From Octopus vulgaris (lineage: Eukaryota): a stretch of DNA of 64,000 bases. Under the pieces are notes generated by a model. That model did no database searches and was not told the DNA's origin. It worked only from the letters and a program-made list of their open reading frames with translations. Location: positions 136,276,001 to 136,340,000 of the forward strand of contig OX597817.1 in the NCBI GenBank assembly GCA_951406725.2, read 5' to 3'. Shown in pieces: positions 1-64,000 of this stretch (its first letter is position 1; every line of letters starts with the position of its first letter). The translations under genes were made by a program, and so were the position numbers.

Positions 1-156
1 GGCCCGATAATTTTGGAGAGGGGGGGCAGTCAATTAGATCAACCCCAGTATGCAACTGGTACTTAATTTGTTGACCCTGGCGGAATTTGAACTCAGATGA
101 AATACTGCTAAGCATTTTGCCCAGTGTGCTAACGTTTCTGCCAGCTTGCTGCCTTA
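1..156 (-). mobile_element. tRNA-derived SINE, family A (internally deleted copy)
   Basis: Reverse complement reads ggcagcaagctggcagaaacgttagcacactgggcaaaatgcttagc...gagttcaaattccgcc...aaattaagtaccagttgcatactggggttgat, matching the clean copy at 21008-21240. Confidence 0.8.
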
Positions 157-175
157 AGAATAATGGGACGATAAT

Positions 176-381
176 GGGGTAGCCAAAAGGGGGCAATGGA
201 TGTAAAAATAACCCCGAAGTAATGGGTTAATTAGGTTAAGTTTTATTTGTGAAATAGTTGTTTTGAATTTGCTGCAGAAAGTGGTCTATGCTTGTGGTGA
301 TGAGTGGTGGTGGTGGGTGCTAGGAATGTGGACTGGGGGTTAAGGGGGCAGCAGCCTGAAAATGTTTGGAAACTACTGCTC
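176..381 (+). mobile_element. Possible hAT/Charlie-like non-autonomous element, 3' part
   Basis: Ends aaaatgtttggaaactactgctc, resembling the ...aaaggttgrgaaccactg terminus of hAT MITEs; no matching left end seen. Confidence 0.3.
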
Positions 382-800
382 AAGGCCATATCAAAGGAGT
401 TGACTGTGAGAGCTTCCCAGTATGGATAACCTTGTTCTTATAGCTGAATTTGTATTGGAATTAGAAATGAAACTCCAAATGTGGAAGCAAAACCTGAAAT
501 CCAAGGGCCTTGAAATTAACTTAGCAGAGATCAAAATTCCAGTAAGCAGGGAAACAAACAACTAATTCCTTCAGGAAAATGGCCCTGCTTGATATATAGA
601 AATGGCTGTTGGCTGAAATTCCACAGAGTGTAGCAAGTGCAGACTATGGCCTCAACAGTGGAATCACAGGAAACTTAACAAAGTAGATTTTATATATGGC
701 AGATGCACAGGTGCAATAAACAGTAAGAGCACACAGGAAATAGAGATTTTCTTGAACACCCAGGAGGATCTTCAGATGCAGCAGATAGTTACAGGGAAAT
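382..800 (+). pseudogene. Decayed RTE LINE RT fragment (YADD region through the PHD insert)
   Basis: Colinear with the minus-strand element at about 24900-25340: gataaccttgttcttatagctgaa (DDLALIAE-like), aaatccaagggcctt (ESKGL-like), ggaaaatggccctgc (GRWPC-like), tgtagcaagtgcagactatgg (CTKCKLW-like). Confidence 0.75.
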
Positions 801-814
801 GAACACACTATCAC

Positions 815-1012
815 CAGATGTAAAGCAGTGGTGGGGAACAAACACACACATACAGTGGGCTTCTTTCAGTTTCCATCTACCAAAGTGACACGCAAGGCTT
901 GGTCGGCTCAAAACTATAGTAGAAGACACTAGTCCAAGGTTCCATACAGCGTGACTGAACCTGGAACCATGTGGTTGGGAAGCAAGCTTCTTACCATACA
1001 GTAAAGCCTGCG
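815..1012 (-). mobile_element. tRNA-derived SINE, family B (CORE-like)
   Basis: Reverse complement gives ggtaagaagcttgcttcccaaccacatggttccaggttcagtc...ccttggac...tgtcttctactatag; same family as 51932-52342. Confidence 0.8.
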
Positions 1013-1844
1013 CTTAATATATATGTGCGTGTGTGTGTGTGTGTGTAGACGTATATGTGTGTTTGAGAAAGGGGGAGAGAAAAACACAAATCTACATTTC
1101 TCTATTAGTTATATTTGTTATAACATCCTGGTGAAGGTGCCAACTATTAGGGATTAAATAAACATACACACACACACACATTAAGTCTTACACTATTTCC
1201 TGTAACAAAAGTTTAAAACTGAAAGCAGTGTCTATGCTAGGATCTACAGAAAGTGAACTTAATACAGTTTTAATACAGCCTTTTTAATAGTTCTCCTCCC
1301 ATCACCACCAAATGAAGTTTTAACAAATAAAATAACGAAGCAGAAGAAAATGTGTCTTGACACTTAACAGGAACATTTTTCTTCTACAGCGAAATAATCT
1401 CCTTTAAAAATGAATTTCATCTTTTTTAAGTTTACAAAAGCCATTAGATCCAAATCCATATCCATGCTTTAACTTCTAGCCTGAGGTATACTCAACCTTT
1501 CAGTAAGGTACTGACATGCACTTGCAGTGATATTTTCTTTTGTATAGAATAAACAAACCAAAAAAATAAATAAATACAAGTAAAATCTCTCATCTCCCAT
1601 CCACACCCATTTCTCTCTCTCTCTCTCTCTCGTTATACATAATTGGTTGTTAAATATCAAATTACTATATTTATACTCCATGTAAAATATACAGAGAAAT
1701 AGTTTATTATCTTTAGAGAAAACAGCAATGTCTGTACTTGAAGTTCAATATCTGGTGTGTGGATTTTATGCGGTTTGAAGTCAAAAGACTTGGGATCAAA
1801 CAGAGAAATGAGATGACTAACATTGATCTTAAAACGTTAGAAAG

Positions 1845-2270
1845 AAAATTATAATGTGAGTTCCAGCTCGTGGCCAATGACAGTACCGCCTGATTGGCAC
1901 CCGTGCCAGTGGAATGTTAAAAGTACCATTCGAGTGTGATTGTTGCCAGGGTTGCTGACTGGCTCCCGTGCTGGTGACACTTAAAAGAAGCACCATTTGA
2001 GCATGGTCATTGCCAGTGCTGCTAGACTGGCTCCTGTGCAAGTGGCACATAAAAAGCACCATTTGAGCACAGCCGGTGCCAGGACTGCCCGACTGGCCCT
2101 CGTGCCGGTGGCACGTAAAAGCACCCACTACACTCTAAGAGTGGTTGGTGTTAGGAAGGACATCTAGCTGTAGAAACATTGCCAGATCAGATCAGAGACT
2201 GGTGCAGACCTCAGTCAAACAGTCCAGCCCATGCCAGCATGGAAAGCAGATGTTAAATGATGATGGTGGT
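1845..2270 (+). mobile_element. 5'-truncated RTE 3' UTR with about 4 structured ~63 bp units and a (GAT)n tail
   Basis: Repeats gccag..ctggc..cgtgccggtggcacgtaaaagcacc, then ggttggtgttaggaaggacatctagctgtagaaa...ccatgccagcatggaaag...aaatgatgatgg. Confidence 0.85.
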
Positions 2271-3089
2271 GAAGAGTATAAAACATTTTCATTTAAAATG
2301 TTGGTTTCAAATTTTGGAATAAGGCCTGCAATTTTAGGGGAAGGGACTAGTCAATTCATCAACCCCAGTTCTCAACTGGTACTTATTTTATCCAACCCCA
2401 GAAGGATGAAAGGCAAAGTTGACCTCAGCCACATTTGAACAAAGAACATAGAAATGGAGAAAATGGCACTAAGCGCTTTGCCCAGCATGCTAACCATTCA
2501 GACAGCTTGCCACTTTATTTTCATTTAAAATATTTGATTTCTTGTTTTGATGCAAAAATAAAGTGAATTGAACTTGTGTCCATGATGTTACTGATATTTC
2601 AATAATGTTGGATGGGAAGCAAAGTTGTATCACCATTTGCAGAAACTATGATATCACATTAACAGCAACAGCAACAATGGTTTGTAATTTATGCACAAGG
2701 CCAGCAATTTTCAAAGAAAAAGGTTAGTAAATTCCATCGAATTCAGTACTTGACTGGTCCTTTCTATTACTGACAAAGAAAGGGCAAAATGTGAAATTGA
2801 CTTTCATGGGCTTTGAACTTAGAATGTAAAGGGTTGGAACAAATATCATCAGAAATTTCTCCTGTACTCTAATGATGGTGCCAATCTCTGCCCCTAACAA
2901 TTGTTTGTAAGATAGACAGGGGACCTGATATTTAGGGAAGGGGAATCGTTGATTATGTAGACTTCAGGATAAGAATGGTACTTTAGTTTACTGTCTCCGA
3001 AAGGATTTGAACTCAGAATGTAAATAACTGGAGGAAATTCCAGAAGACACTTTAGCTAAAGCTCTAACACTTGTGTAATAAGAATAATA

Positions 3090-4230
3090 ATGGAGTTTGT
3101 AGGTTGTGGATTAAAACATCGAGGAATGTACATGTGTAGCTTGGATGATGTCAAAGAAATGTTCCATGATGGATGAGAAAAGATACAAGAGTTATTTCAG
3201 AGAAAAAGGAATTAGATGAAGGCCATGTTTAGTAATGATACAAAAACAATGTGACAGGCTTTATAGATGATCAATTATAATGTTTTATGGTAGAAGTGTT
3301 ACAACAACAATTTGCTGAGACTCACAAACAATTGTCCAAGATGATTTATATTGAGAGAATTATACCTTGGAGGGTGATGGTGAAAGAGGTGAAACAGGGG
3401 GAGGAAAAAACAGGAAGAAGGATCTAGCAAATGGGAACGATCAACTCTAAAACATAGATGACTCGAATCTCCATTCATAGGCTTCAGACTGATTGAAAAT
3501 GCTTGTCTTCTTCCATGACAGAAGACAAAAGAATATTGAGTCACGGATAAAGAAATTGACTTACGTATTAAGACTAATGATTAATTGACTAATGTATTAA
3601 GACAAATGTGAAAATTCATCAATAAAAACAAAACAAAACTCCTCAATAATTAATTAGTGCAGAAGCTAAAACTTGACTGTGATAGTGAGAACATGGATTC
3701 TTGAAAGAATTCTGAGAAGACATATTAGGACAGAGCCATGTCTCAGTGACTGTGCCATGTGCCCCACTGCCAGTTCTCACTCTCTTTTTACTTGAAGAAT
3801 AAGTACTAGGATTACAAAGAATAAGTACTGGGGTCGATTTCCTCGACTAAAGGCGGCGTTCCAGCATAGCCATAGTCAAATGACTGAAACAAGTAAAAGA
3901 TTCTGTACAGATTGATACTGATATTGTTAGTTATGATGGTAAAATAACAGAGTTGGAGCAAAAGAATGAGAAAGTATTGAAAAATATCAAGAAAAGTTGA
4001 AAGGAAAGAAGATAGGTTATTGAAAGGTCTCTGCTACTATAACAACACTGACAGCATTAAGATACTGGTTCAAGCACTGAAGGACCTTGAAATCGAGGTC
4101 CAGATAGCGGAGTTGAAGATGACTCTCATTTTCTGGTCGCTAAGAATTCTTCTGAAAGTTCCTGTAGAGTTGAGCAGAACTGTTGATGCTATATCTCAAA
4201 AAATTATTGTTGTCACTGTTGGTGATGACA
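3090..4230 (+). pseudogene. Highly decayed R4/Dong-like (RLE) non-LTR element, interrupted by a SINE tail at about 3795-3900
   Basis: Starts after aataataat; ORF 4020-4259 contains LKDLEIEVQIAELKMTLIFWSLRILLKV, resembling the LQK-x-ALLG-x-ARILRKV C-terminus; upstream remnants resemble IxxDI...EKxEKYQ. Confidence 0.45.
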
Positions 4231-4436
4231 ACGATGATCCAAGAACATGGAGAAGATGAAATGGAAGGTTTTTAACGCTGATAACATTCTTAAATCAATT
4301 AACAACACAATTATACAATCAGGTTGTTGGTTCAATTAACATCACAACATTAAACAATAAATATTATTTTTTATAAATCTAAATCCCACCATGGACAGTT
4401 TCATCTTTCATATTTCCAGGTTGATAAAATGCTATA

Positions 4437-4685
4437 CTGGTTTAGGACAACTGTTGCCGTAATTTAGCCCCAGGAGATATTGTCTCCAGCTGGCTATACG
4501 ATATGATCTGCATCCTTATATTTTCGAACAAGGGAATCTAGCACCCCGACTCAGCTCAAAACAATATCTCTATATCGCGATTTCTGGGTTATTTCCCAGT
4601 GGGAGTGCTAGATTCCCTTGTTTGAAAATATAAGGACACAGATCATGTGGTATAGCCAGCTGGGGCTAAATTCATCCTAAACCAG
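4437..4685. mobile_element. Foldback/MITE with long terminal inverted repeats
   Basis: ctggtttagga / tcctaaaccag at the ends; aatttagccccag / ctggggctaaatt; about 60 bp arms cagctggctatac...aagggaatctagcac / gtgctagattccctt...gtatagccagctg. Confidence 0.8.
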
Positions 4686-5570
4686 GACTGCCTTGTTTTG
4701 TTGGCAAATAATCTTTACTCCAAAGTACTGTTGCTGAATATCTCTCGTTGTGAGATTTACAAATAGTAATTTTCTGGTCAAGTGTTGATTTAACTAACCC
4801 CACACCAGTGGTCACCAGTACAGCACAACATATATCTTTTTGCTCCTCTTTGTCTTCAAAACCAGGCAACCACTTGTATATACTCTGATCCAGTCAATCA
4901 AGCATACATCCTGCACTTACTAGCCACAGTAGTTGCCTCTAGCATAACAAAGCCCTCTCCCTTCAGTTTTTGACAAACAGAAGCACGTCACTTCTCCCCT
5001 TGATCTTTTTCTGGAAAAATTCATGGGGCAAAGAGACCCAAATGGTCTTTAATGTTCATTGCCCATTCCTCCTTGAACCAGCTTAAGTCAAGTCTTTCCT
5101 ATTGCTCTACATCATCAGTGAACAATGGAAAGTTGGTGTTGTTGTTGGTATTGTCATTGCTGTTTTGTCCCCTTTTTTTTACTTAGTTATGGTTTCCAAA
5201 TTTTACTTATTTATTTTTTGTTGTACTTGTAAGTGTCTTTGAAGCTCTGATAATATTTGGTTAATAATATATTTATTTGTGTGACTACTACTACCACTGC
5301 GTCAGCAGCTCTTCCAACAATTCCGGAAGCAGCAATCATGCAATGCAAAAGGAATTGTCAAAATGTGTAAACAGTTTAAAATCTGTGAAGGCAATGTTTT
5401 GCCTTTACTCTAAGGAATGAGGAAGACGTTGAAATATTCCAAACAACTTCAATAGAACTTCTCTTTCATAAATTAATCCTGGAAGAAAATATCTTCAACA
5501 TGGGGCTCACTGAAATCATGGTTGTTCAAAGCAAACCAGAACAACAACATCAATAATAATAATAATAATG

Positions 5571-5613
<43 letters not shown>

Positions 5614-5829
5614 CATATGTTTTAATTATTTTTTTATTGATCATATGGGCCTATACATACAATATGTGTTTTTATAAATGGGTTAAACATGTAGGGATGT
5701 ACATATATATATATATATATACACACACAAACACAGGTTTTTCAATATGCAGGATACCAGGAAAACTTAAATGTATGTATGTGTGTATATATATATATAT
5801 ATATTCCTCGTGGAAACAACAACCGAGAC

Positions 5830-6155
5830 CTGTGGCATTATGTCATGCCTAAGAAGCCATCAAGCCGAGCAAAATCGCAATTGTGGCAGATACCGGTGTC
5901 ATGCAAACTAGCACCCATGCTGGTAGTATGTAAAAAGCACCCCAGTGTCAGGCACATGGGACTTGTGCCAGCAGCACGTAAAAGCACCTATTACACTCTG
6001 CAGAGTGGTTGGTGTTATGAAAGGCATCCAGCCGTAGAAAATCATGCTAAATCAGACTGGAGTCTGGTGCAGCTTTCCAGTGTGTGAGCCCTGGTCAAAC
6101 CATCAAACCCATGCCAGCATGGACAATGGATGTTAAATGATGGCAATGATGATGA
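5830..6155 (+). mobile_element. 5'-truncated RTE 3' end
   Basis: gcacgtaaaagcacc unit, then ggttggtgttatgaaaggcatccagccgtagaaa...cccatgccagcatgga...aatgatggcaatgatgatgat. Confidence 0.8.
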
Positions 6156-7029
6156 TCCAGGTGTGTGGTTTTGTGTCTGTGCTTGTCCTCCAAAATCACT
6201 TGATAAATGGTGTTGGTGTGTTTACATTCCTGCAACTTAGCAGTCTGGCAAAAGTGACCAATAGCCAAGAGACCAGGCTGAAAAGGAAAGAAGCCCTGGA
6301 GTCGATTCGTACAACTAAAATTCTTCAAGGTGGTGTCACAACATGACTGCTGTCTCATGAATGAAACAAATAAAAGATAAAAGATACTTGTAGCGTCACT
6401 CTGATGGTTTAAATAAATAATCCTCTCACTTTTATGGATTTTTAAGAAATGAAGTGGAAAACTAGCTTAGAAAGGCAGGGACACTACTCCCTGAGACCCC
6501 TTTTGGAGTCCCCTCCCCACACCTATTGCATGAGAATATTCAGTTGTTCCTCACAACAGCCCATTATTGGGAAGACAAACCGAGGAATGGCAAAGAATAT
6601 CAGAGACAACACAACAAAGCTACATGTTGAAATACCTCAACAAAATACTTCACCATCTTTGTTTCAGTTCTTGCAGTCAATGGGTTAGCAATGCAATGCC
6701 ACCATGCCTCCCTGCACCTGAACCTTCTTTGATCTTAGCAGGTGCCCTCAATTTTGATAAATTTGACCTGACTATTTCTTTGTTTCCTTGGTTGCTATCA
6801 TGGACCCCTTCCACTCAACAACAAATCCACTTGTTTCACTCACGGTACCACCCTCACACAATCAACACACCATATTCACAGGGTTTCTCTCCATATGGAA
6901 CGCATCCACAAAAGTCACACACCATGTTTATATTCTCACGCACATATATTATGTACAGACGGAATTTTGTTAAGACGAGGAAATGCGTTGTTGCTCACAG
7001 AGGGTAGAGGTTTTATGAACTTATTCCGT

Positions 7030-7164
7030 AATAACAATAACAATAATAACAATAATAATAATATTAATAATAGTGATGATGATGATGATGATGATAATAA
7101 TAATGATAATAATACAATGAGGAAACTCTTGATATATTTCTCAAATCATGAATAATAAATAATA

Positions 7165-7205
<41 letters not shown>

Positions 7206-8240
7206 TGAATAATAATAATAATAATAATAATAACAACAGCAGTAGTAGTAAGAATAAAAAAGTTTCTATTTTGGGACATTTGACTAGACAGCATAACTTG
7301 AAATAAAAATTAACAAAACAACACAAAAAGCAAAAAATCCTAAAAATATTAAAATCAGTCGGGTATAAATTTAATTTTCATCGGCAACTTCTAAAATAGA
7401 CTGGAAACTTTGGCGAGAATGTCTGCAACTGGTCTGAAATTAACTGATGACCGCTTTGCTGAACAGACCGTGACATAAGCTATCAGCCAATAGTTTGGCT
7501 ATTGATTCTACTTGAGACTTCTCTTTTTAGATTAGTGCTGGATTAGTATCACAGAATATTGAATTCACTCCCCCTCCTCCCCTTTGTTTTATCTACATAG
7601 GAGTGGGGTGAGGCAGAGTGGATGGTGGTAGTGGTGGCGGCAGTGGTGGCAGGCTTCAGAAAACAACAGCAGCAGCAGCGGCAACAACAACAGCAACAAT
7701 GAATAATGATAAAAGAGATAATACTGACAGCACTATCGACAATAACAATGGAAACAACATTATCAAGCACCACCATAACAACAACAACAAATATAATGAC
7801 AAAAACAACAATAACCGCACCAAGGCCAGATAACAGAGATAATGATGACAACAACGTTAACAAAAACAATGATGACAACAACACAAAATGATAAAAACAA
7901 TAAAAAAAGATAACTGCAGGCAAAGAAGGGGGAACTGAGAGAAGAAGAAGAAGAACAAAAAGGATTATGTTGACAATGATAACGCCTACAACAATAAGAA
8001 CCCCAGCAATGATAGCAATGAGGAAGCAGAGGAGGGTATAATATTGAAAATAATAATGATGGTGATGATAATGATGATGTTGGTGATGATGATAATGTCG
8101 ATGATGATGATGATGATGATGATAATGATGATGATGATGACTAATAATGTTGGTGATGATGATGGTGGTGTTGATGTTGATAATGATAACTGATAGTGCT
8201 GAAGGTGAGAGTATTGGTGATGATGATGATGATGATGCCA
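7030..8240. repeat. Compound trinucleotide low-complexity region (AAT/GAT/AAC/CAG)
   Basis: Directly visible runs; they explain the poly-N/D/H/I ORFs in the track. Confidence 0.9.
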
Positions 8241-8534
8241 ATGTCAAAGATAAACAAGCAACAAGTAGCGTAGGATCAGACATGTTTCCATGTTGTTCCT
8301 CACAGAACAGACCTTCTCCATGCACAACGATAATGGCTGTCTGGTTATAAGGACAACAATGGCACTCAGTCACCACTTTCCTGTCAAATGTCCAATCAAC
8401 TACATTCTCAGGTAAAGTAGAACCTCTTGGCAACGCAAGAGACATGAAATTGCTCTGCCATATTGTAGTACCAAAGGATGGATATTTGTATCACTTCACA
8501 ATAAATGCACAATGAAACCATTGGACAATAAACT

Positions 8535-9140
8535 TTGTTCACGAAGACCTGTTGAGGCAAGTGAAATCAAAAATCGCTGATGTGGCTGATGACAGTACCT
8601 CCTGATAAGCACTCATGCCAGTGGAACGTACAAAGCACCATCTAAGTGTGATCGTTGCCAGGGCTGCCTTACTGGCACATATACCAGTGGTATATTAAAA
8701 GCACCATCTGAGCATGGCCATTGCCAGGGCCACTGACTGGCTCCCAAGCCGGTGGCATGTAAAAGGCACCATTCAAGCGCTATTGTTGCCAGCATCGCCT
8801 TACTGGCATATATGCCAGTGGCACATGAAAAATAACATTTGAATGTGGTCATTGCCAGTGCTGTCGGACTGGCTCCCGTGCAGGTGGCATGTAAAAAAAC
8901 ACCTTTTGAGCGTGGTCTTTGCCAGTACTGCTTGACTGGCTCTTGTGCCGGTGGCACGTAAAAGCACCCACTACACTCTTGGAATGGTTGGCATTAGGAA
9001 GGGCATCCAGCTGTGGAAACTTTGCCAGATCAGATTGGAGCCTGGTGCAGCCTTCTGGCTTGCCAGACCTCAATCAAACTGTCTAATCCATGCTAGCATG
9101 GAAAACAGATGTTAAATGATGATGATGATGATGATGATGA
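8535..9140 (+). mobile_element. 5'-truncated RTE 3' UTR with about 6 tandem units and a (GAT)n tail
   Basis: gaagacctgttgaggcaagtgaaatc start (shared with the 62794-64000 copy), repeated aaaagcacc units, ggttggcattaggaagggcatccagctg, (gat)n at about 9117-9139. Confidence 0.85.
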
Positions 9141-9207
9141 CACACATGCACACACACTATTTACATACTTACATATGTACATATGTATGTATATTGATTG
9201 CATGGGT

Positions 9208-9261
9208 TGGATGTGACGCTGATGAAAGGGCAATTGCTCTTGAAATATGCATATACATCCA
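9208..9261 (+). ncRNA. Type-I hammerhead-like motif (PLE type)
   Basis: tggatgtg-acg-CTGATGA-aagggc aatt gctctt-GAAA-t atgc a-TA-tacatcca: 6 bp stem II, palindromic stem III, 8 bp stem I offset by 3 nt. Confidence 0.6.
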
Positions 9262-10053
9262 TTACTTATTTTTTCTACTTTCGATTGCATTTTTTTTATA
9301 TGAACCTATTTGTTTACAATGTGTCATAACTTGTTGGCTCCGAATTCAATAGGAAATCTATAGAGATAAACTTAAAAGCGGATATATAAATACACACACA
9401 CGTGCACACACACACATATACAAAAATATATATAGCATGATCATCATTTATTGTTTGTTTCCATGCTAGCATGGACTGGACAGTCTGACCAGAACTGGCA
9501 AGCTGAAGAGCTGCAAGAGACTCCAGTCATCTGTTTTGGCAGGGTTTCTACGGCTGGATGCCCTTGCTAATGTTAATCCTTTACTGAGTGTACTTGGTGC
9601 TTTTCATGTGGGACAGGTACAGGTACTTATTCATGACACAAGCACCAGCGGGGTCGCCAAGTAACTTGCAAGACAAAGACCCCTTAGTTAAGAGAAGGAG
9701 TGGAACTGAGGTTGTGTGATTGTGTGGCAGGCAAGAGGTTAGAATACAATGGGGGGACAGAGAGAGTTATTTTACTATAGAGGAGATACTTGGTCAACCC
9801 CCCTCCACCAATGGACAAGGAAAAAGGAAGGTGGGAGAGAGTTGGGGGGAAATATAGAGAGACAGTCAGAGAGAGATGGTGGTGGAGATGTATTGAGATC
9901 TACCCACTGGGAACAGTGTAGTGGGGTATAAGTAGTACAGAGGGGATAGAGAAGGAGGTTCCATGAGAGTGTGAGGGGACATGTTTACGAATGGGGAAGA
10001 CATGACTGTAGTAAGTGATGGTGAGGGAAATTGGAGAGGCTGAGAAGGGGACA

Positions 10054-10200
10054 GGGAAGATATGTGAGGGTATGGGGCACAAAGAGAAGATATATGAGGG
10101 CATGGGGCATGAAGCAGTGGGGGGAAGATATGTAAGGGTATGGGGTGTGAAGAGGGGAAGATATGTGAGGGGATGAGGCATGAAGAGGGGAAGATATGAG
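10054..10200. repeat. Purine-rich degenerate minisatellite (about 30-37 bp unit, about 5 copies)
   Basis: Recurring gaagatatgtgagggNatggggcat. Confidence 0.7.
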
Positions 10201-10874
10201 AGTGGTCATAAAAAAATCTGCCTCAACAAGTTTTGTTTGATTATGCAAGCAAGGCATAGTAGATGATGAAACATTAATGATGATGATGGTGATATCAACA
10301 TCATCATCACCATATATATTAAGAGGTTTCATTACAGTTGGTTCCAATATAGGATTTTATGGAATGAGATAAGAGCCGTAATGTGGCTTCTTAATTAAAA
10401 AGTAAAAATTATACATTTGTAATTTGATTGAGTTTGAAAATGTGTGTTTGTTTTACCCCCACCTCCCATTAACAAGGACAATATATCATCATCATCATTT
10501 TTAAACGTCCACTTTTCCATGCTTGCATGGATCAGAGTTGAAGCAGAGTTTCCATGGTTGGATGCCCTTCCTGTCGCCAACCTTTACCTATTTCCAAGAA
10601 GGAAATATTTCTCCATGGATGGACATGTTGTTGCAGGATATTGGAAGTAAATGACATTCATTTACAACAATCGTGCAACATCAACACAAAGGCCTCCTAC
10701 TCCGTCATCATCATCGTCGTCATTTAATGTCCACTTTCCATGCTGGCATGGGTTGGACGGTTTGACTGAGGTCTGGAGAGCCAGGAGGCTGCACCTGGCT
10801 CCAATCTGATCTGGCAGTGTTTCTTTAGCTGGATGCCCTTCCTAACGCCAACCACTCCGGGAGTGTATTGAAGA

Positions 10875-11212
10875 ATTTTTAATCAAACGAATTGACCCCC
10901 TGTACTTATTTTCTTGTCTTAAGCCTGGTACTTATTCTGTTGGTCTCTTTTGCCAAACTGCTAAGTTATGGGGACATAAACACACCAACGCCTGTTGTCA
11001 AGCGGTGGTGGGGAACAAACACAGACAATAAAGACACACATACATATATATGAAGGGCCTCTTTCAGTTTCGGTCTACCAAAGCCACTTGGAAGGCTTTG
11101 GCCATTCTGGGACTATAGTAGACGACACTTGTTCAAGGTGCCACACAGTGTGACTGAGCCTGGGACCATGTGGCTGGGAAGCAAGCCTCTTACCACAGTC
11201 ACGCCCGTGCCT
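10875..11212 (-). mobile_element. SINE family B (CORE-like), near full length
   Basis: Head, ccttgaacaagtgtc core, internal (CA/TA) tract and tail (cgcttgacaac...cataacttagc...aataagtaccagg) on the reverse strand. Confidence 0.8.
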
Positions 11213-11869
11213 GTTGAAATATTTATTTATTTATTTTTAGTAGACTGTCATTGAATTGTATGAAACTATGTGAATCAAAGAGCATCTTGTTTCCAGAGAT
11301 TTTAAAGGAAGTTTTGAAGCCTTGGAGTTTAAGGGGGTAAATAGCAGTCCTTTCCTCAATCATTATTTACATTCTGTAATGTACAACATTAACGATAATT
11401 ATTAATTGTCAGATTTATAAGTAAATATTGCAAAAAAAATACAAAAACATAGCATTATTATGCTTTTCCTTTTTTTCTTTCTTACAAAATTGGTTTTTAC
11501 GAAGTTCTTTTTTAAATTCATAATTTCAATCTTTTAGTTTCTTTTGTGTGAGCAAACTTCTGCCCACTGGATCCTTGTTAAACTGTCCAACCCATTCCAG
11601 CATGGAAGTTAGATTTTAACAACACATCAGTATAGAATGCAATATTAGTATATTGATATGCTTTCTAAGCAAGTTTTAATAAAACACCGAGTATCCCTAA
11701 GCAATCTTTGGGCTCTGAGCACATAGACTGTACATTTTATGGAAAGAGAGAGAGAGAGAGATGGAGGAGGTAATGAAAAATATAGAAGTATTTATGAATA
11801 TCTACATATGTATGTATGTTTGTTTCAAGCGGTTGGAATTGTTTCCTCATCGCTGTATGCAGTGAATTT

Positions 11870-12140
11870 TGAACACAAAGAGGTCCTCTTACACACTTGA
11901 TATTGTTGTACTTGAGAAAGGTGGCAGCACCACAACTGAAAGAAATGATAACTTTCAACCAGATGCATGGAAGAGAGAAGGCTGCCCACACATATTCTAT
12001 GGGAAGCTGACCAGAGGGAAAAGGTCTCCGTATAAACCTAGAAAGTGGTTTAAAGATACCATAAAAGGGAACCTGAAAGCTTAGGAGATTGATCTGGATA
12101 CCTGGGAGACATTGGTTGAATATTGTTCATCAAGGAAGGA
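11870..12140 (+). pseudogene. C-terminal fragment of a second, BovB-like RTE family
   Basis: ORF 11869-12084 contains PHIFYGKLTRGKRSPYKPRKWFKDTIKGNLK, matching the RTE C-terminal pattern PKxIFYGELxxGKRxxGxPxKRxKDxLK. Confidence 0.7.
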
Positions 12141-12351
12141 AATGTTATCTCAGAGCACCATATCTGTACTTGAGTTCAAATTGTGCAAAGGTCTACTTTG
12201 CCTTTTGTCTTTTGAAGGTCAGTGAAATAAGTACCAGTCAAGTACTGGGGTCAACGAAATCAAATAGGCCCTTCCCACCAAATTTCCTGCCTTCTTCCTA
12301 CAGGAGAAAGGATCATTATTATCATTATTATTATTATTATTATTATAATTA

Positions 12352-12749
12352 TAGACGTTGCACAGTATACAATATCATGAGGTTACTGATTAAAGATATT
12401 GTGTTTACCGGGGGATTTGTACTGTTTGTCAAATCACAACAAGGACCTCAAACAGACAGTATTTTATGCAATATGCGTGCAGTTCCAAGTAACGCTGACT
12501 TTTGCAATACATCTAGATTGTAGGGTATCTCTAAGGTTTTCAGACGCTTTTTCAGCTTGGGTGGTACTGAACCCAATGCTCCGATGACAACAGGGACAAC
12601 CTTTATGTTAGACTCTCGTAGCTACCACATCTTAGCAATCTCAATTCTCAGGTCTCCATATTTATCAACAGTTTCTCGCTCTTTCATGATGATATGTTGA
12701 TCTCCTGGCACTGCTATGTCGATTATTAGACACTCTTGTTTATCCCTCC
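12352..12749 (-). pseudogene. R4/Dong-clade non-LTR retrotransposon 3' end (restriction-like endonuclease C-terminus plus 3' UTR)
   Basis: Translates RRDKQECLIIDIAVPGDQHIIMKERETVDKYGDLRIEIAKMW*LRESNIKVVPVVIGALG...LQKSALLGTARILHKILSV; (ATT)n on both sides. Confidence 0.85.
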
Positions 12750-12968
12750 TATTATTATTATTATTATTATTAAGGCAGCAAACTGGCAGAATTGTTAGCA
12801 TTCCAACCAAAATGCTGAGCAACATTTCTTCCCACTTTACATTCTGAATTCAAATGTTGCTGATGTTGACTTTCACAGTTCCTAGTTCAAAAAAATAAGT
12901 ACCAGTTGCGTACTGGGGTTGAAACTATCTACAAACTCTCTTCCCCACAATTTCAGGTCAAGTGCCTT

Positions 12969-13500
12969 TCATCATCATCATCATCATCATTGTTTAATGT
13001 CCGTTTTCCATGCTAGCATGGGTTGGATGGTTTGACTGGGGTCTGGGAAGCCAGGAGGCTGCATCAGGCTCCAGTCTGATCTGGCAGTGTTTCTACAGCT
13101 GGATGCCCTTCCTAATGCCAATGAGAGTGTAGTGGGTGCTTTTTTATGTGTCACTAGCACAGGGGCCAGAAGGGGCTGGCATCGACCACGATTGGATGGT
13201 GCTTATTACATGCCACCGGCATGGAGACCAGTCAAGGAAGCAATGGCCATGTTCGGATGGTGCTTTTTATGCGCCACTAGCATGAGGATCACAACTACAA
13301 TTTTCATTTGATTTTCATTTTAATGTTGATGTACTTGACTCAATAGGTCTCAAGCACAGCATGTCGCCCTATGATCCAAGGTACTTTTGAGCGGGCTGGA
13401 TATGCAACACTGGTGTAGGTTACAGCTGTGAAGTCACTTTATTTGCTGGGTCTTCTCAGTCACAGCATATCTCCAGAGGTCTTGGTCTTATGCCATTGCC
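12969..13500 (-). mobile_element. RTE 3' end including the ORF C-terminus, about 3 UTR units and the tail
   Basis: (cat)n tail, ccatgctagcatgggttgg, ggatgcccttcctaatgccaa, gtgcttttt units; reverse strand ends in tggagatatgctgtgactgagaagacc (WRYAVxEKT). Confidence 0.85.
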
Positions 13501-13890
13501 TTTATTAGAAAGAATTTCAAGGCCACATGCTGGCTGAATTAATATGCCAGACAATATGCTTAGTAGCATTTCTTTCGACTCTTTATATACTGAGTTCAAA
13601 TTCTGATGAAATCAACTTTGTTCTTCATTGATTAAATACTAGTTGCGCTTTCTAGAGGTCAGTGCAATTGATGAGCTCCATCATCATCATCATTTAACAT
13701 CCGTTGTCCATGCTGGCATGGATTCGACGTTTTGACCAGGGCTGGTAAGCTGGAAGGCTGCACCACACTCCAGTCTTGATTTGGTATGGTTTTCTACAGC
13801 TGGATGCCCTTCCTACCACCAACCACTCTAAGAGTGTAATGGGTCAAAGTTTCAGGCCTCATGCCTATAGTAGAAAAGATTATTATTATT

Positions 13891-14105
13891 GAAGGTGGCA
13901 AACTGAAAGAATTCTTTAGCACACCGGGCAAAATGCTAAGCGGCATTTTGTCCATCTTTGCATTCTGAGTTCCAATTCTGCCGAGATTGACTTAGCCTTT
14001 CATCTTTTTGGGGTTGATAAATTAAGTGCCAGTGAAACACTGGGGTCAATGTAACTGACTAGTCCCCTCCCCGCAAATTTCAGGCCTTGTACTTATAGTA
14101 GAAAC
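13891..14105 (+). mobile_element. SINE family A
   Basis: ctgagttccaattctgccgag...gcctttcatctttttggggttgataaattaagtgccag...ctggggtcaat; ends in (ATT)n. Confidence 0.8.
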
Positions 14106-14106
14106 A

Positions 14107-14139
<33 letters not shown>

Positions 14140-14390
14140 GAGGGCCATGGCCTAATGGTGAAGTTGTTGCACTCATGATTGCGAGATCATGGTTTCAATT
14201 CCTAGACCAGGTGGTGCATTGTGCTCTTGAGCAAAACACTTCATTTCACCTGATGTGTAGTACATCATGCACCTGTTCCGACAAATTTTGATCTGATGGA
14301 GAGTTTGATCACTATACACAAATCATTTGTACATGCCTTTCAGCAAAAGCTAAATACTCTTACATCCTCTTCGACAGGAGGGTCCATCAT
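14140..14390 (+). mobile_element. tRNA-derived SINE, family C (other copies 18960-19215 -, 19505-19760 +, 59290-59530 -)
   Basis: A box tggcctaatgg, B box ggtttcaattcc, then ttgtgctcttgagcaaaacacttcatttcac, which all four copies share. Confidence 0.7.
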
Positions 14391-14770
14391 CATCATCATC
14401 ATCATCATTATTATTATTAAAGTTTTGAATTGTTTAAAGTGGGAGAGCCCTAGGCTAAATATCTGACTGTCTCTCAATTCTCAATTGAGATCAGAGTGTG
14501 GTTGACTTTGTCCTTCATCTCTGTGTGGCCAATAAATCAGTCACATTGTGTGTGTGTGTGTGTGTGTGGGGGGGTTCTATTGATTATATCACCCCACCTT
14601 CTACCTATAAATTTGTGCCTTGGTAACAAATACTCACCCCCCCTCCACCACTGTCACTGCACACACCCCACCATCACCACTATTATCACTAAGGTCATCA
14701 TCTCACAACACCGAAACACACAAGACAAAGATACACAAAATACATACATAGACAATCTAATGTGTGTGCA

Positions 14771-14812
<42 letters not shown>

Positions 14813-15084
14813 CACACACACACATATATATATACGCACACACACACATTTACATACATATATACACACACATTTGTATGTATATGCACACATTAATACA
14901 TGTACACACAGAATATTCACACATACATTAATGAATGTACACACACAAGACATAACATTAAAACATGTATGAACACAAAAAGCACACACATACATATATT
15001 AATACGTGTATACACACACACACACATTTTATGATATATATATATATATGCCCCTACACACGCATATACTGATACATGCACACA

Positions 15085-15121
<37 letters not shown>

Positions 15122-15659
15122 CTACAACAAAGAGATTCTATTTTAGGCAAACATTCAGAGTCAGCCAAAAATGGTGAGAGAGAGAGGGAGAGAGAGAAAA
15201 ATAAACAAAAACAACAACAATAACAAAACAAAAACAAACACATAAATATTACCAAAAATAAAATTTTCTTCACTAACATTTTTCCAGGTAATTTTGTATT
15301 TTCTTTCTATTTTTCATTTATTTATTTATTTATTGCTTTACATCTTTTATTTCTGAAGCCACCCCCTACCCCACCCTCCACTCCCTCCAGCCACACCCCT
15401 AACCTTGTTACTGGACAACAATGCTACTTTGATACAATGGTCCTCTATTGTTGTTGTTGCTGTTGTTGTTGTTGTTGTTGTTATTGCTGCTGCACTGATA
15501 AACCAGGAACTTTATAGTCTGCCACAAGAATAAAATCAATACTTATGTCCAACTTACAGAATAAGTATTAAACACTACGTTTGTTTTATTACTTGTTTTT
15601 GTTGTTGTGCCGCCGCTCCCCCACTCCACCCCACCCCCACCTCCTCCTTTTATTAAGAG

Positions 15660-16250
15660 GTGCGATGCCAACAATAGAATTATCTGCACATATTTTGTCA
15701 GATGTTTTCACTTACATGGAAAAAAAAAATATCTTCATTGAAGAGATCCTAATCATGAGAAGTCTATTAGGGAACAACTTTAGGCATTTTCCTCCAAGAA
15801 CTATCTTCCTCGAGATCTCATTACAACACCCTGCTTCATCTTTGCTTCACTTTTCCATTGCTAGTTACACCATTCCAAAGGTATTCTCTCTGCTCTGTGT
15901 TCCACTCCAACACATTCTGCTTCATCCCCCACCTCCCCCCACCACTGATAGTACCATAGTTATTACATTCATCTAAACAACATGTTCTCTCCACTTGGCT
16001 CTATCTTCTCCCTGCTTCTTACACCGATAATACCATGACCTTTACTGTATTCTCGGCTCCTATCTCTTCCACACTGGATATGTTCTTTATTTATTTTGCA
16101 ACTCCTACCGCAACTTTTCTACTCTTCCTCACGACCCTACATCTTCCTCCCTCCCTACCTATCTACCCACACAAACTTGGGTTCATTGCTGACTTACAAC
16201 TTCTGCTCACTCCTCTACAGGCATCACTCTTCATTCATATCTGTTGATGC
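15660..16250 (+). pseudogene. Possible highly decayed Penelope-like element (RT C-terminal region)
   Basis: Frame-broken remnants resembling FLxRNYPxDLI and PLVxTYHP...PLQHIL; lies just upstream of a hammerhead and a hairpin. Weak, by-eye similarity. Confidence 0.3.
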
Positions 16251-16473
16251 TACAAATCATAACAAGAAGGCTGTGCCATCAATACACTGGCATATGGGCC
16301 TCATGCTCAAATATCCTGCTACTACTACAGCTACTACTCCAATGTTTTGTTAAGGTTATTTCCACAGATATTCCATAGAAATCACAGCCAGCACTAAATT
16401 CTGCTACATTGCGTATGAAGACATCAGATATAAACAGACAATGTGATCAAGGACAAAAGTGGATAATGAGTGT

Positions 16474-16513
16474 ATATACCATATTTCGGGGGTCGTTGCC
16501 CTGTCATCAGTAC
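16474..16513 (-). ncRNA. Decayed type-I hammerhead motif
   Basis: Reverse complement gta-CTGATGA-ca-ggg caacga ccc-cc-GAAA-t atg g-TA-tat. Confidence 0.55.
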
Positions 16514-16634
16514 CCTTCTAACCCATTCTCATCTCTGAACATATTGCTTATATAGCCACCTCATACAGCGGTGTTAAGTTACTGGATATACCATTTTACA
16601 TATTAGATGCATTTCTGGAGCTGGTATGTAAACA

Positions 16635-16716
16635 TTAAAGATTTGTAGGTACGTGGTACTTTGTTATGCAAACATATGTTTACATAATGAAGTATTACGT
16701 ACCTACAAATCATTAA
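16635..16716. repeat. About 82 bp palindrome (hairpin)
   Basis: ttaaagatttgtaggtacgt...aaacatatgttt...acgtacctacaaatcattaa. Confidence 0.85.
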
Positions 16717-17029
16717 CTACTCCATTGATCTAACCAACTGAACTACAGCAGGTTTTTATTCACTCAATGGTTGTTTGTTGGGGCTGCACAGTGACTTCAC
16801 CATGACTGCAAAGGAAGTAGAATGAGCATTGTCGTAGGTAAAGCCAGTGAACAGACATTAAAGTAAAAAGATGGACTGATAGACAGGTGTGCAAGTAGCT
16901 GACGTGTGGGTTGCTGAATAGACAGACCGAGGGAGGTGCAGAAGGACAAATAGATATGAGGACGGGGAGATGTATGGATAGAAAATTATCATCACCATCG
17001 TTTTAATGTTCATTTTTCCATTCTTTTAT

Positions 17030-17410
17030 CCTTTTGTTTCAGTCATTTGACTGCAGCCATGCTGGAGCACCGCCTTTAATTGAGCAAATTGATTCCAAGA
17101 CTTATTCTTTGTAAGCCTAGTACTTATTCTACTGGTTCTTTTTCACTGAACCGCTAAGTTACGGGGACGTAAACACACCAGCATCGGTTGTCAAGCGATG
17201 TTGTGGGGACAAACAAGCATATACACACACACGTACACACACACACACATATATATATATGACTGGCTTCTTTGAGTTTCCTGCTATCAAATCCACTCAC
17301 AAGGCTTTGGTCAGCCCAAGGCTATAGTAGAAGACACCAGCCCAAGGTGCAACGCAGAACCATGTGACAGGTAAGCAAGCTATTTACCACACAGCCACTG
17401 CTGCGCCTAT
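17030..17410 (-). mobile_element. SINE family B, near full length
   Basis: Tail tgtttcagtcatttgactgcagccatgctggagcaccgccttt through head taccacacagccactgctgcgcc. Confidence 0.85.
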
Positions 17411-19261
17411 GTTCACTTTCCCATTCTTGCATGGGTTGCTGGAGTTTATAGAGGCAGATATTTTTTACAACTGGATACCATTCCCTGATGTGTTTCCAAG
17501 CGAGGTAATATTTCATCATGGCCAGACATGTCCTCACAGAATGACAGTGCTTGTATGACAGTGACAATCATTTACAAATATTATTATTTGATGTTAAAAC
17601 AAAGACACACAAACATATATGTGTGTGCGTGTGTATGTGTGTGTGTGCATGTGGAATGGGCTTTTTCAGTTTTTGTCAACCTAATCCTCTCACAAGACTT
17701 TGGTAGACCTGGGGTTGTAGAAGAAGAAACTTGCCCAAGATGTGACACAGTGATATTTAATGCAGAACATGTAATTGGAAAGCAAGTTTCTTACCACACA
17801 ATAAACATACCTGTGACCATTGACACATATATATATATATATATACACACACATATATATATATGTATGTATATGTATGTATGTATGTATGTCTGTATAT
17901 ATATATATATATATATACATACATATCATATATACATATATATATATTCCTAATGCCATATATATATATATATGGCATTAGGAAGGGCATCCAGCCATAG
18001 AAAACGATGCCAAACCAGGCTGGTGTCTGGTAAAGCCTTCCAGTATGCTAGCCATCCAACCCATGACAGCATGGACAACAGATGTTAAGTGATGATAATG
18101 ATGATGATGGCATATATACACAGGGAGACGGACAGATAGATGGCTAGGTAGATGATGAATGAATAGGGACAGATGAAACGGTAGGGTACAAATAGGCAGG
18201 TAAGTTAGTATGTAGATTGAGATTTATGAAGCTTAAACACACACGCACACACACACAAAAACACACCTGTGCACATAAAGATAAAAGGAGGAGGGGAGAA
18301 GGAATGGAGACATTGATACACAGAGACAGATGAAGAGTAAACAAGACACACAGACAGACATAAACTGAAAGACTGAAAGGTAAACAGAAATATAAATAAA
18401 AAGACAATAAAGACAATAAATAAGGTTGATGTGTGTGTGTGTGTATTGAGAGGGAGAGATTCAGAATGAATAAGCAGTGGAGAATGCACTAAAGAAATGT
18501 ATAGCAATGAGAGAGAGAGTAATTATTTGCAAGAGGTTTCATAAAGAAATGTTTGTGCAAGAGACAAATGACATAATGGTTACAATAGATGGAGCTGAAG
18601 TAACAACGACCTGGAAATAAACAAACGAGCTTCAAGTCTGCAGCATACAGCGTCCGTCTTGACTTTCTTCCCCCCAATTATGAAATTGCCAATCAGTTTT
18701 AATTACAAGCTTCTCGTTGATGAGTTACTCCAATCTAAACAATGGCATTTTTGATAAAAAGACCAAAGTCCCAAAAGTTGTTCACTTTATTTAAGGATAC
18801 AGACAGTTTATCAATATAGAACAGCTGATGTTTTTTATATATCTCAGAATGATTGATTTGACATCGGAATAAACGTTTCTTTTAAGAACCCATCCAGCTA
18901 ATGTACAGGAATGTTTATAAGCATAGAAGGCAGACGTTAAATGATGATGATGATATCTCATGTGATCATGTGACTGATTAGACTATCAAATGTCGTTATA
19001 CATTGCTGGTCACAATGCACTTTCCATCATTTTAGCCTTCAAAAGACACCACCACACTGGCTAGGTGAGTAGGTCAACATTCACCACTGATCAAAAGGGG
19101 GACTAGAGTTACATGAAATGAAGTGTTTTGCTCAAGAACACAACATGTCACCTGGTCAGGGAATTGAACCTATGGTTTAGCAATTGTGAGTGTAACATCT
19201 TAACCACTAGGCCACTATATATATATAGAATATATAGACTCACACACACACACACATATAT

Positions 19262-19490
19262 TTCTTTATTGCCCACAGGGGGCTAAAACATAGAAGGGAC
19301 AAACAAGGGCAGCCAAAGGGTTTAAGCCAATTACATCGACTCCAGTGCATAACTGGTACTTATTTAATCGACGCCGAAAGGATGAAAGGCAAAGTTGACC
19401 TCGGTGGAGTTTGAACTCAGAATGTAACGGTAGACGAAATACCACTAAGCATTTCACCCAGCATGCTAATGATTCTGCCAGCTCGCCACC
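19262..19490 (-). mobile_element. SINE family A, well preserved
   Basis: Near reverse complement of 21008-21240, including the tail gccccctgtgggcaataaagaaa. Confidence 0.85.
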
Positions 19491-20287
19491 ACATATATAT
19501 TGTGAAGGTGCATGGCTTAGTGGTTAGGGTGTTTCTCTCATGATTGTGAGATCATGGGTTCGATTCGCAGGTGGGGCGTTGCATTGTGTTCTTGAGCAAA
19601 GCACTTCATTTCACGTTGCTCTGTGATCATTTCATCATCTGACATGTGGCACATGGTGCACCTGTACAGGTAATGTCGATTTGAGGGAGAGAGTGAACGT
19701 ATGTGTACACAAACATTCTGATCATTTGCAAACAAATTAGATTGCTCGTATGCTAATGACACTCATTTGTGTGTGTCATGCAATGTCAAGATGAGAAAGT
19801 ACAAGAACACAAACATCTAAACATGCATATTATACTACATGCATACCAACATGATCATCATTTTAACATCCACTTTTCTATGCTCACATGGGGTGTTGAA
19901 ACACACTTTCTATGGCCAGACATTCTCCCTGTCACTAATACCATTACCGTCTTCATTTAATGTCCATGGTCTATGCTGGCATGGGTTGGACAGACAGTTT
20001 GACTAGATCCAATGGGCTCAAGGGCCGCACTGAGGGCCAATGTCAGCTTTGACATGGTTTTTTTGCTGGATGCCCTTCTAATGCCAACCACTTTACAGCA
20101 TGGACTAAGTGCTTTTTTTTCATGCCACTGGCACTTTTGAGGTTGCTATGCTGTTTGCAGGACAATGAACCCTGAGGAAGATGGGCAGAGCAGGACCATT
20201 GTGCGCTCTAGGACTAACTTATATTTTGCATTTGCAGCTCCGTTGGTGGCTAATGAGCCCTGCTCTTGACAAGCATACATGACTGCA

Positions 20288-20327
<40 letters not shown>

Positions 20328-20806
20328 CATACATACATACATACGTATACATATGGGCGTGTGTGTGCATGTTTATTTGTTCATTGCTTTAATGTCCATT
20401 TTCCTGTGCTGTTACCTGAGGAGGCACTTGAGGCAGGATTTTTAATGGACAAATGTTCTTTCTGTCTTATTTTTCAAGGGACTTTTAAATTTGAAAGAGT
20501 TCAAAAGCACTGATTAAGCAGACATATTGACAGGAAGAGTTGACACATGTCCCTGGTAGCAGCTGAGACCACAGATAATGATATAACTGTTAATAAGTTG
20601 CTTCTGCTCTAGACCCGGCCTTGTATTATAGTAGAAAACACTTGCCCAAGGAGCTGCACTCTGAGCCTGAGCCCAAAGCCACAAGGATGACAAGTGAACT
20701 TTTTAACTACAGAGTTATGTTTGCACTTCTCTTGTCTACAATGGGCCTCGGCTAAACAAAGCCTTGCAAGAGCATTTGGTAAATGGAAACTGAGAAAAGC
20801 CCATCA

Positions 20807-20868
<62 letters not shown>

Positions 20869-20972
20869 CAAACACACATATATATGTAAATATACACACA
20901 CATACATATATATATATATATACACACATACCTATAAATATATGTATATATACACACATACATATATGCATG

Positions 20973-21003
<31 letters not shown>

Positions 21004-21007
21004 TGAA

Positions 21008-21237
21008 AGGCGGCGACCTGGCAGAAACGTTAAGCACGCCGGGCGAAATGCGTTGCCGTATTTCGTCTGCCGTTACGTTCCGAGTTCAAATTCCGCCGAG
21101 GTCGACTTTGCCTTTCATCCTTCCGGGGTCGATAAATTAAGTACCAGTTGCGCACTGGGGTCGATGTAATCGACTTAATCCGTTTGTCTGTCCTTGTTTG
21201 TCTCCTCTGTGTTTAGCCCCTTGTGGGTAGTAAAGAA

Positions 21238-21240
<3 letters not shown>
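21008..21240 (+). mobile_element. SINE family A, youngest-looking copy (CpG-rich)
   Basis: A-box-like ctggcagaaacg, B box gagttcaaattcc, central gcctttcatccttccggggtcgataaattaagtaccag (resembles the Meta/MESC-type SINE domain, from memory); inserted in (TA)n. Confidence 0.85.
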
Positions 21241-21270
<30 letters not shown>

Positions 21271-22695
21271 TATGTATATATACACACACACACACACACA
21301 TATATATCATCATCATTTACTGTCTGCTTTCCATGCTGGCATGGGTCAGAGATGGAGCTGGCCAGCAGGGAGCAGACAAGACTCCAAATGTTTGTTGTGG
21401 TTCCTATAGTTCCTATGACTGGACACCCTTCTCAATGCCAACCAAGTAACAAACTCTGCTGAGTGCTTGTTATATGCCACCAGCGCAGGTGCGTTTATGC
21501 AGTAGCAGCACGGGTGCATTGATGCAACACCGGCACTAGCACTTCTTAAGTGGGACTAGCACTTCTTAAGTGGCACTGGCACTCGAAAGGACAAGCCTGT
21601 ATGTGTGGAAAGCAGCAATTTTATTTAGCTTGAAGCATCGTATCAAGTACAGCAAAAATCGCCACACCTCCCGATCCTTTGTCATTTCTTCAATGGTATG
21701 TATATATATTTAGTCAGAAGGTCAGTTCCTAATAAAAACTGGTCAGTTGCTTCAAGGTTTAAAGTCCAAGTAAGAATGACCATTGACAAAGGAATGCTTT
21801 GTTTATTTTTACCTTTTTTTTTTATGGCACTTCTAACAGACACTTTAGGCCGTCATATCCTTCCATCGGTTCTTAATCTATTATTAAATTGAAGTTACAG
21901 TTAAACACTGCGTCGAAAATACAACATAGAAACAGAATTGTGAATTAGTTGAGTCAGTGAGAAATTAAACAACGTTAACAATATTAAATAAAATATTTAC
22001 AGGGCATCAATAAATATAGTCTTTAGCTTTTGTATAGATGTCATTAAGTTATTGTACAAATACAGGTTTGAATTTTATTGTGAAAATATGGTATTTAACA
22101 GCTTTCATGCATAGCTTTTACATAATCCGCACCTGTAAACTAGTTTTCTTTCAAATACATACAAATCAGATTAAAAGTGCAACATAAACAAACAAACAAT
22201 TCTTTCAAGCAAAGAAATGTATACAAATAGAGCTACAGACAAACAAGTACACACATGTATACAAACAGGCGCACATCATTGTCAGTTGGTGAATTGGCAC
22301 AAAGTTTCATCATTAAACACCAGAACGTATTGAAATTAGAAAATACACTTGTCAAACTGGCTATGACCATTGGCAGATTTAATTATGGATATAAAAAAAT
22401 GTGTAGTAATTACTGATAACAACAACAACAACAACACCATCATCATCATCATTGTCGTCGTCATTTTAATGTCCACTTTCCCATGGTGGCAGGAATTGGA
22501 TAGAATTTGTTGAGGCAGATTTCTTTCTGTGGTTGCATGCACTTCCTGTTATAAATCTTCACCTTTTTTCAAATTAGGTAATATTTTCCCATGTTTCTGC
22601 AGAAGACTGGAAATAAAAGACACCGCCTGTGTGATGGTGAAACTCATTTACAATTATCCTGGAATGTCATGATGAGACACAAACACACACACTCA

Positions 22696-22731
<36 letters not shown>

Positions 22732-22737
<6 letters not shown>

Positions 22738-23075
22738 GTTTAAAGACTGAAAGATCTAATGGCTACAAATTAATTAATTAATTAACTAATTAGCATATTC
22801 ACCAACAATTGTTTCATTTCGCAACCAAAATTAAGGCTACAAAACATATAGAAACATATAACCTTGCATCTTAAAATACCTTGGATGGAGAATCATCAGG
22901 GTGTACAAAAGGATGATTTTCCAGCCAAGGTATTTCAAAATGCAAGATTATATATTTATATGTTTTGTGGTTTTAATTTTGGTTGTGAAATGAAACAATT
23001 GTTGGTGAATATGTTAATTAATTAATTAATAAATCAATTTGTATCCAATGGATCTCCCCATTTTCAAACTTAATA
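22732..23075. repeat. About 340 bp imperfect foldback (inverted repeat) next to (TA)n
   Basis: catattcaccaacaattgtttcatttc (about 22794) mirrors gaaatgaaacaattgttggtgaatatg (about 22987); centre near 22905 with a minus-strand CTGATGA at 22893-22899. Confidence 0.85.
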
Positions 23076-23380
23076 ATAATATTTGATTTTTATATAATTT
23101 ACTCAATGAAGAAATATCTCTTCAAAATACAATCTATTAAACCAGTGTATTTTGGATAAATATTCTTATAAGAGGTCTAAATATCCTCATAGTGATGATA
23201 TATATATATATATCATCATCATCATCATCATCGTTTAGCGTCCGTTTTCCATGCTAGCATGGGTTGGACGGGTCAACTGGGGTCTGTGAAGCTGGAAGGC
23301 TTCGTCAGGCCCAGTCAGATCTGGCAGTGTTTCTACGGCTGGATGCCCTTCCTAACGCCAACCACTCCATGAGTGTAGTG

Positions 23381-24290
23381 GGTGCTTTTTACGTGCCACC
23401 TGCACAGGTACCAGACAGAGCTGGCGAACGGCCACGAACGGATGGTGCTTTTACGTGTCACCGGCACGGGGCCAGGTGATGCTGGCAACGGACACGAACG
23501 GATGGTGCTTTTACGTGCCACCGACACGGGGCCAGACAGTCATGGCAACCGGCCACGAACGGACGGTGCTTTTACGTATCACCAGCACGGGGGCCAGCCG
23601 AGGCTGGCAACGGACGCGAACGGATGGTGCTTTTACGTGCCACCGACACGGTTGCCAGGCAGAGCTGGCAAACGGCCACGAGCGGACGGTGCTTTTACGT
23701 GTCACCGGCACGGGGGCCAGCCGAGGCTGGCTACGGACACGGACGGATGGTGCTTTTACGTGCCACCGACACGGGGCCAGACAGAGCTGGCAAACGGCCA
23801 CGAACGGATGGTGCTTTTACGTGTCACCGGCATGGGGGCCAGCCGAGGCTGGCAACGGACGCGAACAGATGGTGCTTTTACGTGCCACCGACACGGTTGC
23901 TAGACAGAGCTGGCAAACGGCCACGAGCGGACGGTGCTTTTACGTGTCACCGGCACGGGGGCCAGCTGAGGCTGGCAACGGACACGGACGGATGTGCCAC
24001 CGACACGGGGCCAGACAGAGCTGGCAAACGGCCACGAACGGATGGTGCTTTTACGTGCCACCGACACGGGGCCAGTCAGAGCTGGCCAACGGCCACGAAC
24101 GGACGGTGCTTTTACGTGTCACCGGCACGGGGCCAGGCGAGGCTGGCAACGAACACGAACGGATGGTGCTTTTACGTGCCACCGACATGGGGCCAGGCAG
24201 AGCTGGCAAACGGCCATGAGCGAATGGTGCTTTTACGTATCACCGGCACGGGTGCCAGACGAGGCTGACAGCGGACACGAACAGATGGGT
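23381..24290 (-). repeat. Tandem array of 15 units of about 60-62 bp (one shortened) in the RTE 3' UTR, mostly alternating A/B types
   Basis: Plus-strand ggtgctttt anchors at 23381, 23444, 23504, 23565, 23626, 23688, 23749, 23810, 23871, 23933, (23994, anchor deleted), 24044, 24105, 24165, 24226. Confidence 0.95.
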
Positions 24291-24335
24291 CACTTAACCC
24301 CTGCTTTCTGATATATGATTTGATTTTGATTGTTC

Positions 24336-27300
24336 TCACTGGTCTTGCCGGGTCTTCTCACGCACAGCATACTTCCATAGGTCTCGGTCTCTGGTCATTT
24401 CCTTGGTGAGACCTAGAGTTCGAAGGTCGTGCTTCACCACCTCGACCCAGGTTTTCCTGGGTCTACCTCTTCCACAGGTCCCCTCAACTGCCAGGGTGTG
24501 GCACTTTTTCACACACCTATCTTCATCCATTCTCACCACATGACCATACCAGCGCAATCGTCTCTCTTGCACACAACATCTGATTCCTCTTAGGTCCAAC
24601 TTTTCTCTCAAGGTACTTACACTCTGTCGACTATGAACACTGACATTACACATCCAACGGAGCATACTAGCTTCATTTCTCGCGAGCTTACGCATGTCCT
24701 CAGCAGTCATGGCCCATGTTTCACTGCCATGTAGCATGGCTGTTCGTACACATGCATCATACAGTCTGCCTTTTACTCTGAGCGAGAGGCCTTTAGTCAC
24801 CAACAGAGGTAAGAGCTCCCTAAACTTTGCCCAGGCTATTCTTACTCTAGCCGTTACACTTTCAGCACACCCACCCCCGCTACTGACTTGGTCACCAAGA
24901 TAACGGAAGCTATCAACTACTTCTAGTTTTTCCCCCTGGAAAGTGACGGAAGTTGTTTTCTGCAGATTTTCAGAGGTTAATGCTCCCGAGCATCTGCCAC
25001 ATACAAAAACCATCTTCCTAGATTAGCCTTCCTATGACATTGCTGCACCTCTTATGTGTCCATAGCTTACACTTGGTGCATCTTATAGAGTTTCTACCTA
25101 CACCTTTTCTACAGATCGAGCAGGGCCATCTACCTGAAGGCGTTTGTGATTTGTCTACCTTCCTACTTATTACGACTTTGGTTTTAGCTAGGTTGACTCT
25201 AAGGCCCTTCGATTCTAAACCATGCTTCCACACCTGAAACTTCTTCTCCAGTTCTGATAATGACTCAGCAATTAGAGCAAGGTCATCAGCATAGAGGAGC
25301 TCCCAGGGGCATCCTGTCTTGAATTCCTCCGTTATTGCCTGGAGGACTATGATAAATAGGAGGGGGCTGAGGACTGAGCCTTGGTGGACCCCTACCTCTA
25401 CCCGGAATTCTTCACTGTACTCATTTCCAACCCTCACCTTACTAGCAGCGTCCCTGTACATGGCTTGCACAGCTCTCACTAACCATTCTTCTATTCCTAG
25501 TTTCCTCATTGACCACCATATGAGGGATCGGGGGACCCTGTCGAAGGCTTTCTCCATGTCAACAAAAGCCAGGTACAGGGCCTTATCTTTGGCTAGGTAT
25601 TTCTCCTGCAGCTGCCTTACCAGGAATATAGCATCAGTGGTACTTTTCCCTGGCACGAAACCAAACTGCATCTCATCTAAACTAACTCTCTCTCTAATTA
25701 GTTGGCTTATGACCCTCTCTGTAACCTTCATCACCTGATCCAACAGCTTGATACCTCTGTAATTATTTGTATCTAGGGCATCACCTTTACCTTTGTAGCA
25801 GTTGACTATTATGCTGCTACACCAGTCATTGGGTATGACTCCTTCATGTATCACCTGATTAACTATACAGGTGACTAGGCTATAGCCGACACTACCAGAT
25901 ATTTTGAGCATCTCTGCAGTGATACCTGATGGGCCTGGGGCTTTCCCTGTCTTCATGCTTCTAATTGCCTTAGCTACTAAGGAACTATCAACCCTGATAG
26001 CTGGTCCCTCTGTTGGGTCAACGTTCGGCAGACTCTCTTTGTCCCATTCATTTTCTTTATTCAGCAACCTTTCATAGTGGCATCTCCAAGCCTCTCTCTT
26101 TGCATCCTCGTTTAGCGCAAGTGAACCATCTTCCATGCGAACACACTTCTTTCCCACCACATCACAATTCTCTCTCACACACTGTCTTGCAACGCGAAAC
26201 ACCTCCAGTCTTTGGTCCTCACGGCGCAGAACATTGGCAAATTTTTTCTTATCTGCTTCCCCTCTGGCTAGATAGACCTGTCTCCTAGCTTCCCTTTTAG
26301 CAGTCTAATACAATTCCCTGCTACCACCATTCTTCCAGTGCTTCCAAGTCTGTCTCTTTTCTCTAATAGCCCTGTCTACGACACTGTTCCACCACCACGT
26401 TACCTTGGGACGAGAGGGGACTTTGCACCAGCCACAGATCTGGTCAGTGGCTCTCAGCAGGTTGTCCCTTAGAAACGTCCAGTTGTCCTCTACCCCATGT
26501 GATACACTATCCCCTTCTACTTCGTCAAAGGCTTCAAGTAACATGTCTCTAAATCTCTGTCCATTCACAGGATCCTTAAGCTTCCAGATCCTTCTTCTCC
26601 ATGTTGGTCGTCTTCTGGTTGTCCTCCTACTCCTGATCCTAAAGTCACTAACTACCAGTCTATGTTGTGGGGTGCATTCTTCGCCTGGGAAGGTTTTGGC
26701 ATTTATAAGTAGCCATCTCTCCCTTTGCCTGGCAAGGATGTAGTCAATTTGGCTGGTATGTTGGCCCGATCGGTAGGTGACTAGGTGGCTGGTAGGTTTC
26801 CTGAAGTTAGTGTTGCAAATCATAAGATTATTTGCATCGCAGAACTCCAGCAGCCTGGTTCCCTCCTCGTTGCGGGAACCAGAGCCATACCCTCCATGTA
26901 CGCCGTGGAAGCCCCCAGCATGTCGTCCAACGTGACCATTGAAGTCACCAGCCACAAAGAGAAGGTCTCTGTCGTTCGTCAACGAGGTAGTCTGCAGTAG
27001 AGTGTCATAGAATCGGTCTTTCTGTCCATCAGGTAGCCCCGACTGAGGAGCATAGGCTGATATAATGGTTGCTAAACTATGATGAAGCGCTAATCTAATC
27101 TTAAGTATTCTGTCGCATACTCTGATTACCTCAACTACTTTATCTACCCATTTCTCAGCGATAAGTATACCCACGCCTCCAACCCCGTCAGTGTTCCCTG
27201 CCCAGAAAATCTTGTACCTGTGTTCCTTGCCTGTGAGGAACCTAGCAGAACCTCCTCTCCACCTTACTTCTTGCATACAACATATATCCACACGTCTCCG

Positions 27301-27471
27301 TTCAAGCATCTCAACTATCTCGCCAGACCTACCTTTCAGTGTGCCAACATTGAGGGTGCCAACCCTGAGGGTGTGGGAGGTATGGGCCCTAGAGACCCTG
27401 CGTCGGTGGACAGTAGCTTCATGTACCTGAAAAGAAAGCTCGCATTTGGCAGAATTCATGAGCAGCTTCAT
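24336..27471 (-). pseudogene. RTE ORF of about 1045 codons: apurinic endonuclease, reverse transcriptase and an internal PHD finger; one in-frame TAG (26305-26307) and one 1 bp frameshift (about 25018-25022)
   Basis: APE motifs GTLNVGTL, QEVRW, GDFNGHVG, QIDYIL, QHRLV; RT motifs YRGIKLL, QFGF, FVDMEKAFDRV, GVHQGSVLSP, YADD, FRYLG; RTE C-terminus LRWYGHV, GRGRPRKTW. ORFs 26305-27471 and 25018-26202 are in frame; 24336-25013 is shifted by one base. Confidence 0.95.
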
Positions 27472-28284
27472 GTACCTGAAAAGAAAGCTCGCATTTGGCA
27501 GAATTCATGAGCAAGTAATACAGTAGCCTTCAATTCAACCTGCATAACACTACCCATTCATATTTTGCACTGTATGATCATTACCTTACCTAGGTCGAAA
27601 CTAGGAGGAGGGATGGTGAAAGAGCATTTGCAGTCTTCAAGGGAAGCAATCCAGGGATGCAAAGAATAGGAACTTCCGGCATGTCTGGAGAGGGTGGGTG
27701 GGCGGGTATATATATATATATCCCCACAATCATTTTCTTTCAGTTTCATCTACCAAATCCATTCAAAAGGTTGACTTGGTCCAAGTCTATAGTGGAGTCC
27801 ACATGCAAAAGGTGCTGCACAATGGGACTGAAACCTGAACTGTGTGAATAAGAAGTGAACTTTTTAAGCATGCAGCTTTATGCATGAGGCCCAGGTATGA
27901 GCATGTGGCTAAGAAGCTACTTCACCTTTGACAAATGCTTTCAGGGACCAACCAAAGACTTGGAAGTGGATTTGTGAAACTAAAAGAGATACATAGATAG
28001 ATAAATATACAGAGACAAACAGACAGTCACAGATATATATACATCCACTCTTTCAAAGTGGTTGGCATTAGGAAGGGCATCCAGCCATAAAAGCCATGCC
28101 AAAACAGTGGGGCTGCCTGTGTGTGTGTATATATACACATGTACTTAAAACTAATTACTGAACAATGGTGTACTAAATATTGTAACATGTACCTGAAAAC
28201 AGTGATTGATGTAAATGCTTAATTAATGTCACTGAATGACTGGTGATTCACCAGAATTATATTTCAATATTGTAACTTGGTTAA

Positions 28285-28494
28285 ACCTTTCGTTACTGTA
28301 TTTCTGTTGAGATGCTTTGTGTTTCTTTCAGTTACTTTAAAGATAACAAAGAATTTAGTAAAATCACTTAGTTATCATTCAGCTAGTGTTAGGAACATAA
28401 ATTGTGACTAACGTTTGGTGGAAGATTTTAATTCAAAAGTTATGAAAACAAGACAAAGCCAGAGCTGGTTTCAGCTGGGTTGGCAACGAAAGGG
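28285..28494. mobile_element. TTAA-flanked (piggyBac-type) MITE, family 1
   Basis: ttaa|acctttcgttac...gcaacgaaaggg|ttaa; further copies at 31873-32086 and 61976-62195. Confidence 0.85.
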
Positions 28495-29179
28495 TTAAGA
28501 TCCTTGAAATATCTATTTCAGTGTTATTTCTGAGGATAGTCTCGAAACTGTTGGTAATAAGTAAGTTTATGTTGTCCCTCATGACAATTTACTGACTATT
28601 TCCACAAGAAAGATTGTGAAGCAGGCACTGAGTGGATTTCGGTTCAATCTGTACTCAACTATTTCTCATATATTTCTAAGTTTTCAAAGAGTGTATTCAT
28701 ACCCAAACACATTGTGTGCTTGTGTGTGTGAGAGTAGAGAGAGTGAGTGTGTGTGTGTGTGTATTTTATTCTATTACGTACTTTTTTGCTGTGTTTCTTC
28801 AAACAGTCGATAACGGATATAGAAATAATTTAGTAGCCTAAACTGTAGAACAATGGAGAAGCAATACAATAAACAAAACAGGCACAATAGCTTGAAGAAA
28901 CAAAGACAGAGAATTACATGAACCAAATATACCCTGGGTGAAGGAAAAGTTATCAAAAAAACTGATCAAACAGAACAGAACATAGATTCCATGGAATCAT
29001 AAACTGGCATAAATAATATATAAGAAAACAAGCAAAATGAAAACTCTCTTAATTAACAAAGTCTGTAAACCACTGAATAAACTTTGAGATGGCTAATCTA
29101 ATTCATAAATCTGTCCATAAACAGGAAATACTGAAACAATTAGCCAGACATGTCTAACATGTTCTTGTTGATAGACAAT

Positions 29180-29342
29180 ACAACCTGGAGCAATGTAGCA
29201 CAGCATAACATGGAGCTAGTGTAATATGCAAAACAACATGGAGCTTGTGTAATAAACTACACTATATGGGGCACTGTAACATCCCACACAACATGGAGCA
29301 CTGTAATACACAACACAACATGGAGCTTGTGTAATACACAAC
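29180..29342. repeat. About 28 bp minisatellite, about 6 degenerate copies
   Basis: Recurring acaacatggagc(tt/ac)gtgtaatacac. Confidence 0.75.
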
Positions 29343-29481
29343 CCATCACTAGATAACAAAATACAAAATTGACAACACAATTAACATATGTTATTTCACA
29401 TGAGCACAGAAACACTGGTCATGGAAGTTTTATGGACAACATAATACTCACACACACACACACTCACACACACACAAACAT

Positions 29482-29807
29482 ACATGTATGTATGTATGTA
29501 TGTATGTATGTATGTATGTATGTATGTATGTATGTATGTATGTATGTATGTATGTATGTATGTATGTATGTATGTATGTATGTATGTATGTATGTATGTA
29601 TGTATGTATGTATGTATGTATGTATGTATGTATGTATGTATGTATGTATGTATGTATGTATGTATGTATGTATGTATGTATGTATGTATGTATGTATGTA
29701 TGTATGTATGTATGTATGTATGTATGTATGTATGTATGTATGTATGTATGTATGTATGTATGTATGTATGTATGTATGTATGTATGGTTGTATGTATGTA
29801 TGTATGT
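29482..29807. repeat. (TATG)n microsatellite, about 80 near-perfect units
   Basis: Directly visible; source of the MYVC/HTYI ORFs. Confidence 0.98.
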
Positions 29808-30073
29808 TTCCGTAATGAGATAAAGAAACCAAGGCTGTGTAGATTTTAGAACATTTATAAATATAAGGATATTTATTATATCCCTTCATCAGAGATGGTG
29901 TGAGAAGATGGTTAAACAATAGTTAATTTAGATAAGATATGAAATCTAAATTAACTATTGCTTAACCACCTTCTCACACCGTCTCCGAAGAAGGGATATA
30001 ATAAATATCCTTATATTTATAACTGTTCTAAAATCTACACAGCGTTGTTTTTTTTTTATCTCATTACAGGAAA
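29807..30073. repeat. About 265 bp foldback element carrying half-hammerhead cores in both arms
   Basis: gtaatgagataaa...gctgtgtagattttagaaca mirrors tgttctaaaatctacacagc...tttatctcattac; the left arm reverse complement has catct-CTGATGA-agggatat, the right arm cgtct-CCGAAGA-agggatat. Confidence 0.85.
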
Positions 30074-30339
30074 AAATTTTCTATATACACATGCTGATAT
30101 ATGACCTAAGTTGTACCTCTTGTTCGCATAATCAGTGAACCTGGAACTTAACTATGGTCTATCCATAGCACTAATTCAGCATTACCTGACACCTTTGGGT
30201 CTTACTGACACCACTACTTCTCATAACTTCTCTCTCTCTCTACATATATATATATATATATATATATATGTAGCAGAAATTTACACAAGTCAAGCTGTAG
30301 CATACCAACAACTTTGATTGACACGAATAGTAAGTTCTC

Positions 30340-30910
30340 ATGGATCTGTGATAAATACATTGCATCTCACTTAGAAGGGTTCAAGTCTGCTAGCCAAGAG
30401 TAGAAGATAGCTACTTCATATGTGAATAGGCTAAATAAAAATGTATGTCTCTTAACCTCTACATTGTAACAGAAAATATTGATTGTGCCACACCAGTTAG
30501 GTGTGTATGATATTCTTTTCTACTCTAGGTACAAGGTCTGAAATTTTGGGAGAGTGGGCCAGTCGATTAGATCCACCCCAGTACACAACTGGAACTGAAT
30601 TTATCGACCCTGAAAGGATGAAAGGCAAAGCCGACTTCAGTGGAATTTGAACATCGTCAGCAGCGGTTCAAAAATGTCCACAAGGTGCTAATTTCCAATG
30701 AGACATGATATTGTCTCTAAAACCATCTTCAATGTTATATACAGGAAGAATACCAAAAGACATGCCAAAAGCAGAATGTATCCAGACTCTTAAAGATGAG
30801 GACAATTGGTGGAACATTTCAATATAAACAGCAACCCAGTGTCAAAAACACAAGTATGAGATTGCCTTATGGAACAAGGAACAAAAATCTCATATCAGTA
30901 TATAGATGAG
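30340..30910 (+). pseudogene. Decayed R4/Dong-like element (CCHC zinc knuckle plus start of RLE), interrupted by a SINE A fragment at about 30515-30650
   Basis: Remnants SHLEGFKSASQE*KIAT, CNRKY*LC, HIVSSGSKMSTRC*FPMRHDIVSKT, WWNISI*T...HKYEIALWNKEQK. Confidence 0.65.
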
Positions 30911-30964
30911 AGAAAGTTTTTTCACATAGAAACACACACACACACACACCAAGATATCGTCATC

Positions 30965-31345
30965 GTGGTATTCCGTCAGTTATGACGACGAGGGTTCCAG
31001 TTGATCCGATCAATGGAACAGCCTGCTTGTGAAATTAACGTGCAAGTGGCTGAGCATTCCACAGACATGTGCACCCTTAACACAGTTCTCGGGGAGATCC
31101 AGTGTGACACAGAGTGTGACAAGGCTGGCCCCTTTTAAAATACAAATACAACAGAAACAGGAAGTAAGAGTGAAAGAAAGTTGTGGTGAAAGAGTACAGC
31201 AGGATTCGCCACCACCCCCTGCTGGAGCCTCATGGAGCTTTGGGTGTTTTCGCTCAATAAACACTCACAGCATCCAGTCTGGGAATCGAAACCGCGATCC
31301 TACGACCACGAGTTGCCCTAATCACTGGGCTGCTGCACCTCCATG
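30965..31345 (-). mobile_element. tRNA-derived SINE, family D (tail fragment also at about 58560-58690 +)
   Basis: Reverse complement head ggcccagtgattagggc...cgcggtttcgattcccagac; tail gtctgtggaatgctcagccacttgcacgttaatttcac...gttgatcggatcaactgg. Confidence 0.75.
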
Positions 31346-31467
31346 CACCAAGATATATGTACAGTTATTCATTTACATATTCGATGATGATGATGATGAC
31401 AAACTGCAGGAACGTCTTTGCTTTGTATGTTGATATGTTACAGCATGCAATATCATACACACTAATA

Positions 31468-31685
31468 AGGCGGCGAGCTGGCAGAAACATTAGCATGCTG
31501 GGCGAAATGCTAAGCAGTATTTCGTCTGTCTTTGTGTTCTGAGTTCAAATTCCACTGCGGTCGGCTTTGCCTTTCATCCTTTCAGGGTTGATAAATTAAG
31601 TTCCAGTTGCGTACTGGGGTGGATCTAATCGACTGGCCCACTCCTCCAAAATTTCAGACCTTGTACCAAGAGTAGAAAAGAATAT
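31468..31685 (+). mobile_element. SINE family A
   Basis: ggcggcgagctggcagaaacattagc...gagttcaaattcc...gcctttcatcctttcagggttgataaattaag. Confidence 0.85.
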
Positions 31686-31872
31686 CATACACACTAATCT
31701 TGTGTGAGTGTGTGTTTGTGCATATGTGTTTGTTTGTGTGTGCATGCTTGTATGTGTGAAAGTTCGGTAAGCATCCAATGAAATGCTGTTTCATGCACGT
31801 TCAAACACGTATAATTTATGCATGTGTTGCATAATTAACCACACATAATCATTTATATGTAATGTCCTTTAA

Positions 31873-32086
31873 ACCTTTTGATACTGTATTTATTTTGAGA
31901 CGCTCTCTGTTTCTATCAATTATTTTAGATATAGCAAAGAATTTAGTAAAATAACTTAGTTATCATTAAGTTAGTGTTAGGTACATTAACTGTGACTAAG
32001 GTTTGGTGGAAGATTCAAAACTTATGAAAACAAGATATTTGTACTACAGAGCCAGAGGTGGTTTCAGCTGGGTTGGTAACGAATGG
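31873..32086. mobile_element. TTAA MITE family 1 (degenerate ends)
   Basis: Internal sequence aagaatttagtaaaataacttagttatcatt...aaggtttggtggaagatt shared with the 28285 and 61976 copies. Confidence 0.8.
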
Positions 32087-32884
32087 TACTGAAACAATTG
32101 GAACCAATTCTAAAGTTATGCTCTTTTGATAGCCTCATCATCTTCCTTGTCTTATACACACACACACACATGTATGCACATTGGGTAATTCAGCAATCAC
32201 CAGAGACCATAACAGATTTCATGATGTCTTCTGGTAAGTGAGAATTAAAGAACAAAAAAAGAAAAAAAAGAAAAAAAACACCTTTAGAGTTGGATGTCAT
32301 AAGAATTAAGGAAATATCTCTATGAATCCTATTGATATTCAGAATTTAACAAACTCATTGTTAGTAACAAAGAACTGTGTTCACTTCATTTTTCATTGGA
32401 ACCTAAGTGAACAGAATATGGGCTGACAATAGAAAGAGTTGACTCTATATAAGTAGAAGATTCTAATTCTTCAAACACAAGCAGATGGTTTGAAATGTCT
32501 GGATGCTATTGAATTGATGTAAACCTTTATGAAGCTAAAAGTAATATGATATGGGAGGCACCCACAAATATCTGCCCAGCAGGATGGTTAAACAAACACA
32601 AGATAAAATATGTAAGCATGCATCAGAATAATATCACAGGCAAAAAAATTCTTTATAGCTTTCTGTTTCTTTTTCATATATTTTTGATGTTATTACATAG
32701 AAAAAAAGTTTCAAAACTGTTATTTCAGTATCATTTGAAAATATCATGTTAATAAATGGTATAAACAGTCAATGAAAAGCTAATATGCAATTTGAATCTG
32801 TGAACATGGAGAGATCTAAATAACTTGGAGTTAATTGAAGATTTAAAGAGGAGATATATACATGTCCAGACACAAACATAAACT

Positions 32885-33177
32885 AAAGCACCATCTGAAT
32901 GTGGCCAATGCCAGTACCCCCTGACTGGTGGTATGCAAAAAGCACCATCTGAGCATGGCCGATGCTAGTACCCCCTGACTGGCTCCTGTGCCGGTGGCAC
33001 ACAAAAAGCACCCACTACCCTCTTGGAATGGTTGGCATTAGGAAGAGTTGTAGAAACATTGCCAGATCAGACTGGAGCTTGGTGCAGCCACTGGCTCTCC
33101 AGACCTCAGTCAAACCATCCAACCCCTGCCAACATGGAAAACAGATGTTAAATGATGACGACGATGATGATGATGAT
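32885..33177 (+). mobile_element. RTE 3' end (2 units plus tail)
   Basis: aaaagcacc units, ggttggcattaggaag, (gat)n. Confidence 0.8.
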
Positions 33178-33195
33178 ATATACACACATGCAGAC

Positions 33196-34480
33196 AGCTT
33201 GCTACACCAGTCATTGGGTATGACTCCTTCATGAACTACCTGATTTACGGTGCGAGTGACAAGACTATAACCCACACCACCTGATATTTTAAGTATCTCA
33301 GCGGTGATTCCTGATAGGCCAGGTGCTTTCCTTGTCTTCATATCCTTAATTGCTTCATCTGTCCATTCAGGTAGTTGGTCCCTCAATTGGGTCAACCTTT
33401 GGCAGACTCTCCTCCTCCCATTAATTCTTCACATTCAGCAGTCTTTCATAATGGCATCTCCAAGCCTCTTTTTTTGCAGAATCATTAAATACAAGGTCAC
33501 CATCATCCATGCGGATACATTTTCTCCTATGACATCACGGTTTTCTCTCACACACTGTCTTGCAATCCGAAATACTTCAGTTCTTTGGTCCTCATGTCGC
33601 TGAACATTGGCAAACTTCTTTTCTGCTACTCCCTTGGCTATGTATACCTATCTCCTAACTTCCCTTTTGGCTATCTGGTATAGTCTCCAGCTACTCCCAC
33701 TTTTCCAGGCCTTCCAAGCCTGTTTCTTTGTTCTAATGGCACTGTCAACACCACCATGTTGGAAGGGATTTTGTACCAGCCACAGATTTGGTCTGTGGTG
33801 CTCAGCAAGCTTTCTTGCAGGAATTCCCAGCTGCCTTCTGTGTCACAGGACTGTAGCACCTCCTCCCTATCATCAATTTTTCGCTAAGGATACCCCTAAA
33901 TCTCTGACCATGTGAAGGGTTCTTAAGATTCTGAGTCCTTCCTTTCCAGATTGGTCTGCTTTTTGGCATCCTTCTGGCCTCGAGTCGAAAGTCATTAATA
34001 ACTAGTCTATGCTGGGGGGGGGGGGAGTACATTCTTCACCAGGGAGGGTCTTTGTATTTAAGAGCAACCATGCATCCCACAGTCAGGTGCGAATGAAATC
34101 AATCTGGCTAGCAGACTCAGCTGATTGATAGGTTATCAGGTGGCTGGCTGGCTTCCTAAAGTTGGTGTTGCACATCAATAGGTTATTTACTTTGCAGAAC
34201 TCCAAGAGCCCAGTTCCCTACTCATTTCTGGTACCAATTCCATGGCTCCCGTGCACACCATAGAAGATACCAGGTTGATGTCTGACATGCCCAACAAAAT
34301 CTCCAGCCACAAAGATGAGATCATTGTCAGTCTTCCTTGAGGTAGCCTGCAGAAGAATATCATAAAAGTGATCCCTCTGTTCATTTGGTAGGTCTGCTTG
34401 TGGGGCATAGACAGAGACAATTGTAGCTATACCATTCTGCAAGACTAGCCTGAGTTTAAGTCCTCCATTGCACACCCTCA
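33196..34480 (-). pseudogene. Older, decayed RTE internal fragment (APE to RT N-terminus)
   Basis: Paralogous to about 25810-27120: ATIVSVYAPQ, FVAGDFVGHV, QHRLVINDFRL, MKTRKAPGLSGITAEILKISGGVGYSLVT, GVIPNDWCS; many frameshifts. Confidence 0.9.
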
Positions 34481-34655
34481 GTAAAAATGCACAATTTGAT
34501 GCTAGTCTGCAATATTACCATAATATAATCAACAGCACATTCTGCATAACTTTTCACGTGAAATCATTTATGGGAAACAATGTTAGAAATGGAGTGGCAC
34601 TCTTACAACTAATAATAAAGTTGTGCTAAATTCATTATTTTTACTGTTTGTGTTT

Positions 34656-34698
<43 letters not shown>

Positions 34699-35387
34699 GT
34701 GTGTGTGTGCGTGGACTGAATCTCTTTAACAATTCAAAATAATGACTTTTATTCCTCTTAATTCTACTCAGTTCATCTAATTGTATATATTTATCATTAC
34801 TTTTCATAAAAAAAGCCTTTATTTTTTTGATATTCAATGTGCATTTTCGCTTTTTCTTCTTACTTTTCCCATATATATATATATATATGCGCATACATTT
34901 ACCGATGCATGCAAGTGATCATCAACATCATCATAATGTTATGTTTTTTTTGTTTCATTCTATACAGAGATTAGTTTGTCAGTTGCTGCCTTTACTTATT
35001 GACAGTATAAAAAAAATTCCACCAATCATTGTTGTGGTTTGTATGAAATACTGGGAGTTGGGAGGCAAGCCCTTCACAGTGTCATCTCTATCTTGCTTCA
35101 GACACTACAAAGTTTGTCAACCTAAAGAAGTGCTCACTTCACTCTATACTGGTCTTAATTAGATTTACTGTTTTCTGAGATGGCTTTCGTGTATATAGGG
35201 GAGTGGGGAGTGGTTACATTGGAATTTGTTGCCAATGAAGACTGAACATTTAACTAGTGACGTAAAATTAAGTAATTAATAAAAGCATCTGCAATATGCT
35301 GTTGGGATGGTGCTGTGTAATCTGAGAAATAAAGTTGTCTGGGTGAGAGTAGCTGATGTTAACATTGTGTATATTGAAAAATTTATA

Positions 35388-36585
35388 TTAGGTCATCAAG
35401 TATGAAATTTGTTGTAAGGTATATGGTGAACTTTGACAGCTGCTCATTTTGTGCCATTATTATATTTTGTCAATCTTTATTTTCTCTTAGAAAGCTGACA
35501 CTCTATTTCTTTATTCTAACTCATTTTGTGCTTCCAATCTTGTTTCTTTCATATTTTTGTTTAGAGATGGATAAGTCGGAAATTCGTACAGTTTTCATAT
35601 ATGAGTTCTCTTTTGAAAATACAGCATCACAAACAGCTCGATATATTAATGGAGTATTTCATTCTAATGTTATTACACAGCAGACAGTATCGAATTGCTT
35701 TGCAAAATTTTTTTCTGGTAACTTTAACCTCATAAATGAGCAATGCAGTCAACCAGAAACAAAGGTGGATAATGATGAACTGAAAGCCACCATCGAGTCA
35801 GATCCAGCTCAAAGTGCCCGTGAATTATCATTGTTGTTTGGTGTTAGAAAGCAAACAATATTGACTCACTTAGTTCAAATCGTTAAAGTGAAAAAGTTGG
35901 ATATGTGAGTTCTATATGAATTCAATGAAGATCAGAAACAGCAACGTTTGTAACATGTGATGAGAAATGGATCCAATACAACAACAGTAAACATACAGCT
36001 CAATGGTTGGACAAAGACAAGCCACCAAAACACAGTTCAAAAAGCAAAATTCATCAAAAGAAGCTGATGGTATGTGTTTGGTGTGATCCATTATGATTTC
36101 ATTAAACTTCGCTTATCAATCACGGCTGAAGTATACTGCAGCCAACTGGACCAAATGAGGCAGAAACTTACAAAACAAAACCCACCTAGATTAGTGAATA
36201 GATCCACTCCTATTTTATTGCAAGAATAACACCAGACCACAAATCACAAAAACGACATTGGCAAAAGTACAGGAGTTGGATTGGAAGTTCTCCATCATCC
36301 ACCCTACTCACCTAATCTTGCCCCCACTGACTACCACTTCTTCCAGAATTTGGATAACTTTTTGATAGGAGAAAAATTTAATCCTGATGATGCTGTAAAA
36401 CAGGCCTTCCGAGATTTTATTGACTCTAGATTGCCAGGCTTTTACAGTTCCGAGCTGGACAAGCTACCACTAAAATGGCAAAAGTGTATTGACGATATGG
36501 GTGCATACTTTGATGAATAAAACTATTCCTTGTATTTATAAAACATTAGCAAACTTTTTTTCTTTTCTATAAATTAACGACCTAA
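35388..36585 (+). mobile_element. mariner (Tc1/mariner) DNA transposon, about 1.2 kb, decayed
   Basis: ta|ttaggtcatcaa left end versus ttaacgacctaa right end; transposase remnant inside. Confidence 0.85.
35567..36520 (+). pseudogene. mariner transposase pseudogene (N-terminus resembles cecropia-subfamily/Hsmar1-type)
   Basis: MDKSEIRTVFIYEF...; decayed WVPHEL (*VLYEF); TCDEKWI; HQKKLMVCVW; HPPYSPNLAPTDYHFF; KLPLKWQKCIDDMGAYFDE; stops and frameshifts present. Confidence 0.9.
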
Positions 36586-37620
36586 AAGTATGATTTAGTG
36601 AGAAATATTTTAGCAGAGCTGGAAGATTCCAGGCTGCATTCATTGTAATATCCATATTATGAGGATGCTTCAGTCAAGTTATATCTTCTCAACTTGGTAG
36701 CCTCCCTTACACCATAGTAATCCAGTCATTTGGGTCTACGACATTTCTGACCATCTAACCAGCTTTAACCAATAAGAATTCATCAAGTTAATGGTCTCAA
36801 AGCACATCACTTTCCACAAAAATTCATTAAATATTGTTTGATTGAACAGACTTACACTTTATATGTGAGAAACTTTGAGTGACAATAGAATGAATCACCA
36901 AAAGATAGCCTGCACTTACACGCGTATACATACGTACATACAGATTTTGTATTTACTTCACATGATTGTTCAAAAGTTCTAGCAGATATTGCACTTTAGG
37001 AGGGTCACTCTGCCAATACAAACACTCACAGCAATGGTTATAGTTCACCTTTATAATTGTTAATTAATTACTTAACAATAAAGTCGTTAACTTCAATGGC
37101 TATGACAATGTGTGTGTACGTGCATGAAGGTATTTCTGTCAGATACATTTAATACGATTTTTCTTCCTTTCTCCTGTTTTACTGCTTTATTCATATATGT
37201 TTTATATAAAATATATTTCTATGCAGCAAATTTAAACAGAATTGCCCTGGGGAAATTAACTCCAATAAATGTAATTTATCTAAGAGAAAACACAAAAAAG
37301 AAATTTTTTTAAAGCCATTACAAACAGTTAGTGTTTTAACTATTCACAACTGAAAGATGTTTTTACTTCAACTTCAAAGTAAACAGCATTAATGTAATCA
37401 ACAATACCGCTTTCATTAAAATGCAGTAAATATTTTATTTACTACATTTGAAGTCAATTTTATGTCATCTTGAAAACAACAAAAACAGTAATACATCTCA
37501 TGTGATATTTAAATACATTGAATTGCTTATAAAACATGAATATCCATTTAAAAAAACACAAATACTTATCAAGGTTGTATTGTTTAGGAAACAGCAATAC
37601 AGGTTTATAAAACAGTAATA

Positions 37621-37672
<52 letters not shown>

Positions 37673-38262
37673 AAGAGAGGGGGGAGAGAGAGAGACAGCT
37701 ATATGGATATATGCAAAATAACTTAGTGTTTATATACATACATATATCATCATCATCATCATCATCATCACCATCATTTTTCTAATGTCCACTTTTCCAT
37801 GCTCACATGAGTTGGGCAAAACATGTTGAGGCAGATCATTTTCTATGGTTGGATGCCTCTCCTCTTGTCATAACTTAACCTATTTCCAAGTGAAGTAATA
37901 TTTCCCTATGACCAGACATGTTTCCAGAGAAAATTGGAAATGAAGGAGACAATGTGCATGATGATTACACCCGTTTCTAACTATCATACAGTAATGCACA
38001 CACACACACACTTACGTATATACATCTATGTCATTCCCATCATTATCCTTGAATGCTCTCCTTCCATGCTGACTTGAGCTGGATGGTTTGATAGGCGCTG
38101 GCAAATTAGAAGACTGTGCCAACTTCTACTATCTGCTCTGATATGTTTCTACAGCTGGAAGCAGGCAGACAGTAGAACTTGGTGCAGTCTTCTGGCTTGC
38201 CAGTACCAGTAGAACAGTCCAGCCCATACCAGCATGAAAACTGGACATTAAACAATAATGAC

Positions 38263-38420
38263 AATTTTCTCTCCTTGTTTTTTCTGTGTCCCTTTCTGTA
38301 GAAGAGCATAGGCTTGAAACGTAAAAGACTTTTTCTATTCCTGAGCGTTATACTAATACATTTGTTTGTTTTGTATACCACCTGTCTTCGTCCTTTGCTT
38401 TTTTCGTAAACTCTCCCTAT
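38263..38420 (+). mobile_element. Short dispersed repeat with a hammerhead-like motif (38292-38327); second copy 47017-47165 (-)
   Basis: cttt-CTGTAGA-a-gagc atag gctt-GAAAC-GTA-aaag, followed by gagcgttatactaatacat shared with the 47 kb copy; ends in (TA)n. Confidence 0.65.
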
Positions 38421-39267
38421 ATATATATATATATATATATATAGGTTCAGGTGTAGCTGTGTGTTAAAGTGTTTGCTTCCCAACCATATGGGGGTCTGTG
38501 TTCATCCCACTGCATGGCACCTTGGACAAGTGTCTTCCACTATAGCCTCGAGCTGACCAAAGCCTTGAGTGCATTTGGTAGACAGAAACTGAAAGAAGCT
38601 TGTCATATGTATGTGTGTATGTGTGTGTGTGTATGTATGTATCCATGTGTGTGTCTTTGTGTTTGTATCTCTATGACTACTTGACAACTGGTGTTGGTGT
38701 GTTTACATCCCCATAACTTAGCGGTTTAGCAAAAGAATGATAGAATAGGCAGTGTTCCAGCATGGCCTCAGTCAAATGACTGAAACACAATAAAAAAAAT
38801 AAAAGAATAACTAAATAAAATCATGGTCATCCATACATACAGGGATGTCCTGCGGAGACGCTGGTACCATGCACTTGTGCCAGTTCCACGTGAAATGCAC
38901 TTTGGTTGGTGCTGCGTAGAAAGCACCCAACACACTCTGTAATGTGGTTGCCAGAACAGACAAATGGAGTTTGGTGAGCTGCCCCAGCTGGCCAACTCCT
39001 GTCAAACTGTCCAACCCATGCCAGCATGGAAAGCAGATATATGGTGATGATGATTCACACAGACACCCTGACACATACATATATATGGCATGACTGTGGG
39101 ATTAAGACGTTTGCTTCCCAACCAAATGGTTCTGGGTTCAGTCCCATTGTGTGGTACCTTGGGCAAGTATTTTCTACTATAGCCTTGGTCTGACCAAAGC
39201 TTTGTGAGTGGATTTGATTCAGGGGAACCAAAAGAAGCCTGTAGTATATATAAATATATACATATGC

Positions 39268-39308
<41 letters not shown>

Positions 39309-39779
39309 TTCCACACCACCACTTGACAAATAGTGTTGGTATGTTTATGTCTCAGTAACTTAGTAATTCCACAAAAGTAACCAACATAGCACCACGAAAA
39401 AAAAATGTAAGGGTGTCAATTCTTTGTCTAAAATTCTTCAAGGCATTCACTCAACATGGTGGCAATCTGATGACTAAAACAAGTAAAGATAAAATAAAAT
39501 ATATATATATATATATCATTTATACCTGCAATATATGGCTAATATAGGTTAAATGAGACATACTTATCTGCATGGCCGAAACAGCTGTCAGTTATAATGT
39601 ATATGTATTTTTATATCTTGTTATATTTATTTAGTTATATCTCATTATATTGATTGTAATTATTGTACTGTATTAATGTCTAATCTTAATGCTCTTGTGT
39701 AGTGTTTTAATAAAGTATATGATTCGGTATTATCTGATAGTTGATGAATGATTTAGATATATTTCTCCATTTCTTATTT

Positions 39780-39824
<45 letters not shown>

Positions 39825-40660
39825 CATCAACATCATCATCATTTAAAATCCACCTTCCATGCCGGCATGGGTGGGATGGTTTAACAAGAGCTGGTCAGGC
39901 AGAAGCCTGCACCAGAATTCTATGACTGTTTTGGGAGGATTTTCACAGCTGGATGCCCTTCCTTTTACAGTTAGGATTCCATTCCTAACACCAACTGTCC
40001 AGCAGTGTGGACTTAGTGCTTTTTACGTGCAACAAGCACAGGTGAGGTCAGTTTTATCAAGGTTTTTATGACTGGATGCCCTTCCACATGACAACCACAT
40101 TTTATGTGACACCAACACTGGCAGGGTCAACAAGTAACTTGCAAGACAAAGATTCTTTGAGAGGGGAGGGGGCATTGAAGGAGGTGATCTTGTGTCAGAT
40201 GATGGAAGGTTCAAATGTGACAGAGAGACAGAAAGGCAGAAACAGGTGTCTTGATGTAGAGGGGTTACATGGTTACCCAGCCAGAGAGAGAGAGAGAGAG
40301 GGGGGTACATTGAGAGCACAAGAAAGAGCAGGAGAATGATGGTGGCGAAGTGCTGAGGCATACTCACAAGGAAAAGGGATCAGGATATAAATGGGATGGT
40401 GGAATAAAGGAAGAGAGAGAGAGAGAGAGAGAGACGGTGGCAAGTGCAAATTATGTGGCACAAGCACAGACAAAGTGGGTTTTGGCAAGATTTTTACAGC
40501 TGGATGCCTTTCCAAATGCCGACCACCTCAGTGTGGACTGAATGCTTTTTAAGTGACACCTGCACTGACGGGATCACCAAGTAACTTGCAAGACAAAATC
40601 CTCTCCCACACACACACATATATGTACACACATACATATGTGTGTGAGTACATGAATATG

Positions 40661-40703
<43 letters not shown>

Positions 40704-40852
40704 ATAATTTTTGGACCAATGAGAATAAAGACTAGTGCTAAACCTATCTTCCATTTCCCTCATCAATTATTATATGGATATATATATACATACACACACA
40801 CATATACAAATACATATATATATATAACTAATTCACTATCTTATACAACTCA

Positions 40853-40902
<50 letters not shown>

Positions 40903-41169
40903 CTACATACATGCAAGATAATTCAGTATCTAGTATTTCTAATAAAAGAGCAGGAAAAATATTTCTTTTTGTAAAGAAATTTAGTTTTTAAAAATTGTCT
41001 AGTAAATGCATAGAAAAAGAAAAGAGAGTGTTTGAAAGAGAATTACTAATCTAAATTGATTGAAATGTGTCAAATGTAATGTAAAAATAGATCAATAATT
41101 TCTTCAGTAAGATATATTAGGAATATAAAATCAAAAGCTTATAATAATAATAATAATAACAAAACAATG

Positions 41170-41465
41170 ATGAATTGAAGTGAGGAATAAGCAGGTCGTG
41201 GGCAATGAAGAAAGTGGATGTGATACAAATAGAGACTGGTGCACTTGGAAGTATCAGTGTCGAACAACCAACATGGCTCAAGAAGATTAGAATAGATGTA
41301 AAGATAGAAGACCTACAAAAATCCTCATTGCTTGGAACTGCAAAAATTCTCTGCAGGGTTCTTGAAGCATGATCAGTAAATGAGTGTCACCTTAGTCTGC
41401 TGGCTGTGGGCAGCTGACACTTTCCATCATACCCAGTAAAAATAAAGCTGAGATTTTTCATGATA
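41170..41465 (+). pseudogene. R4/Dong-like 3' fragment
   Basis: DELK*GISRSWAMKKVDVIQIETGALGS...LQKSSLLGTAKILCRVLEA*; follows (AAT)n and ends at (CAA)n. Confidence 0.8.
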
Positions 41466-41489
41466 TAGCAACAACAACAACAATAAAGC

Positions 41490-42005
41490 TTTCTTTATTT
41501 ACCACTAAGGGTTTACAAAATAATATAAAATATTTGAGGGCTGGTACAGGACAATACAAGGAGAGATTACATAAAGAAGTGCGTAGAATGTAGAAAAATG
41601 AAGATAAAATAAATTTTTACAATGAATAATTCTTCAAAAGTGGGCAACTTCCTAGAGCTGCTAGTGAAAACTGCACAAAACCATGGCTGTCCTGCCCTCT
41701 CCATATCATTTTCTTTCAATTTACAGGTGCATGCTTAGAATGTTCACTCAGACCATTCTTGCCACATTCACCCAGCTTTCAACAAAATTGGTGGGAGGCA
41801 GCACTTCCTTTTCTACCATCACTTTCCTTTTCAAGTGAAACTTGAAAACGCTGATAAGGGCTTGGCCAAAGAGAGGAGTATCTGTCTTTAGTCCTTTCAA
41901 CCTTGTTGACTATACAACATCTTTTACTAAGACCACCAGACAAACACAGCCTGCCCTTCCTGACTAAAGGAAGGAGGCAGGAGAATCTTCACAATAGACT
42001 CAGCA
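41490..42005 (-). pseudogene. L1/Tx1-like non-LTR element 3' end
   Basis: Reverse strand gives ...VKDVV*STRLKGLKT...FKFHLKRKVMVEKEVL...FVESW..., then a T-rich UTR ending aataaag; pattern resembles Tx1/L1 ORF2 C-termini. Confidence 0.55.
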
Positions 42006-42009
42006 AGGA

Positions 42010-42398
42010 TTTTAAGGAACACAGCAAGCCAAATATTACATTAAAGACAAGTTAAGTAGAATTTGCATTCTGATTGATCCATGACGTCCATTTGATTTGA
42101 GGACTGTGAAGAAAGCAGATTAAAATTTGAAGAACTAAATCCCTTTAAATCTGAAATTGTAAGGATTTGGAAATTGAAATCTGTAAAGGTATGACATAGA
42201 CAAGTAGATAAAGGAGACTAGAATGGAATGTCCTGTAGTACTTCAGAAGGTTTGCCTCTTAGGAACTGCAAAGATCACCAGGAAGGTTTTGAATACTTGA
42301 TGGCTTATTGAAATCATGTGGATATCTAAAGGTACAGGTAATAACCCACAATCCATATAAATCCTACCTGAAACAAGACCAATCCTGAGTCAAAAATA
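42010..42398 (+). pseudogene. R4/Dong-like 3' fragment
   Basis: KSEIVRIWKLKSVKV and LQKVCLLGTAKITRKVLNT*; ends at (AAC)n(AAT)n 42398-42460. Confidence 0.7.
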
Positions 42399-42426
42399 TA
42401 ACAACAACAACAACAACAACAACAAC

Positions 42427-42461
<35 letters not shown>

Positions 42462-42505
42462 AGAGGGGGAAGATTTCTTTCACATGCTACTGATATTATT
42501 ACTGC

Positions 42506-42585
<80 letters not shown>

Positions 42586-43407
42586 CGGGGAGCTGGCAGA
42601 ATCATTAGTGCACCAGACAAAATGCTTCAAGACATTCTGTCCATCATTACATTCTAAGTTCACACTCTGCCAAGGTTGGCTTTGCCTTCCATTCTTTCAG
42701 AGTCAAATAAGAACCAGTTTCCTGTTTTTTACTTAATTTTTGAGAGCAGTTGTGAGAGCAATCGAGTTTATTTCAGAAATTCTCATTTTAAAAATCATCT
42801 CTGGCTAATCCTTGAGAAGACGTTGGTGTTGCCTTGGCAGAGGTTTGCGCTCTAGGAGTGCCCTTATCATTATTATCATTATTATTATTATTATTATTAT
42901 CATTATTATTATCATCATCATTATTATTATTATTATTATCATTACTGCCCCCTTCTTCTAACATCTCTGATGTCTCTTTCTTCCCTTTATTTTTAATATT
43001 TGTCTAAGTGTTAGAGTTGTAACTTCATTTCTGTTATTTCTTCACTAAACGTTGAATAATTAATCAGGAAACAAACATTATTTGGAAAAGAAAAAAAAGC
43101 AAGCAAACAAACAAACAAAACACTGCCAGGTTATTGCATTCATTGCAAAACTGTTGTTTGGTAATGGGTGACGTCATCACCATTGTCATTTTTTTTTTCC
43201 ATATAACCATGGGTTGGACATGTCAGAATGAGGCACCATTTCAAGGTTGGATGCCCTTCCTGATGCCAACCCTTGATTTCTGAGTTAGGTACTTTTTATT
43301 CGATTGGGCTCTGAAAGTCAGACCACCAAGTTACAGAAGATAGTATTTATGTGACACATAAACAAACATAAACACCACTTAGGTATAAAGAAACAGGCAC
43401 AGAAATG

Positions 43408-43450
<43 letters not shown>

Positions 43451-43586
43451 CCTCCTTCCTAGCCATGCAGATGACCAAAACCTTGTGAGTGGATTTGGTG
43501 AATGGAAACTAAAATGCAGCTGGTCAGTTATAGCTGTATATGCACACACACACACACACACACACGAATTCTCTCTAATAAATACG

Positions 43587-43831
43587 ACACATCTTTCGAT
43601 ACAACAAAGATCCACATATACACAGGATTTAAATTAAGCAATTGTTTACCTGTATAATGGGATCCAGGTGATATATAGTTGGATGTGTTAGCATTGAAGT
43701 CAAAGGTTTATTAACAGGAACAGCGATTCCTGAGGAGATACAACTGGATTCCATTATACAGGTAAACCATTGCTTAATTTAAATCCTGTGTATATGTGGA
43801 TCTATGTTGTATCGAAACATGTGTAGTGGTC
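43587..43831 (+). ncRNA. Inverted repeat (arms 43587-43670 and 43741-43824) overlapping a hammerhead motif with a 61 nt loop II (43725-43831)
   Basis: CTGAGGA(43730)-gatacaac...gttgtatc-GAAAC-atgt-GTA; perfect 8 bp stem II, palindromic stem III, weak stem I. Confidence 0.65.
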
Positions 43832-45231
43832 ATTAAATAGCTGTCTGACCATACTCCTTCTTGTTGACTCTATTTTTTCAATATATATATATATTGATAT
43901 GTAGATGCTAGTGCCATGATAAAATACATCCAGTACACTCAGTAAAGTGACTGATGTTAGGAAGGGCAGCTGACTGCAGAAACCAAACCAAAAATAAAAC
44001 TTCTTAACTCGGCAAAGACAGCGGTAACTTCAAATACAGGATGACTCTGACACATCAAACCTATGCCAGCATGGAAAGTAAATGTCAGATGATGGTGAGG
44101 ATGATGGTAGTGATGTATGTGTGTGTGTGTGTGTATTAAAAAGGCCACAAGTACTGTTGTGTCATTTCTCCTGCCAACAAACCACCCACTGGCTTTGCAC
44201 TTTTCAAGATATGTGAAACAAGAAATCCCTTACTTGATAACAACTAATGGTTAGAGAGAGGAAGAGCATCCAACCATAGAAGCCATGCCAAAATAGATGA
44301 TTGGAGCCTGGAGCAGACCTCCAGCTTGCCAACTCCTCTTAAACCATCCAACCCATGCCGACATGGAAAACAGTTTGTTAAATGATGAAGATACCGGCAT
44401 ACCTACTTACCTATATACATACATGTATAAATATATACACCTTGTACCTTTTGGGTCCACACAGAAACCACATCACCACTATTTTTATCTCTTTTCTGCT
44501 CTACCCTAACCACCCCCACCCTCTCTTCTAGAATCTGAGTAACCATTTAACCCCTCTACAGCAAGAAAACGTTTCTGCTTTGGCATCTTCCCTCAAATCC
44601 TTTATATCCTAGCATAAAGCCATATCTCTGGGGGTGCATAGTCTTGTAAGCTGCAATGGGAACCTTACTAGTGCTGGTTGCATGAAAAATGTACCCAGCA
44701 CAAGCCATAAAGTGGTTCGGTACCCCAGCATAGGCACCATGCCAAAAGTTGACAGTAGAGGAAAACTCAGTCCTTGGACACATTGGTTCCTGTCAAACCA
44801 TCCAATGCATAGATTATGGATATCAACTGATGATGGTAGTGGTGACACACCTGCTCAAACACACATATATATATAATGTGTGTAACACAATTATTCACAT
44901 GCAGGCTACCAACAGTTTCATGCAAGAAGTAGATCTTACTCAGGCTTATGGTTGTCTTACATTTGTCAATTGAATATCAAATAAAATATTCAAGATAGCC
45001 ATTCAATGAAATCTGTATAAGCTGAGAAAGTCTGAGACAATATGAGAACAAGTTCATTTGATTATAGTGAAGAAATGTAAAACCCAGTAAATGATTTAAC
45101 TGAGCATTTGAATTACAAGTACATCGCATGGCTTCCATACAGTTACTGTCCTGATAAAATGCATCCAATACATTCAGTAATGCAGGCAGGGGTTAGGAAG
45201 GGCATCCAGCTCTTGAAACTACCCAAGCCAA

Positions 45232-45322
45232 TACAGTTCTGTGTGCCCTTGGGCATATGGCATAGTGGTTAAGAGCACGGGCTACTAACCCCAAGATTCT
45301 GAGTTCGATTCCAGGCAGTGAT

Positions 45323-45366
<44 letters not shown>

Positions 45367-45513
45367 CAACAACATTGAAAAATACCCCAGGAATGAGAAC
45401 CCAAGTTCAAAATTTATCCAAGACACCTGATGAAGGCTGGAGAGTATATCAGCCGAAATGTTGTGTTAACAACAAACAAGATGAGGACAAATATCTGTCA
45501 AATCTAAATAATG
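45232..45513 (+). mobile_element. tRNA-headed, hammerhead-bearing short element, copy 1
   Basis: A box tggcatagtgg, anticodon-like arm gggct-act-aaccc, B box gagttcgattcc, (AAT)n, hammerhead at 45422-45467; TSD tacccaagccaa (45220-45231) / tacctaagccaa (45514-45525). Confidence 0.8.
45422..45467 (+). ncRNA. Minimal type-I hammerhead ribozyme motif
   Basis: gacac-CTGATGA-a-ggctg gagagtatat cagcc-GAAA-tg-TT-gtgtt; the three copies imply an ancestral GAAACGTT. Confidence 0.7.
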
Positions 45514-46769
45514 TACCTAAGCCAAGTTGTCAAAGCAGGCACAGAAAGGGAGGTTACTCTGAATAGGCACTGACTTGAAGAGTGACCAGTCCAATTTATG
45601 AGGATGATGATGATGATGAACATGCAAATGGAAATAAATGTATATAATTTAAACCTTGTCACTATTACTGGTTATTAAAATATTAATTTCTAAATTACGT
45701 AGAAGGCCACACACTATTGATGAGTTTATAATCCTTTTATACTAATCCTCAGTATATGACTGGTATCTATTTCATTAATCCTGTAAGGGCAAGTTGACTT
45801 GTTGAGAGATTTCAAGTGAGAATGTCAAGGAAGAGAAATAAATATTTAATGATATTTTTCCTCACCAATCTAACAATTGTGCCAATCTCTCATTCTTCAA
45901 ACCAAAAGCTAAGTTATTCAGAATAAAACTAAATAAAAAAAAAACAAACACAAAAATGGTGAAAAAGCAATGTTTTGTAAATGGTGACTGACGTCTTTCA
46001 GGATGAAAGGTGGTTCTTTCCAACACAGGTCGTCACCTTTATATACAATAAGTATTGATCATATTTAACCCTAGGCTCATGGGATATAGACTCTGTTAGA
46101 TCAATTTGTAAGATTTGAAGGCCTTTTCTTGAAATTTAAAACTTTACTCAATGACAAACTAGTTTTGTTGATAATTAAGATTATCTGGCAATTAGCCAAT
46201 AAAACTTCTCATTACACAGACACAATCTCCATTAATCTTCATGGATTGAAGGCATCCAACACTGACTGAAATGATTCAATGTTAGCAAGTCATCCAGTTA
46301 TTAATTGTTTCTGGTCAACATTAGTTACGGTTAAGGCATTAGTTTGGGGAAATTCTTTCCACTGTAGAAAAGATTTTCTTTCTTCAATAATGCATTTAAA
46401 GAAATAAGATATTCTACACAATTCACACACACACATATGCACACATAAGCAGACACAGGAATTATGCTGGAGTGGCTGTGCGATAAGAAGCTTACTTCCC
46501 AACGACATGTTCTGGGTTCAGTCCCACTATGTTGCGCCTTAGGCAAGCGTCTACTATAGACTTGGGCATCATGAGTGGATTAGGCAGGTGGAAACTGAAA
46601 GAAGCCAGTTGTATGTACATATGTGTGTAAGTGTGTGTGTGTGAGTCTATATATATACACACACACACACAAAATATGGGGTTTAATTCACAGGTAATCT
46701 AAACAATTAAGTATGCTGAGTAAGTGCTGTAATATATACCATTATCATTTTCCCCATCTTTCCTTATTT

Positions 46770-46824
46770 GTCTCTGATGACAGAATATCCTATACTCGGG
46801 ATATCTCAGAAACAGCTGTAAGAC
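46770..46824 (+). ncRNA. Type-I hammerhead motif in a PLE-like terminal remnant
   Basis: gtct-CTGATGA-caga-atatcc...ggatat-ctca-GAAAC-agct-GTA-agac: stem I gtct/agac exact, palindromic stem III acagctgt, base of stem II mismatched. Confidence 0.7.
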
Positions 46825-46918
46825 TTTGAATTTTTTCCAAAAATAATATTGTATATGAGTTGAGATGTTTGCCTTGCCTAAACGTTTGTAGTCCTCTTTA
46901 ACAATTATATATATATAA

Positions 46919-46968
<50 letters not shown>

Positions 46969-47016
46969 GTATGCATGTGTATGTGTGTGTGTGTGTGTGT
47001 ATATTTATATATATAT

Positions 47017-47165
47017 AGTGAGAATTGACAAAAAAACAAAAGACAAAGACGGGTGTGTAAACAACAAACAGATGTATTAGTTTAACGCTCGGGAAGTGAG
47101 GAAGTCTTTTACATTTTGAGCCTTCGACAGAAAGGAATACAGAACTAAACAGATAGAGAAAATAA
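47017..47165 (-). mobile_element. Second copy of the 38263-38420 repeat (hammerhead partly deleted)
   Basis: Reverse complement cctttCTGTCGAaggctcaaaatgtaaaagac...cccgagcgttaaactaatacat. Confidence 0.7.
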
Positions 47166-47184
47166 ACACACACACACACGCATC

Positions 47185-47228
<44 letters not shown>

Positions 47229-49582
47229 TACTTGTGTGTGGTGTATCTTTGTGTCTGTGTTTGACCTGCACCACAGCTTGACAGCTGGTGTTGGTGTGTT
47301 TATGTCCCCATAGCTTAGTGGTTCAACAAAAGAGACTAATAGAATAAGTACCAGGCTTGAAAAATAAGTACTAGGGTTGATTTGTTTGACTAAAATTCTC
47401 CAATGCAATTCCTCCCCATGGTTGCAGATTAATAGCTGAGAAAAGTAAAAAATAATTGATACATCCTCCTCCAGCCTCCTCCTCTCGTCTGACACACACA
47501 CACACACACCAACACATCGCACATTCCCTCTCTACGTCTGTTCAAATCATGCACAAATATTCCATGTGATGATATTCAACCAAAACCTTCCAGTTTATTA
47601 GAAAACCTTCCCTTTTCTTTTTCTGATACTCTGCTACTGCATCCAGTCACTATGGCAACCATCTCTCATTCTCTTCTTCAATAATTAAAATGATATTTAA
47701 ACCTCCAAAATCTCAGAAACAAAGTTGTCACTATTTTTTTCTCTTAAACTGGCACCTAAACAAGTGTGCAAACATATTACAAAAAAAAAAAAAATATTTA
47801 AATAAATGGCATGAAAATGGAATACTAATATTTCATAGAAATATCCATCCACTGTTAATAACTGGTCAACCTGTGGCTATAATTGAAATATCTTGTTAGT
47901 GGGACTGTTAGCTTTTTGCAAGACCTGTTAATCTGTGTTGCTTACATTCTTTCAAAAGTTAAAGCTACACAGACACACACACACATGCATACATATATAT
48001 TTAAGGTTACACAGACACAGGCACACACACACACACACACATATATATAAGGCTACACAGACATATACATATAAAGCTATACAGACACAAACACATAATG
48101 TTATACATACATATATATAAGGTAACACAGACACACATATACAAGGTTATACAGACATAGACACACCAACCTATTTCCCTAAAGACAATAAGAGAATCAA
48201 AGACAAGAAGCAAATATGGCCATGTACTCAAAGCTAGCATCACTTACTTTAGTGTTACAAATACTTAATCACCATGGAGATTGGCTTTTGTCAGACAGAA
48301 CTCAAATCTGTATGCACATCGATTTCTAAGAGCATTTACACAGAATTACCACACATACACACACACACACACACACATATAAGCTGATAATCAGACAAGC
48401 CAAAAGCCGCAAACTGAATGATGAAATGTTGCTCTGCTGGGTAATATACTGAAATTATGTATTTATTTCTATACACTTCAATAGTGAATACAACTTTATA
48501 AATAACTAAAATGTTAGACCAAAAGTGTTGTGGGCATGGAGATGAGAAATTATAAGAGACACCTGATTTAACAAAAAGACTAATTTGCTATCTGGACAGT
48601 TGTATTGGGGTTAACAAGATCTTTTAACAAATGATTACACAGCTAATATCTTGTAACAGTTGATGATTGGCAGACAATTCCTTTAAAATATCAATCTTTA
48701 TTATAATATAGCAATAGAAAACCTCTTAATGAACAGTCTGAGAGTTAGGTTTCATTCCCAATTGAAGATAATTCACTTACACTGACCATGCCCTTGGGAA
48801 AGTCTTGGACATTACAGACATCCAGTTCCAATGGTCAGAAATTACTGACACTTGTCAGTTGGTAGATTTAATCTGAAAGGAAAGGTACCTCACAGAGAAT
48901 TGTGAAGAATTATAATGAAATGGAGCTGAGATGTGTACTAATAATGATGCTGCTGGAAAATGCAAGTAAACATGAGGAAATATGTATCAGGTAAATTTCA
49001 ACATATCTACAACAGTGTGTCTCACAATCATCCTTATCAAGCCTTCCTAACCTCCAGACCCACAGGAAAGATTTTCACCAATCCTTCTTTCCCTAAACTA
49101 CAGTGTATTGGGTGGCCACACATCTACCTTGTATTACTCCACCAACCACACTACAGTGTATTGGGTGGAAGATTCAGAGCTGATTCACATGTCTCTGCTG
49201 CTTGGTGTGGTCACTGTCCAAACTTCAAGGGCAGTCTTCCTCTGTGGGTCCCATTCCATCTATGAAAGCAGTTTCTGAATGTGTGTGGGGGGTACTTGTC
49301 TATGGCCATATATATATGTACTGGCAATCATATGTATATGTGTGTATTTATGGATCATTATATATACTTTATATATATTATTTATCCATAAGTGCAGTTG
49401 TGGGTGTGTGAGTGAGTCATTCATCTCTCAACTGCAGTCTCTGGTTCTGTCTCTCTGATTGGTACTAGAGACAAGATTTTATTCTACAAGATTTGGTAGA
49501 TGGAAATTGAAAGAAGCCTATGTGTGCATGTGTATTTGTACATGTGTGTGTGTGTGTATATATATGCCATCATAATCATCAT

Positions 49583-49622
<40 letters not shown>

Positions 49623-49969
49623 TTAAAAAAAATGGAATAATAATGTAACAGGTGACAACAAAACATCAAGACAGTTAGACAGTACAAAGAAGGATGGGTC
49701 ATTCAGAGCCTTCTATCATCAGTTAAGTTCCAGATCATCCCTGCAGTTTTGGCTGGTTACACTTAAGACTACTCCAACCTGGCCGGCACCAAGAAAATCT
49801 AAGCTAAGAGCACTAGATTCTTTGGAAAAAAGCAAGCAAATGTATACGAAAAGAAGGACGAAAAAATGGAGAAATACAAACAACAAGACAATAACAACAG
49901 GCGTCTGTCAACTAAAGACGAATTAAATTAAGCTGGTGTGTGTGACCTGAAGCCTTATGGCAGGAAGAT

Positions 49970-50047
<78 letters not shown>
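49970..50047. repeat. (GATA)n microsatellite
   Basis: Directly visible. Confidence 0.97.
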
Positions 50048-50048
<1 letters not shown>

Positions 50049-50394
50049 ATATATACATACATGCACACATTTATATCTTCACACGTTTGTGTGCATGTGT
50101 TTATGTCTTCTTGCTCTGACATCATGCATCAGCTATAACCGAGTGTTACCATCATAAAAATGCTGCCCTTCCAATTTAATCATCCGTGTAAAGATGTCTG
50201 GCCGTGTGGAAATGTTATTTTGTATTGAAACAGGTGAGGATTGCTGACAGAAAGGGCATCAAATGATGATGATGAATACAAAAGCTTATTGATAAGCACA
50301 AGGATGTAAATGAATACTTGAATAGTATATTATTGGATAGTGATGATAGTACTGGCAGTGACAAAATAAAATTACTGGACAGAGATGACACTCT

Positions 50395-50925
50395 TTACAT
50401 TTGACGGATATTTATCCTCATCTTGTTTGTTGTTAACACAATATTTCAGCTGATATACCCTCCAGCCTTCATCAGGTATTTTGGGGAAATTTCGATCATG
50501 GGTTGTCATTTCTAAGGTAGCTGGCAGGACCGTTAGCATGCTGGTCGAAATGCGTAGCCGTATTTCGTCTGCCGTTACGTTCTGAGTTCAAATTTTGCCG
50601 AGGTCAACTTTGCCTTTCATCCTTTCGGGGTTGATAAATTAAGTACCAGTTACGCACTGGAGTCAATGTAATCGACTTAAATTTGCTTGTCTGTCCTTGT
50701 TTATCCTATCTTGTGGGTAGTAAAGAAATAGGTATTTTTCGATGTTATTATTATTATTATTATTATCATTATTATTCAGGTCACTGCCTGGAATCGAACT
50801 CGGAATCTTGGGGTTAGTAGCCTGTGCTCTTAACCACTATGCCAAGATGAGGACAAATGTCTGTCAAATGTAAATAATGTAAACAATGTACATAATTCCT
50901 CATCTCTTAAATACAGAACTGTATT
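50395..50925 (-). mobile_element. tRNA-headed, hammerhead-bearing element, copy 2, with an inverted tail and a nested SINE
   Basis: Minus unit 50395-50844 (hammerhead 50435-50480), plus-strand tail duplicate 50843-50925 ending cagaactgtatt; TSD agagatgacactct (50381-50394) / agaaatgacactct (50926-50939). Confidence 0.8.
50520..50729 (+). mobile_element. SINE family A nested in the hammerhead element
   Basis: Matches 21008-21240; aggta duplicated at 50515-50519 and 50730-50734. Confidence 0.85.
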
Positions 50926-51708
50926 AGAAATGACACTCTCCTATCTCCTTCCTCATTTTCCCTCCATACACACCCTCTTACCGCCATCACTATTCCTCCT
51001 TTAAATCAAACTATTAAAGAATATAGTAGTGGTTCTTTCTATATTTGGTATCCATGTATTTATCGAGCATAAAACTCAACTGAAACTAGCACAGTCCAGC
51101 AAACTGACATTTAACCGGTGGCTTTCAATGACATCCACAACTCTTGACAGAACTGAATCCTGCTCTGATGTCTGACTGTTAACCTCTTGGTTATGCTGAC
51201 ATCCCATCTGATGAGCATTTCACTACATAAATGACATCTCTTATGTAATAGTCAGCAACAGGATTTTTGTTTCTGTAAACAAATGATGCCTGGTTGACAG
51301 GAAGCAAATCAAAACATCTTGAGAAGAAGAGGGAGACGAAGGAAAGGAAGACAGGTGTTGGTAGGGGTGACAGTAGAATATGTGGAAAACAGCTACAGTG
51401 GACCGATGCTGCTGTTTGGTGGTGACAACATGGTCAACTAAATCTGACGTTAGTCAAAATAAACATTCCCCTTTGATGCATATATATATGCACAGGCGTC
51501 GCTGTGTGGTAAGAACCTTGCTTCCCAACCACATGGTTCCAGGTTCAGTCCCACTGCATGGTACCTTGGGTAAATGTCTTCTACTATAGCCTTGTGAGTG
51601 GATCTGGTAGACAGAAACTGAAAGAAACTCATCATAGATATATATATAAATTGACAGAATGAGATAAAAAATCCAAGGCTGACACCAGTACCTCCCATAC
51701 TCTCGATA

Positions 51709-51740
<32 letters not shown>

Positions 51741-51931
51741 GGCCTGCCTGACTGGCTTCTGTGGTTGGTGCTATGAAGGGCAATCCAGCTAAAGAAACAT
51801 TGCCGGATCAGATTGGAGCCTGGTGCAGCTGCTGGCACTCCAGACCTCAGTCAAACAATCCAACCCATGCCAGCATGGAAAGCGGACTTTAAACAGTGAT
51901 GATGATGATGATATATATATATATATATATT

Positions 51932-52342
51932 TAGGTGCAGGTGTAGCTGTGTGGTAAGAAACTTGCCTCCCAACCACATGGTTCCGGGTTCAGTCCCACT
52001 GTGTGGTGCCTTGGGTAAGTGTCTTCTACTATGGCTTCGGGCTGAGCAAAGCTTTGTGAGTGGATTAGGTAGATGGAAACTGAAAGAAACCCATCGTATA
52101 TATATATATATATATGTGTGTGTACATATTTGTGCGTCTGTGCTTATCCCTCCACCATCTCATGACAACTGATGTTGGTGTGTTGGATGTTGGATGTGGG
52201 TGTCCCTCTAACTTATCGGTTTGGCAAAAGAGTCAGATAAAATAAGTACTAGGCTTACAAAGAATAAGTGGTTGGGTCAATTTGTTTGGCTAAAGGCAGT
52301 GCTCCAGCATGACCACAATCAAATGACAAGCAAGTAAAAGAA
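51932..52342 (+). mobile_element. SINE family B (CORE-like), full length; further copies or fragments near 17660, 20610, 27735, 38445, 39085, 46465, 51490, 53870, 56455, 60780
   Basis: A box gtagctgtgtgg, B-box-like gggttcagtccc, CORE-like gccttgggtaagtgtctt, internal (TA)/(TG) tract, tail ...gctccagcatgaccacaatcaaatgac...aagtaaaaga. Confidence 0.85.
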
Positions 52343-52739
52343 TATATAGCCACCATCATCATCATTATGTTTAATGTCTGTCTTTCATGCTGGTCTTGGT
52401 TGGAGAGTTTGAGAGGATCCGATTGGTCTGAGGACAGTGGTCATGCTCCAGTGTCATCAAATAAATTATGTCTTAATTATTTATTACTTATGTAACAATC
52501 ATATGATTAATGATCTTTGCGTTTCAGCCATGGAAACAGATGTAGAACAAAGCAAATGAAATTTTGAAAAACCATTGAGATCTTTGTTTCCATTCTTTGA
52601 TGTGTCTGCATGTGTGTGTGTACGTACACGTGTAAGTGTGTGTTGCTCGCTGTCATCATCATCGTCATCATCATCAACATCACTTTAATGTTCATTTCTC
52701 CATGTTTGAATTAGTGAGTGTAAGATATGAACACAGACA

Positions 52740-53100
52740 ATTTGAGAAAACCAGAAAGAAGGAAAACAGAATGCTTCGCTGGATTTGCGATGCCAGTGTA
52801 CATGAACATTGCAGTATTAATGTGTTGAGACAGAAGAAGAACTGAATGAAACAGAAATGAGATGCAGGAAGAGAGAAGGTTGCACTGGTACGAGCATTTG
52901 AAGCAATATGAAGGAAGACAGCTGTGTAAAGAAGTAGCACGCACTTAAGGTATCTGGTACCTGTGGAAGAGGAAAAAAAAAAGGTTGGCACAGCCGTGAA
53001 AGTTGATTGCAAGATCTCAGACAGGATGTAACAAAGTCTGTGCTATGTGGTGATTGGAGAAGCCCTGAATACAAAAGACCCATTCAGCAATACAAGCTGA
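52740..53100 (+). pseudogene. Decayed RTE ORF C-terminal fragment
   Basis: RKKENRMLRWICDASVHEHCSINVLRQK, ttgcactggtac (LHWY), ggtacctgtggaagagga (GTCGRG), parallel to ORF 24336-25013. Confidence 0.75.
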
Positions 53101-53194
53101 ATGGTGAATGGAAGGCCACAAGAATGGTGATAATGATTGAGACTGAGAGCTGTATTTATGTATGCATAAAGTTCTCATTCTCTGTGTATATATA

Positions 53195-53572
53195 CAGTAG
53201 AATCTCATAGTATGAGTGTCCCATAGTACGAGTTATTTGCTGTACAAGCTGAGACACATGCAAATTTTCGTCTTGACGTGTGAGTGGAAATCTGCAGCAC
53301 GAGCACACAAATTGCTCCATCTTTAAGGTAATTCAGTTAATAAAACCAGTTTCTGTTGCATTCTCCTCTTTTTTATAATTGTCATTTTACATGTAACTAC
53401 ACCTTTTCTGTTTTAAAACCCATAAAAAATTGTTTCTGAGTGGTTTTTGTGGGGTGGAATAGATTAATTATATTTCAGTTAATTTCGATGGGGAAAATAG
53501 ATTTGTAAAACAAGTAAATTGTATGACGAGCTCGGTCATAGAATGAATTAAACTCATGCTATGAGGTATCAC

Positions 53573-53574
<2 letters not shown>
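53195..53574. mobile_element. Tigger/pogo-like MITE
   Basis: ta|cagtagaatctcatagtatgagt ... actcatgctatgaggtatcactg|tg; CAGT-initiated imperfect TIR in a TA/TG context. Confidence 0.65.
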
Positions 53575-53604
<30 letters not shown>

Positions 53605-53726
53605 CACACACATACACACATATTCAATTCAAAAAAAAGAGAAAAAGTAAAAGAAAAAGCAAATAAATGTGAGGATGTAGCACAAGCAATGTATCAATGT
53701 GATGCTTGGAGAAAGAAGAGAGTTGT

Positions 53727-53763
53727 TGTTTTATGTTTCAAGCATAGCTTTTCATCGGAAACA
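53727..53763 (-). ncRNA. Minimal hammerhead-like motif related to the 38292 family
   Basis: Reverse complement tgttt-CCGATGA-a-aagc tat gctt-GAAAC-ATA-aaaca; stems I and II both pair. Confidence 0.6.
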
Positions 53764-55198
53764 GGAAACAGAAAGAAGGAAGAAGGAGGAAAAAAATCAC
53801 CAACAGTCCATGTGTGGTTACATTTCTGAAGTGACCGGAAGTAGGAGGAAATATATGTATGCATGTACTTTGGGTGTGTGGTTGAGAAGTTTGCTTCATA
53901 CCACATGGTTCTGGGTTCATTCATACAGTGTGGAAACTTGAACAAGGGTTTTCTATTATAACCTCGGGCTGACCAAAGACCTGTGAGCAGATTTGGAAGA
54001 CAGAAACTGAAGAAACTTATTGTATATGTGTAATTTCCCTTTGTTTAATGGTCATTTTCATAGCATTTTTGTTTGTCTAAATAACTGACGACATGCCGTA
54101 GCAGATTTCCGCCCCGACATCCAAAACTTGGAGTTTTATTATGGCAACCGATTATATTATATTACAGATATATTTATATACATGTATGTAGATATATGCA
54201 TGTGAGAGTGTGTGTGTGTGTGTGTATCTGTGTGTGTATGCATGTATTTGTGTTTGTTTCTTAACATCATGGAATAAATCTAAACAAGCACCACTTCTCC
54301 TCTTTTCCAGTCATTCCTGGAAACATGTCTGGTCATGGGGGAAATATTACCTTGCCTCCATTCATAGGAAATCTGCCCCAACAAATTTCATTTAACCTAT
54401 GTAAACATGGCCAAGTGATCATTAGAACTATGATGATAATGGTGATAAACATATATAAACGAAGTAATTTCAACATAGGTATGTATATATATATATGTAT
54501 GTATATATGTATGTTAAGTGTACACCTGAAAATGTATATTGTTTCCCATGATATTAAGCATCTTTTCCCACAGAGTGCAATGACGGGTGAGAGTGAGTGG
54601 AATGGCTTGCAAATAATTCCTCATTCTATTGTAAAGCATGCTCTTTAACCAGCCACTCTCCCTCCCTCCTCTCACTTTGTTGCCCTAATTGTTTTATTTG
54701 GGAAGTCAATGTTTGTAATGAGCAACCTACTACCACCACCACCACCACCACCACCACCATCACTACACTCAATAACATGCACAATAAAGCATTAATGTCA
54801 TGGCTATTGTTGTTACAATTTTTATTTATTTATTAATCACCATTGTGACATATGTAAGAACAACACATGCATGGACATAAACACACACACACACACACAC
54901 ACGCTACACATTCTCACACATCGACACGTATACTTTCAATGTGTGCATTTTCATATACACATATACACACGATACGTAACTACAGTGTGCACAAATGCAT
55001 GCACATGTATTAAAGAGAATGTTACAGATTGTTAACTTGGATGGCATCTGTTCCTTGCAACTGTTTGAAATAAGATGAAACCAGGTTTCTGTTTGAATGG
55101 GGCTCTACACTTTGTCTAATTAACAGTCAGCTGACTGGCAAATAAACCTTCTCTAATAATAGCAATTTAAGAATTAGCAAACTGACAACTACTATCTG

Positions 55199-55230
<32 letters not shown>

Positions 55231-55503
55231 AGTGTCTCTGTCTTTCTATGTTTCTTTCCTCTCTCTCAAAACTCAGCCTCCCAATAAATCAGACCGCTGA
55301 TCAAGCTCGATAGTTGTCTGTGTGTCAAAAAGATATTTCACATCAATTCTTCAGTTATCACAAAATTAACCATTCTGAAATATTTGAACTGCAAAACTAC
55401 ATTTCAAATGTATCATTTCCCTTCTTCAGTGACGTTCTGAAAGGATCCCAGTTCCCGGGGAGAGTAAAAATCGAAAATCGATTTTAGCGAAAACGGACGC
55501 TAA

Positions 55504-55538
<35 letters not shown>

Positions 55539-56166
55539 GTGAAGGTCCAGTTCATTGTTCAGCACATGACACTTTTTACTTAAATATCACTCAAAGGTTG
55601 GAATCATCTTTTAGCTACCCTGGGTCATTTATTGAATACTAAGATCATCTTAATCAATACTGATTTGCAAGAGGTCAGAATTGGTAGAAGAATTTTATTG
55701 ATCTTAGTTTTAGAATGATGCTTATTAATTACAAGATTATGAAAACAAAATCGATCTTGATTTGAACTCAGAACAGCAAAGTTTGCAATTCAATGCAAGA
55801 TAGCAGAGCACTGTACCACTTAAGCCATGGCATCACCAAAACCATCTGATATCAACCCAAGTCTTTTTGAGGAAGGGCAACTGAGTGTAAGGGGAGTGGG
55901 GTCGTTTTATTTCATTTGTTTCCTCTGAAGTGGGGCAGTGTCACAGCCTCACTAAAGCCTCTGACATTGATCTCATTGACATTGTTGGTTTTTCTTAAAC
56001 TGTGAACTGCATTTGCTGTGAAGTACATCTGCAGTAGTTTAGAACATCTGTCACATGAGAAGCATTTACTGCCAACAGCAGTTGATATACGATTGGTGGA
56101 ACACTATGTGGTTGAAGTTCCAAAATCTCGTACAGGTAGCAGGAGTGGTTGCAAAGTAGAAAGATA

Positions 56167-56397
56167 CATTATTTACATTTGACAAATATTTGTCCTCATC
56201 TTGTTTGTTGTTAACATGTTTCGGCTATCTTGGGGAAATTTTGAACCTGGGTTCTCATTCCTATGGTATTTTTCAATGTTATTATTATTATTATTATTAT
56301 TATTCAAGTCACTGCCTGGAATTGAACTCGGAATCTTGGGGTTAGTAGCCCATGCTCTTAATTACTACGCGATATGCCCGTGGGTATATGGCGTAGT
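56167..56397 (-). mobile_element. tRNA-headed element, copy 3 (5' half of the hammerhead deleted; head duplicated as a palindrome)
   Basis: Same tail, body, (ATT)n and head as copies 1 and 2; gtttcggct|atcttgggg junction; actacgcgatatgccc-gt-gggtatatggcgtagt. Confidence 0.8.
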
Positions 56398-57779
56398 CAT
56401 TCAAAGGGAGCCATCAGAAGAAGCTTTCTCTCTTAAATTGTCATCTTTTATCCTTTACTTGTTTGATCATTAGACTGTGGCCATGCTTTGGCACCAGCTT
56501 GAAGAATTTTAGTCGAGTGAATTGATCCCAATACTTACTAATTTTCTTTTGTAAAACCTGGTACTTATTTTAGGGGTTGTCTTTGAGAAACTGCTAAGTT
56601 ATGGGGACGTAAACACACCAATACCAGTTGTAAAGCAGTGGTGGGAGACAAACACAGACACGAAGACACATACACACACACATTCGTGCATGCACACACA
56701 GACACACACACTCACAATAGGTTTCTTTCAGTTTCCACCTACCAAATCTACTGATTAGGCCTTGGTTAGCCTGAGGCTATGGAAGAAGGTGCCTGCCCAA
56801 GGCGCTGTGCAGAGAAACTGAACTTGGAACCATGTGGTTGGGAAGCAAACTGCTGACTACACAGGCATGTCCTGTGCCTATGTTGTTGATAAATAATGTA
56901 TATTGGTTGACTGAGACTGTTGACATCTCTCACCTGTAGTAACTTCTATAAATTATCACATAAAAACAGCGAGAAGTCTCACAAGAGTCAAATGAATGCT
57001 TACCTGTTATTGTCAGCAATGTAGTACTGACATATCATCAAAATATATCTATGACTATAAGTATAGAAGTATCTATGTGTCTGGTATGTATGTCCCTGCA
57101 TGTATATATGGGTTTTGTCATCATTTTAATCTGGTAGGAAAGCGCTAGCCAAAACTCTTTACTTGAGAAGGAGGGGCTGAGAAAGGTACCCCTGAAATAG
57201 AAACTTGACCTGAATGTCTGTAATAGATGAGAATCTGCTAAAGGCACCTGAAGATGAGGTCGTCATCATCATCATCATCATTTAATGTCTGTTGTCCATG
57301 CTGGCATGGGTTGAACAGTTTGACTGAGCTGACACACTGAAAGGCTGCACCAGACTCCAGTCTGATTTAGCATGGTTTCCTCTAGCTGGATGCCCTTCTT
57401 AACGCCAGCCACTCTGTGAGTGTAATGGGTGCTTTTACGTGCCATTTGCATGACACTGGGGTGCATTTATGTGCCACCAGCATGGGTGCCAAGGTAGTTG
57501 TGTTAAACTGAGTGGTGGATTAAGTCGACAACTTAGGCAAAACAAGATGAGATTTGAACTCAGAATCAAAGATCCAAGCCAAATATTGCATGGCATAAGT
57601 TCGAATGTTCTTGTTGTTCTTCTAATCCACTGTCCTTGATTGGTACTTTTTAATCAATTTCAGAAGAATTAAAGACAAAGTTGATCTTGGTGTAATTTGA
57701 ACTCAATATGCAGAGAATTCGAATAAATACTGCAAAACAATTTTCCACAGGTGTAATCAGCTCATTTAAAAAGTATCTT

Positions 57780-58352
57780 TAAATTATTGGGCGACATTCC
57801 ATGCTTCAAGAGACCTATTGAATCAAGTAAAACCAAAATCAAATCATAATCAAATAGAAATTGAAGTTGTGGCCAATGCCAGTGCTGCCTGAGTGGCCCT
57901 TGTGCCGGTGGCACATAAAAAGCACCATCTGAATGTGGCTGAAGCCAGTGCCATCTGACTGGCTCTTGTGCTGGTGGCACGTAAAAAGCACCATTCAAGC
58001 ATAGTCGATGCCAGTACTGCCTGACTGGCCCTTGTACTGGTGGCATGTAAAAAGCACCATCTGAACGTGGCCAATTCCAGTGCCACCTGACTGGCTCCTG
58101 CACTGGTGGCACATAAATAGCACCATTCAAGCCTGATCGATGCCAGTACCGCCTGACTGGCTCTTTTACCAGTGGCATGTAAAAAGCACCCACTACACTC
58201 TCGGAGTGGTTGGCATTTGGAAGGGCATCCAGCTGTAGAAACACTGCCAGATCAGATTGGAGCCTAGTATAGCCTCCTGGCTTGCCAGTCCCCAGTCAAA
58301 CCATCCAACCCATGCTAGCATGGAAAAACGGACATTAAATGATGATGATGAT
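57780..58352 (+). mobile_element. RTE 3' UTR with 5 tandem units and tail
   Basis: gccagt..actggc..gtgccggtggcac..aaaagcacc units; ggaagggcatccagctgtagaaa; (gat)n. Confidence 0.85.
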
Positions 58353-58703
58353 GTACATAGGTACTCCACTATACTGAGTCTCTCTCTTTCTCTGTGTGTG
58401 TGTGTGCACGCACGTGTACATGTAGGTACAGTATAATGGAATGGTTAAGAAGTTTGTTTCACAACCATAAAGAGGCACATTCAATCTTACTGCACTTAAC
58501 CTTGGGCTAATATCAATTTCTATTGTGTCACGTTGGCCCGTACCTTGTCAATGAAATTGAGTAGATAGAAACTGCATTAAGGATACACATGTCTGTGGAA
58601 TATTCAACCACTCGTATTTGAATTCGATGACCAGGGGATTTAGTTGATCAAACAGCTGAATCCTCTTTGTTGAATGATGGAGATCCATCACCACACACAC
58701 ACG

Positions 58704-58746
<43 letters not shown>

Positions 58747-60069
58747 ATCTTGTAAAATATACAGAGAGCAAAAAAAAAGTATTGATTTGAAATATTAATT
58801 TGAATAAAATCCTCTTTATAGCTAAAATAGGGTGCACATAATGTACACATGCATATATATACATATGTATGCACATGAATAATATACAAATGTGTATACA
58901 CACACAAATAAACATTTAAGCAGCTGGTCTCAGGAACATCATTACCATTATAATATATCATATATACGATAATATTTCATATTATTGGGTTTTCACTGAT
59001 AAAATTTATGATTTTGTACTGAAATAAACCTCTAGTATATAATGTTGGCCAGTTGATTGTGACAGTTGATACAAACATTAATGTAATGCCTGGCTTCATT
59101 TTCTGGAACAAAGAGCTATACCTATAGATGTCCTGGGAACAGTAAGAAATGTAATAGCCAAAAATATAACAAAACAGAGTCCCAAATTCCAGTCTTCAGT
59201 TTAAATTGGCCACATTTGGCCAAACATGAATTAATCTACCACTGTAACCTACCCCTCAGCATTTCTTGGTTTTTTTTTAAAGATCCTTCTCATGTCATAC
59301 AGACTCGTAGAGTTGGTTTCTTGGTTTCTGTGGTGCATTCATCCATCCCACATAGGGATGGGACACCAGCCCATTGCAAAATACTCCTTTTTGCCAGCTG
59401 AGTAAACTAGAGCTACATAAAAGGAAGTGTTTTGCTCAAGAACATAATGTGTCGCCCAGTCCATGAAATGAAACCATGGTTTCACGATCATGAGTCCAAC
59501 ACCCTAACCACTAAACCATGTGCCTCCAGCATGTTTTTGGTTACTTTATTTCTCAAGTCTCAAGAATCTTTGTGTCCTTTTCATTCTCTGCTACTTTTAA
59601 GGTAATCCTTGTAAGGCATTCATACATCTGATTCTTCTGCTCATAGTAGCACATCTGTAGATCTTACGGAGATAATATAATTCATTCAGCCTCCCAAAAT
59701 TAATAAGGTATATTTTTTATGTGCACAGTTTCTCCTACATTTCCACCCAAAATATAGTTCCTTCCACATCTATATGTATCATCATCATAATTATCATCAT
59801 CATTTTGACATTCCTATTTCCATGTCTGCATGGGTCAGATGGATTACTGAGGTAGATTTTCTAATGACTGGAAGCACTTCCTGTCACCAACCCTTACATG
59901 TTTCCAAGAAAGGTAAGATTTCCCAAAGGTCAGATATATTTTTGCAGGATATTGGAAATGGATAACACTGCTTGTATGACAGTGACCCTCATTTACAGCC
60001 ACCACATGGTGTCAAGAACAGGTGAGACAAACATACTCACACTTAAACATATATATATATGCAGGACAT

Positions 60070-60746
60070 AAGAAGCATCAGATGTGGTGTGCAAGAGAGA
60101 TGACTGCACTGGTATGATCATGTGTTGCATATAGATGAGGACAGCAGAGGACACCCCAACAGTGGAGGGAACCTGTGGAAGAGGTAGACCCAGGAAGACC
60201 TGGGATGAGGTGGTGAAGCATAACCTTCGAACATTGGGCCTTACAGAGGCAATGACAAGCAACCAAGACCTTTTGGAGATATGCTGTGCTTGGGAAGACC
60301 TGGAAAGCCAAATGAGATCATGGTTGTGGCCCATGCCAGTATCACATAACTGGCACATTTAAGAGTACCCTTCAATTATTGAGAAGACATGTTGAGTTAA
60401 GTGAAATTGTTGTCATGGCTGATGCCAATACTACCTGACTGGCACCTGCACCAGTGGCACATAAAAAGCACCATTCAAGCATGGTTGATGCCAGTGCTGA
60501 CTGACTGGCTCCTGTAGTGGTGGCACATAAAAAGCACCATGTGAGCATGATCCATGCCAGTGCCGACTGACTGGCTCCCTTGCTGGTGACATGTAAAAAG
60601 CACCATTCGAGCATGGTCAATGCCAGTGCTGCCTGACTGGCCCCCGTGCTGATGGCACCTAAAAAGCACCCACTACACTCTTGGAGTGGTTGGCGTTAGG
60701 AAGGACATCCAGCTGTAGAAATCTTGCCAGATCAGATTGGAGTCTG
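60070..60746 (+). mobile_element. RTE 3' fragment: ORF C-terminus plus 4 UTR units
   Basis: VEGTCGRGRPRKTWDEVVKHNLRTLGLTEAMT in ORF 60135-60362, then units and a shortened terminus. Confidence 0.9.
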
Positions 60747-60928
60747 GTGCAGCCTAATGATGATGAAATTCTTTTCTGACAGGCTTCTTTCAGTTTCCAG
60801 TCACCAAATCACTCACGAGATTTTTATTGGCTTGCAACCATAACAGAAGACACTTGCCCAAGGTGTTAAGCACTAGGACTGAACCTGGAACCATGTTGCT
60901 GGTAGACATTCTTCTTAACCTGTGCCTA

Positions 60929-60963
<35 letters not shown>

Positions 60964-61975
60964 ATGTGTGTGTGAAGAGGCACAGTGTTTATAAAGTCAC
61001 ACCACTGATTAATAAGCTATGGCCATCAATTTAAAGTTGTTAATTTATTTGGTTAACAGTTCATATTTCTTCTACTTAATAGTTGAGAATATCCACCAGT
61101 AAAATTATTTCAGTAAGATAAAAATGTTCTAACTAGCACACTAAGTATGTGTGTGTGTGTGTGTGTGTGCATGCGTGAATGTGTGTATGCTTGAGTGCAA
61201 AAGTGTGTCTGTTGTATATGTATGTATGAATAACAATTCCACTCTCAAAAGTAGATTGTGTGTTATAGACAATAAGTTTTAAAGTATAACCTTTGATAGT
61301 CTGTCAGTTATATTATTACAAAAATTTATATTAAAAAAAAAAGAAGATAAAAAAAATATATTGTTTAAAAGAAAGAAATATATATGTTGAGTGAATACTT
61401 TGAACAAATCTGAAATTTATAGAGTTGGATATTCAATAACTGGTTCATTTAATAGTAGTGGTAGGAGAAAATAATCATATTTGCTTGTGTTATTAAGTTA
61501 AAACTAGTGTTTTAAAGAAAACAGTGTGTGTTTGTGTGTGTGTGTGTCTCTCTCTCTCTCTCTATCTGTGTTTGTGAAGGCCTCCATATGACTGTTTCAT
61601 GCAGTCACCTCTGGGAGATGATTTCTCTGTAATGTTGATTGAAGTTAGCAATAGTTGTTCAAGTTTTAAAGTTTCTTCATACAAAACATGTTCAAGAAAA
61701 CCTAATGAAATAATTATCCATTTTAAGAAATACACAAAAGTTTGAGAGAAGTAATGAGGAAGTAAATTGCAAGAAAAATACAGAAGCATGGGGGAATTAG
61801 AGATAGTCTAAGTTCTTAACATACACACAAAGCAAAAAAAAAAAAAAAAAAGAAACTGACATAAACTATATTGGTATATTGTGACAAGGAATGAGTTCTA
61901 AAATTATGAACATGTCTATCAAATGTGATACAAAGGTTTCCTGACATGAAGTTGAAATGCACAGGGTCTACTTAA

Positions 61976-62195
61976 CCCTTTCGTTATTGTATTTATTTTG
62001 AGATGCTCTTTATTTCTTTCAATTATTTTAAATATAACAAAGAATTTAGTAAAATAACTTTGTTATCATTAAACTAGTGTTAGGAACATAAATTGCGACT
62101 AAGGTTTGGTAGAAGATTTTAATTCAGAACTTATGAAAACAAGACGTTTGTACTCAGAATCAGATCCGGTTTCAGCTGGGGTGGTAACGAAAGGG
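61976..62195. mobile_element. TTAA MITE family 1
   Basis: ttaa|ccctttcgtta...taacgaaaggg|ttaa. Confidence 0.9.
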
Positions 62196-62199
62196 TTAA

Positions 62200-62352
62200 T
62201 ACTTTAGCATTCTGATTACTCAATAATCAAATGTTATGTTTATTTTTGGACTAACATTACAGGGTCAGTGTGAAAGGCCTGATCCGGCCAGTTTCAACAC
62301 AAAACAGGTAGAATATTTAGGGGCAGATATGGCCAGCTTAAATGCTAAAGGG
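62200..62352. mobile_element. TTAA MITE family 2
   Basis: ttaa|tactttagcatt...aatgctaaaggg|ttga. Confidence 0.65.
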
Positions 62353-62793
62353 TTGATAGGGTTGACTACAGAACAAACCAAGAACAAATTTCTGCCCACA
62401 GATACAACAGATGCTGTAGCCACTACATATAGACCAAGAAGACATACTGAATACTGCAAGAAAGATGTCCTCCACTTACAAAACAGACACGTCACTAAAA
62501 CACTGCAATAACAGAAAACAACAAGGATTTCACCTAACAAACTCAAAGTTGATATATTGTTGTTTATGTAACACTGTCAATAGTTAGTATAGTGTTGTTT
62601 ACTATTTGACACCAACAACAGTTAATATATTTTCTTTTGTTTTCAGTGACATTCACGATTTCAACTTCTTATTTATACAAGTGTATTTCTGTATGTCTTG
62701 TCCACATTACTTATGGAATAAATGTTTGGTAGTATTTAGTCTGCATGTGGGCATGTGGATGTACGTGCATCAATATATGAAAGGTGTATATAT

Positions 62794-64000
62794 ATCATCA
62801 TCATCATCATCATCATTTAGCGTCCGTTTTCCATGCTAGCATGGGTTGGACGGTTCAACTGGGGTCTGGGGAGCCCGAAGGCTGCACCAGGCCAGTCAGA
62901 TCTGGCAGTGTTTCTACAGCTGGATGCCCTTCCTAACGCCAACCACTCCGAGAGTGTAGTGGGTGATTTTATGTGCCACCGACACAGGTGCCAGACGAGG
63001 CTGGCGAACGGCCACGCTCGGATGGTGTTTTTATGTGCCACCGACACAGGTGCCAGACGAGGCTGGCAGACGGCCACGCTCGGATGGTGTTTTTATGTGC
63101 CACCGACACAGGTGCCAGATGAGGCTGGCGGACGGCCACGATCGGATGGTGTTTGTTACGTCCCCAAAGCACGGAGGCCAGTTTATGCGGTACTGGCTAC
63201 GGCCACGTTCGGATGATTTTCTTGTGTGCCACCGGCACGGGTACCACAAAGATACAAATTCCATTGATGTTCATCTATTTTGATTTGTTTTGATTTGATT
63301 TGATTTTCACTTGCCTCAACAGGTCTTCACAAGTGTCACAAGAAGGAAGGTATGCACAGGTGGACTGACTACGTCCCAGGTAGGGGCCACGGGTTATGGC
63401 CTGACTAGTCTTGCCGGGTCTTCGGATGGTGTTTTTATGTGCCACCGACACAGGTGCCAGATGAGGCTGGCGAATGGCCACGATCGGATGGTGTTTGTTG
63501 CGTGCCCACAGCACGGAGGCCAGTCGATGCGGTACTGGCTACGACCACGTTCGGATGGTTTTCTTGTGTGCCACCGGCACTGGTACCACAAGATACAAAT
63601 TCCATTGATGTTCATCTATTTTGATTTGATTTGATTTGATTTTCACTTGCCTCAACAGGTCTTCACAAGTGTCACAAGAAGGAAGGAAGGTATGCACAGG
63701 TGGACTGACTACGTCCCAAGTAGGGGCCATGGGTTATGGCCTGACTAGTCTTGCCGGGTCTTCGGTTGGTGTTTTTATGTGCCACCGACACAGGTGCCAG
63801 ATGAGGCTGGCGGACGGCCACGATCGGATGGTGTTTGTTATGTGCCCACATCACAGAGGCCAGTCGATGCGGTACTGGCTACGGCCACGTTCGGATGGTT
63901 TTCTTGTGTGCCACCGGTACTGGTACCACAAAGATACAAATTCCATTGATGTTCATCAATTTTGATTTGGTTTGATTTGATTTGATTTGATTTTGATTTT
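62794..64000 (-). mobile_element. Young RTE 3' end with a 341 bp tandem amplification of the ORF-end/UTR segment; runs off the window
   Basis: Terminus nearly identical to 23213-23400; gatacaaattccattgat recurs at 63251, 63592 and 63933. Confidence 0.9.

What the first reader, a model, noticed from the sequence alone, without database searches (positions are those of the whole stretch)
50381..50939. Hammerhead-element insertions are partly inverted, share a fixed end (CAGAACTGTA) and have 12-14 bp TSDs
Seen: copy 2 is a minus-strand unit joined to a plus-strand duplicate of its own tail, extended to ...cagaactgtatt and bracketed by a 14 bp TSD with one mismatch. Copy 1 begins directly after its 12 bp TSD with tacagttctg, the reverse complement of that same end, then an inverted scrap of the head. 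Copy 3 has its head duplicated as a palindrome. Established: inverted partial terminal repeats plus a 3' extension are a PLE insertion hallmark, not a standard SINE one. Inference: reverse transcription starts at a defined tail end and switches template or strand, supporting PLE-driven mobilisation.
Basis: partly seen in the sequence, partly recalled or inferred. Interest (0 to 1): 0.75.

Follow-up and report, generated by a model that had tools for sequence, protein, structure and literature searches.

The report
Penelope retroelement ends with tRNA head
These back-to-back insertions are the copied end repeats of a common protein-coding jumping gene (a Penelope-like element), and their uneven ends and flanking duplications are already described for this class; the unusual part is that most copies stop at a tRNA-like sequence that likely marks where the element's RNA begins.

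Summary
Copies 1 and 2 are head-to-head insertions with 12 and 14 bp target duplications (TSDs); copy 3 has the palindrome but no TSD. Genome-wide, 39 of 61 two-armed insertions carry a TSD (median 12 bp; control 11 of 889), and 58 of 61 pair one long end with one end about 30 nt shorter. The end is narrow, not fixed, and CAGAAC is a minor variant (8 of 100). The unit is not a separate hammerhead SINE. It is the terminal repeat (pLTR) of a Penelope-type element with an RT plus GIY-YIG-like ORF that starts inside the repeat. Inverted pLTRs, a one-sided tail and TSDs are published hallmarks, and two internal RT start sites were shown in vitro for an anole element. What I did not find in print: the pLTR opens with a tRNA-Arg-like A/B box, 54 of 70 copies stop within 8 nt of it, and the ORF lacks TTTT (P about 0.02), which suggests RNA polymerase III transcription (untested). 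This scan noted that feature before in the same genome (e1-8669850, e1-8663237).

The parts
50381..50394 (+). Left TSD of copy 2
   Evidence: 13 of 14 identical to 50926-50939
50395..50519 (-). Copy 2, short-end arm, 3' part of the pLTR (tail, hammerhead, start of ORF)
   Evidence: aligns to pLTR positions from about q120 to the short-end zone, where q1 is the first base of the tRNA-like segment
50435..50480 (-). Minimal type I hammerhead motif (stem I, CUGAUGA, stem II, GAAA, palindromic stem III); cleavage not tested
   Evidence: motif scan; no Rfam match; fits the description in PMC4209133
50520..50729 (+). Unrelated SINE-like repeat inserted later into copy 2, flanked by AGGTA at 50515-50519 and 50730-50734
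   Evidence: several relatives in the window at 76-84% identity; pLTR alignment resumes at the same position
50735..50776 (-). Copy 2, linker and (AAT)n microsatellite of the pLTR
50777..50844 (-). Copy 2, tRNA-Arg-like head with A and B boxes, cut at q8
50843..50925 (+). Copy 2, long-end arm (q214 to about q286) with the roughly 30-nt tail ending AGAACTGTAT; folds as a 9-bp stem-loop
   Evidence: z -2.25
50926..50939 (+). Right TSD of copy 2
45220..45231 (+). Left TSD of copy 1 (partner 45514-45525, 11 of 12 identical)
45232..45241 (-). Copy 1, 10-nt scrap of the long end
45244..45515 (+). Copy 1, complete pLTR from q-6 to the short end, with a probable fold-back scrap at its start
45514..45525 (+). 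Right TSD of copy 1
56165..56381 (-). Copy 3, short-end arm running to the head; hammerhead partly deleted; no TSD found
56376..56397 (+). Copy 3, fold-back duplicate of the head (q-5 to q16)

Best explanation
These insertions are pairs of terminal repeats (pLTRs) of a protein-coding Penelope-type retroelement joined head to head, likely made when the element's enzyme cuts both target strands about 12 bp apart and primes one cDNA at each of two internal start sites in the tail. SHOWN: the unit is tRNA-like head, (AAT)n, ATG at q130, hammerhead motif, tail, and in rare copies the rest of an ORF of about 840 codons (RT, then GIY-YIG-like endonuclease), a stop, a spacer of about 30 nt and the next head. 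Ends are bimodal (about q244-258 and q281-287), two-armed insertions nearly always pair one of each, and TSDs centre on 12 bp. INFERRED, by analogy to anole Poseidon in vitro: a staggered cut of AT-rich DNA gives two 3' ends; each primes inside the RNA, one in the loop of the tail stem-loop and one about 30 nt further on; the cDNAs meet and are joined by short overlaps; fill-in makes the TSD. INFERRED: about three quarters of the arms that reach the head stop at q-7 to q+3 because that is the RNA's 5' end, so they were primed in the first pLTR of the transcript, while the rest were primed in a downstream pLTR and run into the ORF. A cDNA that runs off this end finishes in a self-complementary 10-mer and would fold back, giving the head palindrome. 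INFERRED and weakest (about 0.55): the start is set by RNA polymerase III using the tRNA-Arg-derived A/B boxes.
For: ORF link: 20 of 20 endonuclease-matching loci examined continue into the head; RT domain PF00078, E 2.4e-10; motif-bearing endonuclease region 38% identical to a protein named GIY-YIG endonuclease. ORF starts in the pLTR and crosses the long end in L253, L242, L256 and L257; only 3 exact matches to a pattern spanning that crossing against 6,027 long ends. Pairing: 58 of 61 two-armed long-anchored insertions and 16 of 19 two-armed tail-anchored ones are long+short. TSD in 39 of 61 against 11 of 889 mismatched pairs, and 8 of 19 against 2 of 270; TSDs 76% AT. 5' wall: 54 of 70 head-anchored copies stop within 8 nt upstream; 33 of 43 arms in a mostly separate sample (counting 9 fold-back matches at q-20 to -8 as ends at q-6); genome counts 3,735 for the head against 865 for the spacer just upstream. 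Perfect head palindrome at 351 loci. Head best matches tRNA-Arg(TCT) of 25 distinct genomic tRNAs, 52 identities, z 8.1. No T4 run in a 787-codon majority ORF against 2.96 expected from codon shuffles, P 0.024; decayed copies 32 observed against 55.6 expected, while other long ORFs were at or above expectation. Literature: PMC11167929, PMC8557442, PMC3846280.
Against: 37 of 98 long-anchored and 8 of 27 tail-anchored insertions show no second arm, 22 of 61 pairs show no TSD above the cut-off, and 3 of 19 are short+short. No copy examined has an intact head joined to a full ORF: the 5' pLTRs of L253, L242 and L256 are cut short, so the transcript start is inferred. Long arms are not clearly shorter than short arms (33 against 27, P 0.09), so priming of both cDNAs on one RNA molecule is not shown. 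PMC11167929 saw no difference in start site between the two strands in vitro, so why long pairs with short is unexplained. The TTTT deficit is modest, G4 runs are also absent (0 against 1.1), and A-rich LINE ORFs are T4-poor too. How an uncapped Pol III RNA would be translated is open. Samples come from the first 86 Mb of one contig and are biased to exact pattern matches.
Confidence: 0.82

Rival explanations
1. A separate tRNA-headed, hammerhead-bearing SINE with its own master copies is mobilised in trans by the Penelope protein.
For: About 77% of head-bearing copies lack any ORF sequence upstream; a B-box-like motif persists in 50 of 70; Schistosoma Sm-alpha is a precedent for a Pol III SINE with a hammerhead (PMC6765202, passages).
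Against: No diagnostic column among 241 (lowest P 0.04, uncorrected) and equal divergence, 6.6% against 6.5%, for 53 head-start and 34 ORF-linked copies. The same head sits behind the ORF in 20 of 20 loci. Short copies end at the RT start sites and so lack the downstream RNA that anole Poseidon needs (PMC11167929).
Confidence: 0.08
2. The copies are PLE ends as described, but the 5' wall is not a Pol III start: it is a reverse-transcriptase stop or joining hot spot at the GCCC-AC-GGGC palindrome, or a Pol II start that happens to lie there, and the tRNA-like segment is a passenger.
For: The palindrome is native and can itself join inverted arms; the end rate already rises from q23 to q4; D. 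virilis Penelope uses an internal TATA-less, LINE-like promoter in its pLTR (PMC2377424, passages); no RNA data.
Against: Most of the 54 ends are not fold-backs but join unrelated positions or flank; the wall lies 9-13 nt upstream of the A box, where Pol III starts (recalled); its end rate is about 0.07 per nt against 0.001-0.004 in most other bins (the microsatellite bin, 0.008, is inflated by mapping failures); TTTT deficit.
Confidence: 0.3
3. One cDNA starts at the long end and switches template or strand to make the inversion, or the inversions arose by recombination after insertion.
For: Short fold-back scraps of the head do look like one cDNA priming on itself (L163, L165, L174, L176, L181, L206, L207, L213).
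Against: A switch would start the second arm at a variable place, yet its outer end sits in one zone (q244-258) directly against the TSD. TSDs around both arms exclude later recombination between two insertions.
Confidence: 0.06

Closest known systems
Penelope/Poseidon elements: Poseidon of Anolis carolinensis (PMC11167929, parts 1-2 of 4 read) and Adineta Pen2a (PMC3846280, abstract and section 6 read)
   Same: ORF starting inside the pLTR near the hammerhead; RT then GIY-YIG; two adjacent internal RT start sites bounding a tail of about 30 nt; start in an A/C-rich stem-loop; AT-rich targets; inverted pLTR with the tail at one end; TSDs (9-10 bp in Adineta); an 18-bp palindrome at the 5' end of the Adineta Pen2 pLTR.
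   Different: The pLTR here opens with a tRNA-Arg-like A/B box and an (AAT)n tract. Adineta pLTRs have TATA/Inr-like motifs and D. virilis Penelope a LINE-like internal promoter (PMC2377424, passages). Most copies here are pLTR-only pairs.
TRIMp3 elements Cassandra, Helenus, Ajax (PMC10886601, passages)
   Same: A small-RNA-derived Pol III promoter inside a terminal repeat.
   Different: Those are non-autonomous LTR elements, and the paper expects autonomous partners to use Pol II. Here the repeat belongs to a coding PLE.
Schistosoma Sm-alpha / Sj-alpha SINE-like elements and animal non-LTR retrozymes (PMC6765202, passages; bioRxiv 10.64898/2026.07.22.740005, parts 1-2 of 5)
   Same: Pol III-type promoter followed by a type I hammerhead (Sm-alpha); pLTR-related hammerhead monomers.
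   Different: Those are non-coding and often tandem. These are dispersed inverted pairs that cannot be told from the pLTR of the coding element.

Membership tests
Endonuclease-positive Penelope-like element | Single ORF with RT followed by a C-terminal GIY-YIG endonuclease | tested here: met
   PF00078; 787-codon open majority frame; endonuclease region aligns to a named GIY-YIG protein, E 3e-45. No Pfam GIY-YIG hit was obtained.
Endonuclease-positive Penelope-like element | [quoted passage not shown] | tested here: met
   L253 and L242 carry pLTR sequence before and after the ORF; ATG at q130 is open through the long end.
Endonuclease-positive Penelope-like element | Inverted pLTR and a 30-40 bp tail at one end only | tested here: met
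   58 of 61 and 16 of 19 pairs are long+short.
Endonuclease-positive Penelope-like element | Minimal type I hammerhead with palindromic stem III in the pLTR | tested here: met
   Motif by inspection; CUGANGA in 113 and GAAAYRTT in 85 of 148 arms. No Rfam hit; cleavage not testable here.
Penelope/Poseidon clade | RT phylogeny with named clade members | not tested
Domain order and a short linker without an extra zinc finger fit (criterion from PMC8557442).
tRNA-derived SINE | tRNA-derived head with A and B boxes at the 5' end | tested here: met
   Canonical spacing by inspection; best match tRNA-Arg(TCT), z 8.1; ARAGORN and Rfam do not call it a tRNA.
tRNA-derived SINE | Independent non-autonomous lineage, distinct from its partner | tested here: not met
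   No diagnostic sites and equal age; head present in the coding element.
tRNA-derived SINE | One arm with a simple-repeat 3' end | tested here: not met
   Two-armed, two defined ends; the microsatellite is internal.
Pol III-transcribed element | Transcription from the A/B box shown by experiment | not testable with these tools
   Indirect only: 5' wall and TTTT deficit.
Non-LTR retrozyme | Tandem non-coding hammerhead repeats | tested here: not met
   Dispersed head-to-head pairs dominate the sampled loci.

The most novel reading that the evidence does not exclude
An autonomous, protein-coding Penelope element has swapped its promoter for a captured tRNA-Arg gene and is read end to end (about 2.7 kb, no TTTT) by RNA polymerase III. 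Because its reverse transcriptase starts inside the terminal repeat, the same RNA yields both coding copies and thousands of tRNA-headed SINE look-alikes: SINE and partner in one molecule, a route to SINE birth that needs no separate master gene.
Probability: 0.35. Interest if true: 0.72.

Novelty: new variant of a known kind. Interest (0 to 1): 0.4.

Why it matters
Two things add value. Thousands of copies give a genomic read-out of the two-start-site model shown in vitro in 2024, and the near-strict long+short pairing is a constraint that any mechanism must explain. And if the tRNA-like head is a working Pol III promoter, a coding retroelement would run on a polymerase thought to serve only short non-coding elements, and many repeats filed as SINEs in such genomes could be PLE ends.

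Tried and rejected
Empty orthologous sites: contigs of 4 runs each were laid on copy 2 and copy 1. No contig bridging an empty site was listed and most joints were not shown, so this is inconclusive. For copy 2, contigs of three other organism codes start inside the long end and run through the TSD into the flank, one with 32 differences in 547 bases, so that insertion looks shared and old. Expression: no RNA holder listed. Hammerhead cleavage as a source of 5' ends: 9 of 165 arms end at q198-207 (0.0055 per nt against 0.0015 and 0.0024 beside it); weak and confounded by a GTTAAC palindrome, not claimed. RNase P processing at the tRNA-like +1: rejected, since 31 of 54 wall copies match native sequence at least 3 nt further upstream (my count) and the acceptor stem does not pair. 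Separate SINE subfamily: not found. Rfam and ARAGORN: nothing. Solved structures: only distant RTs. One search's 5' table undercounted ORF-linked arms because of microsatellite bridging; one search replaced it. Three near-duplicate loci (L178, L179, L196) were dropped from the subfamily test but kept in the 54-of-70 count. Identity with the octopus SINEs OK, OR1 and OR2 (Ohshima and Okada 1994, not seen): passages call OR1 and OR2 CORE-SINEs (PMC4824008, PMC4758252); I could not compare sequences.

Full report
SETTING. The window lies in a 2.8-Gb animal genome, likely a cephalopod (inference; one homologue is named from Octopus sinensis). Positions are given as q, with q1 the first base of the tRNA-like segment.

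1. OBSERVATION. All three copies exist. Copy 2 reads: TSD, minus arm from a short end back to q8 (interrupted by a 210-bp unrelated repeat with an AGGTA duplication), a 2-nt overlap, plus arm from q214 to the long end, TSD (13 of 14). Copy 1 reads: TSD, 10 nt of inverted long end, a probable fold-back scrap, a full unit to the short end, TSD (11 of 12). Copy 3 has the short end and the head palindrome, but no long end and no TSD. The family is large: 6,027 exact matches to a 22-nt long-end pattern and 8,990 to a 24-nt tail pattern, with 0 for reversed controls. I examined the first 100 long-end matches and the first 30 tail matches. Of 98 distinct long-anchored insertions 61 had a second, inverted arm; 58 of these paired long with short, 1 long with long, 2 were intermediate; 39 had a TSD (9-23 bp, median 12) against 11 of 889 mismatched pairs. 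Of 27 distinct tail-anchored insertions 19 were two-armed, 16 long+short and 3 short+short; 8 had a TSD against 2 of 270. The long end is narrow but not fixed, and the C of CAGAAC is an 8% variant.

2. WHAT IT IS. Some copies continue upstream of the head into coding sequence. All 20 endonuclease-matching loci examined had stop codon, spacer of about 30 nt, then the head. Longer copies encode an RT and a GIY-YIG-like domain. At the other end, L253, L242, L256 and L257 run on past the long end into the ORF's N-terminus, in frame from an ATG at q130. So the unit is the pLTR and the tail is the start of the ORF. Head-start and ORF-linked copies are equally diverged and show no diagnostic column, so there is no sign of a separate SINE lineage. 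The hammerhead is a minimal type I motif with a palindromic stem III, as described for PLEs (PMC4209133, passages); Rfam does not detect it and activity is untested.

3. MECHANISM. Anole Poseidon cleaves and extends both strands of AT-rich DNA and starts reverse transcription at two adjacent internal sites that bound the genomic tail (PMC11167929, parts 1-2 of 4). The data here fit: two end zones about 30 nt apart, the short one in the loop of a 9-bp stem-loop, 76% AT targets and one end of each kind per insertion. I infer two primed cDNAs joined head to head. Whether both use one RNA molecule is not shown. The 5' ends hit a wall at the head: 54 of 70 head-anchored copies, 33 of 43 arms in a mostly separate sample, and genome counts of 3,735 against 865 all give about 77%. 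I read this as the RNA 5' end: priming in the first pLTR gives short copies, priming in a downstream pLTR gives ORF-linked ones. The terminal GCCC-AC-GGGC explains the fold-backs (351 perfect palindromes; 579 native junctions). The head has A and B boxes at tRNA spacing and is closest to tRNA-Arg(TCT) among 25 distinct tRNAs sampled (not all isotypes were in the sample). The majority ORF has no T4 run (P 0.024, 0.004 and 0.015 under three nulls), no T4 site is shared by more than 4 of 39 copies, and other ORFs do not show the deficit as a group. This is suggestive only: G4 is also absent, and no RNA data were available.

4. COMPARISON. Inverted pLTRs with a tail at one end are stated as typical in PMC8557442 (passages) and shown with 9-10 bp TSDs in PMC3846280 (section 6). 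Known PLE promoters are TATA/Inr-like or LINE-like (PMC3846280; PMC2377424, passages). Pol III promoters in terminal repeats are known from non-autonomous LTR elements (PMC10886601, passages), and a Pol III promoter with a hammerhead from Schistosoma SINEs (PMC6765202, passages). I found no report of a tRNA-headed coding PLE in searches. A 2026 octopus repeat annotation lists 190 PLE families without such detail (PMC13282606, part 1 of 3 and a search of its supplement). Repbase, Dfam, SINEBase, subscription journals and bioRxiv supplements could not be seen and may hold the family.

5. NOVELTY. The flagged hallmarks are known. The tRNA-type head at the apparent RNA start is a new variant, noted before by this scan in the same genome (e1-8669850, e1-8663237).

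6. VERDICT. Real and correctly recognised as PLE-made, but ordinary in the features named. Interest 0.4, carried by the untested Pol III reading.

Noticed in passing
window 50520-50729: A different SINE-like repeat nested in copy 2 with a 5-bp AGGTA duplication; relatives at 21018-21240, 19297-19483, 31476-31634, 13916-14060 and elsewhere.
   Followed up: partly
window 9219-9245 (+), 16484-16510 (-), 46774-46812 (+): Other CTGATGA...GAAA hammerhead-like motifs unrelated to this family, possibly ends of other PLE families.
   Followed up: no
pLTR tail, about q238-257, many loci: A 9-nt unit (AATGTAAAT-like) varies in copy number at the short start site and keeps the reading frame; it may come from slippage at priming.
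   Followed up: no
window 50435-50480: Copy 2's hammerhead has mutated, yet stem I still pairs 5 of 5 and stem III is still a palindrome (AATATT), by inspection.
   Followed up: no
window (about 24000-28000 by GC content), L005, L238: GC-rich tandem repeat giving long open frames with a TATNGWCF repeat, present at several genomic places.
   Followed up: no
window, minus strand (position not recorded): Open frames of 399, 428 and 228 codons that look like a LINE endonuclease and RT (family not tested).
   Followed up: no
L257 (G000:C1:5256294-5259314): An insertion that runs about 100 nt past the long end into the ORF and then restarts in another pLTR copy: a rare partial-tandem product.
   Followed up: partly
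L324: Cluster of seven tRNA genes, six called Cys, within 3 kb.
   Followed up: no
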